IMG/VR virus record: IMGVR_UViG_3300046804_001132
Location: 8,091-72,090 of that record
Source of the DNA: a virus
Reading direction: 5' to 3' (one strand)
Length of the DNA stretch: 64,000 nt
The notes under the pieces are model-generated. The model made no database searches. It saw only the letters and a list, made by a program, of their open reading frames with translations, and was not told where the DNA came from. The position numbers and the translations under genes were made by a program. Below are positions 1-64,000 of this stretch, in pieces (the stretch's first letter is position 1; each line of letters opens with the position of its first letter).

Positions 1-774
1 GACATTATGGCAGCAATGACTTCACTTGTTGGAGATCAAATGGCTGCACAATATAACATTGATTACTTTGAGAATAAGGCTGTTCCACGATACATCGTTA
101 CCGTAAAGGGGGCGAAGTTGACCCCAGAGGCAGAGGATAAACTGTTTAGATTCTTGCAGACAGGACTCAAAGGTCAAAGTCATCGTACACTTTACATCCC
201 GCTTCCTGGGGATAGCGAAGGAAGCAAGATTGAATTTGAGATGCATCCAATTGAGTCTGGTGTACAAGAGGCTTCATTTGAGAAGTATCGTCGCCAGAAT
301 CGTGATGACATTCTTATGGCCCATCAGGTTCCTCTATCAAAGTTGGGCGGCGTAGATGGTGCAGCCGTTGCAGCAGCAATGTCTCAAGATCGTACATTCA
401 AAGAACAGGTTTCTCGTCCAGCACAGCAATACTTAGAAAAGATTATCAACAAGATTATTAAAGAAAAGACAGATGCAGTAGAGTTGAAGTTCAATGAACT
501 TACACTTACTGATGAAGTTGCTCAATCTCAAATATTCGAAAGATACCTTAAGACAAAGGCTATGCTTCCCAACGAAGTCCGTGAAAAAATTGGCTTGGCT
601 CAAATTGATGGTGGAGATGCACCATTAGAACTTACCGCTCGTCAAGCAACGGATGCTCGCGCAAATACAGCACAGAATCGCCAAAGAGATGCAGAAAGAG
701 CCAACAATCAATCAGATGGTGCAGCGGCAATTTCTGGAAGAAATCCTAAGGGCGAAGGCGCAAAAACATCATAA
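1..774 (+). CDS. Portal protein, C-terminal part (5'-truncated by window)
   Basis: Frame open from base 1; HK97-type portal motifs (YFENKAVPRYIVTVKG, DDILMAHQVP, PNEVREKIGL); directly upstream of protease and capsid. Confidence 0.85.
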   Translation, partial: DIMAAMTSLVGDQMAAQYNIDYFENKAVPRYIVTVKGAKLTPEAEDKLFRFLQTGLKGQSHRTLYIPLPGDSEGSKIEFEMHPIESGVQEASFEKYRRQNRDDILMAHQVPLSKLGGVDGAAVAAAMSQDRTFKEQVSRPAQQYLEKIINKIIKEKTDAVELKFNELTLTDEVAQSQIFERYLKTKAMLPNEVREKIGLAQIDGGDAPLELTARQATDARANTAQNRQRDAERANNQSDGAAAISGRNPKGEGAKTS

Positions 775-795
775 CAATTTAATAAAAGGTGTATA

Positions 796-2400
796 ATGGA
801 AAATAGTATGGATATAAATAAAGTTTCTTGGTCCACAGATAAGCAAAACATTAGACTATCAATGCCAATTGCAAAGGTAGATAAGGAACGTCGTATCGTT
901 TCTGGTTTTGCAACACTAGACAATGTTGACAAGCAAGGCGATATTGTTCCAGCAGAAGCAAGCATCAAGGCTTTTGAAACTTTCCGTGGCAATCTTAGAG
1001 AAATGCATCAGCCAGTTGCTGTTGGCAAGGTTGTTTCATTCAAAGAAGATAAGTATTTTGATCAAGAATCAAAGAAGTTTTATAATGGCGTTTTCGTTTC
1101 TGCTTATGTAAGCAAGGGTGCTCAGGATACATGGGAAAAGGTCCTTGACGGCACCCTCACAGGATTTTCTATCGGTGGTAGTATTGATAAGGCCGATGAT
1201 ATTTATGATGAGAATCTAGATAAGCCCATTCGTGTAATCAAAGAATATCAACTTAATGAACTATCCTTGGTTGACAATCCTGCAAACCAGTTTGCTAATG
1301 TTGTTAGCATTGAAAAAGGCGTAGCAACTGGATATCTTACCAAGGCAGTAATTGAAAATATCTTTTGGTGTAATTCTGATGACATTGTTCGTCTTTCAGG
1401 AGACAATTCTTCTGCTTGCCCCCAATGCGATAAGTCAATGTATAATATTGGTTTTGTTGAAAACAATGACATAGATAAGGCAAATGTTATTAAGTCAATT
1501 CTTCTTGAAACAAAGAGAAAAGAGTTATCAAAGTCAGTAAATGAGAACGCTTATGTCAAGTGTGATAACTTTTACGGCAAGGTAATTCAAATGATCGAAA
1601 AGGGATCAGCAAGAATTTCTAACGACGAAATGGCTCTTTTTGCAAAAGAAAATGACCCTATTGCCGTTATTCGTGTATATTCACAAAAAGAAGGTACAAT
1701 TGTACCAACGAGTCGTCGTGTTATTAAGAATGTTTCTTCATTAGAAACAATTAACACGATAAATAAATCGCAGGTAAAGGAGGTAAGCAAAATGGAAGAC
1801 ACAAATATTGAACCCACCTCTGTAGATGAGGTTGCCAAGTCAGACGTTATTGTTGTTGATGAATTCGATACAGATGTAACAAAGGCTGTAAATATGAATC
1901 AAGAGCAAATGAATCCTGAACCACAAACTGCATTCGCTGTTAAGGAAAATGCAGAGACAGAAATGGATGATGCAGGAGACAATCTAGCAACAGAGGCCGA
2001 TCCAAAAGCCGATGCCGCTGAAGATGCAGCAGAAGGCGAAATGGATGATCCAAATATGAAGGCAATGGGGCCAGGAGGAAAGGGTTATGACGCAGAACTT
2101 CATGCCACAAAGTCAATTCTTTCAGATGTTACTGTTGCCATTTCTAGCCTTGCCGAAACAATGAAGTCCATTAACGCTAAGATTGAGGACCTTAGCAAGG
2201 AAGTTACTGGAGTTCGTGGCGAGGTAAAGGAAGTAAAGGATAACTATGATAATTTTGGTAAGCGTGTAGACGCAGTAGAAAAGGATACCGCTTTCCGCAA
2301 GTCTGGCGATCTTGGCGAGATCGTGCAGGAAAATCCAGTAATTATGGAAAAATCCCTATGGGACGGTCGTTTCCTCACAAATGCCGACCTATTTAAATAA
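796..2400 (+). CDS. Prohead protease / scaffold polyprotein
   Basis: N-terminal HK97-type protease motifs (VSGFAT, REMHQ, GFSIGG, ELSLVDNPAN), CPQC knuckle, acidic linker, C-terminal coiled coil; start could be 796 or 808. Confidence 0.85.
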   Translation: MENSMDINKVSWSTDKQNIRLSMPIAKVDKERRIVSGFATLDNVDKQGDIVPAEASIKAFETFRGNLREMHQPVAVGKVVSFKEDKYFDQESKKFYNGVFVSAYVSKGAQDTWEKVLDGTLTGFSIGGSIDKADDIYDENLDKPIRVIKEYQLNELSLVDNPANQFANVVSIEKGVATGYLTKAVIENIFWCNSDDIVRLSGDNSSACPQCDKSMYNIGFVENNDIDKANVIKSILLETKRKELSKSVNENAYVKCDNFYGKVIQMIEKGSARISNDEMALFAKENDPIAVIRVYSQKEGTIVPTSRRVIKNVSSLETINTINKSQVKEVSKMEDTNIEPTSVDEVAKSDVIVVDEFDTDVTKAVNMNQEQMNPEPQTAFAVKENAETEMDDAGDNLATEADPKADAAEDAAEGEMDDPNMKAMGPGGKGYDAELHATKSILSDVTVAISSLAETMKSINAKIEDLSKEVTGVRGEVKEVKDNYDNFGKRVDAVEKDTAFRKSGDLGEIVQENPVIMEKSLWDGRFLTNADLFK

Positions 2401-2427
2401 TTAAACATACACAGGAGGTGAAAGTCA

Positions 2428-3522
2428 ATGTCACAAGATATTTTAAAGAATCAGCCTGGTCAGAGCGGAGAGTACGGAGGAACAGCCCCTGGGTTGTACC
2501 AAGGTCAAGGTTCCGTTGCATCAGGTGGTATCGGTACAGTTACCGATCCCGCAGCAGGTATTTTGGGAAACATCCCAAATGCTAATTACGGAGATGATAC
2601 TCCAATCAGTATCAATCCCGTAGGTGCTCCAGGTGGTATTCTAAACCCAGAACAGAGCCGTCGTTTTATCGACTACGTTTGGGATGGCACAGTTCTCGCA
2701 CAAGACGGTCGCAAGGTAACAATGCGTGCAAACACGATTGAACTTGAGAAGGTCAATGTAGGAGAGCGTGTAATCCGTGCCGCTGCTCAGGCAGATGGTG
2801 CTTACACAAACGCTGGTGCAACCTTTACCAAGGTTGATCTTACAACCAAGAAGATTCGTCTAGATTGGGAAGTTTCAACTGAGGCATTGGAAGATAACAT
2901 CGAAGGTAGTGCAGTAGAGGATCATCTAGTTCGTTTAATGACAAGTGCATTTGCAAACGACCTTGAGGATCTCGCCATCAATGGCGATGGTGGAGCCGAT
3001 CCATTCCTAGGAATCATGAACGGTTTCGTCAATCAAACTACAGGTGGTGACTCACATGAGGCCATTGTCACTGTTACAAACAACCAGTGGACCCCAGAAG
3101 TTCTTCAGTCAATCATCAATGCACTTCCTCGCCGTTACCGTGCAGTCCGTAGCGGTTTGAAGTTCTATGCAGGCACAGATACCTTTGCTGGTATCGTTGC
3201 AAGCAACGGAACTCTTGCCGATTCAGTCTACACATTCGGTGCTCGTGATACATATCTGTCAGGTGCAGATCAGGCAATCGGTAATGCTCGCATTACTCGC
3301 GCCCTTGGTCTTCCCGTCATGGAAGTTCCTTACTTCCCAGCAGATTATGTAGAACTCACATTCCCACAGAACCGCGTATGGGGCTTCCAGCGCGATATCT
3401 CTGTAAATCGTGAGTACCGTCCAAAGAAGGACACCATCGAATACACAGTATTCGTTCGTTTTGGTATCGCTTGGGAAGAATTGGATGCAATTGCTTACGC
3501 AGATGCAGCCTCTGATGCCTGA
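2428..3522 (+). CDS. Major capsid protein (HK97 fold)
   Basis: GGILNPEQSRRFIDY, EALEDNIEG, DLEDLAINGD motifs; strong RBS AGGAGGT; follows scaffold; terminator downstream. Confidence 0.9.
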   Translation: MSQDILKNQPGQSGEYGGTAPGLYQGQGSVASGGIGTVTDPAAGILGNIPNANYGDDTPISINPVGAPGGILNPEQSRRFIDYVWDGTVLAQDGRKVTMRANTIELEKVNVGERVIRAAAQADGAYTNAGATFTKVDLTTKKIRLDWEVSTEALEDNIEGSAVEDHLVRLMTSAFANDLEDLAINGDGGADPFLGIMNGFVNQTTGGDSHEAIVTVTNNQWTPEVLQSIINALPRRYRAVRSGLKFYAGTDTFAGIVASNGTLADSVYTFGARDTYLSGADQAIGNARITRALGLPVMEVPYFPADYVELTFPQNRVWGFQRDISVNREYRPKKDTIEYTVFVRFGIAWEELDAIAYADAASDA

Positions 3523-3545
3523 TTAGATAACTGAAATATACGGCG

Positions 3546-3571
3546 GGGAGGCAGCCTAAAAACTGCCTCCC
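3546..3571 (+). terminator. Intrinsic terminator-like hairpin after capsid gene
   Basis: GGGAGGCAG...CTGCCTCCC inverted repeat. Confidence 0.7.
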
Positions 3572-3610
3572 TTAAGTATATTCTGATATAATTGAGAAGG
3601 AGGTACTAAC

Positions 3611-4078
3611 ATGTCAGAAAATCTAACTGAGTTGACAGTTAAGGAATTGAAGGAATATGCTGATACAAACAGCATTGACCTTGAGGAAGCAAAGACAAAG
3701 GCAGACATAGTTGCAAAGATCAGTGGAGTTACTTCATCAATTACTGAGGTAAAGCCAGAAGAAAATAGCGATCAGATCGTTATTACTGGTCCAGATCAAG
3801 CACCAAAGGCTCCAGCCGTATCTAACCTTAATTCTGAAAAAGACGGAATTATTGGATCAAAGGTTGCCGACAAGCCTGTTGCCAAGGTCAAGCACAAGGA
3901 AGAAGCAGTAGAGAAGGTTGCTATTTGGTCACCCAAGAATTCTTATTGGGAAGGTATAGGAAAGGTAAAGGCTGGCTACAATATTGTCACCAAGGAGGCT
4001 TCCGCTAAGTGGCTTACTCGTAAGGGTGTTAGACTAGCAACACCACAAGAGATGGCTACCTTTTACGGGAAAGAATAA
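3611..4078 (+). CDS. Head-associated protein with N-terminal HeH/Rho-N-like motif
   Basis: LTVKELKEYA...IDL...KTKADIV motif; RBS AGGAGGT; position after capsid. Confidence 0.55.
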   Translation: MSENLTELTVKELKEYADTNSIDLEEAKTKADIVAKISGVTSSITEVKPEENSDQIVITGPDQAPKAPAVSNLNSEKDGIIGSKVADKPVAKVKHKEEAVEKVAIWSPKNSYWEGIGKVKAGYNIVTKEASAKWLTRKGVRLATPQEMATFYGKE

Positions 4079-5019
4079 TGGAGATTGCTAGATTAGAGCC
4101 ATTCCCACTTGTAATAACATATTCTGATCTGGAAAATGATTCAGAGTACAATGTTGTAATTTCTGATGATCATAGTAATGTTCTTGAAAATATTACAGCA
4201 ACAAGTAATGGGAGTGGCAATCTAGCAGTCACATTAACAGACTATTTTTCAAAATATGATGACGAATACATGGTTCAAATTTTTGATGCCGATGATGTTC
4301 TTGTCGTACTAGATACGCTTACAATTATGCGTCCATATGTTATTCCTAGTTCTCTTGCTACAACAGAAGAAGAATTAATAAGCATTACAGACTATGAAAT
4401 GATTGCCCGTGCGATTATTAACTCTATTACTGGTGGATTTAAGTATACCCTTGAAAGAATTGAGGCAGTTGGACTTGGAACAGATTATTTATCACTTCCA
4501 TATCGCCTAAACAAAATTTTGCAGGTATATGAAAATAACGTTTTAGTATATGACTCAGAAGATCCAGAGTTTGTCAATGTAAGAGAATATTATATTACCC
4601 CAGACAAGGCAACCATTAGTGTTGTTTATCAGGGGGCATGGGATAGAAGACAAGGAAACTCTGTAGACACAGAACTTGCTGCATCAGACTCATTTACACT
4701 TCACAATACCAATGACTCTCCCAACATCATTCAGGCAAGAACTGGCGTGCCAGCATTTCCAAATGGATGGGATTATACAGTTAATGTTGAAGCAGGATGG
4801 CCTATTATTCCGCTTGATATAAAGCAAGCAACAACTCTCATCATTAATGATATTAAGTGCAATAACTTGCCATATGTCAACCAATATATTTCAGAATACA
4901 AGAGCGATCAGTTTAATATCAAGTTTAGCGAGTTGGCATTTAAAGATACTGGAAACAGAATTGCTGACAGAATTCTATCCGCTTATGTTAGACCAATTTA
5001 TCGTCTTGGAGTGTTGTAA
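4078..5019 (+). CDS. Head-to-tail adaptor
   Basis: Position; AGWPIIPLDIKQAT and TGNRIADRIL adaptor-like motifs. Confidence 0.65.
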   Translation: MEIARLEPFPLVITYSDLENDSEYNVVISDDHSNVLENITATSNGSGNLAVTLTDYFSKYDDEYMVQIFDADDVLVVLDTLTIMRPYVIPSSLATTEEELISITDYEMIARAIINSITGGFKYTLERIEAVGLGTDYLSLPYRLNKILQVYENNVLVYDSEDPEFVNVREYYITPDKATISVVYQGAWDRRQGNSVDTELAASDSFTLHNTNDSPNIIQARTGVPAFPNGWDYTVNVEAGWPIIPLDIKQATTLIINDIKCNNLPYVNQYISEYKSDQFNIKFSELAFKDTGNRIADRILSAYVRPIYRLGVL

Positions 5020-5501
5020 TGCAACTGAGTCCATGTTATAGTTTGTTTTTTCCAATGCATGTTGATATTTATTATGCAGTAGAAGAACAAGACGCCTATG
5101 GGAAAATGACTAAAAAGTGGTTGCTTGATAGGACAGAACATTGCTCAATCTTTTCCATAAGTGATAAGGCTAATGACGAAAACTTTACTTTTGATTCTAC
5201 TAGAAGAGTCGGAACAGAATTCTTCAAATTAGAGACAATGCTTTATGGGAGAACTCAAACTGACATTAGAAAGGCTTCAGACGGGGTATACCATCCAGTT
5301 TCTCACATATTAGTTAAGAATATTCGTGGATTAGAAACAGATCCTTCATTCTTTATTGAAACAGTTGGTGGATATGTAGGACAACCAACTATCTATGAAA
5401 TAAAAGCAAATCAGCCATATGTTGGTCCATTTAACAATATTGAATATTACAAAGTTCAATTAGAAAGATCAGATATTCAAGGGGAGTTGCCAACATGCTA
5501 G
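5019..5501 (+). CDS. Head closure/stopper protein (putative)
   Basis: Synteny; EQDAYG motif; translational coupling. Confidence 0.55.
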   Translation: MQLSPCYSLFFPMHVDIYYAVEEQDAYGKMTKKWLLDRTEHCSIFSISDKANDENFTFDSTRRVGTEFFKLETMLYGRTQTDIRKASDGVYHPVSHILVKNIRGLETDPSFFIETVGGYVGQPTIYEIKANQPYVGPFNNIEYYKVQLERSDIQGELPTC

Positions 5502-6169
5502 CAGTAAAGGTTGATGCAATAAATCTGGGGAATATATTAAAGAATAGCGTTAATTATTCTAATGGCTTCATTGAAGGAGTAGAGTTAGAAAAAATTGAGT
5601 TTAACAGAATTTTGGGTGGGTATACTGTAGAGGCTTTAGGAAAGTATATTGATGCAAAAGCAAGAATGAACCCTAATGCCCTTCATCACGTTTATGAATG
5701 GGATTGTGTGGGACAGTCAAACTCAAGATTATTTAACTTTAGCGTAAATGCAACTCAGTCTAATATATCAATTACTGGGAAATTCCTTCCATCTAAAACA
5801 ATGAGTTCAACATCTATGCAGACTTTTCCAGACAAGGCAAATGTCATGGAAAATTCAATTGCCATAACTATTAAGCCAAAAAGATCAGATGTTCTAGTAT
5901 TTGAGGCTGATGGAGAAACAGTGTTTACAAGAAATTCTATTTATATAGAACATCCTGGTGGAGATGAAGTTGCTGGAAGTTTTGGCAATACGGTTGATGA
6001 TTTTTTCAACAACTACTTTACAAATTCTTTACTTAGACCCTTTATTGAAAAACTTTCTACTGCAAAAGAATTTTCTGAAAACTTTGCCCAGGGAACTAAG
6101 TCTGGCAAATCTGTAGGGGTAAAAGCAGGAAGAAAATATTTTGATATCTCTGGAGTTGTTATAGAATGA
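5495..6169 (+). CDS. Neck/tail completion protein (putative)
   Basis: Synteny in head-tail block. Confidence 0.45.
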   Translation: MLAVKVDAINLGNILKNSVNYSNGFIEGVELEKIEFNRILGGYTVEALGKYIDAKARMNPNALHHVYEWDCVGQSNSRLFNFSVNATQSNISITGKFLPSKTMSSTSMQTFPDKANVMENSIAITIKPKRSDVLVFEADGETVFTRNSIYIEHPGGDEVAGSFGNTVDDFFNNYFTNSLLRPFIEKLSTAKEFSENFAQGTKSGKSVGVKAGRKYFDISGVVIE

Positions 6170-6669
6170 GTCTTTCAGATCTTACCCTTCCAGTATTGAC
6201 TGTAAATGGATACCTTTGGGATACCATGAAGCAACTTGAGCCAACTTTCAATACCACATATGGATCTACCGTTCCATTTTTCCCACTAAGCGATTCTGCA
6301 AGCGGATCTGGATGGGAAAACAAGGCTTATGTAATCTATGACAGAATAATGAGAACAACCTCTAGCCCATTTTACCCAATAAAGAAAGATCATATAATTT
6401 ACAATATCAAGGCAAATGATATTGAATCCTTGCAATGGGGATTGGCCGTTCAGTATATTCTTGATAGATGTGATGATGCCGCACAGGATATAAACGAATG
6501 GAATAGAAATAGAGATACCCAATATAATGTATATTTTCATAATTTGAGGGTATATCAAGAAGATTCTTCAATCAACAGAAACTTCAGCACAAGACCATTC
6601 TATATTACTCAATTCATTGTTGAGGCAGAATATCATTTTACAGACTCAATAGAGTCTATTTTGTCATAA
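6166..6669 (+). CDS. Tail terminator protein (putative)
   Basis: Synteny immediately before major tail gene. Confidence 0.5.
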   Translation: MSLSDLTLPVLTVNGYLWDTMKQLEPTFNTTYGSTVPFFPLSDSASGSGWENKAYVIYDRIMRTTSSPFYPIKKDHIIYNIKANDIESLQWGLAVQYILDRCDDAAQDINEWNRNRDTQYNVYFHNLRVYQEDSSINRNFSTRPFYITQFIVEAEYHFTDSIESILS

Positions 6670-6731
6670 AAATGCTATATAATTGTAATGAGGAAACACC
6701 GCCAATCTAATTAAAGAAGAGGTGAAAAAAT

Positions 6732-7409
6732 ATGGCATATACCCGTGGTGATTCAAAGCAGATTATCGTTGGCGCAGCAGCACTTTTCGTCAGCGTAGAT
6801 GCAGAATTTGACCCAACAAATGCAAGCCCAACACTTCCAGATTTCGACGGTGATGTAAAGTACACAGAGACACTTTCCGATGCAACTACTGTTGTTCGCA
6901 ACATCGGTTACACAAGCAATGGTCTTGAACTACAATTCCAGCCAGATTTCGGTGAAGTACAAGTGGATCAGTTGCTAGACGTTGCAAAACTCTACAAGCA
7001 AGGTATGCAGGTTAACCTAAATACCAGTTTCGCAGAAGCAACACTTGAGAACCTTCTTGTTGCTATTGCAGCACAAGATGCAGATCTTGATGCTGATACA
7101 CAACTTGATAATCCACTAGAAAGTGGAACAAAGGCTGACGCTAGCGTTCTTAATGTAAAGTCAGGTGAAATTGGAGAATGTCCAGTAGAGCGTGGACTCA
7201 TTGCAGTAGGCCCAGGTACAGGAGACTGTGCTCCAGGCAACTACATTGAGCGCATTTACGTTGCTTACCGTGCATTGTCAATCGACAATGTTACAGTATC
7301 TGCAAAGCGCGATGCTCCTTCAATGTTCGACGTATCCTTCCGTTTGCTCCCAGCAAACAATGGTTCATACGGAAAGATTGTTGATCGTACCGTTGCAACA
7401 CCAGCATAA
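6732..7409 (+). CDS. Major tail protein
   Basis: IIVGAAALF, GYTSNGLEL, VDQLLD, TSFAEATLENL motifs; RBS GAGGTG; terminator after. Confidence 0.85.
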   Translation: MAYTRGDSKQIIVGAAALFVSVDAEFDPTNASPTLPDFDGDVKYTETLSDATTVVRNIGYTSNGLELQFQPDFGEVQVDQLLDVAKLYKQGMQVNLNTSFAEATLENLLVAIAAQDADLDADTQLDNPLESGTKADASVLNVKSGEIGECPVERGLIAVGPGTGDCAPGNYIERIYVAYRALSIDNVTVSAKRDAPSMFDVSFRLLPANNGSYGKIVDRTVATPA

Positions 7410-7433
7410 TTCAAAATAACTTAATAGTCGATT

Positions 7434-7459
7434 GCCCCTCTGGAAACAGGGGGGCTTTC
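7434..7459 (+). terminator. Intrinsic terminator-like hairpin after major tail gene
   Basis: GCCCCTCTG-GAAA-CAGGGGGGC followed by TTT. Confidence 0.7.
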
Positions 7460-7502
7460 GTCATGCTATAATATTTTCCACAATAGTTATGAAAGGACTA
7501 TA

Positions 7503-7838
7503 ATGCCAACATCAGTATATGAAACAACAGAAATTGAACTCCTTGATGGAAGCAAGGTAAAGATGCGTCCATTGAAGATCTCTCTTCTTAGAGACTTCAT
7601 GAAGAAGTTTGAAAGCATTCAGCAGGTTGCTGAAGATAATGACAAGTCTATGGATATTCTTATTGACTGTGTTCAGATTGCTATGAAGCAATATGCCCCA
7701 GATTTTGCGGTAGACCGTGAGAAGTTAGAAGACAATATTGATCTTCCTAGCGTATATAAGGTAATTGAGGCAGCCTCTGGAATCAAGTTTGATGATTCGG
7801 GAAACGCTCTGGCGACGGGGATTCTTGGTCAGAACTAG
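7503..7838 (+). CDS. Tail assembly chaperone (G-type)
   Basis: Between major tail and tape measure; in-frame slippery site G GGA AAC at 7799-7805. Confidence 0.8.
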   Translation: MPTSVYETTEIELLDGSKVKMRPLKISLLRDFMKKFESIQQVAEDNDKSMDILIDCVQIAMKQYAPDFAVDREKLEDNIDLPSVYKVIEAASGIKFDDSGNALATGILGQN

Positions 7839-8194
7839 ACCTAGTAAGATTAGAATCTGAATTATTCCTTTTAGGAATATGGAAGGATTATGAAGAGTTA
7901 GAAAATAATCTTTCTATGCCAGAACTTACTGCAATCCTCGTCGCTAAACGTGAATCAGATAATCAAGAGAAAAAGTTTCTTGCTGCTTTACAAGGGGTAG
8001 ATCTTGATAAAGAGTCTGGTGCGTCTTCTAATGCTTGGGAGGATATGAAGGCTCGCGTATTTAGCGGAGGAAAGGCTGCAAATTCAAAAGATATCCTTTC
8101 TTTATCTGGAATTAATGCACAGAAAGCAGGTTTTGGTATTGGCGATGGCTTGGAATATTCCAACGCTTCTAATGCAAAAAATCCTTTTGGGTAG
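7799..8194 (+). CDS. Tail assembly chaperone -1 frameshift extension (GT-type)
   Basis: -1 frame open from slippery site (RSGDGDSWSELDL...WKDYEELENNLSMPEL) into ORF 7916-8194. Confidence 0.8.
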   Translation, partial: GKRSGDGDSWSELDLVRLESELFLLGIWKDYEELENNLSMPELTAILVAKRESDNQEKKFLAALQGVDLDKESGASSNAWEDMKARVFSGGKAANSKDILSLSGINAQKAGFGIGDGLEYSNASNAKNPFG

Positions 8195-8221
8195 TGTATA
8201 ATTAAACAGAGGTGCTAATCT

Positions 8222-11200
8222 GTGGCTGATGTAAATGCAAATATAAATATTAATGTTGACCCTAGTGATGCACTAGCGTCATTAAAGAGTTTGCAAGACA
8301 GAATTACTCAGTTCAATAACTCTGTTATTAAAAGTAATACTGCTGCGGTAGCCGCTCAAAAAAGTCTATTAAATACTCTTAATGCTCAAATTGGTGTAGC
8401 AGGACAATTCTCTACGTCAATAGTAAATGTTGAGTCAAGCGTAAACAGGCTTGGAACGGCCATTGATAAAAATAAACTATCTCTTGGAGAATATTTTAGG
8501 TATGGTATTGCTTCAACAAAAAGTTTTGGCAAGGTATTTTCACAAGAACATAATGCTATTATGGATCTTGCTCAAGATAGAGTAAAAAGACTTCAAACTC
8601 AATATATAGCCCTTGAAAAAGCGCAAAATGGAGCAACAAAGGCAATGGCCGTAAGGCCAATGACCCTGTTTAATGCTGATACAGCAATAGCAATTCAAAG
8701 ACAGCAACTCTTTAATAAACTACTTCATGACGGAAGCACAAGCCTAATTAATTTTGGTAAGAATACGCAATGGGCTGGTCGTCAGTTGATGGTTGGATTT
8801 AGCGTTCCGTTAGCAGCATTTGGAGCAGCAGCAAGTAAAGTTTTCATGGATCTTGATAAGCAGTCAAGAGATTTTAAGCGTGTTTACGGAGATGCCTTTA
8901 CTACTCCAGAAGAGATAGATCAAAATCTTAAGGCTATTCAGGATCTAGGAAAAGAATACACTAAATATGGTATTGCTCTTTCTGACACAATGAATATTGG
9001 AGCAACTGCTGCTGCCGCTGGTATGAGAAACGATAAACTTACTGCTAATACAGAGCAGGCATTGAGGTTGGCAACTGTAGGTCAAATTGACTATCAACAG
9101 GCTTTGACAACGACTATTACTTTGCAAAATGCTTTTAAGATTAGCAACGAACAACTTGCGCCAACTGTTGATTTTATTGGTGCAGTGGCAAACCAAACTG
9201 TTCTTAGTGTAGACGATCTTACCGCCGCCATTCCTCGTGTTGCTCCAGTCATTCAAGGTTTGGGCGGTGACGTAAAGGATCTGGCCGTCATGTTGGTTGC
9301 TATGAAAGAGGGTGGAGTATCAGCAGAACAGGGAGCCAACGCATTAAAGTCTGGTTTGGCTTCACTAATTAATCCAACAAAAGCAGGTGCAAAAGCCGCT
9401 GAACAATATGGAATAAATATTAAAAAGATTGTTCAGGTAAATAGGGGCGACCTTATGGGTACAGTAGAGGCTTTTGGCGCTGCACTTGGAAAACTAGATC
9501 AATTTAGCCGTCAGCAAGTCCTTGAAAAAGTTTTTGGAAAATATCAATTTGCTCGTATTGGCGCATTGTTTGATAACATCAACAATAAGACTGGTCAAGT
9601 AAAGCAATCAATGGATCTTCTTGGCATGAGTGTTCAAGATCTTGCAGCAATGTCTGACAAATCTTTGAACCAAATTGCGGAATCCACAACTGCAAAGTTT
9701 CAATCAGCAGTAGAAAAGTTAAAGATTGCTATTGCTCCCATTGGAGAAACATTTCTTAAGGTTGCCACTCCAGTAATTGAGTTTGCAACAAAATTACTTG
9801 ATAAGTTTAATGAACTTAGTCCTGGAGTAAAGCAATTTATAACTATTTTAACAATTGGCCTTGGAGCAGTTGTTCCTGCAACCATCATGCTTGTAGGTCT
9901 TTTTGCCAACTTTGCTGGTAACATGATTAAAGGTTTGTCTTTAGTAAATACACTTTTTAATAAAATAAAAAGTGGTGGCTCTGTATTCAAGTATATGACT
10001 GGAGAAGAACTTGACGCAGCCGCAGCAGCATCTTCATTAGAAGGAAAAACAAATAGACTAACATCTGCTCTTAATGTTCAAAAAGAAGCAGTAATATCTT
10101 TAACTCGTGCATACGCTTCATATGTTCGTGGAGCAAATGCGGCAGCAGGAGGTTTGCCTCAAGGATTTAGGACACCTAGAAGAATGGCGACTGGTGGAAT
10201 TGTTCCTGGATCTGGAAATCAAGATTCTGTTCCAGCACTTCTTACTCCTGGAGAATCTGTAATAACAAAAAGTGCAACACAAAAATTTGGACCAATTCTT
10301 GAAGCAATGAATCAAGGTAAAATTGGAAGATTTGCCAAAGGCGACATTAATATTGGCGGTGGTGAAATATTAAATATTGCTACTGGAGGCGTAAAGCAGG
10401 ATGCAGCAATACAAAACATGGTTGATCGTGCTTTACAAGCAGGCCAAGGGGTGGCAGACTCACTTATTCAAATTCTTAGAGATATGCAATCTGCTCAACA
10501 AGTTGCAAGACAAGAAGGAATAGAACTTAAGGCTAGCGCAAAAGAAGTTAAAAGAGCAATGCTTGATGCTGGAATGTCCCTAAAGGGAGTTTCAGAAGCC
10601 AGATATAATGCAAGTTCTGCTGGTATAAAAGGGGGAATACAGCAGGGTATTGCACAAAATCCATTAATGAATCCTCAACAAGCACAACAAGAATTTGCTC
10701 GCGCTACCGCAGCGGCACAAGAAGCAAGAAGCGAAATAGCAAGATATTATGCTCAATTATTAGAAAACGATTCATTAGAACAAAGTCAAAGAATGGCATT
10801 GGAAAGTGAAAGAGATGCTGCATTAAGAAGTGCTACTCAAATTACTAGGGCGCATACAGCACAACTTTCCAATTTTGAAAAAACTTTTGCAGAAGCATGG
10901 GACCCAAGACTTTGGATGCCTCAAACTGAATCAGAAAATCAACTTTCAAACATTCTTGCTGGATCTGAAACAAATAGACAATTATATGAAAATCATTTAA
11001 GAAGTATTGTTCAGGATTCAGATCAAGCAGATTCCATAATGCGTAAGATTAATGGAAACTTGGCATTGACTGAAGAAGAATTGCAGATTCAATCCAGAGT
11101 TCTACAAGATATGTTGGCTACTACATCAACAATGTCCCGCGTTACTGGAGGATTTGCCCCAAGTGCAGTCGGGGCAGTAGGTGCTGCCAGAGCAAGAGCA

Positions 11201-14200
11201 TCAATGCCAGGCGGCTTCTTTACTGTAGACACTGCTGAACTTAGAGCACAAGCAGAATTGACTGCACAAATGGCATTAGACGAAACGATATTGGCTTGGC
11301 GTGAAAAGTGGAGAATTAGTTCTCCATCAAGAGTGGCATCAGATCTTTCTGAAGAAATTCCTAGAGGAGTTGCCGCTGGAATTGTTGAAGGTACTCCACT
11401 AGCAGTACAAAAAGCAGAAGAATTGATGATGAAGATTCGTGCTGCAATTCAGGAAGGATCTAAAATACCAATCACCCTACCTCCTCTTGTTGGTGGTCCA
11501 TCATCTCCACTAGTTCCAGGAGTTGCTGGACCTGCATCTGGAGCAGGAGGAAGACCAAATAATCCAGGAAGATCAGCATCAATGATAAAGAATGCTGGAG
11601 GTGCAATTACTGGTTTAGGCTTGGCTGCCACAACTGCAACATTTGCACTATCTGGAATGGAGGGAACCGTAGGAGATGTTGCTAATACATTAATACCATT
11701 TACAGGATTGCTTGACATTGGCGGAATTGCTATGCAAATGCTTGGATCAAGAGCAGCAAAGGCTGCAATTCCTGTTGCTGAAGTAGGAACAGAAGCAGTA
11801 ATAGCATCAGAGGGACTTGGGTCACTTGTAGCAGGGGCTGAGGGAGCGACTGGAGCAGTTGGTGGACTTGCTGCTGTAGCGAATCCTGTTGGTATAACCA
11901 TTGCAGCCATTGCAGCGGCAGTTGCGGCATTGGTAGGAACATTTGTTCTTGCCTATAAAAACTTTCAACAGGTTCGTGATGGCGTAAGTAATATTGGAAA
12001 AGCATTTTCAGAACTGTTTAATCAAATTTCTGGCGGCTCAGATGTATTTAATACATTTAAGAGTATAGGACAAAAAATTGTTGCATTCATTAAAGGAGTA
12101 TTCTCTGCTGCAATTAAAGCATTCGGCGTCTATTGGACTATAGCGACCAAAGCAATAGAGGTTTTTATTAAGATAATAGGTTTATTGGTTTTTGCTATTA
12201 AGGCAACAGCGGCTGCCATTGGTAAAAAATTTGCAGAAATAAAAGATTTTATACTAAATTCAACTGGTCCTATAGGATCTACATTGAAAGGTTTAGGAGA
12301 TTCTCTTTACAATTTCTTTACTGCTATTCCTGGTTTTATTAGTGATTTCTTTGGTAAAGCATTACAAACTCTTGAAGATTTTGTTAATAATACTATTGAT
12401 ATTATTAATATGGCAATAAGGGCGGCTCAAAGATTAGGTTCAACTATACAAGAAATTGGTCATGTAGATATAACTGGAATAGTTGGAGGCGGTCCAACTC
12501 CAAGTGGTGCTCCAGCACCAACTCCCACTGGTGCAGGAGCAAATGCCTTAGCACAAGATGGGTCCATTACAATTCCACAAGAAAGTCGTAACGATCAACA
12601 ACGTGGATCAAGATCTTGGCTACAACAATTAATTGCAGATACAAAAGCAAATATGAAACTTTTTCCTGGCTTAATGGATCAAATAAGAAATATAAAAGGG
12701 GTAAGCATTCCTCAAGCAATTATTGATCAAATAGGTATGGGCGAGGATGGTCTTAAAAATGCTACAGAACTATTGAAAATGAATAAAGAAAAATTAAAGA
12801 AACTAATTACAGATTATACTGATTCAACAGTTGCCTCCACATTATCAAATGTTCAAGCACAAATTGCAGGGAAAAAGCAACAAAATAAGGCACAAGGTAT
12901 TTTAGAAAGTGCTGGATTTACTAAGGAAAATGCTTCATCAATAGCATCAGATAGCGCAAATGCTTTTGCAATTGTCAGTGCAGCATCAGGAAAAACAAAA
13001 ACATCTTTGCTTGAATTAATGAAGGCGTACAAGCAACTTGATGAATCAACAAGAGAACCAATGCAGGGATTAAAAGATTTGATGGAAGTTGAGCAACTTC
13101 AGCACAAGCAACAAATGAAGTCAATAGACGATACTATAAAAAATTATCAAAAGCAAATAGAGATTATTAATGAAGAAATTGCTGCAATTCAAAGATTAAA
13201 TGATGCAGATAATGACAGGATAAAAACCCTTGAACGACAAAAAGAAATGATTCAGCGTCAAATAGATGCTAAGGAAAGAGAAAATGAACTTGATCAAAGA
13301 AGAATAGAGTCTTTGAAAAGAGAAGATGAATTAAGAAATCGTGTTTCAGATAAACTTTCTCATGATTTAGAAATTATGTCAAAGCAAGAAACAAAGATTA
13401 AAGATCAGTATCAAAAGAGAATTGATGCTTTAACAAAGATTTCTCAAATAAATGAACATATTTCTAATCAACAGAAATCACAACTTGATGTTGCAAAAGC
13501 ATTTTCTGAAGGAGATATTTATGCCGCCGCACAAGCAGCAAATCAAATGTCTCAGGCTAATGCTCAGTTTGCACAACAGCAACAGCAAGAAGCACTTCAA
13601 CAAGGAATGAATAATGCTGTTGCTGGACTAAGAACTGGTGGTGGGCTAACAAGAGAGCAGGCAGAACAACAGATAGCAGCGATTAAAGAACAGTCCTACC
13701 AAACAAGTTTGCAGATTCGTGATATTGAAGATGTGATTTATCAAAGAAATCTTGATATGATTCCACTTAAAGATCAACAACTATCAATTGATTCACAAAT
13801 ACAAACAATAAAAGACATAATATATATTCGTGAATCACAAATAAGCGATATTCAAAAAACCAGACTTGATCCATTGCAGCAACAATTAGCAGCAGAACAA
13901 AAAATTAAGCAAGAAAAAGAAGATGCCTTTGCAGCACTTATTGATTCTCAGCAGGCATTGATAGATCAGTATGATTTGACTAATGCCCAAAATGATGCTG
14001 TTGCAGCACTTGCTAATAATTGGAACAATGTTGCTCAACAAATTGTTAATGCTAATAAAGCAATGAAACAATCTCTTTTGGCTATTGGTCCCGCTCCAGA
14101 TCCAGCAAAATATAGTAAAGCGGATAAAGAAAAATTTGCAAAAGCAGTTGAAAAGTATAATGCAAGACGTGCCGAAATACTTTCTACAAGAGATAATGCA

Positions 14201-14620
14201 GTAAATGCAGCATATTCATCTGGTGTTTCTGCTACTAAGAAAATGTATATGGGTGGAATGGTTCCAAAGAAATATGCCAATGGAGGACATATTAATATGG
14301 ACTCAATGCTTGCTATGCTTACCCCTGGAGAATTTGTTATGCGTAAGGCTGCTGTTAAAAAGTATGGATCTAATATGCTTTCCAGCATGAATATGGGTGC
14401 CATTAATATGCCAAGATACAATAACGGTGGAAGCGAAATGTCTCTTCCTGTTCAATCAGGATCAAATATTTCAAATATCTCTGCTCCAGTGTATAATACA
14501 TATAGCATCAATGTTCCAGTAACTCAGCCGAATGCCTCCGCAGATGAAATTGCAAACAGGGTAATTATGAAGATCAAGCACATTGATGGATCAGCAGTAA
14601 GGAGTAATCGTGGCTACTAG
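8222..14620 (+). CDS. Tape measure protein
   Basis: 2132 aa Ala/Gln-rich helical; TP901-like core, ATGGIVPG..DSVPALLTPGE and ISSPSR motifs; follows chaperones. Confidence 0.92.
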   Translation: MADVNANININVDPSDALASLKSLQDRITQFNNSVIKSNTAAVAAQKSLLNTLNAQIGVAGQFSTSIVNVESSVNRLGTAIDKNKLSLGEYFRYGIASTKSFGKVFSQEHNAIMDLAQDRVKRLQTQYIALEKAQNGATKAMAVRPMTLFNADTAIAIQRQQLFNKLLHDGSTSLINFGKNTQWAGRQLMVGFSVPLAAFGAAASKVFMDLDKQSRDFKRVYGDAFTTPEEIDQNLKAIQDLGKEYTKYGIALSDTMNIGATAAAAGMRNDKLTANTEQALRLATVGQIDYQQALTTTITLQNAFKISNEQLAPTVDFIGAVANQTVLSVDDLTAAIPRVAPVIQGLGGDVKDLAVMLVAMKEGGVSAEQGANALKSGLASLINPTKAGAKAAEQYGINIKKIVQVNRGDLMGTVEAFGAALGKLDQFSRQQVLEKVFGKYQFARIGALFDNINNKTGQVKQSMDLLGMSVQDLAAMSDKSLNQIAESTTAKFQSAVEKLKIAIAPIGETFLKVATPVIEFATKLLDKFNELSPGVKQFITILTIGLGAVVPATIMLVGLFANFAGNMIKGLSLVNTLFNKIKSGGSVFKYMTGEELDAAAAASSLEGKTNRLTSALNVQKEAVISLTRAYASYVRGANAAAGGLPQGFRTPRRMATGGIVPGSGNQDSVPALLTPGESVITKSATQKFGPILEAMNQGKIGRFAKGDINIGGGEILNIATGGVKQDAAIQNMVDRALQAGQGVADSLIQILRDMQSAQQVARQEGIELKASAKEVKRAMLDAGMSLKGVSEARYNASSAGIKGGIQQGIAQNPLMNPQQAQQEFARATAAAQEARSEIARYYAQLLENDSLEQSQRMALESERDAALRSATQITRAHTAQLSNFEKTFAEAWDPRLWMPQTESENQLSNILAGSETNRQLYENHLRSIVQDSDQADSIMRKINGNLALTEEELQIQSRVLQDMLATTSTMSRVTGGFAPSAVGAVGAARARASMPGGFFTVDTAELRAQAELTAQMALDETILAWREKWRISSPSRVASDLSEEIPRGVAAGIVEGTPLAVQKAEELMMKIRAAIQEGSKIPITLPPLVGGPSSPLVPGVAGPASGAGGRPNNPGRSASMIKNAGGAITGLGLAATTATFALSGMEGTVGDVANTLIPFTGLLDIGGIAMQMLGSRAAKAAIPVAEVGTEAVIASEGLGSLVAGAEGATGAVGGLAAVANPVGITIAAIAAAVAALVGTFVLAYKNFQQVRDGVSNIGKAFSELFNQISGGSDVFNTFKSIGQKIVAFIKGVFSAAIKAFGVYWTIATKAIEVFIKIIGLLVFAIKATAAAIGKKFAEIKDFILNSTGPIGSTLKGLGDSLYNFFTAIPGFISDFFGKALQTLEDFVNNTIDIINMAIRAAQRLGSTIQEIGHVDITGIVGGGPTPSGAPAPTPTGAGANALAQDGSITIPQESRNDQQRGSRSWLQQLIADTKANMKLFPGLMDQIRNIKGVSIPQAIIDQIGMGEDGLKNATELLKMNKEKLKKLITDYTDSTVASTLSNVQAQIAGKKQQNKAQGILESAGFTKENASSIASDSANAFAIVSAASGKTKTSLLELMKAYKQLDESTREPMQGLKDLMEVEQLQHKQQMKSIDDTIKNYQKQIEIINEEIAAIQRLNDADNDRIKTLERQKEMIQRQIDAKERENELDQRRIESLKREDELRNRVSDKLSHDLEIMSKQETKIKDQYQKRIDALTKISQINEHISNQQKSQLDVAKAFSEGDIYAAAQAANQMSQANAQFAQQQQQEALQQGMNNAVAGLRTGGGLTREQAEQQIAAIKEQSYQTSLQIRDIEDVIYQRNLDMIPLKDQQLSIDSQIQTIKDIIYIRESQISDIQKTRLDPLQQQLAAEQKIKQEKEDAFAALIDSQQALIDQYDLTNAQNDAVAALANNWNNVAQQIVNANKAMKQSLLAIGPAPDPAKYSKADKEKFAKAVEKYNARRAEILSTRDNAVNAAYSSGVSATKKMYMGGMVPKKYANGGHINMDSMLAMLTPGEFVMRKAAVKKYGSNMLSSMNMGAINMPRYNNGGSEMSLPVQSGSNISNISAPVYNTYSINVPVTQPNASADEIANRVIMKIKHIDGSAVRSNRGY

Positions 14621-15221
14621 TACATATATTTCTGGCAGAAAAGTTTATGCAAGGCCACAAGCATTGCTTTTTTCAGACAATGCTGGTACGCTAACTGATG
14701 GAGTATATTATCCAAGTGGCACAGAAAAAGAAGACTTCATTGTTTTGTCTGATCACAATAGAGGAGAAATTTCAATATCTCAGCAAAGAATTGAGACACG
14801 ACAAAGAATGATTAATGGAACAATGCGTTCTTATCATACCGCTGACAAAACAAATATATCTATTGCATGGAGCAACTTACCATCAAGATCATTTAATAGA
14901 GATATCTCATTCGGTCCTGATGGAAAACCAGTAATGCCAAATCCAACAGATTATGAAAATACTGTCGATGGCGGTGCGGGTGGAGTAGAACTTTTGGAAT
15001 GGTATCAAAATCATTCTGGACCATTCTGGGTATATTTAGCCTATGACAAATATATTAACTTTACAACTGATGGAGTTATAGATGATGATTCATTCGATCA
15101 TTTAGCAATTTACAATGATATTAAGCAGATGTATTTTGCATCATTTGACTATACGATTACTAAGCGTGGGGGAACTAATTTTGACTTTTGGAATATTTCC
15201 TTGACATTGGAAGAAGTGTAA
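14610..15221 (+). CDS. Distal tail / minor tail protein
   Basis: Directly after tape measure; RMINGTMRSY motif. Confidence 0.65.
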   Translation: MATSTYISGRKVYARPQALLFSDNAGTLTDGVYYPSGTEKEDFIVLSDHNRGEISISQQRIETRQRMINGTMRSYHTADKTNISIAWSNLPSRSFNRDISFGPDGKPVMPNPTDYENTVDGGAGGVELLEWYQNHSGPFWVYLAYDKYINFTTDGVIDDDSFDHLAIYNDIKQMYFASFDYTITKRGGTNFDFWNISLTLEEV

Positions 15222-18200
15222 TGTTCCAGTCTGATGAATTAAAAAATCATCTAGCAACATCTCATACCATAGAAAATGAGCACGCAGTCTATGTTGAGTG
15301 GAATTTAAACCAGCCAGAAAATATTGAAAGGCTGGGAAACTACAGACTTAGAAATATTGATAGATCTGTTTACAGCACATATCTAAATGTTCCATCATCA
15401 TATGATCCTGTCGATTCTGGAGGGTACTATACTGGTGCCACAGATTCAGATATTGTAGTAGATAATGGATATGCTGATGATAATACTCCAGATTTTTTGG
15501 TATCACCTAAAAAGAAAATGAACCTGCTTTACTCCCTTGAGGATTGCATTAAGCAATACAGGCCAAGATCTGGAATTAACAAGATGCTTTATCTTGGAAC
15601 CGCTGGTGCGTCATATGGATACAATCAGTATATTGATGACTTGACTAGATACGTTGCTCGTCGCCCAAGATATTATGTCTCATCAAAATATGATCAATTT
15701 AAATACTGGACTTCCTATAGAACAGAATCTTTTGATAATACAAATTATGAATATGGTATTTCAAAAAGCGCAGCAAACGGAACCTATTCAATAGACGATG
15801 CCGTACCATTCGTGGTATATAAAGAAAAGATTCCAACAAATAAAATTGTCATTAAGATGCAAACTAATGTAGGCGAACAAAATTTAGGTCCATTCCGATT
15901 TGGCAATGAGATGGTAGATGATCCACTATATGGAGATGCAAATAAAACCGTTCCTAGGAAGTGGAGAATAGAAGCACTTTATGATTCTCAATGGGTAACA
16001 ATAAGATCATTTGAAGAAAATGAAACAAGAAAAGATGGAACAGCAATCATCAAGGCAGACGGCTATGTAGAAATTTCATATGGATTAAACATTCCAGATG
16101 AATATGCTGACACCTTTACCTTTGCAGAAGTAATCACCTCAGCATCACTTCTACCAGATGCAGCACCAGTTGGATATGCGTATCTTGTTAGAGAAAATGT
16201 TGGCGAAATTGGGACCATGTATGTCTATACTGGATCAGAGTGGGCATCTTTTATACCAGATTATGACTGGGATATTTCAGAAGAAGATATAACTAGAAAT
16301 AGTAAAATTCTCAAAACACCAGTAAACCCAGAATACTTTATATCAGAAGGTGAAACGGTATACAGAGAGTTTCAATTTATCAGAGGAATTAGATTAGTTG
16401 TAGAAACAATGAATGTTCCTAATGCAACATTTGATCTTATTGAGGTTTCACCAAGGCTTGTATATGATATCTCAGACAAAGTTCTGTCATTCTCTATAAC
16501 AAAAACACTATCTGATTTAGGCAATAACTCAATACCCGTTGGAAATCTCATTGCTTCAGTTGGAGATATATCAATCTATGACAATGATTTTTCTCTAAAC
16601 TCAAACAATGTTTTTGATGAAGAAACAATGACGGGAAGCATTTTAGCAAAGTATTCAGACATAACATCAAAGTTTAATTTCTATGACATTATTAAGAATA
16701 TTGGGTCGTATGACTACTACATTCCCATTAAGACCATGTATTCCCAAGGATTCCCACAGGTTAGTGATACCACTGGAACCATAAGCATGTCTCTTAGAGA
16801 CTTCTATTTCTTCCTTGAATATGCAAAGGCTCCACAAATGTTGCTAACAGATGTTTCTCTTAGTTATGCAATAACTGTGCTTTTGGATAATATTGGATTC
16901 AGCAACTATACTTTTAAAAGAGTAGAAGGAGAATCAGAACTTATTATTCCCTTTTTCTTTGTTGGTCCAGATCAAAACGTGGCAGAAGTTCTGCAACAAT
17001 TGGCGGTATCAAGTCAAAGCGGAATGTTCTTTGACGAATACAATAATTTTGTAGTTATGTCAAAGAACTATATCCTCCCTACCTCTGATCAAAGAAGCAC
17101 AGATTTAGTTCTATATGGAAATGATCAGGATGGCAATCTACCAAACATTATCAACTTGTCATCAAAGGATAAGAAGGTATACAATGGTGGAAATATCAAT
17201 TACACAACTAGATATATTCAAAGATCTATTGGATCAACTGTTCAGGCACCATATGTAAATACAGATTATCAGACGTATATTTATAAGCCATCACTTCTTT
17301 GGGAGGTAGCGGCACAGGATAAAACAACAAGTCAAAATGAAATTGTATCTCAGCAGACTGGTTATTCTTTGGCTGCCGCACCTCTTAATAGCGATCTAAC
17401 CTCTGATGTACCTTATGTTATAAACAATACAATAAAGAACAATGTCATAGACCTTGGCGAAAATGTTTTGTGGATGACAAACTTTGCTGGCTATCTTTAT
17501 GCAAACGGCGAAATTATTAGATACGATGCAGTTGAATATTCGGTACAAGGTGTAGGAAATGTTTGGATTAGCAACAACCATGAATACCAAGATTATTTTG
17601 GAAATCTGGAATTTAATGGAAAGATGTATCCAACAGGAAACGTAAGAATATATGCAGAACCTCAGTATGAATATAACGGAGATATTCTGCAAATGGCTAA
17701 TGGAGAAATAAAGTCTCATGGCCGTGGTCAGTTTGGAACACAGATAACATCTCATTCTGCTGGTTTAACCAATGACAATTATTGGACAAATGATGAGTAC
17801 GTTAGAGGATGTATTCAAAATACTAAAGACTATATGTTTAATGGAAAATCAAAAACTGTATACCCATCTAACATGACGGCAACAACTGCTGGTAAAACTA
17901 AATACATTGATCCTACACTTTATTTTGATGCTGATGCTCAAGCAAAGAATACGACAAGAAACGGCATCATCAAGAACTTTATGACAAACAAGGATCTTAC
18001 CGAAAAGAATGCAAATTATCTAAAAACAACTGTTGCTGGATCTGTACAATCATCTGCATTAATTATGAATGGACCAACACTTGACCTTAGAGTAAGGCCA
18101 GCAGATTTTGTTTCCTATGTTTATAAAGAATTACCAGAACAATTTAAGCATTTTGGTACAAGGATGAGAGTTATTGGTAAGGTTGAATCTGGAACAAATA

Positions 18201-20122
18201 AGACTCAGACCCCAAGCGGAGCGGTAACAATCTATGGAGATAACTCCATTACATCCTCAGATCCTTCAAAGGATGTTTCAATTCTTGGTGGTTCTGGAGG
18301 ATTAGGATTCAATATAAATAAGGATACTAATAATGGATACTTCTTTGAGATTGTAGCCTTGACAACAGATAACGTATCTCTTTACAATACTAATAACAAT
18401 GTTTCATCATATACCATTCAAAAATATCCAGAAGGGGCAATCGTTACAATCGTCAATGACTTGGTAACAATTACCACAACCACACAGCACGATTTTAATG
18501 TTGGAGATCTAGTTACAGTTTCTGGATTGATTGATTATAACGATACTGCAAATACTGACTTCAAGGCAAACGGAGAATTTACCGTAACTGCTATTGGAGA
18601 AGACAGAAAGACTTTACAATATCAAATTAGTCCAGCAACAGGCATTAATACCCAATGTAGAAATGGCGGAACAATATCAAAGGATCTTACACAGGATTCA
18701 TCTTTCTCAAATATATTCTTCTACAAGGTTATGGCAGGACCAAATCAATCTGAGATTATTAAAAAATCTCTCACATCAAATGTTGCAACATTGACAGCAT
18801 CAAGGCCACATTCGTTTGTGGTTGGAGATCAGGTCATTATTACTGGAGTTGATTCAACATTTAATGGAACGTTTGCCATTACAGCGGTATCAGAAGATGC
18901 AACAACATTCTCATATAACAAGACTGCTTCAAATGTAACAGAGGCAGATGTTTCTCCAATCGGTCTTGCAAAGGGTGTAGAAAGTATAGCAATTCCTCAG
19001 GTACTATGGAGTGGGCTATCTTCTATCAATGTTGATGATGGAAAGTTTACTGGTCAAACAAAGTTGACAACATCAGATCTTTTGACGGTATATGATTTAT
19101 CTGTTGAATACATTAATATAGGTTCCAAGAGAAGATTCTATTTATACATAAATGGAAAGCAGATAGCGACTGTTGATGATGATGAGCCACTAAATGAGTA
19201 CAAGAACATGGCCCTATTTGTTCGTGGAAGTTCACGATGTATGTTTGAGAATATCTATGCTCTTACCAATAATTATTCACAAAATACATCAACATCATTA
19301 CAACTTCCAGTATCAAAGGCATTTGTTGATTCAGATATAAGCACAAGCGATGCGCTTTATAAATATGCTATTAATGGATTTATTCAGAATACATTCTTGT
19401 CTACCGTTGGGTCAGAAGGACCACCAGAACATAAAATATACTATGAAGAATTTGGAACCATTATGAGAGAGTGTGCTCATTTCAACATAAGATATGATCG
19501 CGCCTACCCAGCACTCTACGCAAAACTAGCACCAGTTGTAAACAGATCAAGAGGATATTCTGTTTCTGGATTCCAGTCGGGGGCATATGGAGCAGACTTC
19601 CTTATCTTTAATTGCATAGATAAAAACATTCAACTTGATGATACTTCTGGGAACTATCTAAAGATTCTTGGTATTGCATTTACTCAAAGCACAACATATT
19701 CTTTAACTGTAGATGATTACTTCAAGAAGGTTGGAAATCTTGCAGATCCTCCACTACAAGGAGATACCTTGTTGTACAATCCATTAATCAACAAGCAGAT
19801 ATATGATGAGATAAAAAACAGCAGGTTGAAGTATGGTCTAAATGAGTTTAGCCTTGAAAGTCCCTATGTGCAAACAACATCGGCGGCAGAAGAAATGATG
19901 GGATGGATTATTAACAAGGTCATGAATCCAAGGAAAACAATTGGAATAAATACCTTTGCTACATCTAATATTCAGTTAGGCGATATTGTTACAATTGATT
20001 ACAAGAACAATGAAGGCTTGGATGTTATTTCTGATACAGCAACAAGATATGTTGTATACAATATTGACTACAAGAAAGAAAGTCCAAATCTAACTACAAC
20101 ATTGTATCTGGCGGAGGTATAA
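15221..20122 (+). CDS. Large minor tail / baseplate hub protein
   Basis: About 1630 aa beta-rich; two H-x-F-x-V-G-D...NG-x-F repeats; IQLGDIVTI C-terminal motif; start by TAATG coupling. Confidence 0.7.
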   Translation: MFQSDELKNHLATSHTIENEHAVYVEWNLNQPENIERLGNYRLRNIDRSVYSTYLNVPSSYDPVDSGGYYTGATDSDIVVDNGYADDNTPDFLVSPKKKMNLLYSLEDCIKQYRPRSGINKMLYLGTAGASYGYNQYIDDLTRYVARRPRYYVSSKYDQFKYWTSYRTESFDNTNYEYGISKSAANGTYSIDDAVPFVVYKEKIPTNKIVIKMQTNVGEQNLGPFRFGNEMVDDPLYGDANKTVPRKWRIEALYDSQWVTIRSFEENETRKDGTAIIKADGYVEISYGLNIPDEYADTFTFAEVITSASLLPDAAPVGYAYLVRENVGEIGTMYVYTGSEWASFIPDYDWDISEEDITRNSKILKTPVNPEYFISEGETVYREFQFIRGIRLVVETMNVPNATFDLIEVSPRLVYDISDKVLSFSITKTLSDLGNNSIPVGNLIASVGDISIYDNDFSLNSNNVFDEETMTGSILAKYSDITSKFNFYDIIKNIGSYDYYIPIKTMYSQGFPQVSDTTGTISMSLRDFYFFLEYAKAPQMLLTDVSLSYAITVLLDNIGFSNYTFKRVEGESELIIPFFFVGPDQNVAEVLQQLAVSSQSGMFFDEYNNFVVMSKNYILPTSDQRSTDLVLYGNDQDGNLPNIINLSSKDKKVYNGGNINYTTRYIQRSIGSTVQAPYVNTDYQTYIYKPSLLWEVAAQDKTTSQNEIVSQQTGYSLAAAPLNSDLTSDVPYVINNTIKNNVIDLGENVLWMTNFAGYLYANGEIIRYDAVEYSVQGVGNVWISNNHEYQDYFGNLEFNGKMYPTGNVRIYAEPQYEYNGDILQMANGEIKSHGRGQFGTQITSHSAGLTNDNYWTNDEYVRGCIQNTKDYMFNGKSKTVYPSNMTATTAGKTKYIDPTLYFDADAQAKNTTRNGIIKNFMTNKDLTEKNANYLKTTVAGSVQSSALIMNGPTLDLRVRPADFVSYVYKELPEQFKHFGTRMRVIGKVESGTNKTQTPSGAVTIYGDNSITSSDPSKDVSILGGSGGLGFNINKDTNNGYFFEIVALTTDNVSLYNTNNNVSSYTIQKYPEGAIVTIVNDLVTITTTTQHDFNVGDLVTVSGLIDYNDTANTDFKANGEFTVTAIGEDRKTLQYQISPATGINTQCRNGGTISKDLTQDSSFSNIFFYKVMAGPNQSEIIKKSLTSNVATLTASRPHSFVVGDQVIITGVDSTFNGTFAITAVSEDATTFSYNKTASNVTEADVSPIGLAKGVESIAIPQVLWSGLSSINVDDGKFTGQTKLTTSDLLTVYDLSVEYINIGSKRRFYLYINGKQIATVDDDEPLNEYKNMALFVRGSSRCMFENIYALTNNYSQNTSTSLQLPVSKAFVDSDISTSDALYKYAINGFIQNTFLSTVGSEGPPEHKIYYEEFGTIMRECAHFNIRYDRAYPALYAKLAPVVNRSRGYSVSGFQSGAYGADFLIFNCIDKNIQLDDTSGNYLKILGIAFTQSTTYSLTVDDYFKKVGNLADPPLQGDTLLYNPLINKQIYDEIKNSRLKYGLNEFSLESPYVQTTSAAEEMMGWIINKVMNPRKTIGINTFATSNIQLGDIVTIDYKNNEGLDVISDTATRYVVYNIDYKKESPNLTTTLYLAEV

Positions 20123-20123
20123 C

Positions 20124-20768
20124 GTGGCAGACTATACTTTTAGTAATTATAATGATGTTCAGGCTGCATTAAATAGAGAATATGAGGCTTGGCGTAATGG
20201 TCAAGTTCCAATTAATAATGCTGGTCTTGCTCAGACAGCAGAAGGAACTGCTGCTAGAAACTGGTGGAACGGTCAAACATCACAATCAACACCAGCAACT
20301 TATAGTCCACCCCCTCCTCCACCCCCTCCAGCCCCAATTCTTCCACAGTTTAGATCTATTGCGTCAAATTTTGCCATTAAGCAGGCACCAATTGATACAG
20401 TTGTTTTTGATGATGCAAGTGTTCCAGTAGGTCTTCTTGAGGATCTCATGTATGAAGATATTGGTGGAATAAAACTAGCAAATATGTCAAGATCAGATTT
20501 GATAGATGGTCAAGAAGTATCATATTCTCCAATTAAAAATCTATCTTCACTAAGAAGAAGGTTTAATCCAAATAATATTATTTCTACTGCAACTTCAGCA
20601 GGTAATAATTTTTCTAGATTCTCCATAGATTTGATAAATAGGGGCATGAATATCCCATATATTGATGCTGATGGAAACCTTGTCATTGAGATTGACGACG
20701 TTTATCCAAATGAGGTTATTGAGGTAGAAGTGGCTTCCAGTGGTACAATTAATACGGTGAACATTTAA
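20124..20768 (+). CDS. Minor tail protein (poly-Pro linker)
   Basis: ORF in tail block. Confidence 0.5.
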   Translation: MADYTFSNYNDVQAALNREYEAWRNGQVPINNAGLAQTAEGTAARNWWNGQTSQSTPATYSPPPPPPPPAPILPQFRSIASNFAIKQAPIDTVVFDDASVPVGLLEDLMYEDIGGIKLANMSRSDLIDGQEVSYSPIKNLSSLRRRFNPNNIISTATSAGNNFSRFSIDLINRGMNIPYIDADGNLVIEIDDVYPNEVIEVEVASSGTINTVNI

Positions 20769-21862
20769 TGATTACAGATAATGGCAAAGATGTTATATCA
20801 AAATATCTTCTTGGACAAGTTTCTGCCTATGCAACACACATAGCCATTGGATGCGGAGCAGAGCCGCTAGATACTGGTGACCCCACTCCAGCGGGATTAA
20901 ATGAAAAGGGTGTTCTTGATTTTGAAATGGCTAGGGTTCCCATTGTCTCTAAGGGATTTGTTGATGACAATGGTACAACTAAAATTTCTTTGAGTGCTGA
21001 ACTACCAGCAGAAAATAGATATGAAATAACTGAAGTAGGATTATGGTCTGCACCAAGCAACAGCCTTGCTGTTAATTCTGATAGTCACCTTCTTTTTGAC
21101 TTTACAAGTTCTTGGCAAAGTCATGGAACATCAATAACTCAGCCACCACTAGTAACAAATCTAGGTTCTGCTGGAGATATCACAACAACAGAAACAATTT
21201 TCTATGCTCCTTCTGATGATATAAATCTTCATGGAGTTCAAAGAAGATTGAGAAAAGAGGGTCCAAGATTTCTTAATCAGAATCTTTTTGTCAGAGGCGA
21301 CACATCTACAATCTCTGGTGCTACTGGTTCTTGGGCGGCAGATAGTGGATCAACTCACGTTCACTTAAATAGCGTTAACTTTAATATTGGAAACAACAGC
21401 CCATCAGATACTATTACCCTTGCGTTTAGCCTAATAGACAAGGATTACCTAGGAAGCGGAGATCCTGACTATGTAAAGATTTTGGTTGAGTTTTATAGAA
21501 ATGAAATATCAACATCAAATGGCTATGCCAAGAAAGAAATCTACATAAACGGATCAGAATTTACAGGTAACAGGTATAAGTCTGTTACTTTCCCAATATC
21601 TGACTTAATTACATCAAATGATTTTAGTGCTTCAGATATCAGGGTTTGTAGAATCTTTACTTCTGTGATAAAGTCTAGTCTTCCATCAGAGGATCATTAT
21701 GTTGCTTTTGATGGAATGAGAATTGACAACATAACAACAGACAATCCAGTTTATAAATTAACTGGTTATTCAATCGTTAAATCTAGCAATGCTTATCCTA
21801 TTGTCAAGAATAAGAATTCAAATAACTATATTGAATTTAGATTTAATCTTGGGATAGCATAA
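20768..21862 (+). CDS. Minor tail / baseplate protein
   Basis: MITDNGK..IAIGCG..EITEVGL resembles tail-fibre attachment/baseplate N-termini. Confidence 0.55.
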   Translation: MITDNGKDVISKYLLGQVSAYATHIAIGCGAEPLDTGDPTPAGLNEKGVLDFEMARVPIVSKGFVDDNGTTKISLSAELPAENRYEITEVGLWSAPSNSLAVNSDSHLLFDFTSSWQSHGTSITQPPLVTNLGSAGDITTTETIFYAPSDDINLHGVQRRLRKEGPRFLNQNLFVRGDTSTISGATGSWAADSGSTHVHLNSVNFNIGNNSPSDTITLAFSLIDKDYLGSGDPDYVKILVEFYRNEISTSNGYAKKEIYINGSEFTGNRYKSVTFPISDLITSNDFSASDIRVCRIFTSVIKSSLPSEDHYVAFDGMRIDNITTDNPVYKLTGYSIVKSSNAYPIVKNKNSNNYIEFRFNLGIA

Positions 21863-22290
21863 TGGCTAAGATAATAATCAAGAAGGAAAATCTTCCAGCA
21901 ATAAACTCTGAAACAGAATCATATTCTGTTCGATATAGACTAACAACAGAAGATAGAAATAGATTTTCATACTGGTCACCAATATATGATGTTCCAGTCG
22001 ATGTTAATTATAGTTTAGTTTCTGGTTCAGTCACTCATTCTGGAACTCTAGTAACTACCGTGTGGGATAGCGTTGCTAATGTAACCTCATACGATGTTTG
22101 GGTGGCGTGGGCAACTTCTACAGTGCCAACCAATTTTACCTATTATGGGACACTTTCTCAGAATATGGCAAATATCTTCAATCCATCATCATATAATAGG
22201 TTTTCTGTAAAGGTTTATGTAGCAAGTCAAGATAAGACTCAGCAGTACCCCAACTTCTTGATATATCAGAATTCTGATGTTCATATCTAA
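21862..22290 (+). CDS. Minor virion protein (beta-sandwich-like)
   Basis: ORF coupled to upstream tail gene. Confidence 0.45.
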   Translation: MAKIIIKKENLPAINSETESYSVRYRLTTEDRNRFSYWSPIYDVPVDVNYSLVSGSVTHSGTLVTTVWDSVANVTSYDVWVAWATSTVPTNFTYYGTLSQNMANIFNPSSYNRFSVKVYVASQDKTQQYPNFLIYQNSDVHI

Positions 22291-22317
22291 ATGGTATACT
22301 TGTAATAGGAGAAAATA

Positions 22318-22764
22318 ATGGCAAAAATACCCTTACCAGATCGCGGTCAGCCACTAGACGTAACCTATATTTATCAGGTTGCGAATGCTGTAAATGACAT
22401 TGCAAATCAGGTTTCTTCTGCAACATATAACTATACTTCTGTTTATACCAGAGATGGTGGAAAACAAGATACAAAAACAAGTGAAACAAGAATCATTGGC
22501 GGGTATATTGATATTACAAATAATGAAACTATTTCAACTGTAGGAACTACAAAAGAAAAGACATTCAACTTCCCCACAGACTTTAAGTACCCACCTATCG
22601 TTACAGCAACTGTGACAAACTTTTTGGGTACAGATGTTGGAAACGATGTTGCAGTTGTTATAAAAGAAGTAACAACTTCTGCTGTAACCGTTATTGTTAA
22701 GTTTAATAGAACTGGACAATTGACAACATCCGTAAATTTCATTGCAATCGGCATTCCCAATTAG
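22318..22764 (+). CDS. Tail fibre-like protein (H-type-lectin/gp53-like C-terminus)
   Basis: FPTDFKYPPIVTAT...VNFIAIG C-terminal motif; RBS AGGAG. Confidence 0.55.
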   Translation: MAKIPLPDRGQPLDVTYIYQVANAVNDIANQVSSATYNYTSVYTRDGGKQDTKTSETRIIGGYIDITNNETISTVGTTKEKTFNFPTDFKYPPIVTATVTNFLGTDVGNDVAVVIKEVTTSAVTVIVKFNRTGQLTTSVNFIAIGIPN

Positions 22765-22783
22765 TCTGATATAATTTAACGCT

Positions 22784-22978
22784 ATGTTATTCTGTAAGCG
22801 TTGTGGCGGCAGAATGTTTGTTGATCGCGCATACAACGCAATAAATCATATTGAAATATTTTGCGTGTGCTGTGGGCACCGCAAGTTTTACCATAACTTT
22901 GGACAAAATGACAAGGATGCTCAATGGCTGCTTATGATGGAGAAGAAGAAGGCGCTCGCGTCAATATCACCCCTATAA
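22784..22978 (+). CDS. Small zinc-ribbon protein
   Basis: CKRCGG...CVCCG; TATAAT just upstream. Confidence 0.6.
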   Translation: MLFCKRCGGRMFVDRAYNAINHIEIFCVCCGHRKFYHNFGQNDKDAQWLLMMEKKKALASISPL

Positions 22979-23466
22979 GAAGGCCAAGAAGGAAGACTTG
23001 GTTTCTTAATGGCGATCTAGTAAGAATTACCCATACATCTCGTGCCGCTGGTATTGTTACACTATACAACTGCACACAGGATAAAAAAATGACAACAACG
23101 GTGGTAGAATTTAGGAAGAAGAGAAAGCGTGCTTTCACGGTAACGGAAACTGCTCAACTTCTAAATTACCATAGAAAGAGTATGCCAAGATTAGTAAAAT
23201 CTGGACTAATCCCGCCACCAGTAGGAGAACTACCTGGAGGACAGGTAGCATTCCACTATCTGTCTTATTATTCAGAAGATACAATAATGGAAGCCAGAAA
23301 ACTTATGGCGCAAACACATCATGGCAAGGCAAGAAAAGACGGCCTAATAACAAATAACAAAGTTCCTACCGAACAAGAGTTGCGTTATGCAATGGGAGAT
23401 GCTATGATGGTGTACATAAAAAATGAACAGGGACAATTCATTCCTGTTTTCTCAGAAACACTCTAA
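22924..23466 (+). CDS. Helix-turn-helix DNA-binding protein (MerR/excisionase-like)
   Basis: FTVTETAQLLNYHRKSMPRLVKSGLIP motif. Confidence 0.6.
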   Translation: MAAYDGEEEGARVNITPIRRPRRKTWFLNGDLVRITHTSRAAGIVTLYNCTQDKKMTTTVVEFRKKRKRAFTVTETAQLLNYHRKSMPRLVKSGLIPPPVGELPGGQVAFHYLSYYSEDTIMEARKLMAQTHHGKARKDGLITNNKVPTEQELRYAMGDAMMVYIKNEQGQFIPVFSETL

Positions 23467-23480
23467 CAGAAAGGATCGCT

Positions 23481-23678
23481 ATGGAGCCAACTAAGGTTTC
23501 GTGGTCGCTTGGGTATACCCTAAACACAGGAAACTTCCAGTCGCTCAGACTGGATTGTCAGGTAAGTGATTATGTGCGAGATGATGAGACTACTAAGCAG
23601 GCATCAGATCGCGTTTATCAATTTGTAGAGACTCAACTTATTGAAAAGTTGAACGAGGCCAAGGAGGAACTGGCATGA
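23481..23678 (+). CDS. Conserved phage hypothetical protein
   Basis: GYTLNTGNFQSLRLD motif; RBS AAGGA. Confidence 0.6.
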   Translation: MEPTKVSWSLGYTLNTGNFQSLRLDCQVSDYVRDDETTKQASDRVYQFVETQLIEKLNEAKEELA

Positions 23679-23866
23679 GTAAGAAGAGATATGTAGCATA
23701 CGCAGAAGAGCCTCTGGTTCTCTGCTCCTATGGAAATACCCCAGCAGAGGCATTTAAGGAAATGTCTAAGATGCTGAAGGAAGTAGATGCAAAGTGGTTC
23801 TCAGGGGCAACGGTAAATGTCCTTGAGGATGACAAGGATAATTTTGCCGTAACAGTTTATATCTAA
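23675..23866 (+). CDS. Hypothetical protein
   Basis: ATGA overlap, RBS AGGAGG. Confidence 0.55.
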   Translation: MSKKRYVAYAEEPLVLCSYGNTPAEAFKEMSKMLKEVDAKWFSGATVNVLEDDKDNFAVTVYI

Positions 23867-23874
23867 GGAGCAAA

Positions 23875-24195
23875 GTGGTAGATCGCAAGGATAGGTTTGT
23901 TTTGCTAAGCCTATTTGAAAAGCATTGTAGGCTCAATGGCATGGAAAAGCCCAATCTTAATAAGAACAAGGAACAGTGGGCAGCAGATGCATTGCTTGAG
24001 TCATTTAGTCTTGACCAACTTGACAGTGCTATGAAATACTACTTCATGGTTAATTCCAAGCCAACATGGTCTTGGTATTCCAACAATGTAGACAAGATAA
24101 TTAATGCTGCTGAAGCCTATCGTCAAGATCAGGAACTGAGAGCAGAGATGAGGATAAGGGCAAAGGAGTGGCTAAGTGAGCAACGTAGAGGCTAA
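23875..24195 (+). CDS. Hypothetical protein (possible helicase loader)
   Basis: RBS AAGGAG; immediately upstream of DnaB. Confidence 0.45.
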   Translation: MVDRKDRFVLLSLFEKHCRLNGMEKPNLNKNKEQWAADALLESFSLDQLDSAMKYYFMVNSKPTWSWYSNNVDKIINAAEAYRQDQELRAEMRIRAKEWLSEQRRG

Positions 24196-25390
24196 GACAA
24201 TTTCAGCGGTACTAAATGACAAGCAGGTGCATGTGCTTCTGCAAGCAAATGTAGACACTCTTTTGCGTACTCATAATGATATCTGGGATTTTGTTCGTTC
24301 ATACTATGAGCAGAATCAAACTGTTCCACCAGTCAATATCATTAAGAATGAGTTTTCTGATTTTGAGTATTTCTCTGATACTGGTGCAACAAAGCATCAC
24401 CTTGAGCAGTTGAGGCAGGAATATCTTGAAGACAACATCAGGCTTATGCTCAGATCTGCTGCCTCAGATCTTCAGAGCGGTAGAAGCATTGATGCTCTCA
24501 ATAATCTCATTACTGAAACCGCAAACATTAAAAGGGTAACATCGACAGTACGAGATCTTGATGTTACCAATGTCGATGACGCTATTGCACATTTTGAGAG
24601 CATCAAGAAGATGCAGGAGGATGGAATTCATGGAATCTATACAGGACTCGCAGGATTTGACAACTATCTCCCAGCAGGCATCACGCCTGGGCAATTGGGA
24701 GTTCTTCTGGCTTATCCTGCTATCGGCAAGTCTTGGATGGCTCTTTATCTCGCTGTTCAGGCTTGGAAGAATGGAAAGTCGCCACTCATCGTATCCTTGG
24801 AAATGACTGAGGCAGAGGTACGAAATCGTATCTTTGCTATCATTGGTCAGGGTATGTGGAGTCATCGTAAACTCTCCAAGGGTGAAGTAGAAATAGATAT
24901 GTTTAAGAAGTGGATGCACAAGACATTTGATGGCAAGCCATCTCTTAATATTATTTCTAATGACGGTCTTGGCGAGGTATCTCCAAGCGTTCTACGAGGA
25001 AAGATTGATCAGTACAATCCAGACATTGTATTTATTGATTATCTAAACCTTATGACTTCAAATACAAAGACAGATAACGAAGTAGTAAAGATGAAGAATC
25101 TTTCTCGTGAACTAAAACTGCTTGCTATTTCTGAGAACATCCCACTGGTTGCTATTTCATCTGCCACACCAGACGATGTTACAGATATGAATAGTGTTCC
25201 AACACTAGGACAAACATCTTGGTCACGACAGATTGCATATGATGCTGACTGGCTACTTGCTCTTGGTCGTGCTCCTAACAGTGACGTTCTTGAGGCGGTA
25301 TTTAGAAAGAATCGTAATGGCTTCCTAGGCGAGTTTATGGTTCAGGTGGACTTTGATAGCGGAAGATTTATTTATAAAGATTTCGAATAA
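24176..25390 (+). CDS. dnaB: DnaB-like replicative helicase
   Basis: Walker A AYPAIGKS, SLEM, FIDYLNLM, IAYDAD, KNRNG. Confidence 0.9.
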   Translation: MSNVEAKTISAVLNDKQVHVLLQANVDTLLRTHNDIWDFVRSYYEQNQTVPPVNIIKNEFSDFEYFSDTGATKHHLEQLRQEYLEDNIRLMLRSAASDLQSGRSIDALNNLITETANIKRVTSTVRDLDVTNVDDAIAHFESIKKMQEDGIHGIYTGLAGFDNYLPAGITPGQLGVLLAYPAIGKSWMALYLAVQAWKNGKSPLIVSLEMTEAEVRNRIFAIIGQGMWSHRKLSKGEVEIDMFKKWMHKTFDGKPSLNIISNDGLGEVSPSVLRGKIDQYNPDIVFIDYLNLMTSNTKTDNEVVKMKNLSRELKLLAISENIPLVAISSATPDDVTDMNSVPTLGQTSWSRQIAYDADWLLALGRAPNSDVLEAVFRKNRNGFLGEFMVQVDFDSGRFIYKDFE

Positions 25391-25407
25391 CTTGATATAA
25401 TTAGGGC

Positions 25408-25725
25408 ATGGCTTTCATGCATAAAAGAATAAAAAGATTTCATCTTGAGGGAATGATCTATGATGATTCTGCTATACCAAGATTGCGTGAAAACTATATC
25501 AATTTATTGAACACATCAATGAGACTTGAGGGGTACGTTCCCCGCCTAGATATTGACCCAGATTTCTCAATAGAATACAATGGAACATCTTACAACTTTA
25601 TACTTAGCGTTTACGGATCATTTATTGGAAAAAGGAATGCCTCATGCATAGAAGGACTAGACAAGAACAGGGCGATATATACGCCCCAGAGCAAGTCAGA
25701 AGAGTCATCACAGGCGCAGGTTTAA
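25408..25725 (+). CDS. Conserved phage hypothetical protein
   Basis: ORF 6 nt after TATAAT. Confidence 0.55.
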   Translation: MAFMHKRIKRFHLEGMIYDDSAIPRLRENYINLLNTSMRLEGYVPRLDIDPDFSIEYNGTSYNFILSVYGSFIGKRNASCIEGLDKNRAIYTPQSKSEESSQAQV

Positions 25726-26588
25726 ATATACCTACTGAGTTTGAAGATGGCTATCTGATTTTTTGCCCCTATCACAACAATTACAGAACTCCTTCTGGAG
25801 TCATATCAAAGACCAGAGGAATCTTTAACTGTTTTTCTTGTCATGAGACTAGATCCCTAGTAGACCTAGTAATGTACCTTACTAAAAAGAATTACTTTCA
25901 AGCAATTAGATTCATTGACTCTATGGAAATTGAGTCAGATGTAGTGTCTATGATAGACAGTATGCTGAAGGTAGATCCAGTATTTGAACCCTATGATGAG
26001 TTGATGATTAAGAGGCTGCATTCTCAGGCTGTAAACTCTCCTAGGGCCATGCGTTACTATGAAGGGCGCAGAATATCAGAAGAATCTGTAAACAAGTTTT
26101 CTTTGGGGTACAGCGAGAATCAGGATATGGTTATTATTCCTATGATGGACCCTGCTGGAACTATGTTCGTTGGATTTGTTGCAAGAAGTGTTGAGGGCAA
26201 GGATTTCAAGAATACTCCTAAACTTCCCAAATCCAAGATACTTTTTAATCTTCATCGTGCTAAGAAATATGACACGGTGTATGTTGTTGAGTCATCTTTT
26301 GATGCAATTAGGCTAGATCAAAACGGTGTGGCAGCAGTTGCTACGCTTGGCGCAAGTGTTTCAAATGCACAGTGTGATCTGCTATTAAAGTATTTTAATA
26401 ACATTATCGTTGTTGGAGACAATGACGATGCTGGGAAAAATATGCAACAAAAGATACTTGACAAAGTTGGGAAGCGTGCTACACTTATTTCCATACCGTC
26501 ACGGTTCAAGGATATTGGCGACATGACAGACAATGATATCCATGAACTAACTACTCGGATTGACGACCCACTACTAGCGATGTATTAA
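25644..26588 (+). CDS. dnaG: DNA primase (zinc finger + TOPRIM)
   Basis: CPYH...CFSC zinc motif, VVESSFDA, GDNDDAG, KDIGD. Confidence 0.88.
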   Translation: MHRRTRQEQGDIYAPEQVRRVITGAGLNIPTEFEDGYLIFCPYHNNYRTPSGVISKTRGIFNCFSCHETRSLVDLVMYLTKKNYFQAIRFIDSMEIESDVVSMIDSMLKVDPVFEPYDELMIKRLHSQAVNSPRAMRYYEGRRISEESVNKFSLGYSENQDMVIIPMMDPAGTMFVGFVARSVEGKDFKNTPKLPKSKILFNLHRAKKYDTVYVVESSFDAIRLDQNGVAAVATLGASVSNAQCDLLLKYFNNIIVVGDNDDAGKNMQQKILDKVGKRATLISIPSRFKDIGDMTDNDIHELTTRIDDPLLAMY

Positions 26589-26598
26589 GGAGAGTATT

Positions 26599-27258
26599 AT
26601 GTCAGTTATTAAGGGACTAAAGAACATGAGTGCAATTATTGATAAGCCTCGTTTTGAGTCATCTGATGCACCAAAGGTGCGTTGGCTCAAGGTTGAGGAT
26701 AACCAGAGCATCAAGGTACGTTTTGTCAATGAACTTGATGAGGATTCACCAAACTATACGCCAGAGCGAGATATGGCGATTGTAGTTTCAGAGCATACCA
26801 ATCCAAAGGATTACAAGCGTAAGGCTATCTGTACCATTGATACAGAGGGTCGCTGCTTTGGATGTGAGATGGCTCGCAAGGAGCCTAAGAGCGGGTGGCG
26901 TGCTAAGTTGCGCTTCTACACAAACCTGCTTGTTGATGATGGAATTGAGGACCCATACGTTGCCGTATGGTCACAGGGTGTTGGAAAGCAGTCTGCTTTT
27001 AACACTATCCGTGAGTATGTCATGGATACTGGAAGCGTAAGCAACCTCACTTGGAGGATGAAGCGTCAGGGAACTGGCACAGATACCACCTACGTTCTCC
27101 TTCCAACAAGTCCTGACAAGGAGCCATTCAATTGGTCTGGAGTTGAGCCATACAACCTTGAGAAGGTTGTTCGTGAGGTTCCATATGCAGAGCAGGAGTC
27201 CTACTATCTAGGATTTGATGGTCCTGCATCTGTTAATACCAGCAACATTAACTGGTAA
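26599..27258 (+). CDS. Single-stranded DNA-binding protein (gp32-like)
   Basis: Between primase and polymerase; HTNP..C..C zinc motif; KRQGTGTDTTY. Confidence 0.7.
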   Translation: MSVIKGLKNMSAIIDKPRFESSDAPKVRWLKVEDNQSIKVRFVNELDEDSPNYTPERDMAIVVSEHTNPKDYKRKAICTIDTEGRCFGCEMARKEPKSGWRAKLRFYTNLLVDDGIEDPYVAVWSQGVGKQSAFNTIREYVMDTGSVSNLTWRMKRQGTGTDTTYVLLPTSPDKEPFNWSGVEPYNLEKVVREVPYAEQESYYLGFDGPASVNTSNINW

Positions 27259-27327
27259 TTGACTGGTGGGGGTGGAAGTCACTACCCCACCCCCACCCTC
27301 CATTTGTAAACTACTGAAAGGATTATC

Positions 27328-30300
27328 TTGTCTAACTTTGTTCCATTGCATGTTCACACACACTTTAGCCAGATGGATGGGGTGGCTACACCAGAAGAAT
27401 ATATTAGTCGTGCGGTAGAGGTAGGGATGCCTGCTATTGCAATTACAGATCATGGAACATTGTCAGGCCACAGGCCAATGTATCGTGCTGCCAAAGCAGC
27501 AGGAATAAAGCCAATTCTTGGCGTAGAGGGATACATTACAGCAGATCGTTTCGACAAGAGAGATAAGTCTGAAAGAACGACTCCCCTTGACATGGTGTAT
27601 AACCATATTATTATTCTTGCCAAGAATGATCAGGGTCTTGAGAATCTTGGAAAACTCAATGAGATTTCTTGGACTGAAGGATACTACCGTAAGCCTCGTA
27701 TTGACTTTGAGGTACTGGAGAAGTATCGTGAGGGACTTATTATTTCCTCTGCTTGCATGTCTGGTCTAATTAATAAGGCTATTGAGGTAGATGATTATGC
27801 TGTTGCAAAGCAGCATCTAAAGTGGTTCTCTGATAGATTTGGAGATGACTTTTATGTAGAGGTAATGCCTCACAATCCACCAGAGATCAACAAGGCTTTG
27901 GTGGAACTTGCTGATGCAGCAGGACATAAGATCATCGTTACCCCAGACTGTCACCATGCCACGGTAGATCAGAAGGTCATTCAGGAAATGATGCTTATCC
28001 TTAATACTCATGCCAAACTTGAGAAGGATATTTCATATGACAAGTCTGTAAAGTATGCAGATATGATGGACAGGCTTGACTACCTTTATGGTAAAGATCG
28101 AATGATGAGTTTTAATAAGTTTGATATTCATCTTCTGTCTGCTGATGAGATGCGTATCGCTATGGAAGAAAACGGAGGATTCCGTGATGATATGTTTGCT
28201 AATACGCTGGAAGTATCGAATAAAGTTGAAGACTATACAATTAGTCGCAATCTCAATCTGCTTCCTGTCGAACACAGAGATCCTGATAAAGAGATTAGGG
28301 ATCAGTGTCTACGGTTCCTTAAGGAAAAGAATCTTGATTCTACGGAATATCTAGATCGCCTAGAAGAGGAACTTTCAGTAATCAAGAATAAGAAGTTTGC
28401 GTCATACTTCATCGTTGTTCGTAATATGCTTACATGGGCAAAGAAGAATGGCATCATGGTAGGACCAGGCCGTGGATCTAGCGCAGGATCTCTTGTGTGC
28501 TATGCCCTTGGTATTACTGATATTGATCCTATTAAGTATGGTCTGCTATTCTTCCGATTCATTGATATTGATCGTGATGATTTCCCTGACGTAGATTCAG
28601 ATATTCAGGACAGCCGTCGTGAAGAGGTAAAGGATTACCTAGAAAGGCAGTATAGACATGTCGCTTCAATTGCCACCTTCCTACAGTTCAAGGACAAGGG
28701 AGTCGTGCGAGATGTGGCTCGTTGCCTCAATGTTCCACTCTCTGATGTTAATCGTGCGCTTAAGGCAGTGGATACATGGGAGGAATATCTAACATCCAAG
28801 AACATTGCATGGTTCCGCGAAAAGTACCCAGAGATTGAGCAGTATGGTGATCAGTTGCGTGGTCGTATTCGCGGTACTGGTATTCATGCCGCAGGAGTTG
28901 TAACATCTAAGATTCCAATTTCCAAGGTAGCGCCTATGGAAACAAGATCAGTTACAGGACAGGATAATAGAATCCCTGTTGTCGCTGTTGATATGGAAGA
29001 AGCAGCAGATATTGGTCTTATTAAGATTGATGCACTAGGACTCAAGACTCTTACTGTTCTTAATGATGCGCTAAAGATTATTGAGGATAGGCATGGCAAA
29101 AAGATTGATCTAGAAAAGATTGATCTAGAAGATAAGAATATCTATGACATGCTTTCTAATGGATACACCAAGGGTGTGTTCCAGTGTGAAGCAGCCCCCT
29201 ATACCAATCTATTGGTTAAGATGGGTGTAAGCAAGTTTGATGAACTTGTTGCATCTAATGCTCTTGTTCGTCCTGGTGCTATGAATACTATTGGCAAGGA
29301 GTATATTGCTCGTAAGCGAGGTACTAGTGGCATTGTTTATAGTAATACTATTCTAAAAGAATTCACAGAAGACACATATGGGTGTATCCTATACCAAGAG
29401 CAAGTTATGCTCGCCTGTCAGCGTCTTGGAGGCATGACAATGGGTGAGGCTAACAAGGTTCGAAAGATCATTGGTAAGAAGAAGGATGCTAAAGAGTTTG
29501 ATGAATTCAAGGAGTTATTTATTCGGAATGCGACTGGGCCACTTGGTGGGGCGGCTGCTGAGAAGATGTGGCATGATTTTGAGGCCCACGCAGGGTACTC
29601 GTTCAATAAGTCTCATGCGGTCGCTTACTCAACTCTGTCGTACTGGACAGCATGGCTCAAGTACTACTATCCGCTAGAATTTATCTTTGCTCTTCTTAAC
29701 AATGAGAAGGACAAGGATACTCGTACAGAGTATTTGATTGAGGCAAAGCGTATTGGAATTCCTCTACGCCTTCCCCATATCAATGACTCTGATATTGATT
29801 TTAAAATAGAAGGGAAGGGAATTCGTTTTGGGCTGGGGTCAATTAAGTTCATTTCTGATAAAATCGCTGATAGATATATCTCTGCACGTCCTTTCACTTC
29901 CTTTGCAGCCGTTCAAGAATTCACATTTACAAAAGGAAATGGAGTTAACAGTAGAGCATTGGAAGCAATGAGGTCTGTAGGTGCTCTAACATTTCCAGAT
30001 AATCCTCGTAATGATGATGAGGTTAAGCAAAATATGTACGAATATCTTAACCTGCCAGAATTCAATATTCAGATTCCACAGCATTATCATGCCTACATTA
30101 GTCCTGTAGATGATTTTGATGAGAAGGGTGCCTTTATTCTGATGGGTGTTGTTCGTGCAATAAAGCGTGGCAAGGGATGGAGCCGTGTAGAAATTCTAGA
30201 CGGTACTGGATCAGTAGGAGTGTTTGATGAAGAAGAGACTGCTATCGAAGCAGGTAGGACTTACATTATTCTTGTTGGATCTAACAGAATTGTGGAAGCA

Positions 30301-30600
30301 GTTCCTGTTGACCAACTACAGGAAAGCAAGTCTCCGCTTGTTAGATTCTTAAACTATAAGCAACTACCTTATGGTCAAGATGAGTATTATGTGCTATCCT
30401 TTAAGCCTCGTATCACTAAGGCTGGCAAGAGAATGGCTAGTCTAGTAGTGGCTGATAGCGGAAGAGAACTTATGTCGATGATTGTATTTCCATCAACATT
30501 TGCAATGGCTTACACTCGCATTGAAGAGGGTAATGCATATAAGATTAATTACAGTGTCTCAAAAGATGAGGACTTAGTATTTCAGGAGGTAGTAGCATGA
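27328..30600 (+). CDS. dnaE: DNA polymerase III alpha subunit
   Basis: PHP HVHTHFS/ITDHG, GPGRGSSAGS, PDVDSD, HAAGVV, KIDALGL, YSFNKSHAVAY. Confidence 0.95.
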   Translation: MSNFVPLHVHTHFSQMDGVATPEEYISRAVEVGMPAIAITDHGTLSGHRPMYRAAKAAGIKPILGVEGYITADRFDKRDKSERTTPLDMVYNHIIILAKNDQGLENLGKLNEISWTEGYYRKPRIDFEVLEKYREGLIISSACMSGLINKAIEVDDYAVAKQHLKWFSDRFGDDFYVEVMPHNPPEINKALVELADAAGHKIIVTPDCHHATVDQKVIQEMMLILNTHAKLEKDISYDKSVKYADMMDRLDYLYGKDRMMSFNKFDIHLLSADEMRIAMEENGGFRDDMFANTLEVSNKVEDYTISRNLNLLPVEHRDPDKEIRDQCLRFLKEKNLDSTEYLDRLEEELSVIKNKKFASYFIVVRNMLTWAKKNGIMVGPGRGSSAGSLVCYALGITDIDPIKYGLLFFRFIDIDRDDFPDVDSDIQDSRREEVKDYLERQYRHVASIATFLQFKDKGVVRDVARCLNVPLSDVNRALKAVDTWEEYLTSKNIAWFREKYPEIEQYGDQLRGRIRGTGIHAAGVVTSKIPISKVAPMETRSVTGQDNRIPVVAVDMEEAADIGLIKIDALGLKTLTVLNDALKIIEDRHGKKIDLEKIDLEDKNIYDMLSNGYTKGVFQCEAAPYTNLLVKMGVSKFDELVASNALVRPGAMNTIGKEYIARKRGTSGIVYSNTILKEFTEDTYGCILYQEQVMLACQRLGGMTMGEANKVRKIIGKKKDAKEFDEFKELFIRNATGPLGGAAAEKMWHDFEAHAGYSFNKSHAVAYSTLSYWTAWLKYYYPLEFIFALLNNEKDKDTRTEYLIEAKRIGIPLRLPHINDSDIDFKIEGKGIRFGLGSIKFISDKIADRYISARPFTSFAAVQEFTFTKGNGVNSRALEAMRSVGALTFPDNPRNDDEVKQNMYEYLNLPEFNIQIPQHYHAYISPVDDFDEKGAFILMGVVRAIKRGKGWSRVEILDGTGSVGVFDEEETAIEAGRTYIILVGSNRIVEAVPVDQLQESKSPLVRFLNYKQLPYGQDEYYVLSFKPRITKAGKRMASLVVADSGRELMSMIVFPSTFAMAYTRIEEGNAYKINYSVSKDEDLVFQEVVA

Positions 30601-30935
30601 ACACAGTAAATCTAGATGCAGAATCAAAGCGTTTGCATGACAACGCTGTAGACAAAGGCTTTTGGGAACCAAACAATAAGGATACTCATACAATCTTCTA
30701 TCTCAAGCAGATTGCTATGATTCATTCAGAATGTTCAGAGGTTCTTGAGGCAATTCGCAAGAGCAAGGGCGATCAGCAGGTTGTTGAAGAACTTGCAGAC
30801 ATTATCATTCGAACCTTGGATCTTTATTGGGGTCTTAAGGAAGATGGCTATACAGATATTTCTCTTCACGATACTTATCTAGACAAGACTGCATATAATG
30901 AGCAGCGTGCAAGAATGCACGGGGTATTGGCGTAG
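30597..30935 (+). CDS. MazG-like nucleotide pyrophosphohydrolase
   Basis: HSECSEVLEA...EELADIIIR motif. Confidence 0.8.
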   Translation: MNTVNLDAESKRLHDNAVDKGFWEPNNKDTHTIFYLKQIAMIHSECSEVLEAIRKSKGDQQVVEELADIIIRTLDLYWGLKEDGYTDISLHDTYLDKTAYNEQRARMHGVLA

Positions 30936-30936
30936 T

Positions 30937-31347
30937 ATGGAAAAGTTCTACAGCAAAGCAATTGAGCAAGGTGATTGCATTGTTTGGACGGCTGCAAAAA
31001 ATGTAGAAGGCTATGGTAGATTTCACTATAACGGTAAGTTTTGGATGGCCCACAGGTTATCGTGGACCTTGGAGGTTGGAGAGATTCCTGATGGAATGCA
31101 TGTTCTACATAAATGCGATAATCCACCATGCATAAATGTTAATCATTTATTTTTAGGAACAAATTCAGATAACGTTGCCGACAAGGTATCAAAAAATCGT
31201 CAAGCAAGGAATTATAAGACACATTGCAAAAATGGTCATGAATATAAAAAGGAGAACACTTTGATCCGAAAGCAGGGATGGAAAGAATGCAGAACGTGTA
31301 TAAGATTAAATCAGCGTGAGGCAAGAAAAAGAAGGATTTCAGGATGA
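30937..31347 (+). CDS. Free-standing HNH endonuclease
   Basis: AHR..VLHKCDNPPCINVNHL..GT..DN; C-terminal THCKNGH..CRTC. Confidence 0.85.
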   Translation: MEKFYSKAIEQGDCIVWTAAKNVEGYGRFHYNGKFWMAHRLSWTLEVGEIPDGMHVLHKCDNPPCINVNHLFLGTNSDNVADKVSKNRQARNYKTHCKNGHEYKKENTLIRKQGWKECRTCIRLNQREARKRRISG

Positions 31348-32360
31348 CAAACGTTGATGAGATCCTTGCACAACTTAATCCTAAGTTGCGTAAGAAGATT
31401 TCCCTTGGTTCTGAGATTGAGCAAACTCAGTTTGCCAGAACTCCTAGTTATGGACTAAATCGTGCTCTAAATGGAGGCTTTCCCTATGGCCGACAGGTAT
31501 TGGTATGGGGAAATAAGTCTGCTGGCAAGTCATCATTCTGCCTACAGATCATTGCTGAAGCACAGAAAGAAGGTAAGGTATGTGCATGGATCGACGCAGA
31601 GATGACGTACTCCCCAGAATGGGCTGCACAACTAGGCGTAGACAGTACAAAATTAATTCATTCGACTGCTCGTACCATAAACGATATGGTAGATGTTGGT
31701 ACGGATTTCATGAAGGCTGGTGTTGATGTTATCGTTGTTGATAGTATCTCTGCCCTTCTTCCTGCTATCTATTTTGAGAAGGACTCAACAGAACTAAAGC
31801 AGTTGGAGAATACCAAGCAAATTGGTGCTGAAGCCAGAGACATGACCAATGCAGTCAAGATGCTTAACTATTCTAATAATCAGGTAAAGCCAACGCTGCT
31901 GATCCTTATTAGTCAGGCTCGTAATAATATTGGTGCCATGTATGTGTCACAGCAACCTACTGGCGGTATGGCTACGAAGTTCTACTCATCCACTATTATC
32001 AAACTATTTTCATCAGAATCAGATAATCAAGCGATCAAGGGAAAGATATATGTCGGAGACAAGATCATTGAAGAAAAGATTGGCAGGAAGGTTCGCTGGG
32101 ATGTTCAGTTCTCTAAGACTAGCCCAGCATTCCAGACTGGAGAATACGACTTCTACTTCAGAGGACCAGACCTTGGAGTGGATTCAGTTGCAGACCTTGT
32201 TGATACAGCAGAAATGCTTGGCTTCATTGAACGTGGTGGAGCATGGTATACAGTCGAAGGTGAACGCTTCCAAGGTAGGGAAAAGTTAGTGGCTGGTATT
32301 AAGGAAAATCTTGATCTTCAGGAACTACTAATCAGCAAGGTATCTAGTGAACAAGTATAG
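31344..32360 (+). CDS. recA: RecA/UvsX-like recombinase
   Basis: GNKSAGKS, WIDAE, VVDSISAL, GGAWY. Confidence 0.9.
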   Translation: MTNVDEILAQLNPKLRKKISLGSEIEQTQFARTPSYGLNRALNGGFPYGRQVLVWGNKSAGKSSFCLQIIAEAQKEGKVCAWIDAEMTYSPEWAAQLGVDSTKLIHSTARTINDMVDVGTDFMKAGVDVIVVDSISALLPAIYFEKDSTELKQLENTKQIGAEARDMTNAVKMLNYSNNQVKPTLLILISQARNNIGAMYVSQQPTGGMATKFYSSTIIKLFSSESDNQAIKGKIYVGDKIIEEKIGRKVRWDVQFSKTSPAFQTGEYDFYFRGPDLGVDSVADLVDTAEMLGFIERGGAWYTVEGERFQGREKLVAGIKENLDLQELLISKVSSEQV

Positions 32361-32502
32361 TCTCTATCGTGGTAGATTTGTTTGTCATAAGTGTAAGTCT
32401 GAAGTAGAGAAGGCAAGATTCTGGTACGACACAATGGATCTTACTTGGCAATGTGAATGCAAATATATTTCCAAGGTTGCTCTCGTAGGTAGGAATTACT
32501 AA
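32347..32502 (+). CDS. Small zinc-ribbon protein (51 aa, not in ORF track)
   Basis: GTG start; VNKYSLYRGRFVCHKC...WQCEC. Confidence 0.55.
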   Translation: MNKYSLYRGRFVCHKCKSEVEKARFWYDTMDLTWQCECKYISKVALVGRNY

Positions 32503-32571
32503 TGGCTGGAAGTTTGTTCGTTAGTGCTTTGTTCTGCTTCTTTATTGCAGTCATCTTGGATGGTGATTTCA

Positions 32572-32868
32572 ATGAGTGAGCGTGGAGAAGCAAAAAGAAT
32601 AAACGCACGGCTTCATAAGAATTCTGGAAGAAACTATACCAAGGGCGATGCCACTTGGAGAGACTATGTTGTTGACTTTAAAGAATATGCAAAAAGTTTT
32701 AGTATCAATCAAGATGTTTGGGCTAAAGTTGTAACGGATTGCATGAAAGTTGATAAGTCAAAATCTCCCGCCATTATACTGGTGCTTGGAGAGGGAAACA
32801 ATAAGATTAGGCTAGCCGTGATAGAATTAGACGAATTAGAAAGGCTAACAGATGACAACGACTCTTGA
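32572..32868 (+). CDS. Holliday junction resolvase-like PD-(D/E)XK nuclease
   Basis: SG...KGDA...VDFKE motif; RBS GGTGA. Confidence 0.65.
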   Translation: MSERGEAKRINARLHKNSGRNYTKGDATWRDYVVDFKEYAKSFSINQDVWAKVVTDCMKVDKSKSPAIILVLGEGNNKIRLAVIELDELERLTDDNDS

Positions 32869-33175
32869 ACTTGTAAATGAAGTTGCAGAGTTTACAGAAA
32901 TATCAGAGATATGTGAAGACGATCAACTTACAGAAGCATTAGCACTTATTGTAAAACTAATGATGAATCCAGATATACCTCCACAAAAGGCGGTAAATCT
33001 AATCGTTCAACTAGAAGCCTACGCAGCAAAGTTTGCAATGCTTGCTTCATATTACACAAACGTAAAAAAGGATGACAGGGTAAAGAAGAATCTTTACTTT
33101 TCTGCTCGTGACGCTATACAGAGACTAACTGATTCTCTAAAGTATAGTGCTAAACTAGGGAGTTTTTATGGCTAA
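32852..33175 (+). CDS. Conserved hypothetical protein
   Basis: ORF coupled within recombination block. Confidence 0.55.
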   Translation: MTTTLELVNEVAEFTEISEICEDDQLTEALALIVKLMMNPDIPPQKAVNLIVQLEAYAAKFAMLASYYTNVKKDDRVKKNLYFSARDAIQRLTDSLKYSAKLGSFYG

Positions 33176-33935
33176 GAATTTTTTGAAGCAGGTAATTAAC
33201 AAGCCTGTTGATGGTGCGATTGATACGAAGGCTTTTATTGAAAAGATTGAGTCTGGCTATCTTGTAGGAAGAGATCCAGAGTTTAAGACTAAGAAAACAT
33301 TTAGTCCATCTACCCTTGTATATGGTAGTGGTGCATGTGCTCGTTATTGGTTCTTGGCATTCTCTGGAGCAGAGTTTGTCGATGACGCAGATCCATATGC
33401 CGTAGCAAACATGGGAAGCGGCACGCAGGCCCATGAACGCATTCAGACGGCCATTGAAAATGCAGGCATCATGGTAGAGAAGGAAAAGCGTATCGTCGCT
33501 CAAGACCCTCCTATCTTTGGTTTTGCAGATGCTATCGTACAATGGGGAGAAGATCAGCCTGTTGTAGAAATCAAGACTATGCGTGAAGAATCGTTTGCCT
33601 ATCGCAAGCACGCCAAGCCACCGTCATATCACGTTATGCAGTTGGTAATCTATATGAAGGTGCTAGGAAAGAAGTTGGGCATTCTTCTTTACGAGAACAA
33701 GAATTCTCATGAACTCCATGCTATTACTGTTGAGCCAACACCAGAACTTATTTCTTGGGCAGACTATGCCTTTGACTGGATGAAGAAGGTTAGGGCACAA
33801 TGGGAAAGCAAGGAGATTCCAAAGAAGACATACCGATCAAATTCCAAGGTATGTGGGGGCTGCCCTGTAAGAAATGCTTGTGCAAATGCTGACAAGGGAA
33901 GCGTAAAGATTGATCCTTTGGAGTATCTTGAATGA
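33168..33935 (+). CDS. Cas4-like RecB-family exonuclease
   Basis: CARY, GTQAH, GFAD, EIKT, QLVIYM and C-terminal C-x2-C-x5-C. Confidence 0.8.
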   Translation: MAKNFLKQVINKPVDGAIDTKAFIEKIESGYLVGRDPEFKTKKTFSPSTLVYGSGACARYWFLAFSGAEFVDDADPYAVANMGSGTQAHERIQTAIENAGIMVEKEKRIVAQDPPIFGFADAIVQWGEDQPVVEIKTMREESFAYRKHAKPPSYHVMQLVIYMKVLGKKLGILLYENKNSHELHAITVEPTPELISWADYAFDWMKKVRAQWESKEIPKKTYRSNSKVCGGCPVRNACANADKGSVKIDPLEYLE

Positions 33936-34222
33936 AATATTGTGCTTGGTGCTCTGCTGAATTTGTTGCAAAAGTAAATTATCAAATTTACTGTGGTGCA
34001 GAATGCAGAGAACTTGCTACAAAAGAAAAGATAAATGAAAGATCTGAAATAAACAGAAGAAAGAATCTTTCTAAGAAAAGAAGAAGATGCAGCGGAGGAT
34101 GTGGAACCGTTATCAGCATGTACAATGATAACGGATTCTGCAATGTTTGCATGATAAATAAAAAGAAGGTTGACAAAATGCTAAAGGAACTCAAAGGATT
34201 ATTTGACTATGAGCAGAATTAG
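33932..34222 (+). CDS. Cys-rich zinc-finger protein
   Basis: CAWC..YCGAEC..CSGGC..CNVC. Confidence 0.6.
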   Translation: MKYCAWCSAEFVAKVNYQIYCGAECRELATKEKINERSEINRRKNLSKKRRRCSGGCGTVISMYNDNGFCNVCMINKKKVDKMLKELKGLFDYEQN

Positions 34223-34802
34223 TAAGATAAAAGACTTTGATGTTCCTAGTTCATTTTGTGCCATAGATGCAAGCACAAATAGTTTAGCCTTTGCCTACTT
34301 TACTAACAATCAGTTAAAAAGTTATGGAAAGATAAAGTATCAAGGAAATAATATTTATGAAAAAATAGGAGATACTGCTCACAAAACTATGGCATTCTTT
34401 AATTCATTTCCTATTGAGACAATCATAATTGAAGATACAATCTTTGCAAATTCTCCAAAGACTGCTGCACAACTTGCGAAGGCTCAGGGAGCATTGCTGG
34501 CAGCAGCAAATTTGGCAGGAGTAAAAGCGGTATACGCAATCAGTCCAGTTGCTTGGCAAAACTATGTAGGAACACGGCTTCTTACACAAGAAGAAAAAGA
34601 TAAGATTAAAAATGCAACACCAGGCAGAAGTAATTCTTGGTACAAAACAAGAGAACGTGAAATGAGAAAGAACAAGACTATCGCTACAATGAATGAGAGA
34701 TTTAATATAAATATCTCTGATAACGATGTTGCAGATGCCATAGGTATTGGTGTATACTCTATGGAAAATTGGACAAAGGTTATTGGAAGTAATAATGCCT
34801 AG
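34203..34802 (+). CDS. RuvC-like resolvase
   Basis: AIDAST, IIED, DVADAIGIG. Confidence 0.75.
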   Translation: MTMSRISKIKDFDVPSSFCAIDASTNSLAFAYFTNNQLKSYGKIKYQGNNIYEKIGDTAHKTMAFFNSFPIETIIIEDTIFANSPKTAAQLAKAQGALLAAANLAGVKAVYAISPVAWQNYVGTRLLTQEEKDKIKNATPGRSNSWYKTREREMRKNKTIATMNERFNINISDNDVADAIGIGVYSMENWTKVIGSNNA

Positions 34803-34947
34803 GGGAAGCACACTACATCACTCTGAGGCTTTTTTGAGAAAGAGAATTCTTGTCGATAAGAAGACTCCAGAAGAAATTGCAAAAGAATGCAACGTAAGTT
34901 TACAAATTATTTATCGTCAACTAAAAAAGTTTGGATTAAGAAAATGA
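34795..34947 (+). CDS. Small HTH protein
   Basis: TPEEIAKECNVSLQIIYRQLKKFGL. Confidence 0.65.
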   Translation: MPRGSTLHHSEAFLRKRILVDKKTPEEIAKECNVSLQIIYRQLKKFGLRK

Positions 34948-35180
34948 CAGACATGGTAAATCATCCTGCACACTATACATCAGATCCTTCTGGCATCGAA
35001 TGTATTGACATTGTTCGTCATAGGAACTATAATATAGGTAATGCGATCAAGTATCTTTGGCGTGCTGGTCTTAAGAATGAAGACAAGCACATTGAAGATC
35101 TAAAGAAGGCAGTATTCTATATCAATGATGAAATCAAAAGACTAGAGGGATTAAAGAATGTCTCGCAAAAAGATAGTTAG
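34944..35180 (+). CDS. DUF3310-family protein (nucleotide kinase-like)
   Basis: VNHPAHY, GNAIKYLWRAGLK, EDLKKA. Confidence 0.8.
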   Translation: MTDMVNHPAHYTSDPSGIECIDIVRHRNYNIGNAIKYLWRAGLKNEDKHIEDLKKAVFYINDEIKRLEGLKNVSQKDS

Positions 35181-35442
35181 TCCATTCGCACACCTTTATC
35201 ATCGTGAGTCAAGTATCGCTATTGAGGGCGGTAGGGTGATTCAAAAAGGTGAGGTCATCAAGATTAAGGGAATAAATGCCACAAAGTTTGTGTTCAAGGA
35301 ATATGTTCGCAGAACTGATAGTGGAATAGACTGGATTGACTGCTTTGAATTGGACAAGGGTGTAAGTTGCGGTCAGAGATCATTTAGGAAGGATCGCATT
35401 AAGCCCACACCAAAGCCAAAAAAGAAAAGAACTAAAATTTAA
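35158..35442 (+). CDS. Hypothetical protein
   Basis: ORF with RBS, overlaps upstream gene. Confidence 0.5.
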   Translation: MSRKKIVSPFAHLYHRESSIAIEGGRVIQKGEVIKIKGINATKFVFKEYVRRTDSGIDWIDCFELDKGVSCGQRSFRKDRIKPTPKPKKKRTKI

Positions 35443-35449
35443 TAGTTGT

Positions 35450-35523
35450 GCGTCTGTGGTGTAGAGGTAACATGTCATCCTTCCAAGTTGAAGTCGCCAG
35501 TTCGATTCTGGTCAGACGCTCCA
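35450..35523 (+). tRNA. tRNA-Gly(TCC)
   Basis: Cloverleaf GCGTCTG/CAGACGC, loop CT-TCC-AA, GTTCGATTC, encoded CCA. Confidence 0.9.
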
Positions 35524-35619
35524 AAAATGCGTATTATATCAAATAAATTATCCGACAATTGACACGTTTATTTTACTGTGTTAATCTAGAATGGTGTTGC
35601 CGCCGCAAGGAGGAAACAA

Positions 35620-36162
35620 ATGACGAAAACGAAACTGGTAGGAGGTATCATGGCTATAGCATTGATGTTTAGTTCATCTAGTGCTGTTGCTGCTACCAAC
35701 GAACAGGTGTATGCTAAGTCAAATGCACCTATTGCGACGGAGGCTTTATCAAAGCCTGTCGTAAATGAAGCAAGGGCAAAGATAAAGCCAGAACCTGCCT
35801 GTAAGAATTGGCTTGCCAAATCATTGGCTAAGGCTGGCTTTAAGGGCAGAGGATTGAAGATTGCTTGGGCGATTGCCATGCGTGAGTCTGGTGGCCGTGC
35901 CAACGCCATTTCTTCTACAGGAGATTATGGTGTTTTTCAATTCAACCGCGCAGCATGGGGAAAGGAACCTTGGTGGAATACCTCCAAACTCCTTACCCGT
36001 GATTACAATATCATGATTGCCTATCGTATCTCACAGCATGGGAAGACATTCTACCCTTGGGATATTGACGGGGCAGGAAGATACAAGGGGCGATACACCC
36101 CTAAATCTGTATACAAGAAGTATAAGTCTTGGTATAACCAATTTCCAAGCAATTGTGAATAA
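35620..36162 (+). CDS. Secreted lytic transglycosylase (SLT/Rpf-like)
   Basis: N-terminal signal peptide, AIAMRESGG catalytic Glu, DYGVFQFN. Confidence 0.75.
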   Translation: MTKTKLVGGIMAIALMFSSSSAVAATNEQVYAKSNAPIATEALSKPVVNEARAKIKPEPACKNWLAKSLAKAGFKGRGLKIAWAIAMRESGGRANAISSTGDYGVFQFNRAAWGKEPWWNTSKLLTRDYNIMIAYRISQHGKTFYPWDIDGAGRYKGRYTPKSVYKKYKSWYNQFPSNCE

Positions 36163-36250
36163 GTAGTAGGTGGGGTAGGAAACCGAATTTAAATGTAGGT
36201 GGCAACATTCCTACCCCACCACTGCTATAATTGTCCCTCTAGGGAGAACT

Positions 36251-36769
36251 ATGACAGACATAATGCTTCATCTTGAAGAAGTTAATACAGTAGCAGCAGA
36301 ATATATCAAGGGTAAAAATGAAACTGAGATTTCAAAAGAACTTGATATTCCTCGCGCAAGAGTTTCATCAATGCTTAGAGAATGGAAGCAAATGGCTTCC
36401 AACAATGAGGCTGTTAGAAGCAGAGCAAGAGAGGCTTTGGCTTCAGCAGACCAGCATTACAACTATTTAATTAGACAGGCTTACGAAGTAATTGATGATG
36501 CTAACACAACTGCCAATCTTGGTGCAAAGACCACGGCAATTAAACTAGTTCTTGATATTGAGACTCGCAGAATTGACATGCTACAAAAGGCTGGTCTTTT
36601 AGAAAACAAAGAACTGGCAGAAGAACTTATTGAACAAGAAAGAAAGCAAGAAGTCTTGATCAATATTCTCAAAGACGTTTCTGCTGATTGTCCACGATGC
36701 AAGAATGAACTTGCTCGTCGTTTGGCTGCTGCGGCAAGTAGCGAAGAAGTGATTACAATTGACAATTGA
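36251..36769 (+). CDS. Terminase small subunit (putative)
   Basis: N-terminal HTH, helical; directly upstream of large terminase. Confidence 0.6.
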   Translation: MTDIMLHLEEVNTVAAEYIKGKNETEISKELDIPRARVSSMLREWKQMASNNEAVRSRAREALASADQHYNYLIRQAYEVIDDANTTANLGAKTTAIKLVLDIETRRIDMLQKAGLLENKELAEELIEQERKQEVLINILKDVSADCPRCKNELARRLAAAASSEEVITIDN

Positions 36770-38549
36770 TTTTAGTTCGTTCCTAGAAGCACTAGATGAT
36801 TCACCATTTGAAGAGATTCCAGTAGATTTGGAAACCTTTTTACATTCAGAAAACTTTTTGAATCAACCAGAACTTTCTCAGATCCAAAGAGATCTTGTAG
36901 AAGCAATGAGCCAGATTTATAAAGAAGAAGATCTAATTAGATTTATGGGTGAAAAAGATGGTAGAGCACACTACAAGAAATACACCAAGGGCGAGGTAAT
37001 TCTTCAGTGTGGCAAGGGAAGTGGAAAGGATCACACATCAACCATTGGCTGTGCTTACTTAGTTTATAAACTTATGTGTCTAAAAGATCCTGCTAGATAT
37101 TTTGGCAAACCACCTGGTGATGCTATTGATATTATCAATATTGCTATTAACGCACAGCAGGCTAGGAACGTGTTCTTCAAGGGATTCAAAAACAAGATTG
37201 AGCGTTGTCCTTGGTTTGCTGGAAAGTATGATCCCAAGGCAGATAGTGTTGAGTTTGACAAGGCCATAACGGTCTATTCAGGACACTCAGAGCGAGAATC
37301 ACATGAGGGACTAAATCTCATGCTCGCCATTCTTGACGAGATCTCAGGCTTTGCTCAGGAGTCAACAAGCGGCAATGAGAATGCCAAGACTGGTGATGCA
37401 ATCTATAAAGCATTCCGTGCATCTGTTGATTCACGTTTTCCAGACTACGGTAAAGTAATTCTTCTGTCATTCCCACGTTACCCAGGAGATTTTATTTCCA
37501 AAAGGTACGATGAAGTTATTGTTGAAAAGGAAACGGTATTTAAGAATCATAAGTTTATTATTGATCCAGATCTTCCTCCAGACCTAGATGGCAATAACTT
37601 TGAAATAGAATGGGAAGAAGATCACATCATCTCCTATAAATATCCAGGAATTTTTGCAATCAAGAGGCCAACATGGGACGTTAATCCTACTCGCAGCATT
37701 GAAGACTTTAAGATTTCTTTCTTAACAGATCATGCAGATGCAATGCAAAGATTTGCATGTATGCCATCATTTGCTTCTGATGCTTTCTTCAAGCAAAGAG
37801 ATAAGTTGGAAAAGGCAATGAGCATGAGAAATCCCATCGACTCTTACAAGAGGATTGAGCCTACATTTATTCCAGAAGAGGATAAGGTTTACTTCCTTCA
37901 TGCTGACCTTGCACAAAAGCATGACAAGTGTGCCGTCGCAGTTTCACATGTAGAGAAATGGGTAGAAGTAAAGTCATTTAATGATTACACTCAGATTGTT
38001 CCATTCGTTATTGTTGACGCAGTTGTGTGGTGGGAACCTCGCAAGGAAGGTCCAGTAGATTTATCTGAGGTAAAGAATTGGATAATTGACTTCCGTCGTC
38101 AAGGATTTAATTTAGGAATGGTTACGTTTGACCGCTGGCAATCATTTGATATTCAGCAAGAACTTAAGACAGTAGGTATCAGAACAGATACATTGTCAGT
38201 AGCAAAAAAGCATTATGAGGATTTGGCAATGCTTATCTACGAAGAAAGAGTTGCTATGCCACATATTGATTTACTTCTTGAAGAGATGAGTGAATTGAGA
38301 ATCGTTTCTGACAAGAAGGTCGATCACCCTAGAAAAAAGTCTAAGGACTTGGCTGACGCTATGTGTGGGGCGGTATACAATGCAATTAGCCATACCCCTC
38401 GTAATAGGAATCAAGAAATAGAAATTCATGACTGGAAATCAATTTCAAGATCTAATGATCTAAAAGAGATGCAGAAGAATGCAATCAAGATTCCAGAAAA
38501 GGCACCAGAAGATATATCAGATTACCTATCTTCATTTGGATTTTTTTAG
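36759..38549 (+). CDS. Terminase large subunit
   Basis: GKGSGKD Walker A, ILDE Walker B, HADLA, FDRWQS, DHP...KDLADA. Confidence 0.88.
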   Translation: MTIDFSSFLEALDDSPFEEIPVDLETFLHSENFLNQPELSQIQRDLVEAMSQIYKEEDLIRFMGEKDGRAHYKKYTKGEVILQCGKGSGKDHTSTIGCAYLVYKLMCLKDPARYFGKPPGDAIDIINIAINAQQARNVFFKGFKNKIERCPWFAGKYDPKADSVEFDKAITVYSGHSERESHEGLNLMLAILDEISGFAQESTSGNENAKTGDAIYKAFRASVDSRFPDYGKVILLSFPRYPGDFISKRYDEVIVEKETVFKNHKFIIDPDLPPDLDGNNFEIEWEEDHIISYKYPGIFAIKRPTWDVNPTRSIEDFKISFLTDHADAMQRFACMPSFASDAFFKQRDKLEKAMSMRNPIDSYKRIEPTFIPEEDKVYFLHADLAQKHDKCAVAVSHVEKWVEVKSFNDYTQIVPFVIVDAVVWWEPRKEGPVDLSEVKNWIIDFRRQGFNLGMVTFDRWQSFDIQQELKTVGIRTDTLSVAKKHYEDLAMLIYEERVAMPHIDLLLEEMSELRIVSDKKVDHPRKKSKDLADAMCGAVYNAISHTPRNRNQEIEIHDWKSISRSNDLKEMQKNAIKIPEKAPEDISDYLSSFGFF

Positions 38550-38578
38550 TTGACATAGCCATCAATATGGCATACAAT
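38550..38578 (+). promoter_or_regulatory. Sigma-70-type promoter
   Basis: TTGACA-17 nt-TACAAT. Confidence 0.7.
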
Positions 38579-38600
38579 ATTCACAACATTAGGAGAGAAA

Positions 38601-38777
38601 ATGATTCTTGCATTTCTTATCATGTCATTAGTAATTTGGACACTATCTGTCATTATGAATCTTTATACCGTTGCAAGTCAGTCAAGAGGGTCAGGCATTA
38701 CCTTTGTCACGGTGCTGTCTCTTATTGTCAATCTTGTTATGGTTACATTCAATATTATTGCCATAGCATCTTTGTAG
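38601..38777 (+). CDS. Small two-TM membrane protein (58 aa, not in ORF track)
   Basis: RBS AGGAG; MILAFLIMSLVIWTLSVIMNLY...FVTVLSLIVNLVMVTFNIIAIASL. Confidence 0.65.
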   Translation: MILAFLIMSLVIWTLSVIMNLYTVASQSRGSGITFVTVLSLIVNLVMVTFNIIAIASL

Positions 38778-38782
38778 GACGA

Positions 38783-38861
38783 CGGCAGGTAGGCAAATTG
38801 GTTACGCCGCCAGTCTTATAAACTGGGAATACGATTGTGGGTTCAAGCCCCACCCTGCCGA
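38783..38861 (+). tRNA. tRNA-Ile(TAT)
   Basis: CGGCAGG/CCTGCCG acceptor, CCAGT/ACTGG stem with CT-TAT-AA loop, GTTCAAGC T loop. Confidence 0.8.
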
Positions 38862-38893
38862 CTATTAGTGATATAATATTTTAGGAGGACAAT

Positions 38894-39283
38894 ATGTTTA
38901 ATAGAGAAAATTTATTTCAAGATTCTGCTGAGAATGCAGAAAGTGTAGTTGAAGACGCAGTTGTTGTTGTAGAAGAGCCAGAGGCTGCTCCAGTAGTTGA
39001 GGAAGCAGTAGCAGTTGAAGAGGCTCCAGTAGAGCAACCAGTTGAGAAGGCTGTTAAGGATTCTGGTAAGTATCCAGGAGTTGCAGCACTATCCGCAGGA
39101 CAGAAGAATGAATCAGTATCAAAGGTTCAAAGAGAACTTTCTGCAAAGGGCTTTGCTGTAGCAGTAACTGGAACATATGACAGGGCAACAGAAAACGCTG
39201 TAGCACTTTTCTGTAAGTCAAAGGGCGTACATGCCGATGGGACACAAGTTGGTCCCAAAACATGGAAACACCTTTTTGGATAA
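38894..39283 (+). CDS. Peptidoglycan-binding domain protein
   Basis: VQREL..GF...TGTYD..T..AV..F...VGPKTW. Confidence 0.7.
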   Translation: MFNRENLFQDSAENAESVVEDAVVVVEEPEAAPVVEEAVAVEEAPVEQPVEKAVKDSGKYPGVAALSAGQKNESVSKVQRELSAKGFAVAVTGTYDRATENAVALFCKSKGVHADGTQVGPKTWKHLFG

Positions 39284-39285
39284 TT

Positions 39286-39594
39286 ATGCCTTGGAATATT
39301 AGACGTTCAGGATCTCAGTATGAAGTTGTTCAAGAGAACAACGGAAGAGTCATGGGCAAGCATCCAACAAGATCTTCAGCAGAAAGGCAACTTGCTGCAT
39401 TGTATGCAAGTGAGCCAAGCGCAAGCAAGATTTCTGATTCAGGTCCAACTCCTCCAATTGATGGATCTGCGCCAATCAGCAACCAAGATACAATAAATCG
39501 TAATCCTCAAATTATCAATGGCTCAAAGCAAAAGAAGAAAAAGCCACAAGATAATTTCTGGAACGGTTCTTTCTTTCCAAGAAATAATCCATAA
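39286..39594 (+). CDS. Putative capsid-internal protein with C-terminal W-x-G-x-F motif
   Basis: PWNI...GKHPTRSSAERQLAALYASE module; ends FWNGSFF. Confidence 0.55.
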   Translation: MPWNIRRSGSQYEVVQENNGRVMGKHPTRSSAERQLAALYASEPSASKISDSGPTPPIDGSAPISNQDTINRNPQIINGSKQKKKKPQDNFWNGSFFPRNNP

Positions 39595-39612
39595 TAATGG
39601 TAAAATGAAGGA

Positions 39613-39921
39613 GTGAGAATGCAATTTCTTGCAGCACTTATTCCTTGGATCGTAACAGCAATATTTCTTTTAATAGTTATAAAAAGAAAGCCACAAGAAG
39701 ATGATTCTTTTGATACAGAAAACTGGCCCGAAGAAGACATTGTGAGAGTTGCAGTTATTGACAATAAGGCATATTGGGTATACAATAATACTTTCTATGA
39801 GGCTGATGTTGAGGGAGAAGATCCAGATTTTGAATCTGCTCGCCCAATCAATACCATGAATATGCCACATAAAGAACTTAATAAGTTATTGAATATTCTA
39901 GACACACTAGAAGAAAACTAA
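39613..39921 (+). CDS. Membrane-anchored hypothetical protein
   Basis: N-terminal TM helix; GTG 6 nt after TAAAAT. Confidence 0.6.
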   Translation: MRMQFLAALIPWIVTAIFLLIVIKRKPQEDDSFDTENWPEEDIVRVAVIDNKAYWVYNNTFYEADVEGEDPDFESARPINTMNMPHKELNKLLNILDTLEEN

Positions 39922-39942
39922 TAGAATCGAAAGGAAATTTTA

Positions 39943-40287
39943 ATGAACATCGTTGTTCAGGGTACAAAGGAATTTGTTGATTACAACGTCTTTATGCGTG
40001 CAATGGGCGTTGCGCTATCAACAATTGAGGATGAAGAGTTCAATGTTTACTCAGTAGGTCCTGCCCAAATTAATTCATTTACTGCTGAGTTCTGCAATCT
40101 TTCAGAGAATGGATTAAAGCGACGAGGCATTAAAACACGTTTCTTCAAGGTTCCAACATCATATGTTGAAGAGCATATTTCCGATTTCGACTATTTTGCC
40201 TTTCTTTCCAATCCGAATCAGCGACCGTCTAAGTTGGTAGCGTCTGCTGAGTTGGCTGGAGTGGAGACTGGCATTTTCCGATACTAG
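39943..40287 (+). CDS. SLOG/YspA-like protein (putative)
   Basis: MNIVVQGTKEFVDY N-terminus typical of this fold. Confidence 0.45.
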   Translation: MNIVVQGTKEFVDYNVFMRAMGVALSTIEDEEFNVYSVGPAQINSFTAEFCNLSENGLKRRGIKTRFFKVPTSYVEEHISDFDYFAFLSNPNQRPSKLVASAELAGVETGIFRY

Positions 40288-40295
40288 GAGATGCC

Positions 40296-40655
40296 ATGTT
40301 GAGTAAGAAGGATTTTGCGTATCTAAGTGTTGCAAGATATTTTGCAAAAAAGTCTAAGGCAAGAAATACTCATGGCGCTGTCGTTGTAAAGGGCGGCAGG
40401 GTTTTGGGTACTGGATATAACAAGGATCGAAATCATCCTAAGATAGTCTCTCCAGAGCATATTAAGACTAATTGCTCTATTCACGCAGAAGAGGTTGCTA
40501 TTCGTGACGCAGGAGAGGATAATGTTAGGGGAGCAATCATTTATGTTGCAAGAGTAAATCGTCATGGCAATGATAGGGATAGTAAGCCATGTCCACGTTG
40601 CAGCAGATTGATTGAAAAGGTTGGAATCAAAAGAGTAATTTTCACATCTCAATAG
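40296..40655 (+). CDS. Cytidine/dCMP deaminase-family protein
   Basis: HGAVVV..G.N, HAEE, PCPRC. Confidence 0.85.
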   Translation: MLSKKDFAYLSVARYFAKKSKARNTHGAVVVKGGRVLGTGYNKDRNHPKIVSPEHIKTNCSIHAEEVAIRDAGEDNVRGAIIYVARVNRHGNDRDSKPCPRCSRLIEKVGIKRVIFTSQ

Positions 40656-40663
40656 GAGAAAAA

Positions 40664-40894
40664 ATGCTAGTAAATGATTTGAGTTATATGGAAAAGATTG
40701 TTGATTCACGAAACGATCTTTACTGGGACGGCTGGAATGTCGTAAAGTTTAAGAAGGACCCAAACGCCTTTACTTCAGTAAACGGTATTTTTAGAAATGG
40801 CGATTGGGGAAAGAAGACTGTCTTTCCAGTAACAGAAAATGGATGGAATATTCCTGAAAACATTGGATCTGCTCATGCAAAAATGGCAGGATGA
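40664..40894 (+). CDS. Hypothetical protein
   Basis: RBS AGGAG. Confidence 0.55.
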   Translation: MLVNDLSYMEKIVDSRNDLYWDGWNVVKFKKDPNAFTSVNGIFRNGDWGKKTVFPVTENGWNIPENIGSAHAKMAG

Positions 40895-41156
40895 CGCAAA
40901 ATGTTTGGGAATGGACACCAACATCTTTTTCGATAAGTATGAAGAAGATCATGCTATAGCAAGAGCAGTTGACAAACTTTGTCAAGGATGCCCAGTTAAT
41001 AAAACATGCTTTGCTGTTGCAGTTTCCAATAAGGATTGGGGAGTGCATGGCGGGGTATATTTGAAAGATGGCGTCATAGATAAAGAGTTCAATGCTCATA
41101 AGTCAAAGGATGACTGGTTCAATACTTGGGAATCTTTAACAATGGATATGTCATGA
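40875..41156 (+). CDS. whiB: WhiB-family transcription factor
   Basis: W..AKC...FF, C-x2-C-P-V-x3-C, WGVHGG. Confidence 0.8.
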   Translation: MQKWQDDAKCLGMDTNIFFDKYEEDHAIARAVDKLCQGCPVNKTCFAVAVSNKDWGVHGGVYLKDGVIDKEFNAHKSKDDWFNTWESLTMDMS

Positions 41157-41416
41157 TATATACCCCAAAAATAAGACAGCAGGTTAAATCCGTTAAAGTT
41201 CCAGCAGATTTTGTCATGGATATTGTCGAATATGATTTCCATCCACCTTATATTGGATTAAGGTTTTATGAAAGCCATTGGAGACATATGTCTGAGATGG
41301 AAAGACTCAAGTGTATTGAATATCTTCTTAAGATAAAAAAGATTATTGAGTCACATAATATTAGCGTAACGATTGATCCAGTATATGATTTGCCTGGAAT
41401 ACAGCAGGTAAACTAA
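41153..41416 (+). CDS. Hypothetical protein
   Basis: ATGA overlap with whiB. Confidence 0.55.
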   Translation: MIYTPKIRQQVKSVKVPADFVMDIVEYDFHPPYIGLRFYESHWRHMSEMERLKCIEYLLKIKKIIESHNISVTIDPVYDLPGIQQVN

Positions 41417-41449
41417 AAATAATTGAAAGTGGATGCTATAATGGATAAC

Positions 41450-41890
41450 ATGGAAGAACTAGTTAATGCACTAAAGTCCTTGGTTGCAGACCAATATGTT
41501 GTATATCACAAGGCTCACGGATATCACTGGAACGTAGAAGGCATTCACTTTGCCATGTTTCATGATCTCTTTGCTGAAATTTATGAAGATGTTTATGAAT
41601 CAATTGATCCAACAGCAGAGAATATTCGCAAGATCGGTGGCTATGCTCCATTCACAATGACCAGACTTCAAGAACTTAAGACTATTCAGGATACTGAAGT
41701 TAGCACCAATCCAATGGATATGGTTGCAGATCTTTACAATGCAAATGAGCAAATCATTAAGTCAATTGTAAAAGTATTCGACATTGCCACTGCACTCAAT
41801 GAGCAAGGAATTGCAAATTTCATGGCTGAACGCCAAGATATGCATCAAAAATGGTGCTGGCAACTCCGAGTTTCAATGAAACAATTCTGA
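41450..41890 (+). CDS. dps: Dps/ferritin-like DNA-protection protein
   Basis: KAHGYHWNVEG..F..FHDLF...D..AENIR. Confidence 0.9.
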   Translation: MEELVNALKSLVADQYVVYHKAHGYHWNVEGIHFAMFHDLFAEIYEDVYESIDPTAENIRKIGGYAPFTMTRLQELKTIQDTEVSTNPMDMVADLYNANEQIIKSIVKVFDIATALNEQGIANFMAERQDMHQKWCWQLRVSMKQF

Positions 41891-41891
41891 A

Positions 41892-49205: not shown

Positions 49206-49946
49206 GTGAACCTATATGACATGTTGGCGCAGCCAGAAAAAGAATTTCATGATTCCCTTGTTAATATTGCAAAAAAGTATGGTCCAATAGACCAAAATCA
49301 TTCTGGCATTTGGGTAGGGTATGTCCCAGCAGAACAAAATGAGGATGCTGAAATTGGCGTGATGTGCTGCAACTGTTCAATGTATATGGATAATGGTGGG
49401 TGCATGATTCTTTCATACAAGGTACAAGAGGCAGCCGTTTGTAGGCTTGCCGCAATCCCAGATGAACTTGTTAAGCCAGAGGTAGATGAAGTGACAAAGC
49501 AGGCTCCCTGTTGGGATGGATATGTTCAAAGAGGAATGAAGCCTGGTAAAAATGGACAAATGGTTCCTAACTGTGTTCCTGTCACAAATAAGGCAGATGA
49601 TGGTCACTATCCAAATGCTGGCATGAAGGCTGCTGCTCGTAGGGCAATTGCTTGGAAAGAGCAGGGTAAGGCAAACGGAGCAGGTACTCCAGTAGGATGG
49701 ACAAGAGCACATCAAATTGTAAATGGAGAAAGACTGTCTCTTGATACAGTAAAGAGAATGTATTCCTTCTTCTCTAGGCATGAGGTTGACAAAAAGGGTA
49801 AGGACTGGAATAATAGTTCTAATCCCTCTAATGGAAGAATCATGTGGGAAGCATGGGGTGGCGATGCAGGATTTGCATGGTCACGATCAATTGTAAATAA
49901 AGAAGAAGCCAAGAAGGTTTGGCAAGACTCACCATTCTCAAGATAA
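49206..49946 (+). CDS. Multi-module putative capsid-internal protein
   Basis: Cys module (CCNC..C..C), CWDGY...VPNCVP module, GTPVGW.RA...RMYSFFSRH...WGGDAG module; ends VWQDSPF. Confidence 0.6.
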   Translation: MNLYDMLAQPEKEFHDSLVNIAKKYGPIDQNHSGIWVGYVPAEQNEDAEIGVMCCNCSMYMDNGGCMILSYKVQEAAVCRLAAIPDELVKPEVDEVTKQAPCWDGYVQRGMKPGKNGQMVPNCVPVTNKADDGHYPNAGMKAAARRAIAWKEQGKANGAGTPVGWTRAHQIVNGERLSLDTVKRMYSFFSRHEVDKKGKDWNNSSNPSNGRIMWEAWGGDAGFAWSRSIVNKEEAKKVWQDSPFSR

Positions 49947-49951
49947 TCAAT

Positions 49952-50023
49952 TGGTGTGTAGCACAACGGCAGTGCATTCGACTGTTAATCGAACGGTTGC
50001 TGGTTCGAATCCAGCCACACCAG
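49952..50023 (+). tRNA. tRNA-Asn(GTT)
   Basis: TGGTGTG/CACACCA, TTCGA-CTGTTAA-TCGAA. Confidence 0.9.
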
Positions 50024-50026
50024 CAA

Positions 50027-50055
50027 TTGACACCACAAAATCTTTCCGCTATAAT
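50027..50055 (+). promoter_or_regulatory. Consensus sigma-70 promoter
   Basis: TTGACA-17 nt-TATAAT. Confidence 0.75.
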
Positions 50056-50094
50056 AGTGCCACGGAAACTGGCGCACTGAGATACGGAGTAATT

Positions 50095-50283
50095 ATGGCA
50101 AGGCGAAAGAAGGAAGATCTAATCTCCTATCCATATACCCCAGAAATACAACTAGAATATCCATCAGGTTGGTGTATGACTAACTATCATGATGGATGTA
50201 GATATCAATTTAATCACGGCAAGTGTGGATGCGAATGCCACAAGACAGAATCAGATCCTAGACCTTGGAGACAACATGAGTAA
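50095..50283 (+). CDS. Small Cys/His protein
   Basis: RBS GGAG; SGWCMT.H..C...CGCECH. Confidence 0.55.
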   Translation: MARRKKEDLISYPYTPEIQLEYPSGWCMTNYHDGCRYQFNHGKCGCECHKTESDPRPWRQHE

Positions 50284-50647
50284 CAATCTTTACATGACCA
50301 CAGAAGATTTTGCACATCTAGTAGTTGATGCACTTGATGCACATAATTATTTTAAGAAGGGTAGTCTGGCTCATCCAGAAGATATTTCCATTGCATTTGC
50401 TACGGTTTCAGAAACTATTGGCGTTGCAATGAGTTGGGCCATTAGCAAGGATGTTGAGGCCAAGAAGAAGCAGGCCATGATGGAGACAACAACGTTGGCT
50501 AAGAATTACGCCAATAATGCAACCTATCATAGAAGCACCGTTCTTCCTATGGATGAAGAGATTGCTCCTGCTTTGCTAGAAGAAGGAGAATCGCTTGTTG
50601 CCAGTTCAAATGGCATGGGTTATTCAGAGTGGAAGAAGAATAGGTAA
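50276..50647 (+). CDS. Hypothetical protein
   Basis: RBS GGAG. Confidence 0.55.
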   Translation: MSNNLYMTTEDFAHLVVDALDAHNYFKKGSLAHPEDISIAFATVSETIGVAMSWAISKDVEAKKKQAMMETTTLAKNYANNATYHRSTVLPMDEEIAPALLEEGESLVASSNGMGYSEWKKNR

Positions 50648-50916
50648 TGTCTTATAGCAGATGGGGGTGGGAGGGTAGCGATCTTTATATCTACATGGAT
50701 GTTAATGGTTATCTTCACTGTGCTGCCTGCCCCCTCATGCCTATTGCAGAAAATGCAAAGATAAAGATGAACGAGTCATTTTATGCTTATAGCACAATGG
50801 AAATGATTGATCATCTTGGAGAACACATGGATGCTGGACATAATTTTCCAGATAGTGTTATTCCTGATATACTTTCCGACCATGAAAGAAATTTTGGAGC
50901 AAGTAATGAAACTTGA
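50647..50916 (+). CDS. Hypothetical protein (zinc-binding motif)
   Basis: MSYSRW..SDLYIY...C..C...HL..H...GH. Confidence 0.6.
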   Translation: MSYSRWGWEGSDLYIYMDVNGYLHCAACPLMPIAENAKIKMNESFYAYSTMEMIDHLGEHMDAGHNFPDSVIPDILSDHERNFGASNET

Positions 50917-51067
50917 TTTTGTTGATTGGATCAACTATGGAATTGACATGGGCTGGTGTACTACTATTTATTGTGATACACACGATGGTCCACAACTAAC
51001 AGAGGATGAGGCAAAAGAGTGGGATGAGGGTGGAGATCCCTGCTATCCAGTAGTGAGGATTTGGTAA
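50906..51067 (+). CDS. Small hypothetical protein
   Basis: GWC...C.THDG...GGDPC motif. Confidence 0.55.
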   Translation: MKLDFVDWINYGIDMGWCTTIYCDTHDGPQLTEDEAKEWDEGGDPCYPVVRIW

Positions 51068-51249
51068 TGCCTATCTATACTTATATGTGTGCTAATTGTG
51101 GAGAAAAAGAAATACAGCAAAGCATTTTAGATCATCGTCTTGATAAATGTCCTGACTGTAATACCACGAAGTTTAAGAAAGTAATCTGTCCAGCAAATGT
51201 CTCATTCAAGGGGCCTGGATTTTATTCAACTGACAGTAAAGGCAAGTGA
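51067..51249 (+). CDS. FmdB-family zinc-ribbon protein
   Basis: MPIYTY.C..C...CP.C...FKGPGFYSTD. Confidence 0.8.
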   Translation: MPIYTYMCANCGEKEIQQSILDHRLDKCPDCNTTKFKKVICPANVSFKGPGFYSTDSKGK

Positions 51250-52286
51250 TGATTCAATACAACAAGACTGCACTTTGTTTTGATGATATTCTTCTAGTTC
51301 CCAAAGAAAGTAAGATAAAGTCTCGTCATGATGTAGGACTTACCATGATCATTGGTGAGGAACATAAGATAGTTCTTAAGTTCCCTGTCATTGCTGCGCC
51401 TATGGATACCGTCTGCGATATACAGATGTGCAGGGCTATTTCTGATGCTGGTGGTCTTGGAATTCTTCATCGTTATATGTCGTATGAAAATCAGACTGCT
51501 AAGGCTAAATTGCTTGCTGATGCTGAATTTAATTTTGGTGTTGCTATTGCATCCAATAATGGATTTATGGAGCAGGCACAAAAACTTTATGATGTTGGTA
51601 CTCGCATTTTTCTTGTAGATACCGCTAACGGTCATGGAGATTATGCTGTTGCCGCTGTTGCTGAATTGCGAGATAAGTTTAATGATATCCACATTATGGC
51701 AGGCAACGTTGCAACTGCACAAGGTTTTGCAAAACTATCTGCCGCAGGCGCAGACTCTATTCGTGTTGGTATTGGTGGGGGTAGCGCATGTACAACTAGA
51801 TTAGTTAGTGGTCATGGTGTCCCAACTCTTGCTTCAATAATTGACGTAGAAGAATGGAGAGAGACAACTTCAATTTATCGTACATCTATTATTGCTGACG
51901 GAGGTATTCGTAATAGCGGTGATATGGTCAAGGCTTTTGCAGCAGGAGCAGATGCAGTTATGGTTGGCTCAATGTTAGCAGGCACAGATGAATCTCCAGG
52001 AGAAGTCATCTATGATGCTCAGGGAAATCCATCAAAGCGTTTTCGTGGTATGGCTTCTGCTGATGCTCAGATAGATGCTACAGGAAAGATATCAGTATCT
52101 GAAGGCATCTCTACTACGGTTCCATATAAAAGAACAGTTAAGCACATCTTTGATCAAATTCGCGGCGGTCTAGGAAGTGGCTGCTCATATTCTGGAGTAC
52201 AAAGTCTATCTAAACTATCTTATTCTGCTGAGTATGTTGAAGTAACTCAAGCATCTCTCAATGAATCAAGGCCACATGCATTATGA
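51246..52286 (+). CDS. guaB: IMP dehydrogenase / GMP reductase (no CBS domains)
   Basis: [43 protein letters not shown]. Confidence 0.88.
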
Positions 52287-52525
52287 GTCATTCAGCATGG
52301 TGGTGGTCATGGCTTCTCATGATCGTCGGAGTCACAGGTCTTTACTTTTCTGGTAAACAGAAATGGTGGGGTTGGTTAATTGGATTGCTTTCTGAGATCC
52401 TGTGGATGATTTATGCAGTCGTTACAGAACAGTATGGGTTTATTGTTTTTGCGCTGGTATATGCGTTAGTATTTATAAAGAATTCATATTACTGGTATAA
52501 GAATCAAAGCCAAAATATGTTATAA
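52283..52525 (+). CDS. Small PnuC-like membrane protein
   Basis: Three hydrophobic segments; K.WWGW..G...LW pattern. Confidence 0.55.
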   Translation: MSHSAWWWSWLLMIVGVTGLYFSGKQKWWGWLIGLLSEILWMIYAVVTEQYGFIVFALVYALVFIKNSYYWYKNQSQNML

Positions 52526-52532
52526 TCATTGT

Positions 52533-54002
52533 ATGACAGATACATTCATTCCCCCAGCGCACATCCCCCCAAGAATTGGGGAGCAACCAAGTTCTCTCAT
52601 TGTCGCAAAGCACAAGTCCTTTGCTGGCGATGCTATTACCGTTCGTAATCCTTCTGGTCAAGCAGTTGTTGACTACGTTAGCGATGGAGTCCATCTTTCC
52701 AGAGCGGGAGATCAAGGACTCATTAATATTCTTGAAGAAACAAGTTGGCACAATAATACCAGCCCAGCAAATACCTCATGGAATGCTGATGGTTGGGAGG
52801 ATCTTCACCTCCTTGATACCAGAAACTGGACAAATTTTAGAAGTGCTTTAAATAATCACATTGGAGAAAATATAATCAACAACGGTTACAAGTTGATTAT
52901 GCGTGATAACACCACTGGCAAGTATTACAAGATGCAGTTCCATTTCTGGCAAGCAGGTGGAAATTATGGTGGAGATGCCCATAATAACTGGACCACAGAA
53001 AATGGTGGATTCTCATACACTCGTCAAGAAATCTTCATGAGTGAGTCACTTTCATTCGTTCACGCTCAGGCTGGAGATCCAGGCGATCAACTATCAGAAA
53101 CCGTAACAATCGTTAGAGGCGAGGCTGGTGGAATTTATAACTCTGTTCAAGAGGAGCAATGGGACCCAGCAGTTAGCCCCGCAGGTGTTCTTTGGAATAC
53201 CGAAGGATGGGATGATCTTGCAAACATTACAATACGAGAATATCATCCACTTTATGCCGTAACTGGTCAACTTGGAAATAACATTGAGAACAAGGAATAC
53301 GTCATGTATGACGTAGCAGCCGATGAATACTACCAAGTCAAGTTCTATGACTGGGGTAGCGACAATGGAGGATCTTTCTCATATGTAAGAACCAAGTTAA
53401 ATAAGTGGGCAAGCCCCGAAGGTATTCAATTTGGTGACGGATCAGTTCAGGTTGATGCCGCTGGTGAAGGTCTTAACAAGATTAAGGCTGAGTACTGGGG
53501 ATACCCAGACCATACCGTCCAAATCAAGAATGCCAAGGACAATGATGCCATTGCTCTTGCTTCAACATCACGCTCCATTGTTCGCTGGCAGGCCAGAGAA
53601 GAGGCTCAGGGAGTTGAGATTGAGGCTTTGATCAGCGTTACAGATATCGGAGGCGGTGAATGGGAAGTTAAGTTCAGCGTAAATCCAGATAGAGTAATGC
53701 TTAATGATTATGTCTACTATGTAAATAATGCTGGAGACTTCAATGGAGAATGGTATTCAACCAGTGGAGGAGAAGGAACAGTCACTCTAATTTATGACTA
53801 CTCACCAGAAGGAGATCCAACAGGAGGCAGAATTGGTGGACCTTCTAGATACAGTCAAGTAGAAGCAACTGAAAGCGCACTATACATCAAGACTGCACAA
53901 TGGGACCCAGATGAGACACATCAGTATTTCTGGGAGTTCATGCATGATGGTGGACTTAGGTTCCCCAACGGCACTGTTCAATACTCAGCATGGGAAGGCT
54001 AA
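52533..54002 (+). CDS. Repeat-containing putative fibre/receptor-binding protein
   Basis: Two copies of SPA..WN..GW.DL...YY...F..W...GG.FSY.R; F(G/P)(D/N)G.VQ fibre motifs. Confidence 0.55.
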   Translation: MTDTFIPPAHIPPRIGEQPSSLIVAKHKSFAGDAITVRNPSGQAVVDYVSDGVHLSRAGDQGLINILEETSWHNNTSPANTSWNADGWEDLHLLDTRNWTNFRSALNNHIGENIINNGYKLIMRDNTTGKYYKMQFHFWQAGGNYGGDAHNNWTTENGGFSYTRQEIFMSESLSFVHAQAGDPGDQLSETVTIVRGEAGGIYNSVQEEQWDPAVSPAGVLWNTEGWDDLANITIREYHPLYAVTGQLGNNIENKEYVMYDVAADEYYQVKFYDWGSDNGGSFSYVRTKLNKWASPEGIQFGDGSVQVDAAGEGLNKIKAEYWGYPDHTVQIKNAKDNDAIALASTSRSIVRWQAREEAQGVEIEALISVTDIGGGEWEVKFSVNPDRVMLNDYVYYVNNAGDFNGEWYSTSGGEGTVTLIYDYSPEGDPTGGRIGGPSRYSQVEATESALYIKTAQWDPDETHQYFWEFMHDGGLRFPNGTVQYSAWEG

Positions 54003-54018
54003 TAAAATAGTTTATAGT

Positions 54019-54055
54019 GAGGGGCGGCAGAGAAATCTGTCGCCTCTTTCTATTT
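54019..54055 (+). terminator. Intrinsic terminator
   Basis: GGGGCGGCAGA-GAAA-TCTGTCGCCTC plus T-rich tail. Confidence 0.75.
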
Positions 54056-54091
54056 ATTGACCAAACATATTTCATGCACTATAATTGATGC

Positions 54092-54304
54092 ATGACACAT
54101 AAGAATCCAGATCCACTGTGCCCCACGCTTATTCCAGATGGTTGGCACTATGACTATTGCACTACCTGTTCTGATTACAAGAACATTAGACAAGATGAGC
54201 GAAACAACATTGCTATCGTAATACAGGATTATTTTAAGGGTGTACCATCTTTAAACAAGGTTCATGTAGATGCGCTTGTGAATAGCATCGTAAACCCCTC
54301 TTGA
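54092..54304 (+). CDS. Small DPLC-family Cys protein
   Basis: DPLCP...C..C...IRQDER. Confidence 0.55.
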   Translation: MTHKNPDPLCPTLIPDGWHYDYCTTCSDYKNIRQDERNNIAIVIQDYFKGVPSLNKVHVDALVNSIVNPS

Positions 54305-54358
54305 CAGTAAAGATTTTTTGCGGTAATATTGGTCGCAACGAACTCATTTAGGAGAGAC

Positions 54359-55429
54359 ATGACGCAATGGATTCCGCTTCAGCGTAAGGACAAGCCTTCT
54401 ATCTCTATGGTTGAGATGGATGAGATTACATCTAGGCTTATTCTTCCATTTGACTATGCCTCCGATGGGACTGAAAAGTTTTATCCATATGAGGTTCCTG
54501 CTGATCTTCCCTTGAATTGGGGCATTGGCGTAATTGTTGGTGCAAGCGGCACAGGCAAGTCTACGATGCTTAAAAATTTTGGTACTGTCTGCACACCCCA
54601 ATGGAATAATATGGCCTCCATTGCCTCTCATTTTGATTCTGCGGAGGATGCTAGCGAGCGTCTAGCGGCGGCAGGGCTAATGAGTATTCCAGAATGGGTA
54701 AAGCCATACGATGTTCTTAGCACAGGACAGAAGTTCCGTGCTGATCTAGCAAGGAGTATTAAGAATAATGCTGTTATTGACGAGTTTACTAGTGTTGTTG
54801 ATCGCAATGTCGCTATGGCAGCGTCAACAGCATTGGCAAGATACGTTAGAAAGAACAATATATCTGGTATTGTTCTGGCTACTTGTCACAGGGATGTTTT
54901 GGATTTTCTTCAACCTGACTGGGTTATAGATACTGATAAGGGTGCTTGGACTACTTCTAAGGAGTGGCAAAGGCGACCTCAAATGGATCTCACAATTTAT
55001 CCGTGCGACTACTCCCTTTGGGGCTACTTCTCTAAGTATCACTACCTCACAGGAAACATCAACAGATCAGCACATTGTTATGTTGGGATCTGGGAAGGAC
55101 AACTAGTTGCGTTCAATTCATGCATCACAGCGCCCAACGGTAATTATAAGAATGCTTACCGTGGTCACAGACTTGTTGTTCACCCTGACTATCAAGGCTT
55201 TGGCTTTGGTCCAAAGATTTCAGAGGCTGTTGCACAACATTATGTGGATAACGGAAAGCGTTATTTCGCCAAGACTGCTCATCCCAGACTCGGCGGGTAC
55301 AGGGATAGCAGCCCTCTGTGGAAGCCTACTAGTAAGAATCACATGAAACGTAAAGATGGTGCAGGTAATACACGATGGGAAATCAATTCGGAAAGGTGGA
55401 CATTCAGCCATGAGTACATCGGAAAATAA
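54359..55429 (+). CDS. ABC-type ATPase fused to GNAT-like domain
   Basis: GASGTGKST, LSTGQ, IDEFTS, then HHY-like YHY and RLVVHPDYQGFG. Confidence 0.8.
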   Translation: MTQWIPLQRKDKPSISMVEMDEITSRLILPFDYASDGTEKFYPYEVPADLPLNWGIGVIVGASGTGKSTMLKNFGTVCTPQWNNMASIASHFDSAEDASERLAAAGLMSIPEWVKPYDVLSTGQKFRADLARSIKNNAVIDEFTSVVDRNVAMAASTALARYVRKNNISGIVLATCHRDVLDFLQPDWVIDTDKGAWTTSKEWQRRPQMDLTIYPCDYSLWGYFSKYHYLTGNINRSAHCYVGIWEGQLVAFNSCITAPNGNYKNAYRGHRLVVHPDYQGFGFGPKISEAVAQHYVDNGKRYFAKTAHPRLGGYRDSSPLWKPTSKNHMKRKDGAGNTRWEINSERWTFSHEYIGK

Positions 55430-55679
55430 TGGTGCCGTAAGGCATATAGAAGGTTGTCCATGCAACAATGCTGATGAGCGTGGATGTTTTCTTATTAGTG
55501 CAAATACAAACAAATGTGTTTCGTGTACATGTCACGAAGATATAAAGTGGCAAACACATTACATGCTGTGCTTGGCTAAAAATCAGTGTCCTTATTCAGG
55601 TCTTGGTGGTCCTGAATGTAAGTCTTGGCTTTGTGATTGTTTTGAATTTGAAGATATTTGGGGGGTGAGTCAGAAATGA
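55410..55679 (+). CDS. Cys-rich small protein
   Basis: H..GCPC, C..C.C, C..WLCDCF. Confidence 0.5.
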   Translation: MSTSENNGAVRHIEGCPCNNADERGCFLISANTNKCVSCTCHEDIKWQTHYMLCLAKNQCPYSGLGGPECKSWLCDCFEFEDIWGVSQK

Positions 55680-55867
55680 AAGGTCACGATGGACTATGCC
55701 CAACTCCTAATCCACAATTGATTGATGCAAAGAATTGCGCTTATTGCAATATCATTGCTAATGTCAAGGATCACTACAAGGAAAAGGGTAAGGGAAGTAA
55801 GACATATGAAGAAGGTTATCATGATGGTTGGAATGCAGCCATTGACAAGTTAAAGGAGTTAGCATGA
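55676..55867 (+). CDS. Small DPLC-family Cys protein
   Basis: HDGLCP...CAYCNIIANV..YEEGY. Confidence 0.55.
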   Translation: MKGHDGLCPTPNPQLIDAKNCAYCNIIANVKDHYKEKGKGSKTYEEGYHDGWNAAIDKLKELA

Positions 55868-56190
55868 TACACGACCCGCTGTGCGAATGGTCAACGCCGT
55901 GTATTCACGGCGAGAACCAGCAGCACTCACGAGATACCGAAAATTTGGCCGTGCCCGACGCGACTTATTGCTGGATGTGCGGCGCAGACTGCCTGTGTGA
56001 CCTGATCGCCAAGGTGCGTGAGGACATGCTCGCTAAGTGCATCGAAGCGGTAGAGGAAGTTCATTCACCGATCCAGAATGGTGAAGACACCTACTGCCGT
56101 GGTTGTGCTGATGCCGCCTACGACGAGTTCTCATTTACTTGGCCGTGTCCAGTTGTTACTTCCGTGCGTGCCCTGCGAGATAATCCATGA
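55864..56190 (+). CDS. DPLC-family Cys protein (GC-rich)
   Basis: HDPLC...CLCDLIAKVRED...C..C...WPC. Confidence 0.6.
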   Translation: MIHDPLCEWSTPCIHGENQQHSRDTENLAVPDATYCWMCGADCLCDLIAKVREDMLAKCIEAVEEVHSPIQNGEDTYCRGCADAAYDEFSFTWPCPVVTSVRALRDNP

Positions 56191-56369
56191 CCCACGACCC
56201 GCTTTGTCCTACACAAAATCCCCAAAGATGGGATCGTTATCCTTGGGCATGTTGCTGTGATCTAATCGCGGCGGTACGCAAGGACGAGTCAACAAAAGCC
56301 TATAGAAAAGGATATAACGATAATGCTAGAACAAAGGGAACGTGGGAAGCGATTTACGGAGGGAATTAA
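56187..56369 (+). CDS. Small DPLC-family Cys protein
   Basis: HDPLCP...CCCDLIAAVRKDE. Confidence 0.55.
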   Translation: MTHDPLCPTQNPQRWDRYPWACCCDLIAAVRKDESTKAYRKGYNDNARTKGTWEAIYGGN

Positions 56370-56725
56370 TGAGAATACTTATTACTGGTTCTAGAACATG
56401 GACTGACAAAGTGACAATAGCACAGGCTATTCGTGAGGCATGGCTTGTGCAAGGTCGTCCTTATGGTGTTGTGGTGGTTCATGGTGGTGCAAAGGGTGCT
56501 GACTATATTGCGGGGGTATACGCAAAACATTTAGGATTCTCTGTAGAAGTACATGAAGCAGACTGGACAATTGGCAAGCGTGCTGGATACATTCGTAATA
56601 AGAAAATGGTTGATGCAGGAGCAGACGTATGTCTAGCATTTATTAAAGACAATTCCAAGGGTGCCACCATGTGTGCAGAACTGGCACAAAAATCAGGAAT
56701 TCCTACTCATATCTGGAGACAATAA
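56369..56725 (+). CDS. SLOG-family (YspA/DUF2493-like) protein
   Basis: MRILITGSR.W, VVHGGAKGAD, AG..RN..M, S.GA. Confidence 0.8.
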   Translation: MRILITGSRTWTDKVTIAQAIREAWLVQGRPYGVVVVHGGAKGADYIAGVYAKHLGFSVEVHEADWTIGKRAGYIRNKKMVDAGADVCLAFIKDNSKGATMCAELAQKSGIPTHIWRQ

Positions 56726-57126
56726 AAATGTCGTGTATCAATGGGAATTGAAATTTTCGCGGGGCAGTTAAAGAATCCACCCTCTCTATATATAAACATA
56801 AAGGAATACATACATGTACATAGATCTTAAAACAGCAATTATGTTTTTCATTGTCATGGTTGTCTTTGCATTATTCATGCCTTAAAACCTCTCAGAATGG
56901 CTCAAATTGTCTTGTATAGGCATTGGAGAACCATTGATTTGGTGTTATGAATGTTACTGTGATATTTGGGATGAAAAGAAATGGGTTAAAGTGGTTGGAA
57001 ATGGAGTATTGTGGAAGAAAGAAACTAAATAAACAATCATTTTTCCCTCATAAAACACAATAAAACATACCAATTCATGCAAAAAATCCCCCAAATCGTA
57101 ATGACATGGGGTAATTTTATATATCT

Positions 57127-57651
57127 CTATATATAGAGGATATCTATAGGACCTTGACATGTAGGGGATAATGTGATAGCAGAATCTAATGCTATTTGTA
57201 CCCGCTCAGATAGGGGTAGATCATATAGAGATGTAGTATATAGAGAACCTAAGGCTATGTTTGAACCACTGCCTACCGCTGAATATTCCAATTCAGATAC
57301 AGACCAATCATTAGTGGTAATCTCAAACAATCTACCTTTACATCCCACCAAAAAATCTGTATGACTTTCAGATTCAGAAAGATTGCTTGGACCAAACTCC
57401 TCAATAATATTTTTGAGTGATTTAATAAAGGTGGTTCGTAATGTCTTTTCTACATCCTTGCCTAAAATGGGGGCAGCCATGATATGTGATAATTGTCCTA
57501 CCCCTTGACTTCCTGCATATCCAATGATATACTCCCCATTCTTTACAACCTTTGGGCGGCATAGAGAAAGAATATTATCATTATTAGATATACCTCTATC
57601 TCCTCCTATATATACATTATCTCCATTAGAGATACCTACAATACATGTCAT
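57127..57651 (-). CDS. HslV/proteasome-beta-like Ntn peptidase
   Basis: N-terminal M-T-C, GGD, GYAG, AVGSG...ALG. Confidence 0.75.
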   Translation of the reverse strand: MTCIVGISNGDNVYIGGDRGISNNDNILSLCRPKVVKNGEYIIGYAGSQGVGQLSHIMAAPILGKDVEKTLRTTFIKSLKNIIEEFGPSNLSESESHTDFLVGCKGRLFEITTNDWSVSELEYSAVGSGSNIALGSLYTTSLYDLPLSERVQIALDSAITLSPTCQGPIDILYI

Positions 57652-57885
57652 ATATAATCATTCCCTTAGATTTGATAGCCCATTATACTAGAAGTCCCGT
57701 GATTTTTTAAGGTTCTTCGTAATCCTTTTTTGGTGAAATTCTGGTGAATTCGTAAAGGGGTTCGTAATACTTTTTATTGTTTTGTTTAAATTCCGGCCCC
57801 CTTTCAGAGGATAAGAACTAGAATTCCAAACACAACAATCAAACAAATTGTGCCACCAATAATTGTTGTCACAATATCGCTCCCC

Positions 57886-58152
57886 TTATTCATTGTTCAC
57901 CATTTCATTGAATGACTCATAGTATGAGTTCTCGTCTACATTTAGATAGTTGCAGAAGTTAGTCCATGCGTAGTCTACATTTGCAGAGAAGGAGTCATTG
58001 ATGGTAATCCATCCAATATTGCTGCAAAGGCATACCCAAAGAACATCAGCATTACCCTGCACAAAATCGCTCTGCTCCTCCTCCTCATCTATGACTGAAG
58101 CGTAGAAGTCTGCAAGAATCCTGACCCTATCAGAAAAGGGCGTACTGTCCAT
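57886..58152 (-). CDS. Hypothetical protein
   Basis: RBS AGGAG; TPFSDRVRILADF. Confidence 0.55.
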   Translation of the reverse strand: MDSTPFSDRVRILADFYASVIDEEEEQSDFVQGNADVLWVCLCSNIGWITINDSFSANVDYAWTNFCNYLNVDENSYYESFNEMVNNE

Positions 58153-58345
58153 CTGATACTCCTGGTAGTGTGTTGTTGTGTTCGATGATTGACTCTGACA
58201 TGATGACCAACTGATCGCGTACCCCCAACGGTGCAAGGTTCACAAGGTGAAAGCCTAGATGATCCATGTCTGCCATAGTGTAGCGCATATCTGAAACGGT
58301 ATCAAGGATACGCTGTGCAGCCTTCTCCATAGTGTGTAGCATCAT
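58130..58345 (-). CDS. Hypothetical protein
   Basis: Promoter TTGACT-18-TATAAT immediately upstream. Confidence 0.55.
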   Translation of the reverse strand: MMLHTMEKAAQRILDTVSDMRYTMADMDHLGFHLVNLAPLGVRDQLVIMSESIIEHNNTLPGVSDGQYALF

Positions 58346-58438
58346 ACCTCCGATTATAGTGGAAGGGGGGCAGAGAAGTCAAGTGCACCCCTGCCCCCCA
58401 GTTCCATCCTAAGGAACATGTGTTCCTATTCTGGATGA

Positions 58439-58597
58439 TTATCGCGTGGCAACCTTAGGAGCCTTACGCAGCGAGGTAAGATTGACAGAATCAACAAACT
58501 TGCCAAACTCGTCACGAATAACCACACGCTCCTGCGTGCCGTAGCGCGTATCCCACTTCTCAAGGTAGGGGTACGTCTTGATCTTTGCCTTTGCCAT
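58439..58597 (-). CDS. Small basic protein (52 aa, not in ORF track)
   Basis: RBS AAGGAG; EKW...VVIRDEFGKFV..N.T. Confidence 0.6.
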   Translation of the reverse strand: MAKAKIKTYPYLEKWDTRYGTQERVVIRDEFGKFVDSVNLTSLRKAPKVATR

Positions 58598-58639
58598 TTG
58601 TTTCTCCTTAGTTAGATATATCTTCCTGTTGGGAAGTCT

Positions 58640-58810
58640 TTAGATTTGCTCAACCTCAATAGTGTCTGGAATCATCTCATTACCCACGCATTCAATGAAG
58701 TCATTATAGTCGCCTGTGGCAAACTTTTCAAGGGCTTGCTCAGATGAGTCTGCTTCAATCTGTAGGTTGTACCATACTGAATCTTCCCATGAAATAAGAT
58801 ACTTACTCAT
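58640..58810 (-). CDS. Small acidic protein (56 aa, not in ORF track)
   Basis: MSKYLISWE...IEADSSEQAL. Confidence 0.5.
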   Translation of the reverse strand: MSKYLISWEDSVWYNLQIEADSSEQALEKFATGDYNDFIECVGNEMIPDTIEVEQI

Positions 58811-58912
58811 GACTTTCCCTTCTTAGGTGTACCGTCGCACTTCCACTTGGCGTGGGTAATGCAATAATCTTGTCTCTTGTCGTTCTTCTTAGGATCGACA
58901 TGCTTGTTATGT

Positions 58913-59137
58913 CTAATGACTGATATCGTCTGACAGGAATTCATCCATTGCCTCCCACGACTCATAGGTGTTGATATACACATCATAGCCTAGAGTGCGA
59001 GCATTTGCAAGCCAAGCGCCAAAGTCGTCAGGTTCGACGGTAGAGATGTATTGCTGTTCTACATCATCATTGTCATCATAGATCTCCCACCACCTACCCC
59101 CCAATGCCTCAATCTCATAGGCATATAACTTGGTCAC
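58913..59137 (-). CDS. Hypothetical protein
   Basis: ORF in minus-strand operon. Confidence 0.5.
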   Translation of the reverse strand: MTKLYAYEIEALGGRWWEIYDDNDDVEQQYISTVEPDDFGAWLANARTLGYDVYINTYESWEAMDEFLSDDISH

Positions 59138-59376
59138 AGCACATCTCCATTCTCATCTTGGAGAATGACACCATCAATATGCACAAAGTCCTCATACAAC
59201 CAATCCTCAAGCCAATCAACAAGCATTTCAGTAGTTACCTCATCTTCTTCCACATCATTCTGGAGGGCAACATCAGCGAGGTAGTGCTGAGTATCATAGG
59301 TGATAGCCTTGATAGCATTGATACGCTCAGGAAGATTGTTCATTGTAGTATCTCCACTTGGATTCTGAGTAATCAA
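59134..59376 (-). CDS. Hypothetical acidic protein
   Basis: Ends ILQDENG; start may be 59343. Confidence 0.5.
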   Translation of the reverse strand: MITQNPSGDTTMNNLPERINAIKAITYDTQHYLADVALQNDVEEDEVTTEMLVDWLEDWLYEDFVHIDGVILQDENGDVL

Positions 59377-59795
59377 ATAGACTTAGTTGATAGTTTTCTG
59401 TCTGCGATACATCGTTTGCAATGTCGTGTGTTTCCATACTGATAATAACTCCCATCTACATAAGGATGCCCTTGGCGACATTCTACTCTCTTTTGATGCC
59501 CATGTCTACCCTTGGCGATCATGTCTTTGTTGTTGGTATCCCAATTTCCTGGGGCAAGGTGAGATGGCCTAACACAAATAGGATTATCACAGATATGCAT
59601 TACAACCTCTGGTAGATATCCATTCTCTAACTCAAATGAGTATCTATGTGCATACATCTTTATTTCCTTACCCTGTGCATATCCACCAAGGTAGACTACT
59701 CCATAGCCAGCAACTGTCTTGCTGCCAGTCCATATCCAGCAGCCTTCAGTTTTGTTTACACGATCCCAAAACCTGTGTGTTTGACTTTTATCCAT
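59373..59795 (-). CDS. Free-standing HNH endonuclease
   Basis: RFW..V.K...CW.W, AHR, HICDNPICV.P.HL, C..GH...CKRC. Confidence 0.85.
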   Translation of the reverse strand: MDKSQTHRFWDRVNKTEGCWIWTGSKTVAGYGVVYLGGYAQGKEIKMYAHRYSFELENGYLPEVVMHICDNPICVRPSHLAPGNWDTNNKDMIAKGRHGHQKRVECRQGHPYVDGSYYQYGNTRHCKRCIADRKLSTKSI

Positions 59796-60019
59796 AGTTA
59801 CGTCCTTTCGACATAATTATATCATAAGTCAAACTAAGATGATTATCTGAACCATCGCTTCTCAGGAATACCAACTGAAGGAGGGAGTGGGGGAGGGGTT
59901 GCCTTTGCTTGCTGTTCTGCTGCTGCGATAGCGGCTTTTGCTTCCCACGCTAAAACAACCTCATACTCTCCCAACTGCGGGGTATTGCTCAATGGACCGC
60001 GAGCACCATAAACGTGCAT

Positions 60020-60274
60020 TCACAGTTCTCCATTCACAACAGGGGAGGGCCAGATAGGAGCGAGATATCCTAGCATGGTATGGCACTTGTAGTCAATGTG
60101 CTCATCCATTGTGCCCTCGTCAGGAAGATGCCAACCATTCCATCCCCAATCAGCAGACTCAGCACGATCAGGGTAGAACACGTTGCCATCAGGGAGGTAT
60201 GCAATAAGATCATCCTCCACAAACCACCTGTCCTTGTCGCTGTCATATCCTACAATATAGTGATACATTGCCAT
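60020..60274 (-). CDS. Hypothetical protein
   Basis: RBS AGGAG; ORF. Confidence 0.5.
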   Translation of the reverse strand: MAMYHYIVGYDSDKDRWFVEDDLIAYLPDGNVFYPDRAESADWGWNGWHLPDEGTMDEHIDYKCHTMLGYLAPIWPSPVVNGEL

Positions 60275-60434
60275 TAGTAGTTCTCCTCATCCTGCGGGGC
60301 ATTGTCAATGATCTGAAGTGTACCAGTATCCAGCAGCCACCGCAACTGTCCCATAGCATCCAGAATCTCGTCAGACCTAAACTCATAGTCTGCCTCGCCA
60401 TTGCCACACTCAATATAACCAGAATAGATTGGCA

Positions 60435-60665
60435 TTACTCACTCACATCCTTATAGGTTTTAGCACAACGCTTGCACATGTTGTTGGAATTTGGCCTGCG
60501 GCTCATCCTACCCAATTGTCGCAGGGAAGTCAAGCCCTCACGCCTCCAGCCAGGATTACCATGCCAAGCACTACAAATAGTCTCACCAAACCATGCCCCC
60601 ACATGCACTAGCCCTGAGGGGGAACGGTACAAAGAGATTTCCCTAGCATCTAAGAAAGTAGACAC
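60435..60665 (-). CDS. Small Cys/His protein
   Basis: VH...T.C...CKRC. Confidence 0.5.
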   Translation of the reverse strand: MSTFLDAREISLYRSPSGLVHVGAWFGETICSAWHGNPGWRREGLTSLRQLGRMSRRPNSNNMCKRCAKTYKDVSE

Positions 60666-61123
60666 TAGAACATCTCCCTTGCATCTACATCAACACTATC
60701 CTCAACCAGATCAATGTCGTGCTCGCCGTTGTTATCAAAACCAAAAGAAACTTCATCTTCCCAGTCAATGTCATCAACATCAACGTCAATGGGGATCTCA
60801 ACCGTGCCCACAAAGGTGACGGTATAGGAAAGATCAACAGTCTTAGTCATCTTCATACCAAGACACTCAGCAATACACTTCACATCATCATTGTCAAGTT
60901 TGCCATATGTAGAAATGTGATCCCAAATGACACCCTCAACATTGGCAATCTTGAGTTGCAGTTCCTTGATCTCATCAGTCAAAGAAGCAATCTTATTAGT
61001 CAGAGCAACATTGTGATTGGACATGTCCTCACAAGACTTGATAAGATCCTCACGCGACACATCTGCGGGGGTACGGACAGGAACATAAGCATCCATCTTG
61101 CTCACCTTTCGTAGAAGTTTCAT
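60665..61123 (-). CDS. Hypothetical coiled-coil/acidic protein
   Basis: TTGACA-17-TAGGAT promoter 6 nt upstream of ATG. Confidence 0.55.
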   Translation of the reverse strand: MKLLRKVSKMDAYVPVRTPADVSREDLIKSCEDMSNHNVALTNKIASLTDEIKELQLKIANVEGVIWDHISTYGKLDNDDVKCIAECLGMKMTKTVDLSYTVTFVGTVEIPIDVDVDDIDWEDEVSFGFDNNGEHDIDLVEDSVDVDAREMF

Positions 61124-61335
61124 ACATGAATCCTATGCTATGGGCAAGTGTTTGTCAAGCGGATTTTGGGGATTTTTTGGGGATGTTCTTAATGCATCGT
61201 AAATGAGTTTTAGTTTTATTTTTATATAAAAGAGCGCCCCGGCAGCCTGGAAAAACCGTTGCAAATAAAGGGTTTTTGAGCAGTTTTACATCATGCTCAG
61301 GATGTGATGGGGGATATCCCCATCTATAGGTTGGC

Positions 61336-62331
61336 CTACGCGAAGGCAAGTTCCTTCACGATGCCAAGAAGGCGATTCTTCTCTGCGTTAGTCGCAGCAT
61401 CGAAACCGCTAGCAGCAGCAAGGACAGTTTCTGCATTACCTCCACGAGGATTGCGGAACCAGTCGATACGCTCAGTCAGAGCATTGTACACGCCCCACGC
61501 AGTACCCTTGATGCCAACCTCAGTCGGACCATTGTAGATATCGAACAGGGTGTCTACCTTGTTCTGCCACTTGGTCATAGCACCCTTGGTGTCTGCATCA
61601 GGCTGAGGGTATGCAGCCTTGATGATATCGAAGAACTTGTCACCATCGACAGACTGAGCAAACAGAGCAGCAGCCTGCTTGTCGAACTCGTCCATGTACT
61701 TGTGAGCAAGGCCAAGAGCCTCACGAGCAGCCTGAACCTTACCCTGCACCGTCTGAGTGTGACGGATACGGAAGGACTGCTTGGCACCCTTGCCACGAGC
61801 ACCCACAGCCATGTTGAGAGTATTCTGGCAGACAACACGCACAGGCGTGATGCTAGCCTGAATAGCAAGCGAGCCGTCGTGCGAGGTATGAACCAGAAGG
61901 TAGGTGTTCACCTTGTCGCTGACACCGTTAGGGTCGATGATGGACTCACGCTCAAGAGCAAGAGAACCGAACACGACCGTGCCATTCTTGATGCTGCCAG
62001 CAGTCTCCCAGCGAGCACCGTCAAGGATGTTGTCGCCAAAGGCAAACAGATCCTCATTCTGAAGAACGTTGTAACGCTCTCCCACAATGCCAAGAACGTC
62101 GTCGCCACCGTCAAACGGATTGGTGCGAACAGTTGCGAAGTAGTTCTTGGACGAACGTCCTGGGAGATCAATGTCCTCCAGACGCACATTCCAGCCAGCC
62201 AGATGAGCGACCGAAAGCATTTCCGCAGTCGTGACCTCAGAGTCAAGGACAGTGCCAAGACCGTGCCACGCAGGCTCGCGGAGGGATGCAAAGGAAGCCA
62301 TATCCCCGTACTGCTCAAGCATATGTGCCAT
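61336..62331 (-). CDS. DUF932-family phage/plasmid protein
   Basis: PAWHGLG, LQN...F, ETAG, SHDGS, PVRVVCQNT, IRHT, GTAWG.YNA. Confidence 0.85.
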   Translation of the reverse strand: MAHMLEQYGDMASFASLREPAWHGLGTVLDSEVTTAEMLSVAHLAGWNVRLEDIDLPGRSSKNYFATVRTNPFDGGDDVLGIVGERYNVLQNEDLFAFGDNILDGARWETAGSIKNGTVVFGSLALERESIIDPNGVSDKVNTYLLVHTSHDGSLAIQASITPVRVVCQNTLNMAVGARGKGAKQSFRIRHTQTVQGKVQAAREALGLAHKYMDEFDKQAAALFAQSVDGDKFFDIIKAAYPQPDADTKGAMTKWQNKVDTLFDIYNGPTEVGIKGTAWGVYNALTERIDWFRNPRGGNAETVLAAASGFDAATNAEKNRLLGIVKELAFA

Positions 62332-62491
62332 GTGTGTTACCTTTCGTTGTTGTTGGTAGGTAAATGATATGGGATAGGTCTGACACTTGTCAATAGATAA
62401 ATAGGGAAATATCGGACAGATTTGGGTGTGTCCTTAATCACATCGTAAACATTTGACAAATTAGTTTTGGCGTGCCGGGATTTTCCCTCAC

Positions 62492-62716
62492 AAAAAAGAG
62501 CCCCCCTAGGGAGCATGGGTGGGTGGGGGTATGCTCAACCTAGGGGGACGACTAGGGGAAAATGTAGGTGATCTGTTTTCAGTTGGATTCATCCAACCCC
62601 TACACTAAATGCACTTCCCAATGCATACCACTTCTGCGTTACAGTCTGTGGCCTTAGATCATCGAATACCTGCAAGTATCATGATCTGTCTACCCTCTTT
62701 TTGCAGCGTAGTAGAC
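62492..62716 (-). ncRNA. Candidate structured ncRNA downstream of tRNA-Asp
   Basis: Consecutive hairpins, complementary loops CTGCAA/TTGCAG, GNRA loop, terminal hairpin plus U tract. Confidence 0.5.
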
Positions 62717-62721
62717 TGGGG

Positions 62722-62794
62722 CGATTCTGATGGGATTCGAACCCACGACCTCTACCGTGACAGGGTAGCGAGCACTCCGCTGCTCTACAGAACC
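62722..62794 (-). tRNA. tRNA-Asp(GTC)
   Basis: GGTTCTG/CAGAATC, CTACC-CTGTCAC-GGTAG, GTTCGAATC on minus strand. Confidence 0.9.
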
Positions 62795-62799
62795 TTACG

Positions 62800-62871
62800 C
62801 ACGCTCCCCAAGATTCGAACTCAGACCTAGCGGGTTTGGAATCCGCTGTGCTACCGTTACACCAAGAGCGC
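62800..62871 (-). tRNA. tRNA-Trp(CCA)
   Basis: GCGCTCT/GGAGCGT, TT-CCA-AA loop, GTTCGAATC, G discriminator. Confidence 0.85.
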
Positions 62872-63040
62872 AGAGCGGTTAGGTTTATTCCCTTCCTTCA
62901 CCTAACCTGTTTGATGGATGGCGCATGAATATTTGTATCCTTTGGGGAACCACCCAAATGAGGAAGCGAGTCGATGTAGGCGATTTGCTGAATGGTATCC
63001 TTTTGACTTTTTCCTACGGGTCGCATATCCTCAAGTGTAT

Positions 63041-63115
63041 GATGGAGAGGTGGACTTGCACCACCACTTTATACTCATTTTATAGAGTCGCGTTTACTCT
63101 TTCGCCATCCCCATC
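63041..63115 (-). ncRNA. tRNA-like element with aberrant anticodon arm
   Basis: GATGGGGA/TCTCCATC stem, GCG/CGC D arm, GGTGG-TGCAAGT-CCACC T arm; 4-bp anticodon stem with 8-nt loop. Confidence 0.55.
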
Positions 63116-63153
63116 AAGTCTCTATGTAGTTGTTCTGTGATTGTATCACAGTT

Positions 63154-63294
63154 TTAGACGGTAGTCCACCTGTCTACCCCGTTCACATCCAGCAGGATGC
63201 GAGCATGACCGTTGGGATTGTCCACAATATCCTTGACAATGCCCGTGACCTTGGACTTCTTGGTAGTGAACGTGTCACCGATGCTGATCTTCAT
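63154..63294 (-). CDS. Small SH3/KOW-like protein (46 aa, not in ORF track)
   Basis: MKISIGDTFTTKKSKVTGIVKDI...RWTTV; TAATG coupling. Confidence 0.55.
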   Translation of the reverse strand: MKISIGDTFTTKKSKVTGIVKDIVDNPNGHARILLDVNGVDRWTTV

Positions 63295-63425
63295 TACTTC
63301 TTCCCCACAATCTGGAACGGAACGGCGGCAGTCTGATTGGTGGCCCCAATAAACGTGCCCTTGTCAGTACGCACGACAGCCTTGATGGTGTCGCCCCACT
63401 TCTCAGTACGAACGATGACGGACAT
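63294..63425 (-). CDS. Small protein (43 aa, not in ORF track)
   Basis: EKW...AVVRTDKGTFIGATNQT; promoter upstream. Confidence 0.55.
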   Translation of the reverse strand: MSVIVRTEKWGDTIKAVVRTDKGTFIGATNQTAAVPFQIVGKK

Positions 63426-63457
63426 TGTTACCCACTTTCTTTGTTGTTGTTGGTTGT

Positions 63458-63487
63458 ATTTTACAGGGTGGTGGGGGTACTTGTCAA
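63458..63487 (-). promoter_or_regulatory. Sigma-70 promoter overlapping a hairpin
   Basis: TTGACA-18 nt-TAAAAT on minus strand. Confidence 0.7.
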
Positions 63488-63514
63488 GACTTTCCCCCCA
63501 CCGTTATGAAGTTG

Positions 63515-64000
63515 TTACCAAGAGGCTTGGTAGTAGAATGAATAGTCCCAAGGGTTTGCATCCAAGGGAACATCCTTCAGAATCTCATCAATCATGGTGA
63601 TGGTATTCTTCATGTCATCCATGTACCACTCGTCATAGTCATAGGAACCGAAGAAGAATCCAGACTGAGTAGGAAGAATCTCAGATGCCACCGCAGGCTG
63701 CAAGAGAACCTGATCACACAGATTACGCAACTCACGCAACTGCTCCACACTCACGGGAATCTTCTGGCACTCATCCTTGCCACCATCAAGATCGCAGAAC
63801 CACTTGTGAATGGCATTGGCCTTGCGCCAGTACGCCACACACACCTCGGCGAACATGTGAGAAGAATGAGCAGCGGGGGTGATCCCAAGAAGATTCACCA
63901 TACCATCAAACAGTTCGACCTCTGCCTGATTCTTCTCATCCTCGCGCTGCCACGCATAGCCGCTCACATACTGTTGGCGGTACAGATACATGTCAAGTCC
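63515..64000 (-). CDS. Conserved phage protein (5' end at or beyond window edge)
   Basis: GLDMYL, YWRKANAIH.WF, LPT..GFFFG..YDEWY, YQASW. Confidence 0.75.
   Translation of the reverse strand, partial: GLDMYLYRQQYVSGYAWQREDEKNQAEVELFDGMVNLLGITPAAHSSHMFAEVCVAYWRKANAIHKWFCDLDGGKDECQKIPVSVEQLRELRNLCDQVLLQPAVASEILPTQSGFFFGSYDYDEWYMDDMKNTITMIDEILKDVPLDANPWDYSFYYQASW

What the first reader, a model, noticed from the sequence alone, without database searches (positions are those of the whole stretch)
62492..63151. About 650-nt non-coding, almost continuously structured minus-strand RNA with two embedded tRNAs
Seen (5' to 3' on minus): extended -10 at 63140-63148; tRNA-like element; long interrupted hairpin 62960-63032; hairpins 62941-62958 and 62877-62907; tRNA-Trp; tRNA-Asp; hairpins 62688-62716, 62656-62687, 62628-62651, 62609-62626 (GGGA tetraloop); a branched stem 62563-62604; and a terminal stem 62502-62547 with C-rich loop and U tract. 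No credible ORF. Established: large ornate phage ncRNAs such as GOLLD and ROOL occur beside tRNAs. Inference: one large RNA or a cluster of small RNAs released by tRNA processing, possibly a new class.
Basis: partly seen in the sequence, partly recalled or inferred. Interest (0 to 1): 0.75.

Follow-up and report, generated by a model that had tools for sequence, protein, structure and literature searches.

The report
Modular phage tRNA and small-RNA cassette
This stretch of an uncultured freshwater phage is a protein-free transcription unit in which a conserved leader hairpin and a conserved end hairpin frame a changeable set of tRNAs and other folded RNA pieces, so it is a cluster of small RNAs and not one giant RNA.

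Summary
Window 62492-63153 (minus strand) has no conserved ORF. It carries tRNA-Trp and tRNA-Asp, an extended -10 box and a U-tract hairpin, and it folds into the hairpins listed.

The "one large ornate RNA" reading fails. Rfam finds only the two tRNAs. In 110 related loci the unit is modular:
- Of 31 distinct leader-to-end units, 12 have no tRNA, 13 have Asp only, and 6 have other sets.
- The closest relative (neighbour protein 99% identical) lacks 62551-62871 entirely.
- Contigs from other samples skip exactly the 171-nt insert (62550-62720) or exactly tRNA-Trp.

Two bookends are constant and covary:
- **M1**, a leader hairpin (62956-63038): 90% of cells paired against 41-53% in slid controls.
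- **M9**, an end hairpin (62500-62549): 91% against 47-60%. It has an invariant GGUUGAGC...GCUCC and a C-rich loop.

M1 also occurs in GC-diverse phages and prophages, in three of them directly behind consensus promoters.

Best reading: a stable-RNA cassette processed into tRNAs plus leader and trailer RNAs. No expression data exist. The 5' tRNA-like cloverleaf has one near-identical homologue and the 171-nt insert has none.

Novelty: new RNA motifs within a known kind. Interest is moderate.

The parts
63140..63168 (-). Promoter-like site: TGGACT, 17 nt, TG-extended TACAAT. It starts in the last codons of orf46, and the -10 box lies just behind its stop codon.
   Evidence: 9 of 12 matches, TG present. 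TGnTAnAAT is invariant in 10 of 10 aligned gaps. The box was found at this place in most related loci. This is a consensus match only; the transcription start is not mapped.
63039..63116 (-). tRNA-like cloverleaf inserted between the leader and M1. It has a 9-bp closing stem, a 3-bp arm, a 4-bp arm with an 8-nt loop, and a 5-bp arm with a 7-nt loop.
   Evidence: The MFE structure is a cloverleaf, z -3.9. ARAGORN does not call it and Rfam tRNA does not match at E up to 10. The only homologue is L041, near-identical, so there is no covariation test. It is flanked by the direct repeat ACTTGA.
62956..63038 (-). M1, the conserved leader hairpin: P1a (GAGGA/UCCUC), internal loop UAU/U, P1b (GCGA/UCGC), conserved ACC...(AU)CGAC, and a variable apex (45 nt here, 3-132 nt elsewhere).
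   Evidence: Alignment A3, 36 sequences. 90.3% of cells are paired against 41-53% in slid controls. 10 of 14 pairs change on both sides. P1b is 100% paired. Model R1 scores 64.9 bits here and finds a single copy in the window. The exact core occurs in other phages and prophages.
62908..62955 (-). M2': a stem (62949-62956 with 62915-62922), or alternatively the local hairpin 62941-62958.
   Evidence: RNAalifold on 7 sequences. The 8-bp stem has changes on both sides at 2 pairs. Homologues were found only in L041-43, L115, L054, L005 and L116.
62877..62907 (-). M3': an 8-bp hairpin whose 15-nt purine-rich loop is conserved (6 of 7 sequences read GAAGGAAGGGAAUAA; L116 differs at two positions).
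   Evidence: The stem has changes on both sides at 3 pairs. The loop is the same in 6 of the 7 sequences.
62799..62871 (-). tRNA-Trp (CCA), canonical, with an A31-C39 mismatch.
   Evidence: 46.2 bits. It is missing as an exact 77-nt unit in contigs of runs X3 and X7 and in L041-L043.
62720..62794 (-). tRNA-Asp (GTC), the commonest cargo of the unit in relatives.
   Evidence: 59.9 bits. It is present in 18 of 31 distinct units: 13 Asp only, 3 Trp+Asp, 1 Asp+Thr+Glu, plus the window.
62550..62719 (-). M8: a 171-nt insert folding into five hairpins, seen only in this strain. The loops of the first two hairpins carry complementary hexamers (CUGCAA / UUGCAG).
   Evidence: MFE. Contigs of X3 and X7 join 62549/62550 directly to 62721. 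nhmmer finds no homologue in 110 loci. Two exact-word scans of viral contigs found only a chance coding hit.
62492..62549 (-). M9, the conserved end hairpin: outer stem GUCCCCCUAGG/CCUAGGGGGGC, a UU bulge, an invariant GAGC/GCUC core and the C-rich loop ACCCCCACCCACCC. A U tract follows at 62492-62499.
   Evidence: Alignment A4, 35 sequences. 91.0% of cells are paired against 47-60% in slid controls. 11 of 17 pairs change on both sides. The four core pairs never vary. The site is terminator-like.

Best explanation
The stretch is a non-coding stable-RNA cassette of an uncultured freshwater actinophage-like virus.

Structure (shown). It lies on one strand, between a conserved extended -10 box directly behind the small gene orf46 and a conserved end hairpin with a U tract. 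In order it holds:
- a promoter-proximal leader hairpin (M1);
- accreted folded modules: a tRNA-like cloverleaf, M2' and M3';
- two canonical tRNAs (Trp, Asp);
- a strain-specific 171-nt five-hairpin insert (M8);
- the end hairpin (M9).
Also shown: the anatomy, the conservation and covariation of M1 and M9, and the cassette-wise gain and loss of everything between them.

Mechanism (inferred).
- A primary transcript of about 640 nt is cut at the tRNA ends by the host tRNA-processing enzymes (RNase P at 5' ends, 3' trimming).
- This yields the two tRNAs, a 5' RNA of about 260 nt that carries M1 to M3', and a 3' RNA of about 230 nt that carries M8 and M9.
- M1 is a portable cis element of transcript 5' ends. 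It probably acts in 5'-end protection or as a factor-binding site at the start of early transcripts.
- M9 stops transcription and protects the 3' end.
- M9's invariant C-rich loop and M3's conserved purine-rich loop are the likely contact surfaces of the left-over RNAs. What they bind is unknown.
For: Non-coding, with two real tRNAs.

Promoter box. It is invariant in 10 of 10 aligned gaps.

M1.
- It covaries: 36 sequences, 90% paired against 41-53% in slid controls, 0 of 500 shuffles reaching the observed score.
- In lineages with GC from 37% to 68% the outer stem is rewritten yet stays complementary. The arms fully pair over 14 bp in L124, 11 bp in L127 and 10 bp in L125 (read).
- In L129 the hairpin starts about 8 nt after a 12-of-12 TTGACA-18-TATAAT promoter and precedes a protein gene. 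In L127 it starts about 7 nt after TTGCTA-16-TATAAT.

M9. It covaries: 35 sequences, 91% paired against 47-60% in slid controls.

Modularity.
- 31 distinct M1-to-M9 units carry 0 to 3 tRNAs.
- L041 (neighbour protein 99% identical) and L043 join 62872 to 62550 with 4 nt between.
- Contigs from other samples skip exactly M8 or exactly tRNA-Trp.

Synteny. M1 follows orf46 even where the block is inverted relative to orf331.

Precedents.
- T4 makes two small RNAs of unknown role from its tRNA region (passage in PMC3014915).
- A 3' spacer of an E. coli tRNA precursor acts as an sRNA sponge (passage in PMC8383071).
Against: - No transcript data of any kind exist. The promoter and terminator are consensus matches only.
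- Fold z-scores are modest, -1.3 to -3.9.
- The cloverleaf has one near-identical homologue and M8 has none, so their folds are untested. They may be debris.
- 12 of 31 units carry no ARAGORN tRNA. So supplying tRNA cannot be the unit's only purpose, and may not be its main one.
- In at least 5 of 35 relatives (L048, L052, L003, L012, L105) no U run follows M9 (read), so M9 is not simply a terminator.
- In the Spongiactinospora prophage M1 lies between convergent ORFs and not behind a recognisable promoter.
- In the window's own family about 25 nt of A-rich leader precede M1, so M1 is not at the very 5' end there.
- The covariation counts are not phylogeny-aware. By the tool's own caveat, related sequences can beat the shuffles without any structure. 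The slid controls are the stronger support.
Confidence: 0.6

Rival explanations
1. The conserved scaffold (M1, an M2/M3-type module and M9) is itself the functional non-coding RNA, for example a decoy or sponge for a host or phage factor. On this reading the tRNAs are hitch-hikers that use its promoter.
For: 12 of 31 distinct units have no tRNA yet keep intact, covarying M1 and M9. Several tRNA-free lineages exist: L041/L043, L069/L101, L068/L009 and L094. The M3' loop is conserved (6 of 7 identical) and the M9 loop is near-invariant in sequence. M1 always follows the small SH3/KOW-like protein orf46.
Against: Excising the tRNAs would cut the scaffold in two, so it cannot need continuity. The shortest units (L095, L057, L049, L084; about 210-225 nt) are just M1, a small pseudoknot, tRNA-Asp and M9, with no M2 or M3. 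Elsewhere M1 serves as the 5' leader of protein genes. No target was found.
Confidence: 0.25
2. One large RNA with tertiary structure, of the GOLLD/ROOL kind, spans the whole 650 nt, and the tRNAs are part of or beside it.
For: The stretch is long, non-coding, densely self-pairing and next to tRNAs in a phage. That GOLLD and ROOL have this habit is recalled, not tested.
Against: No Rfam match to GOLLD, ROOL or any family but tRNA at E up to 10. Relatives with 95-99% identical neighbour genes lack 320 of the 650 nt. The unit varies from 208 to 630 nt with different contents. The whole-stretch z-score is only -2.15.
Confidence: 0.03
3. The hairpins act in DNA and not in RNA. The site would then be a recombination or insertion hot spot, or a replication or packaging signal, where single-stranded DNA hairpins are recognised and cassettes are exchanged.
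For: Different inserts sit at the same point at the 5' foot of M1, each flanked by short direct repeats: ACTTGA, CTTGAGGA, CTTGG. Cassettes have exact borders. Covariation cannot tell an RNA hairpin from a DNA one.
Against: A promoter box lies in front, and same-strand tRNAs and a U-tract hairpin lie behind. Many cells in M9 are G-U pairs (for example 10 UG at one pair, 12 at another), which pair in RNA of this strand only. In other phages M1 lies in the 5' leaders of genes. No recombinase gene is adjacent.
Confidence: 0.05

Closest known systems
Phage T4 tRNA region with the small RNAs RNAC and RNAD
   Same: A phage locus where small stable RNAs of unknown role are made from the same region as tRNAs (passages read in PMC3014915 and PMC9697503).
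   Different: There is no sequence relation. Here the non-tRNA parts include a leader and an end hairpin conserved across dozens of relatives. The cargo is exchanged cassette-wise, and some units have no tRNA at all.
3' external transcribed spacer of the E. coli glyW-cysT-leuZ precursor (3'ETS-leuZ)
   Same: A piece left over from tRNA processing, ending in the operon's terminator, that acts as an RNA in its own right (passage read in PMC8383071).
   Different: That spacer is a host RNA with known sRNA partners. Here no partner is known. The trailer's conserved feature is a C-rich hairpin loop.
GOLLD and ROOL large ornate RNAs
   Same: They are often phage-borne and lie beside tRNAs (recalled).
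   Different: No covariance-model match. There is no conserved large core. Here only two short hairpins are constant.
Promoter-proximal RNA elements of lambdoid phages (nut boxB, HK022 put) and 5'-terminal protective stem-loops
   Same: These are structured RNAs placed just after a promoter that act in cis on the transcript or the polymerase (recalled). M1 has this position in three other phage loci.
   Different: No sequence likeness was tested or seen. No antitermination partner was identified. The function of M1 is inferred from position only.
C-rich-loop small RNAs of Gram-positive bacteria (actinobacterial 6C RNA, RsaE/RoxS)
   Same: A hairpin loop made of runs of C, conserved in sequence (recalled).
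   Different: No Rfam match to 6C or any such family. M9 is a single hairpin at the end of a tRNA unit. No G-rich target is known.

Membership tests
GOLLD (Rfam) / ROOL (Rfam) | Match to the family covariance model. | tested here: not met
   cmscan at gathering score on the whole window. cmscan at E up to 10 on 62300-63500 and on 7 related loci at E up to 5. Only tRNA, and one sub-threshold mascRNA hit that lies on tRNA-Asp.
GOLLD / ROOL | A large multi-stem core conserved among homologues. | tested here: not met
   Units range from 208 to 630 nt with different contents. L041 and L043 lack 62551-62871.
tRNA (RF00005) | Model match and cloverleaf, for 62720-62794 and 62799-62871. | tested here: met
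   59.9 and 46.2 bits against a gathering score of 29. ARAGORN calls Asp-GTC and Trp-CCA.
tRNA (RF00005) | Model match, for the 5' cloverleaf 63039-63116. | tested here: not met
   No hit at E up to 10 and no ARAGORN call. Only the MFE fold is cloverleaf-shaped.
tmRNA | tRNA-like domain plus tag reading frame. | tested here: not met
   ARAGORN finds no tmRNA in the window. No Rfam tmRNA match.
Intrinsic terminator (for M9) | G+C-rich stem followed directly by a run of U. | tested here: inconclusive
   Met in the window. In at least 5 of 35 aligned relatives no U run follows (read). The loop and core are conserved in sequence, which a plain terminator does not need.
Sigma-70-type extended -10 promoter | TGnTATAAT-like box at a fixed place before the RNA. 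| tested here: met
   TG-A-TACAAT at 63148-63140. TGnTAnAAT is invariant in 10 of 10 gaps. Activity is not testable with these tools.
Small stable RNAs co-made with phage tRNAs (T4 RNAC/RNAD kind) | Non-tRNA RNA on the same strand and in the same promoter-to-terminator unit as tRNAs. | tested here: met
   Shown by anatomy only.
Small stable RNAs co-made with phage tRNAs (T4 RNAC/RNAD kind) | Accumulation of the RNA in infected cells. | not testable with these tools
   No RNA run is listed for this DNA. The host is uncultured.
6C RNA (Rfam) | Match to the family model (two C-rich-loop hairpins). | tested here: not met
   No match.

The most novel reading that the evidence does not exclude
M1 and M9 are the fixed ends of a dedicated expression dock into which small structured-RNA genes insert and excise as discrete cassettes. 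The cargo includes tRNAs, non-canonical tRNA-like RNAs, hairpin modules and the 171-nt M8. Short target duplications flank the inserts. This would be an integron-like system for RNA genes in phages, and its left-over leader and trailer RNAs would act as decoys against host factors or defences.
Probability: 0.12. Interest if true: 0.8.

Novelty: new variant of a known kind. Interest (0 to 1): 0.55.

Why it matters
Phage tRNA loci are usually annotated as tRNAs plus spacer. Here the spacers are the conserved part.

- A leader hairpin and an end hairpin covary across dozens of uncultured aquatic phages, while the tRNAs between them are optional.
- The leader hairpin also turns up behind strong promoters in unrelated, GC-diverse phages and in actinobacterial prophages. 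That makes it a candidate general 5' element of phage early transcripts with no Rfam family.
- The exact cassette borders give a clean natural experiment on how phages gain and lose tRNA genes.

None of this overturns known biology. It adds testable RNA motifs and a well-resolved example of modular evolution of a stable-RNA operon.

Tried and rejected
**Known RNA families.** Three cmscan runs gave nothing but tRNA.

**Cultured phages.**
- blastn of the stretch against 50,697 phage records hit only the tRNA-Asp part, in 7 records at 10% coverage or less.
- A 49-nt minimal M1 found no match at E up to 10.

**Repeats.** The stretch has no other copy in the window. M1 and the M9 loop each occur once.

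**Pattern scan for M9 in viral contigs.** It returned 8 stretches. Five are loci already known. The three new ones (L038-L040) are chance hits in G+C-rich coding DNA.

**M8.**
- nhmmer found nothing in 110 loci.
- Two exact-word scans gave one chance coding hit (L121) and nothing.
- Its weak likeness to an element behind tRNA-Asp in L019 and L005, seen in alignment A1, was not confirmed by nhmmer.

**Expression.** No RNA holder is listed among the 24 runs, so nothing can be said about transcription. In one search, bins 62569-62691 had no cover in the four runs. I use only the contigs that join across that part.

**M1 in bacteria.** Model R1 matched one of the 151 genomes searched, the centre genome itself (Spongiactinospora rosea); the genomes are drawn from that genome's class. 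It was not found in the others searched.

**K-turn reading of M1's internal loops.** Considered by eye and dropped, because the strands do not fit the consensus as I recall it.

**Peptide from the AUG inside M1.** Rejected. Frame and length change with the variable apex (11 codons in L095, 17 in L002, 42 here).

**orf46.** No Pfam family at E up to 0.1. The fold search gave only weak E-values of 0.06-0.4 despite TM 0.75-0.79. 'RNA-binding' is therefore only a lead.

**Partner for the C-rich loop of M9.** None is conserved. The G run at 63494-63502 is complementary, but it is already paired locally and is absent from L002.

**Supplements.** Supplementary files of the papers were not consulted.

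Full report
**What the window is.** The window is 64 kb of a 72-kb IMG/VR virus record, estimated 67% complete. It carries 11 tRNA genes. The neighbour gene orf331 (61336-62331, minus strand) is a DUF932 protein. Its best cultured relatives are Streptomyces phages at 55-56% identity. DNA runs that hold the stretch are labelled freshwater or aquatic metagenomes. I therefore treat it as an uncultured aquatic actinophage-like virus. The host is not known.

**The observation.**
- tRNA-Asp(GTC) lies at 62720-62794 and tRNA-Trp(CCA) at 62799-62871, both on the minus strand.
- TG-A-TACAAT lies at 63148-63140, with a weak -35 inside the last codons of orf46.
- 63039-63116 folds as a cloverleaf (z -3.9).
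- The interrupted hairpin lies at 62960-63032 and a hairpin at 62877-62907. Five hairpins fill 62563-62716. The terminal stem at 62500-62549 is followed by a U tract.
- No minus-strand ORF inside the region exceeds 42 aa, and relatives share no ORF.

Folding energies exceed shuffles only moderately. The z-scores are -2.6 (5' part), -3.3 (3' part) and -2.15 (whole stretch, 20 shuffles). Some parts are unremarkable on their own: M1 -1.8, M2'/M3' -1.3. Thermodynamics alone would not carry the claim. The comparative data do.

**Relatives.** I searched with orf331. This fetched 30 loci from viral contigs and 80 from metagenome contigs, the best 80 of 221. A map of motifs and tRNAs upstream of orf331, and on both strands of all 110 loci, shows the same non-coding unit in about half of them. 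It is always directly behind the small gene orf46, also where the orf46 block is inverted relative to orf331 (L006, L008, L017-20, L063, L106-112).

**Two constant bookends.**

*M1 (62956-63038)* is a hairpin with these parts:
- helix P1a (GGGGA/UCCCC; GAGGA/UCCUC in the window);
- an internal loop UAU/U;
- helix P1b (GCGA/UCGC);
- invariant ACC...(AU)CGAC;
- an apex of 3 to 132 nt.

On 36 distinct sequences 90.3% of cells pair, against 41-53% when the partner is slid by 1 to 3 columns. 10 of 14 pairs change on both sides, P1b is 100% paired, and no shuffle of 500 reaches the observed score.

*M9 (62500-62549)* is a hairpin with a variable outer stem, a UU bulge, an invariant GAGC/GCUC core and a C-rich loop (CCCACCCAC). 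On 35 sequences 91.0% pair against 47-60% slid, and 11 of 17 pairs change on both sides.

The shuffles ignore relatedness, as the tool warns. The slid controls and the many G-C to A-U exchanges are the better evidence. Abundant G-U cells in M9 favour RNA of this strand over DNA.

**Everything between the bookends is optional.** The 31 distinct M1-to-M9 units break down as follows:

| Cargo | Units |
|---|---|
| no ARAGORN tRNA | 12 |
| tRNA-Asp only | 13 |
| Trp+Asp (the window is one) | 3 |
| Trp only | 1 |
| Trp+Tyr | 1 |
| Asp+Thr+Glu | 1 |

Lengths run from 208 to 630 nt. The shortest units (L095, L057, L049, L084) are M1, a small pseudoknot, tRNA-Asp and M9.

The closest relatives are the most telling.
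- L041 (orf331 99% identical, flanking DNA 88-92%) and L043 join window position 62872 to 62550 with 4 nt between. They lack both tRNAs and M8.
- L042 has an unrelated 80-nt hairpin module there instead.
- Contigs of other samples make exact joints. X3 and X7 join 62549/62550 to 62721, so M8 is absent. X3 and X7 join 62793 to 62871, so tRNA-Trp is absent. X7 joins 62977 to 63016, with the apex of M1 replaced by 7 letters.

So the pieces are discrete cassettes whose borders are the tRNA ends and the feet of the hairpins.

**Window-specific parts.**
- The 5' cloverleaf is shared only with L041, with one substitution. It is not recognised as tRNA.
- M2' and M3' occur in seven sequences. M3' has a covarying stem, and its purine-rich loop GAAGGAAGGGAAUAA is the same in six of the seven.
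- M8 has no homologue anywhere I could search. Its fold is unsupported by comparison, including the complementary hexamers in its first two loops that another first-stage note describes.

**M1 is wider than this phage family.** The exact core with a gap of 3-33 nt occurs in the following places:
- two Spongiactinospora genomes, in a region that IMG/VR lists as a provirus;
- a Gemmatimonadaceae MAG;
- four further viral contigs with GC from 37% to about 60%.

There the outer stem is entirely different yet fully complementary: 14 bp in L124, 11 bp in L127, 10 bp in L125.

Its position in those contigs is informative.
- In L129 the hairpin begins about 8 nt after a 12-of-12 TTGACA-18-TATAAT promoter and leads into a homologue of the window's orf158.
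- In L127 and L128 it begins about 7 nt after TTGCTA-16-TATAAT and leads into another protein gene.
- In L125 a Shine-Dalgarno box and an ATG follow it.

M1 is thus a portable element of transcript 5' ends, not a tRNA-specific leader. Against this, in the Spongiactinospora provirus it lies between convergent ORFs. Model R1 matched only the centre genome among the 151 genomes searched, drawn from that genome's class. It therefore looks phage-borne and not a host housekeeping element.

**Mechanism.**

Shown:
- one strand, a promoter box, a conserved leader hairpin, cargo, and a conserved end hairpin with a U tract;
- cassette-wise turnover of the cargo.

Inferred:
- A transcript of about 640 nt is cut at the tRNAs by the host's tRNA-processing enzymes. 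This releases the tRNAs, a 5' RNA (leader, cloverleaf, M1-M3') and a 3' RNA (M8, M9).
- M1 most likely protects the 5' end or binds a factor at the start of early transcripts.
- M9 ends transcription and guards the 3' end. Its conserved loop, and the lack of a U tract in at least five relatives, suggest a further sequence-specific role.

Whether tRNA supply or the left-over RNAs is the main product is open. The 12 tRNA-free units argue for the RNAs. The minimal Asp-only units and M1's use before protein genes argue for a generic expression frame. I put 0.6 on the cassette reading and 0.25 on 'the scaffold is the product'.

**Comparison with what is known.**
- The nearest analogues are the T4 tRNA region, which also yields two small RNAs of unknown role (passages in PMC3014915 and PMC9697503), and the E. 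coli 3' external transcribed spacer that acts as a sponge (passage in PMC8383071).
- Likeness of M1 to put/nut-type elements, and of M9 to C-rich-loop sRNAs, is by position or composition only, and is recalled rather than tested.

**Verdict.** The novelty lies in two covarying motifs, plus a pseudoknot noticed nearby, that have no Rfam match, and in an unusually clear case of cassette-wise evolution of a phage stable-RNA unit. Transcription is untested. Interest is 0.55.

Noticed in passing
window 61278-61305 (-), and many related loci: A small H-type pseudoknot motif (M6): nnnUC-CU-GRGCA-U-GAnnn-(A)AAAC-UGCYC. There are 69 distinct anchored instances. Stem 1 is 83% paired (shuffles 68%) and stem 2 is 97% paired (shuffles 87%), with G-C/A-U exchanges in both. 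In the window it lies about 30 nt behind the stop of orf331. In relatives it often ends 3-5 nt before the 5' end of a tRNA or tRNA-like RNA. It might cap the upstream RNA after RNase P cleavage. It has no Rfam match.
   Followed up: partly
L011:3591-3671, L006, L007, L012, L017, L025, L047, L056, L071, L074, L087, L106, L109, L111, L116: Relatives carry a non-canonical tRNA-Trp(CCA)-like cloverleaf in the slot of the window's tRNA-Trp. It has a D arm of 4 bp with a 3-nt loop UGG, a 6-7-bp anticodon stem and a canonical T arm. ARAGORN and Rfam do not call it. The helices are 83-99% paired with compensatory changes in 15 distinct sequences.
   Followed up: partly
window 63033-63038 and 63117-63122 (-); L042/L043; L010: Different inserts at the same point, the 5' foot of M1, are each flanked by a short direct repeat: ACTTGA round the cloverleaf (window, L041), CTTGAGGA round a hairpin (L042, L043) and CTTGG round another tRNA-like element (L010). 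These look like target duplications.
   Followed up: no
window 63154-63294 (-): orf46 is a real, conserved protein of about 45 aa (34 distinct homologues). It is always directly 5' of the promoter box and M1. The AlphaFold model has pLDDT 93.8 and is a four-stranded SH3/KOW-like barrel. Its best PDB likenesses are the KOW domain of ribosomal protein eS4 and the N-domain of aIF5A (TM 0.75-0.79, E 0.06-0.4). It has no Pfam family.
   Followed up: partly
L122, L124 (=L126), L123, L125, L127-L129: The exact M1 core occurs in Spongiactinospora proviruses, a Gemmatimonadaceae MAG and GC-diverse viral contigs. In three of them it lies directly behind consensus promoters and before protein genes.
   Followed up: partly
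L041:1173-1190, L056, L017-L020, L106-L110: In these lineages the invariant GGUUGAGC of the end hairpin M9 also forms the apex of M1 (CUAGG-UUGAG-CCUAG).
   Followed up: no
window 63466-63502 (-): GGUGGGGGG (63494-63502) pairs with ACCCCCACCACCC (63466-63478) around the -35 TTGACA of the orf43-orf46 promoter. The C-rich arm is nearly the same as the loop of M9. It is not conserved in L002.
   Followed up: no
window 62364-62480 (-): Between M9 and orf331 lie two conserved boxes. One is CCCGGC...TTTGTCAAG...TTTACGATGTGATTAAG. The other is a TTGACA -35 embedded in the palindrome TGACAAnTGTCA, which looks like an operator. This overlaps another first-stage note on repeated intergenic modules.
   Followed up: no
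L069:2100-2180, L071, L042:1146-1225: A further shared module (GACAGYCUAAGUCWUAGACAGCGUG...GACGUACAUAGCA) sits behind M1 in L069 and L071 but behind M3' in L042. It is another piece that moves within the unit.
   Followed up: no
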